Positions 1 to 8,905 of a stretch of DNA of 8,905 nt are shown in pieces. The notes below the pieces were generated by a model that made no database searches, had not been told where the DNA came from, and saw only the letters and a program-made list of their open reading frames with translations. The stretch lies in NCBI GenBank assembly GCA_028700905.1, contig JAQVRT010000030.1, positions 1-8,905 on the forward strand, given 5' to 3'. A program made the position numbers and the translations under genes. Each line of letters opens with the position of its first letter. Positions within the stretch are counted from its first letter, which is position 1. The DNA is from Candidatus Iainarchaeum sp. GTDB lineage: Archaea > Iainarchaeota > Iainarchaeia > Iainarchaeales > CSSED10-239.

Positions 1-1
1 G

Positions 2-487
2 ATTTCAAAAATTTATAAAAAAATTAGAAAAAATATTGAAGTAAATAAACCAAATGGAATAAATACAGATAATTACTTAACACATGGAGATTTAAATTCA
101 AAAAATATTATTGAAAATAATAAAAAAATTAATTTTATTGATTGGGAATATTTGAAAGTAGGTAATCCTATACTTGATATAGCAAAATTATCTCACTCTA
201 ATAAATTTAAAACATATGAAAAATTATTTCTTAAAGAATATATAAAAAATTTTAAACAAATAAAAAATATATCTAAAAAATATTTCTTTTTTAAAGATTT
301 ACAAGTATATTTTTGGCTTGTTACAAGTTCAGAATATTATTTTCATCTAATCTTTGAAGAAACTAAATATAATTTATATGATAGAAAGAAAATAATTAAA
401 GATATTTTAAAAAATTATAAATATCTTTATGATAAAGGATATACTGATAAAAAAATAGAACATTTTAGAAAGATATTAAAAATCTAA
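2..487 (+). CDS. APH/choline-kinase-like phosphotransferase, C-terminal part (5' end lies outside the window)
   Basis: The frame of the listed 152..487 ORF stays open back to nt 2. The extension reads ...[43 protein letters not shown]. It contains the HGDLxxxN catalytic loop (nt 83-106) and the IDWE metal-binding motif (nt 137-148) of the aminoglycoside/choline kinase fold. The TTG at 152 is therefore internal. TAA stop at 485-487. Confidence 0.8.
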
Positions 488-685
488 ATCTTCTTTACTA
501 AATATAAAAATATCATCTATTTTTTCTTTTAAAACTAAGGAGATCTTTTTTGCAAGCTTTAAAGAAGGATTATAAGATCCTTTCTCAATAAAGACAATTG
601 TTTCTCTTCTAACCCCTACCTTTAAAGCAAGGTCTTCTTGTGTTAAATTATATTTTTGTCTTAATTCTTTAATTATTGTTTTCAA
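476..685 (-). CDS. XRE-family (Cro/C1-type) helix-turn-helix transcriptional regulator, 69 aa
   Basis: [37 protein letters not shown] is a canonical HTH_3 pattern. The TTG start (685-683) directly abuts the TAG stop (688-686) of the upstream membrane-protein gene. It is preceded by GGTGAT (697-692) with a 6-nt spacer. The 3' end overlaps the convergent kinase gene by 12 nt. Confidence 0.85.
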
Positions 686-1084
686 CTATACATCACCTTT
701 TTTCCAGAACCATTGTTGATAGAATATCATTGTAAAGATCATTACAACATATAATATACTTATAACACCCTCTACTGTTAAAATAATTAATTTAAAATAA
801 TCTATCCAAAAAATAATAAAAAGAGCTATTAAAGTATAAAACCAACTATATGCTGCCGCCCTATCTGCAATTTTTCTTGTAAGCTCATCTTTTGCAGGAC
901 CATTTTTATATTTAATCATTCTAACATAACTTACTATTATTAATACTAAACCAACAGATATTAACACACTTGAAAAACTTTCAGTTAATACATTTAAAGC
1001 AGTTAAAAGAATACCTAATAATAAAATAATAACACCAAATATTAAAGAAATTTTAAATTTTTTTGAATAATTTTTATTTTTCAT
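686..1084 (-). CDS. Small 4-TM membrane protein (DUF2178-like), co-translated with the XRE regulator
   Basis: 132 aa with four hydrophobic helices. The cytoplasmic loop KNGPAKDELTRKIADRAAAYSWF resembles the DE(R/L)xxxI..A motif I associate with the DUF2178 family, which is commonly paired with small HTH genes. That family assignment is from memory, not a search. Strong SD GGAGGA (1096-1091) lies 6 nt before the ATG at 1084. Confidence 0.75.
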   Translation of the reverse strand: MKNKNYSKKFKISLIFGVIILLLGILLTALNVLTESFSSVLISVGLVLIIVSYVRMIKYKNGPAKDELTRKIADRAAAYSWFYTLIALFIIFWIDYFKLIILTVEGVISILYVVMIFTMIFYQQWFWKKGDV

Positions 1085-1105
1085 AATTTTTCCTCCAATT
1101 GTACT

Positions 1106-1160
1106 TGTTAGATATATATAACACCGAAATGTTTTTAAATATGTTAGATATATATCACAT
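1106..1160 (-). promoter_or_regulatory. Duplicated 14-bp box (TGTTAGATATATAT on + strand), candidate promoter/operator of the membrane-protein/XRE operon
   Basis: There are exact 14-bp copies at 1106-1119 and 1142-1155, 36 bp apart. Copy 1 is also an inverted repeat, TGTTA-N8-TAACA (1106-1123). Both contain a TATATATA core that could be a TATA box or -10 element. They lie 22-76 nt upstream of the ATG at 1084, in the 102-bp gap after the ABC operon. Confidence 0.4.
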
Positions 1161-1186
1161 GTTAAAAAATTATTAAAAAATTAAAA

Positions 1187-1987
1187 TTACATTCTTACAT
1201 AAAGAAGATTTCCACTCTCATATTTTTTAAGTCCCTTATAAAAAACATAGATAGCAAGTAAAAATAAAGCTATTGAGAATAAGAAAAGTAAAATAAACCA
1301 AGTTACGTCAAAAGAATGCAATAACTGAACAGGAACAGCGGTTATAAAACCTGCTGGAAGAATAAATAAAGTTATAAATTTTGTAGCTCCTGTAAAGATT
1401 GAACCAGGGTAAAGAGATATAGATATAAGTGATTCATAAAGAGTTGAACCAAAGCTCTCTGATGACTGAAGATAAAAAGATAAACTACCTACAAGTATAC
1501 CAAAACCAATTAATATTAATACACCAGGAATTATCATTAATAGTATTAAAGGAACCTTTGTAACTGAAACCATAAATAAAAGTAATAAAATTCCAAATAA
1601 AAGATCTCCTAAATCAAACCAACTATTCTTAGATATTAATATATGTGTTAAATCTTTTTTTGGAAGTGTTAAATAAAAATCTAATTTACCTTTAACAACA
1701 AGTTCTGCAATTTCTTTATGATTTCCAAAAAAATAACCTGCAATACCAAAAGAAATTGTTGCAAAAACATAAATGTATATTAGATCTTGAAAAACCCAAC
1801 CGTTGATATCTCCAAGCTTATAATATATAAGATACCAAAAAAATAACCAAATAACATCATTTAAAAACATGAAAAAAGTGGATAGCAAAAAGTTTGCCCT
1901 GTATTCTATGGCTGACTTTAAGAAAATCTTTTGATATTCTACAAATAATTTAAAATTTGAAATGATTTCTTTAACCGCCATTAACAC
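1187..1987 (-). CDS. ABC-2 family transporter permease (COG3694/COG4587-type, ABC2_membrane_6-like)
   Basis: Polytopic membrane protein (about 6 TM) with the N-terminal ...AIEYRANFLLS... typical of this permease family. It is the third gene of a tightly overlapping operon. The track start is GTG at 1987. The ATG at 1981 (MAVKEII...) is the more likely start and gives an 11-nt overlap with the upstream permease. Confidence 0.8.
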   Translation of the reverse strand: MLMAVKEIISNFKLFVEYQKIFLKSAIEYRANFLLSTFFMFLNDVIWLFFWYLIYYKLGDINGWVFQDLIYIYVFATISFGIAGYFFGNHKEIAELVVKGKLDFYLTLPKKDLTHILISKNSWFDLGDLLFGILLLLFMVSVTKVPLILLMIIPGVLILIGFGILVGSLSFYLQSSESFGSTLYESLISISLYPGSIFTGATKFITLFILPAGFITAVPVQLLHSFDVTWFILLFLFSIALFLLAIYVFYKGLKKYESGNLLYVRM

Positions 1988-2771
1988 TCACTTTTTTAAT
2001 TATATATTTATATAAGAAAAATAAAATTATTATAAAGAAACCTATCCATAGAAGCTGAACAATAAAAATTTCTAAAAAAGTTTTAAAACTAAAAATTAAA
2101 ACTAATTTTGAAGGATGATATGCAGAATAACTAAAAGGTAAGAATGCTGCAATTTTTTCAACTAAAGGAGGATAAACTTCTAAAGGAACAATCATTCCAC
2201 CAAAAATAAAAGTAAATTTTGAATAAATATAATTTAAAGAACTAGAATCTTCAATCCAAAAAGCAAAAAGGCTTATAACAGATGCAATAACTAAATTAAG
2301 CAGCATAGCAAGTAAAGCTACAATTAATAAAAAAGGAACTGATACTAAAGATATTTTAATTCCTCCAACCATAAGATAAGCTACAATTCCTCCAAAAAAA
2401 AGTACTAACATAAAATTTATTAATCCTTTTCCAAAAGAGACAAATATTTTGTAAACTATATAGTTGTATGGCTTTGTTAAATAATTTGCAATCTCTCCAC
2501 TCTTAATATCATCTCCAACTTCTTTTACAAATCTTCCAATAGATGTAACTAAAGCTTCTCCAAAAACTAAATACCACACCATCATAGAAAGAGTAAACCC
2601 AGGTATTACTTCTCCTTTTGATGCAAAAACAACAGTCCAAAGATTTGCAAAAACAAATATAATTAAAGCTATAAATATAACTTTTCCAAATATTATGTCC
2701 CAGATATATGTCAAACTTTCTTTTATATTAATAAAAGAAATAGACAAATATTTATTTAATTGAGAATTCAT
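1971..2771 (-). CDS. ABC-2 family transporter permease (second, paralogous membrane subunit)
   Basis: 266-aa polytopic membrane protein. Its start overlaps the ATPase stop in an ATGA (2771-2768). Its size and hydropathy are the same as the downstream permease. Confidence 0.8.
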   Translation of the reverse strand: MNSQLNKYLSISFINIKESLTYIWDIIFGKVIFIALIIFVFANLWTVVFASKGEVIPGFTLSMMVWYLVFGEALVTSIGRFVKEVGDDIKSGEIANYLTKPYNYIVYKIFVSFGKGLINFMLVLFFGGIVAYLMVGGIKISLVSVPFLLIVALLAMLLNLVIASVISLFAFWIEDSSSLNYIYSKFTFIFGGMIVPLEVYPPLVEKIAAFLPFSYSAYHPSKLVLIFSFKTFLEIFIVQLLWIGFFIIILFFLYKYIIKKVSVNGG

Positions 2772-3763
2772 CTTTGATCTCTGTATATCTCTTCAATAAC
2801 ATCTTCAATAGGCATCTCATTTATACCTATATCTGTTATCTTATATTTAGTAAATAAAAAATCAATAACTTTATTTAAAGGAAATTTTTTAGTATTAATT
2901 TCAAATTCAATATAGTATTTTGATTTTTTAATAACTATTAAATCTTTAAAATCTTTTAAATCTATTTTATCTTCAGTTGTAATCTTTAATAACTTTTTTG
3001 AAAGATATTTTTGTTTAATATTTTTAAAATCACCATCATAAACAATCTGACCATGATTAATGATTACAAGCCTTGTTGATATATTCTCAATATCCCCTAT
3101 ATCATGGCTGGTTAAGATAATTGTTGTTTTTTCTTTTTCATTTATCTTTTTAATCAATTCTCTCATTGTCTTTTTAACAATAATGTCCATACCAATAGTT
3201 GGTTCATCTAAAAATAAAATCTTAGGATTATGAAGTAAAGCTAAAACAAACTCACATCTCATCCTCTGACCTAAAGATAATTTTCTTACAGGCTGATTTA
3301 TAATGTCAGATATTTCAAAAAGATTTATTAAATTTTTAAGTCTTTCTTGATATATTTTTTTATCTAAATCATATATCTTTGCAAAAAGATTAAAACTATC
3401 TATTGGAGGAAGATGAAACCATAACTGTGGTTTCTGTCCAAAAATAGTTCCAATATCATAAGAAAGTTCTTTTCTTTTTTTTGAAGGATCTTTACCTAAA
3501 ATCTTTATTTTTCCAGAATCAGGAAAAAGAATACCTGAAAGCATCTTTAAAGTAGTTGACTTTCCAGCACCATTAGGTCCAATAAATGATACAAGTTCTC
3601 CTTCTTTAATATCTAAATAAATATTATCAACAGCTTTTATATATTTATAATCTGGAGAAAAAATATTTTTAAAAATACCACTCATGCCAGGTTTTGTAAC
3701 TTTTGTTTTAAATGTTTTTTTTAGCCCTTTAATAGAAATTATTTTTTTTTCTTCTTTTTTCAT
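2768..3763 (-). CDS. ABC transporter ATP-binding protein (COG4586-type, with C-terminal extension)
   Basis: Walker A GPNGAGKST (aa 62-70), Q-loop, signature LSLGQ (aa 162-166), Walker B ILFLDEPT (aa 182-189) and H-loop TSHD (aa 218-221). About 100 aa of extra C-terminal domain. No SD is visible upstream of the ATG at 3763. Confidence 0.93.
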   Translation of the reverse strand: MKKEEKKIISIKGLKKTFKTKVTKPGMSGIFKNIFSPDYKYIKAVDNIYLDIKEGELVSFIGPNGAGKSTTLKMLSGILFPDSGKIKILGKDPSKKRKELSYDIGTIFGQKPQLWFHLPPIDSFNLFAKIYDLDKKIYQERLKNLINLFEISDIINQPVRKLSLGQRMRCEFVLALLHNPKILFLDEPTIGMDIIVKKTMRELIKKINEKEKTTIILTSHDIGDIENISTRLVIINHGQIVYDGDFKNIKQKYLSKKLLKITTEDKIDLKDFKDLIVIKKSKYYIEFEINTKKFPLNKVIDFLFTKYKITDIGINEMPIEDVIEEIYRDQR

Positions 3764-3879
3764 AATTAATCAAAATAAAATATAAGTATTTTTAAAAAAT
3801 ATATTAAATAAATGTGTTTTTAAACGTATTCTTTAAATATATATGTGTTATTTTTAAAATTATAAGGAGGTTTTTAAAA

Positions 3880-4569
3880 ATGGTTAGCACACTTGTTGAA
3901 GTTGGGCAAGCTACATTAAACCCATTAGAAGCAATTTGGCAATCAATTGTTCAAAATATTCCTGGAATAATTGGAGCATTGGTTGTAATAATTATAGGTT
4001 ATCTAATAGGACTTTTAGTTGCTCACATAGTTTACAAAGTTATAACTAAATGGAAAATTGATAACTGGGTTAAAAAGAATGATTTTTCAAACGTATTATT
4101 ACACATTAAACTTTCAAAAATTATTAAACAATTAATTTTATGGGGTATATTCATTGTATTTTTAGCTCCAGCTGCAAGTTTAATAAAAATAAACGTTTTA
4201 ACAGATCTATTAACTAAATTTGCAATGTGGATACCACATTTAATATTTGCAATAATACTTACAATTGTAGGACTTGTTCTTTCAGAAATCGTTGCAAGAA
4301 ATATAAACGTTTCAAAAGATCATAAGTTTTCAAAAATAGTATCAGAAGTTGTACAAGCTATAATTATAATATTAATTTTAAATATAGCTTTAAGACAAAT
4401 AGGGGTACAAATACAATTTATTGAAGCTATACTTCTAATAATATTAGGAGGAGTAGTTTTAGCTTTCGCTATTGCAATTGGTATAGGTTTAAGTGGATCT
4501 GTTAAAAATTATTCCAGTAAACTTATGGAAACCTATATTTCAAAAAGAAAAGAAGTTAAAAAGAAGTAA
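3880..4569 (+). CDS. Membrane protein made of 'conserved TM helix' repeats (MscS-N-terminal-like, PF05552-type), 229 aa
   Basis: There are repeated helix units: IWQSIVQNIPGIIGALVVIIIGYLIGLLVA and LLTKFAMWIPHLIFAIILTIVGLVLSEIVA, plus two further helices and a basic tail. I place the start at ATG 3880, which has AAGGAGG (3864-3870) 9 nt upstream, rather than at the track's GTG at 3814. No MscS beta/channel domain is present. Confidence 0.75.
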   Translation: MVSTLVEVGQATLNPLEAIWQSIVQNIPGIIGALVVIIIGYLIGLLVAHIVYKVITKWKIDNWVKKNDFSNVLLHIKLSKIIKQLILWGIFIVFLAPAASLIKINVLTDLLTKFAMWIPHLIFAIILTIVGLVLSEIVARNINVSKDHKFSKIVSEVVQAIIIILILNIALRQIGVQIQFIEAILLIILGGVVLAFAIAIGIGLSGSVKNYSSKLMETYISKRKEVKKK

Positions 4570-4590
4570 TTTCTTACTTCTTTCTTTTTT
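4560..4590. terminator. Bidirectional hairpin between convergent genes (10-bp stem, UUUC loop, flanked by A-run and T-run)
   Basis: 4560-4569 (AAAGAAGTAA) pairs perfectly with 4574-4583 (TTACTTCTTT), with loop 4570-4573. A T-rich tract lies downstream (4584-4600) and an A-rich tract upstream. Both stop codons (TAA 4567-4569 on +, TAA 4576-4574 on -) sit in the stem. The stem has only 2 G:C pairs, so it is weak. Confidence 0.35.
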
Positions 4591-4900
4591 CTATTTTTTT
4601 ATTAAGAATTGTAAATCTCTTATAGAAATAAAATTCTGCAACTATTCCTATAGAATACAAGAATGTTCCAACACCTAAAAGAGTGTATATTGAAGTTAAT
4701 ATTTTACTTAAATTATGAGTTGGCACTAAATCTCCATACCCAACAGTTGTTAAAGTAGCTGTAGAGAAATAAAAAGAATCTACAAAAGACCATTCTTCAA
4801 TACTACTAAAAAGTAAAGTACCAATTAAAAGAAGAACAAAAATAAAAGTTAGAGCAAAATATAATCTGCTCTTAGTTATTTTTAATTGATGTTAAAACAT
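4574..4900 (-). pseudogene. Minimal 2-TM potassium channel (pore-only, Ion_trans_2-type) with in-frame TAA at codon 3; not in the ORF track
   Basis: Manual minus-strand translation gives ATG(4900-4898) TTT TAA(4894-4892), then 105 stop-free codons: HQLKITKSRLYFALTFIFVLLLIGTLLFSSIEEWSFVDSFYFSTATLTTVGYGDLVPTHNLSKILTSIYTLLGVGTFLYSIGIVAEFYFYKRFTILNKKIEKRKK, ending at stop 4576-4574. This is TM1, a pore helix, a TTVGYGD filter (4750-4730) and TM2. SD-like GTGAT (4910-4906) lies 5 nt before the ATG. There is no ATG/GTG/TTG between the TAA and TM1. The call as a channel is confident, but its status (pseudogene, sequencing error or read-through) is open. Confidence 0.75.
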
Positions 4901-4911
4901 AAAATATCACT

Positions 4912-6162
4912 TTATTTTTTTCCTTTTTTATCTTTTTTCTTAGAAGATATATAATAAATTAAACCAGCTAATAATATTAGAATTATTAAAATAGGAATCA
5001 ATAAATTAGTTTTATCTTTATCTTCTGAAACGACTTTTAAAATAATTGAATCATCATCAATAAATACTGTATCTTCTGATATAGATCTAATTTCTACATT
5101 TAATTTATATTCTTTTAAATTTGCATTAGGATCAATATCTATAGATATTACAGCTTCACCTTCTTGTAAAGATTCTAAATTACCTATAAAATCTGATTTT
5201 TCAACTAAATCAAAAGGATGAGAAGAATCTTTTAAAACTCTTAAAGAAACTGATTCTGCATCTTTATCTCCAAAATTTTTAACATTAACTTTAATGTCAA
5301 CTGTTTGTCCAGGAAATATAGTATTTGTTTCATTTAAAATTTCTTGACCTATAACTTTAAGATAAGGTTTTGCTTTAACAGGAATTTCTAAAATCATATC
5401 TTTTTCTTTTAATTCTTTATCAGAATCGCTTTCTTCAATATATTTTACTTTAACCTTAGCTTGATATATTCCTGATTTAATTTCATCATCAATATCAAGA
5501 TATATTGATCCAGTTTTATTTTGAGAAGCATCAATATTCCCTAAATTAATTCTATCTGAATATGCATATGTAGGATTAAAACCTTCTGGAAGACTTATTT
5601 CTAAAATAACATTTTCAGCATCTCCTTTTCCAATATTTAATAAATCTACATCAATTTTTGCTTCTTCTTGACCACTTAAAAGTTTTCTAGGAGTTGTTAA
5701 TAAATTTCCAAATACAAAATTAGGGACTTCTTTATTATCAACTCTAATATTAAATTTTTCAACATTCCATACATCTATATCATTATATTTATATCTTAAT
5801 GAAATTTCATAATCTCCTTCTAAAGCTAAAGAATCAACTAAAACTTTATAGTAAAGAGTATAATACCAATCTTCTCCTGATTGACCTTTCCATAAAGAAA
5901 TATTTCTATCAGGAGTATCTGATAAATCAAATGATAAAGGATGTTCAACATCTAAATAAAATTGAATATTTTCTGCAGAATTATTACCTGTTTTATAAAC
6001 ATTAAATCTTAGTTCTAAGTATTCTCCAGGAATTGCAGGATCTGGATCTTGATTTTGCAAATTTGCAGATAATTTAACAGTATCTAAATTATTTGCATAA
6101 ATTGGTTTTATTAATATCATTGTTAATAAAACCAAAACTAAAAATATATATTTTTTATTCAT
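4912..6162 (-). CDS. Secreted, C-terminally membrane-anchored surface protein with three CARDB-like (COG1361 'S-layer domain'-type) beta-sandwich repeats
   Basis: Sec signal peptide MNKKYIFLVLVLLTMILIKPIYA|NN. Three repeats of about 115 aa have the cores PGEYLELRFNVYKTGNNSAENIQFYL, SGQEEAKIDVDLLNIGKGDAENVILEISL and PGQTVDIKVNVKNFGDKDAESVSLRVL (roughly nt 5737-6084, 5374-5736 and 5029-5373). A C-terminal TM helix LLIPILIILILLAGLIYYI is followed by a Lys-rich tail. SD AGGTG (6176-6172) lies 9 nt before the ATG. Confidence 0.85.
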   Translation of the reverse strand: MNKKYIFLVLVLLTMILIKPIYANNLDTVKLSANLQNQDPDPAIPGEYLELRFNVYKTGNNSAENIQFYLDVEHPLSFDLSDTPDRNISLWKGQSGEDWYYTLYYKVLVDSLALEGDYEISLRYKYNDIDVWNVEKFNIRVDNKEVPNFVFGNLLTTPRKLLSGQEEAKIDVDLLNIGKGDAENVILEISLPEGFNPTYAYSDRINLGNIDASQNKTGSIYLDIDDEIKSGIYQAKVKVKYIEESDSDKELKEKDMILEIPVKAKPYLKVIGQEILNETNTIFPGQTVDIKVNVKNFGDKDAESVSLRVLKDSSHPFDLVEKSDFIGNLESLQEGEAVISIDIDPNANLKEYKLNVEIRSISEDTVFIDDDSIILKVVSEDKDKTNLLIPILIILILLAGLIYYISSKKKDKKGKK

Positions 6163-6194
6163 ACTTAATCACACCTTTTTTTTTAAAAAATATT

Positions 6195-7421
6195 TCATTT
6201 TTTTTTAAATTTTACTTTTAAAGATAAAATCCATTTTTCTAAAACAACTAAAATTGCTGGAACAAATGTAATTGCTGCAAAGAAACAAGCAGTAACTCCA
6301 TAACTCATCATTTTTCCTAAATCTTGAAGTAAAGTTAATTCTCCCATAGACATTGCTTTAAAACCAATTAATGCAGCAATAGTTGTTGTTGCCATTGGAA
6401 TAAAAACATTTTTCATAGTTTCTTCCATAGCTTTTTCAGGAGATTTATCTTTTATTTCTTGTTTAAATCTCATAACAGTCTGGATACCAAAATCAATTCC
6501 AATACCCATAATCATTGAAATAACTCCAGAAGTAATTGAAGAAAGACCCATTTTAACAAGCCCAAGATATCCAAAAGTCCAAACTACTCCAATTAATATT
6601 GTTGAAAGAGGTATAATTCCAAACCTTATTGATCCAAGAACTGTTAAAATTTTTATTTTTTTAGAATGTTTTTTATTAAATGAAGAAATTATTTCTCCAG
6701 CTACAAATATAAATATTAATAAAATAATTATTCCATATATTGAATAACTACTTGTCTTTTGCATATCAGGTCCAATTTCTCTTTCAACAATTGGACCTGC
6801 TGCAATTTCTCCAGCAACATTAACATTAAGCCCTATATTTGGTTTACCAATTGAAGAAATTATTTTTTCAAGATTAAAAACAACTTCTTCAGCATTTTCT
6901 TCTTCACTAAAATCATCTGTTAAAGAAATTCTTATAACTGTCATTGAATAATCTTTACTTATAATATTTTCAAAAATAAAATTTTCACTTATAAGTTTAT
7001 TAATTTCTAGATTAGATTTAGGAATAATATCATTATTTACTTCTTTTACAACTGTTGAAATGCTTGAAACTTCCAAAATATAATCTGTGTTTTCAATATA
7101 TTGAGAAATTACATCAATATATTCAATAACTTTATAATCTCTTAAATCATTTACTTTATTATACCCTTGAAAAGAATCATCAAGCTCAATTGCAATTAAA
7201 ATACTAGATGGATTTCCAAAAGTATCTTCCAAAAGATCAAATGCTCTAACAACTTCATAATTATCAGGAACCATATCAGAATTACTAAAATTAACATATT
7301 CTACTTTAGATGAAAAATACATTGCAAAAATAATAAGAATTACAACAATAAGTATTACAAGATAAGGTCTGTGAGATACAAAATAAGAATACCTATCCAA
7401 AGGTTTGTCATACCAGCTCAT
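6195..7421 (-). CDS. Half-size RND/MMPL-family exporter subunit (C-terminal-half equivalent; COG1033/HAE3-like), 408 aa
   Basis: Topology is 1 TM, then an extracytoplasmic loop of about 190 aa, then 5 TM. The MMPL-type TM4-equivalent motif is MGIGIDFGIQTVMRFKQE. The ATG overlaps the upstream stop in an ATGA (7421-7418). SD-like AAGGAAGG lies 8 nt upstream. TGA stop at 6195-6197. Confidence 0.88.
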   Translation of the reverse strand: MSWYDKPLDRYSYFVSHRPYLVILIVVILIIFAMYFSSKVEYVNFSNSDMVPDNYEVVRAFDLLEDTFGNPSSILIAIELDDSFQGYNKVNDLRDYKVIEYIDVISQYIENTDYILEVSSISTVVKEVNNDIIPKSNLEINKLISENFIFENIISKDYSMTVIRISLTDDFSEEENAEEVVFNLEKIISSIGKPNIGLNVNVAGEIAAGPIVEREIGPDMQKTSSYSIYGIIILLIFIFVAGEIISSFNKKHSKKIKILTVLGSIRFGIIPLSTILIGVVWTFGYLGLVKMGLSSITSGVISMIMGIGIDFGIQTVMRFKQEIKDKSPEKAMEETMKNVFIPMATTTIAALIGFKAMSMGELTLLQDLGKMMSYGVTACFFAAITFVPAILVVLEKWILSLKVKFKKK

Positions 7422-8596
7422 TTAATCAACCTTCCTTGTTTATCGGTTATATTTTTATAGGTGTCATGCATCTTTTTTGAAAACCAAAAAGTAAAGTCTT
7501 CAAAGAGAATTATAAGACTTGGAGAAATAAAAATTGCAATAAATAAACTAAAACCAATCCCAATTGCAAGAGAATTACCAAGATCTTTTAAAACAGGCAT
7601 AATCGAAAAAGTTAATGCTAAAAAACCAACAATTGTTGTAAGACCAGAACCTAGAATAGAAGATCCTATTGAAGGAACAGTTACTTTTAAAGACTCTTCT
7701 TGTGTTCTCCCTTTATTTCTTTCCTCTCTGTATCTTGAAGTCATAAAAACTCCATACTCTACACCTAAACCTAAAATCATTGCACCAATTCCAACAGTTG
7801 CAACTGAAAGTTTAATTGAAAGCCAACCCATGGTTCCAATAGTCCAAATAACGCCTAAAAATATTGGAGAAAATACTAAAAAACCTCTTGAAAAAGAAGT
7901 TTCTGTAATAAATAATAAAATTAATATTATGATTATAGCATAAATTAATGTTTTAACAGCATCTTTACCTAAAATATCTAAAACTGTAACACCTACAGGT
8001 GCTGTTCCTGTTACCATTACATCAATACCAGTAGGTTTATTTACAAGATTTATTTTTTCATTAATCATTTCAGTAAAAGCAATTGTTTTGTCTTGATTTC
8101 CAGATAAATCAGATGTTAGATATAAAATTGTTGTTTTATAATCTTTACTAAAAAAATCTGATATTCCTGGCAATAAATCAATTGAATTAATTACATCTTC
8201 ATTTGAGTTTAAAGAAAACATAGAAAGATATGTTGATGCAGATATAACTGTATTAACTTGACTTTCTTTTCTAAATTCAGTTTCAAGTTCTTTTAAATAA
8301 TTAATTACTTCAATATTTCTGATATCATATTCTTTAAAACTAGAATTAAAAGAATCATTATATTTTAGAATAATAACAACAACATCAGAACCTCCAAACT
8401 TATCTGTTATTTTTTCATTAAGTTTAAAGATATCAAGTTCTGAAGGAGACATTTTTGAAAAATCAGTTTCCATTTGTATTTTTGGAACACCTAATATAAA
8501 AAAAATAGTTATGATTATAGTTAATAATAAGATAAAATATTTATATTTTTTTTGAAAAATAGATAATTTTTCAAGACAAGTATATATAAATGACAT
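7418..8596 (-). CDS. Half-size RND/MMPL-family exporter subunit (N-terminal-half equivalent; COG1033/HAE3-like), 392 aa
   Basis: Topology is 1 TM, then a loop of about 180 aa, then 5 TM. The motif LGLGVEYGVFMTSRYREE is typical of MMPL/COG1033 proteins. SD-like AGGA lies 8 nt before the ATG at 8596. TGA stop at 7418-7420. Confidence 0.88.
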   Translation of the reverse strand: MSFIYTCLEKLSIFQKKYKYFILLLTIIITIFFILGVPKIQMETDFSKMSPSELDIFKLNEKITDKFGGSDVVVIILKYNDSFNSSFKEYDIRNIEVINYLKELETEFRKESQVNTVISASTYLSMFSLNSNEDVINSIDLLPGISDFFSKDYKTTILYLTSDLSGNQDKTIAFTEMINEKINLVNKPTGIDVMVTGTAPVGVTVLDILGKDAVKTLIYAIIIILILLFITETSFSRGFLVFSPIFLGVIWTIGTMGWLSIKLSVATVGIGAMILGLGVEYGVFMTSRYREERNKGRTQEESLKVTVPSIGSSILGSGLTTIVGFLALTFSIMPVLKDLGNSLAIGIGFSLFIAIFISPSLIILFEDFTFWFSKKMHDTYKNITDKQGRLIK

Positions 8597-8628
8597 ATTT
8601 TATTCCTGTTTTTATAATGATTTTTTTA

Positions 8629-8652
8629 ATAAAATAAAAAAAATAAAAAAAA
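8629..8652 (-). terminator. Oligo-T tract immediately after the stop codon (archaeal-style termination signal candidate)
   Basis: The minus strand reads TTTTTTTTATTTTTTTTATTTTAT directly after the TAA at 8655-8653. There is no hairpin. In a genome this AT-rich the signal is weak evidence on its own. Confidence 0.25.
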
Positions 8653-8904
8653 TTAGAAGGATTTAATAATAATAACTTTCTCTGTTTTTTGTTTTAAAGA
8701 AGTATAATCTAAATAATGTTCGTTAACAATAACTAAAACTCTATGGTCCCCTGCTTTAATACCTTGAAAAGGAAAAATGTCTAATTTTTCAGATATAGTT
8801 TCATCTGGTTTTAAAGTACCATGTCTTATTGAAACTGATTTTTTAAGACCACTTTTATCAAAAGAAAGAGTTCTTTCTAAAACTACATCATAACTTATAA
8901 ATTT
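8653..8904 (-). CDS. Hypothetical protein, C-terminal 83 aa (5' end outside window); not in the ORF track
   Basis: Manual translation is open from the window edge to TAA (8655-8653): KFISYDVVLERTLSFDKSGLKKSVSIRHGTLKPDETISEKLDIFPFQGIKAGDHRVLVIVNEHYLDYTSLKQKTEKVIIIKSF. 83 stop-free codons are unlikely by chance at this AT content. The beta-strand-like alternation is suggestive, but I recognise no family. Confidence 0.55.
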   Translation of the reverse strand, partial: KFISYDVVLERTLSFDKSGLKKSVSIRHGTLKPDETISEKLDIFPFQGIKAGDHRVLVIVNEHYLDYTSLKQKTEKVIIIKSF

Positions 8905-8905
8905 A

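Follow-up and report, generated by a model that had tools for sequence, protein, structure and literature searches.

Introduction

The closest described relatives of the channel discussed here are NaK and NaK2K of Bacillus cereus (PDB 3ouf, 3t4d, 3e83, 2ahy) and the isolated pore of MthK (3ldc), its best structural matches. NaK-type and MthK pores are prokaryotic cellular modules of two transmembrane helices and a P-loop (2TM + P-loop), with about 100 residues per subunit. The wild-type NaK filter is the non-selective TVGDG, and MthK carries a C-terminal RCK gating domain. Single-pore-domain 2TM subunits are expected to assemble as tetramers, and the K2P channels of eukaryotes (TASK-1/3, TWIK, TREK) form dimers, each K2P subunit holding two tandem pore domains (4TM). 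Among viruses, Kcv-type channels are minimal functional pore modules, the smallest of 78 aa (PMC12332018). Our literature search returned no paper tying DPANN archaea to Kcv-type or miniature K+ channels, and the stand-alone pores covered by a 2025 review of pore modules are viral and engineered only.

Here we describe a 108-codon gene of the NaK/MthK-pore type in an Iainarchaeota (DPANN) archaeon, which carries a stop at its third codon in the window, as we call the whole stretch of 8,905 nucleotides analysed. From comparison with related loci, we put at roughly four in five the probability that a nonsense mutation has abolished the function of this copy, which would be a minority allele segregating in a population that recombines, and as such a very young pseudogene. 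On this reading it belongs among ordinary young pseudogenes, and the protein family concerned is known and annotated.

Results

A pore-only K+ channel gene is interrupted at its third codon

The gene and its surroundings comprise the following features, in window coordinates.

3880 to 4569, plus strand: gene for a membrane protein with an MS_channel_1st_1 transmembrane-helix domain (Pfam PF05552, E = 9.3e-12), convergent with the channel gene, its stop 4 nt from the channel stop.
4574 to 4900, minus strand: gene of 108 codons for a pore-only K+ channel, in disrupted form, from the ancestral ATG to the TAA stop at 4576-4574 (translation, Pfam, synteny).
4892 to 4894, minus strand: premature TAA at codon 3, derived from TCA (Ser) by a C-to-A change at window position 4893 (orthologous loci).
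4898 to 4900, minus strand: ancestral ATG start codon, which also starts the intact 108-aa gene in the related loci L001-L010, L012 and L013.
4905 to 4910, minus strand: SD-like AGTGAT, 5 nt upstream of the ATG and present at every orthologous locus.
4912 to 6162, minus strand: gene for a CARDB-domain surface protein (ORF list and Pfam), upstream of the channel gene and ending 11 nt before its ATG.
6195 to 8596, minus strand: a pair of MMPL genes, further upstream on the same strand as the CARDB and channel genes.

The initial annotation had placed a channel gene in the supposed gap between the transmembrane-helix gene and the CARDB gene, and the minus-strand frame 4900-4574 bears this out. 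Its translation reads MF, a stop, HQLKITKSRLYFALTFIFVLLLIGTLLFSSIEEWSFVDSFYFSTATLTTVGYGDLVPTHNLSKILTSIYTLLGVGTFLYSIGIVAEFYFYKRFTILNKKIEKRKK and a final stop (codons ATG TTT TAA CAT CAA...), and the window copy lacks an open frame running unbroken between the conserved ATG and the final stop. When compared with Pfam Ion_trans_2 (PF07885), the 105 residues after the premature stop matched profile positions 2-77 of 79 with E = 1.9e-19 and 69.8 bits, well above the gathering cutoff of 22.5 bits. This was the HMM check that the initial annotation had proposed. Within the 105-aa query the match spans residues 16-88, and no other Pfam family exceeds its curated cutoff. Translation, Pfam match and structural model (below) together uphold the description originally given, that of a gene for a pore-only channel, about 107-108 aa long and bearing the filter TTVGYGD, with a TAA at codon 3.

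At the window's GC content of 24%, the chance of a random codon being a stop is 0.093, or about 1 in 10.8, close to the 1 in 11-12 estimated initially. The probability of 105 stop-free codons at this composition is 3.7e-5, and shuffled windows hold 0.14 runs of at least 105 codons per window, all six frames together. These figures show that the 105-codon open frame is not a product of chance.

No ATG, GTG or TTG occurs in frame between the codon-3 TAA and the first transmembrane helix (TM1) in a codon scan of this gene, as the initial annotation had also noted. The first such codon is a GTG at codon 59 (4726), past the filter, and the only near-cognate codons before TM1 are ATA (codon 8) and AAG (codon 10). 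The program-made ORF list holds only a 50-aa remnant from GTG 4726 at this gene.

The intact protein resembles cellular NaK and MthK pores

The elements of the channel, numbered from the ancestral Met, are placed as follows.

4799 to 4864, minus strand: outer helix TM1, residues 13-34, LYFALTFIFVLLLIGTLLFSSI (hydropathy, AlphaFold2 helix).
4751 to 4786, minus strand: pore helix, residues 39-50 (AlphaFold2 helix 39-50, conserved DSFYFS..TL block).
4730 to 4750, minus strand: selectivity filter TTVGYGD, residues 51-57, read directly and agreeing with the K+ selectivity signature T-x-V-G-Y-G-D.
4625 to 4714, minus strand: inner helix TM2, residues 63 to about 92 (AlphaFold2 helix 63-107, hydropathy 70-88).
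4577 to 4624, minus strand: short basic C-terminal tail (YKRFTILNKKIEKRKK), from the translation, a motif kept in the closest orthologs P0002-P0004.

Hydropathy peaks at 2.62 over residues 13-31 (TM1), with a second window at residues 70-88 (TM2). We modeled the intact protein with AlphaFold2 from an alignment of 35 homologs, obtaining a mean pLDDT of 93.7. The model has the fold of outer helix (residues 2-35, pLDDT 85-98), pore helix (39-50), filter loop (51-62) and inner helix with tail (63-107). T52, G54, Y55, G56 and D57 of the filter show no variation across the 35 homologs.

NaK/NaK2K and the MthK pore superpose on this model with Foldseek E-values of 2e-5 to 5e-4, 32-36% identity and an rmsd of 1.9-2.4 Å over about 80 residues, and they are strong matches in a PDB sequence search too (E ~1e-12). 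The protein shares their 2TM + P-loop architecture and subunit size. Its filter is of the K+-selective TVGYGD type, like those of engineered NaK2K and native MthK, but unlike MthK the 108-aa channel has no RCK domain. From sequence and model alike, the intact protein appears to be a pore-only 2TM, P-loop K+ channel of the cellular NaK/MthK-pore type, with neither an RCK nor another regulatory domain. For intact strains, knowledge of the family predicts a K+-selective pore built from four subunits of 108 aa.

The top PDB sequence matches, at E ~5e-16, are the pore domains of the eukaryotic K2P channels, each of which aligns to the channel; the protein here has a single pore domain (2TM) where a K2P subunit has two. 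Public records name some orthologs 'two pore domain' channels (see below). This NCBI label is a naming artefact, which probably stems from the K2P matches.

The initial annotation had likened the protein to viral Kcv channels. As to size and architecture the likeness stands: Kcv of chloroviruses, Kmpv and Kesv (78-124 aa) belong to the same size class and share the stand-alone pore, and the 108-aa channel is a pore module only, within the limit of about 125 residues. Some giant-virus channels also superpose on the model with TM-scores of 0.7-0.8. Relatedness points elsewhere, NaK/NaK2K and the MthK pore being closer. The best viral fold matches reach Foldseek E-values of 2e-3 or higher at 19-29% identity, and are more distant than NaK and MthK (E ~2e-5 by fold). 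The homologs found by sequence belong to DPANN archaea, Patescibacteria and other bacteria. Nor does the gene lie in a virus genome: it is chromosomal, and its synteny is kept on archaeal contigs of 0.25-0.84 Mb, with genes for an ABC transporter and MMPL proteins as well as housekeeping genes such as those for DXP reductoisomerase and tRNA deacylase. The likeness to Kcv is best read as convergent minimalism and not as family membership.

Homologous proteins 90-130 aa long occur widely, among DPANN archaea, Patescibacteria, Chloroflexota and deltaproteobacteria. Pore-only K+ channels of DPANN archaea, Patescibacteria and other bacteria form a common family that is already annotated, which limits the scientific interest of the protein as such. 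The intact 108-aa channel could nevertheless serve as an experimental subject, being a cellular stand-alone pore of a size for which, as a rule, only viral Kcv channels are considered.

The stop codon is derived from a serine codon

We compared the window with 12 loci carrying an intact gene (L001-L010, L012 and L013; 94-98% nucleotide identity to the window). All 12 have the same gene order, namely tRNA deacylase, a 117-aa ORF, MMPL, MMPL, CARDB, channel, the convergent MS-helix protein, ABC transporter, DUF2178, HTH and APH. Codon 3 is TCA at every one of them, including the outgroup L009/L010 at 94% identity, and all carry the 108-aa ORF MFSHQLK.... TAA at this codon is found only in the window and at one further locus, L011. 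The window differs from the intact loci here by a single C-to-A change on the minus strand (G-to-T on the plus strand) at 4893, with no indel. The mutated base is accordingly the middle one of the codon, and not 4894 as originally given. Frame-restoring homopolymer indels around ATGTTTTAAC were also considered and ruled out, since the orthologs show a plain C-to-A change with no change in length.

The start codon is conserved. The N-terminal MF[S/T/K] is kept in orthologs down to 56-64% identity, the more distant of which start MFK or MFT. The ATG at 4900-4898 and the GTGAT (4909-4905) 5 nt upstream, which the initial annotation had picked out as initiation site, recur at the related loci, and motifs of the GGTGA or GGAGG type stand about as far ahead of the starts of other window genes. 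TCA at all 12 intact loci, the MFK and MFT orthologs and the SD-like AGTGAT together show that ATG 4900 is the genuine, conserved start, that TCA is ancestral and that TAA is the derived state.

An alternative genetic code in which TAA is a sense codon was ruled out: TAA, TAG and TGA end the other nine genes of the window at the lengths of their orthologs.

How common is the stop? An exact scan of species-representative genomes for the 32-mer containing TAA found no carrier, and intact alleles occur on dozens of contigs, which makes TAA a minority allele. As signs of further carriers, we searched on record for the 50-aa product starting at GTG, and in the contig index for the 89-aa NCBI product described below; both were absent from these sources. 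Among JGI metagenome contigs, exact matching of a TAA-containing 42-mer turned up a single one, the 246-kb contig Ga0334898_1000040, which holds L011.

A second carrier of the stop shows further decay

L011 and the window differ at 27 of 4526 aligned positions (99.4% identity), and are identical over the 856-bp block 4807-5662, which includes the TAA. The second contig bears directly on whether the stop is real. A sequencing, assembly or consensus-calling artefact, such as oxidative G-to-T damage at low coverage, would mean that the actual gene is intact with TCA. Single G:C-to-T:A changes are a known class of artefact and the change at 4893 is of this kind; moreover, the window contig belongs to a MAG and is short, at 8.9 kb, and most related contigs carry TCA. 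However, the same TAA stands in a separately assembled contig with 27 other differences, so that the artefact would be needed twice at one base, and the undisrupted state of the other window genes also speaks against it. Since two differing consensus sequences share the stop on a common haplotype, an error is very unlikely. Of the explanations offered initially, this one is effectively excluded; a very recent nonsense mutation or population polymorphism agrees well with an ancestral TCA and with a TAA on two contigs that differ elsewhere.

The shared haplotype likewise favors a single origin of the TAA. Recurrent, independent TAA mutations were considered as well; they are disfavored against a single origin with recombination by the identity of the window and L011 over 4807-5662, the four-gamete conflict and the mosaic structure of the window (both described below).

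In the channel gene, L011 has three private changes: one synonymous, the substitution S32N, and GGA to TGA at G56, which turns the filter TTVGYGD into TTVGY-stop-D. In the assembly consensus, the TAA and the TGA lie 158 bp apart and are probably on the same molecule. A stop at the filter glycine would be irreconcilable with a functional channel in L011, a point that we regard as qualitatively decisive. Both nonsense changes, the TAA and the TGA of L011, are G:C-to-T:A transversions, the direction that would be expected under AT-biased mutation in a genome of 24% GC.

The neighboring genes show nothing of the kind. In the four that differ between the window and L011, changes are synonymous or conservative only, and the window's other nine genes all run to full length, none of them with an internal stop. 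The decay is specific to the channel gene. One apparent nonsense change in the comparison of window and L011, at L269, is an artefact of scoring two substitutions in the same codon apart; the codon in fact goes from TTA to GAA, and the orthologs are complete, with 331 aa.

The clean reading frame probably reflects recent inactivation

Intact alleles have 22 variable sites over codons 4-108, of which 19 are synonymous and 3 are conservative missense changes (S33N, L68F, F90Y). Random substitutions would be expected to be 22% synonymous, 72% missense and 6% nonsense, and the 19:3 ratio therefore points to strong purifying selection among intact alleles. The private changes of L011 set against this variation gave a Fisher p of 0.09, short of significance by itself, with n = 3 changes only. 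The window copy, for its part, has no private substitution in the channel gene, each of its differences from one intact allele being shared with another. Because of this, its 105 clean codons carry no signal of selection after the stop. The initial annotation had proposed that the frame was either under selection or recently inactivated; recent inactivation is the half that fits the window copy, and continued selection is not. The comparison of orthologs at codon 3 that it had proposed came out the same way, with 12 intact loci where an old pseudogene would have left degraded ones.

The strains that share this locus appear to exchange DNA. From about 1500 to 4000, the window keeps close to L001, showing 1-10 differences from it in each 500 bp compared to 17-43 for L012. 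From about 4000 to 8500 it follows L012, and over 7000-8500 it has 2-7 differences from this locus compared to 25-32 from L001. The window thus reads as a mosaic of L001-like and L012-like segments. In addition, the TAA site occurs in all four allele combinations with sites 45.3 and 47.3 (four-gamete test). These two observations indicate that the strains recombine and that the nonsense allele segregates among them.

Could the gene still function in strains with the TAA? Re-initiation after the two-codon mini-ORF at a near-cognate codon (ATA at codon 8 or AAG at codon 10, for a product of about 99-101 aa that keeps TM1 whole) or a low level of read-through would leave a channel whose expression the stop lowers or regulates. 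Both codons do precede TM1, and from the ATA a product of about 101 aa would include TM1 in full. The 105 downstream codons of the window are undamaged, and the TAA allele has persisted long enough to occur on two haplotypes that differ downstream. Still, we consider this unlikely. In L011, the sole further carrier of the TAA, the codon of the invariant filter glycine G56 has become TGA, beyond rescue by any downstream initiation before TM1, and the intact frame of the window, free of private mutations, is silent on selection. At about 25 nt from the ATA of codon 8, the SD-like motif is too distant to guide ribosomes to it. UAA normally terminates translation more efficiently than the other stop codons, and initiation at AUA or AAG typically reaches about 1% or less of that at AUG. 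Non-canonical initiation and read-through, also raised at the outset, are thereby disfavored.

A more elaborate version can be formulated, in which an ATG TTT TAA mini-ORF followed by re-initiation at AUA (codon 8), or low read-through, would yield a functional channel of about 101-108 aa at a much reduced dosage, or in which the null allele would be kept by balancing selection (for example against a costly leaky pore), the second stop of L011 being a separate, later loss. We hold this to be quite improbable.

The reading that we prefer, a loss-of-function allele that arose recently, would run as follows. In the lineage of the window, a single G:C-to-T:A transversion turned codon 3 from TCA (Ser) into TAA. 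Ribosomes starting at the SD-like motif and ATG would end after Met-Phe, and with no usable start before TM1, a functional channel subunit would not be made. The downstream codons would be clean through the recency of the inactivation, with the window representing a first step of decay and L011 a second. From this we infer a lack of expression and a tolerated loss of the channel. The locus would then show a gene at two consecutive steps of its loss, within a natural population of recombining strains of an archaeon with a reduced genome.

Public records hold intact orthologs and a truncated gene model

The protein family and near-identical orthologs are already in public databases, and are not new. 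The JGI protein P0001 is intact at 108 aa (MFSHQLKITKS...), with 100% identity to the window over 105 aa. P0103 (NCP72204.1 and others, 'two pore domain potassium channel family protein [archaeon]') is found on at least 43 contigs of up to 840 kb. P0001, P0103 and P0105 are all intact, with 108 aa and Ser3, and show 99-100% identity over the 105 shared residues at the same syntenic position.

The window itself has a public gene model at this position.

4574 to 4843, minus strand: NCBI gene model of an 89-aa product starting at the ATT of codon 20 (4843-4841), P0104/MDD4049993.1, 'potassium channel family protein'.

MDD4049993.1 corresponds to codons 20-108 with Met in place of Ile20, and carries no pseudogene flag. 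The gene that the initial annotation had called hidden was indeed missed by the ORF list apart from the 50-aa remnant, but it is present in the public record in this shortened form. The 89-aa model probably exists only because the codon-3 stop cuts off the real start.

That the public model is right, and the 89-aa protein from ATT the true product, is in our estimation scarcely credible. It is the output of the NCBI pipeline, and ATT is a permitted start in translation table 11. However, the ATT start drops residues 1-19 and leaves 15 apolar residues of the 22-residue TM1, which forms part of a single continuous helix (residues 2-35) in the AlphaFold2 model. We found no SD-like motif ahead of ATT 4843-4841, which sits inside conserved coding sequence, and all 12 relatives start at the upstream ATG, not at the ATT. 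In L011 the TGA lies 3' of the ATT, and the 89-aa model fails there. With the inactivated 108-codon gene as the preferred reading, the annotation of this contig should be corrected, the 89-aa ATT model becoming a pseudogene of the 108-aa protein.

The channel gene closes a conserved gene cluster

The order MMPL, MMPL, CARDB, channel is common to all related loci. With only 11 nt between the CARDB stop and the channel ATG, the channel is probably co-transcribed with the CARDB gene, as the last of an MMPL-MMPL-CARDB cluster. Because of this terminal position, the stop should be without polar effect on other genes.

Two further candidates were considered at the locus. A plus-strand ORF at 4493-4678 was rejected: it has no Pfam match, and 19 of the 22 variable sites are synonymous in the minus frame, nearly all of them at third positions. 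A search for RNA elements found no Rfam family at threshold anywhere in the window. Finally, a terminator-like hairpin lies at 4872-4851, inside the channel coding sequence, and is also present in the intact alleles.

Mosaic structure of the window and the conserved membrane-gene cluster

Comparison with the syntenic loci L001 and L012 from related strains, the 94%-identity outgroup L009 and the 99.4% identical JGI contig L011 showed that the window (1-8905) is a recombination mosaic. From ~1500 to 4000 it is close to L001, with 1-10 differences per 500 bp versus 17-43 for L012. From ~4000 to 8500 it is close to L012 (0-8 differences per 500 bp), and L001 differs from the window by 25-32 per 500 bp in 7000-8500. 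This alternation of L001-like and L012-like segments implies that homologous recombination is frequent among these Iainarchaeota strains.

The gene order MMPL-MMPL-CARDB-channel is kept in all related loci. After two adjacent half-transporter genes, which overlap by 4 nt (7418-7421), come the gene for a CARDB-domain surface protein that has a C-terminal TM anchor and then the channel gene, which encodes a pore-only K+ channel.

6195-8596, minus: pair of genes for MMPL/SecDF-like half-transporters of 392 and 408 aa

The BLAST alignments of the window with L001-L005 are interrupted at 8623-8653, in the short spacer that precedes the first MMPL gene; this site is probably a local indel or divergence hotspot.

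Nonsense changes, hairpin and public model of the channel gene

Two nonsense changes are found in the channel gene of the TAA lineage, which comprises the window and L011, and both are G:C->T:A transversions.

4893 (window): TCA->TAA, channel codon 3
928-930 (L011; window equivalent 4733-4735): GGA->TGA

In a genome with a GC content of 24%, these two changes are consistent with AT-biased or oxidative-damage mutation. The coding sequence also contains a hairpin, for which shuffled sequences gave an expectation of 0.0, and the contig's public NCBI record holds a shortened gene model, MDD4049993.1, which is not flagged as a pseudogene in which an internal stop interrupts the 108-aa protein.

4851-4872, minus: terminator-like hairpin, AGAGCAGATTATATTTTGCTCT plus T-rich tail, within channel codons 10-17
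4574-4843, minus: MDD4049993.1, 89 aa, ATT start (4841-4843) within TM1

Intact channel alleles, with TCA at codon 3, likewise contain the hairpin at 4851-4872. L009 and its fellow outgroup locus L010 have a C->T change at 4868, where pairing is retained as a G-T wobble.

Start sites of neighbouring membrane genes

The start of the plus-strand MS_channel_1st_1 membrane protein is ambiguous within 3814-3882, and in related loci gene callers disagree, giving either 251 or 229 aa. The second ABC-2 permease likewise has two candidate starts, and is called as 264 aa in related loci.

3814, plus: MS_channel_1st_1 candidate GTG, longest ORF, 251 aa
3880, plus: MS_channel_1st_1 candidate ATG, 229 aa, AGGAGG 8 nt upstream
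1987, minus: second ABC-2 permease candidate GTG, 266 aa
1981, minus: second ABC-2 permease candidate ATG, 264 aa, AAAGTGAG upstream of the ATG
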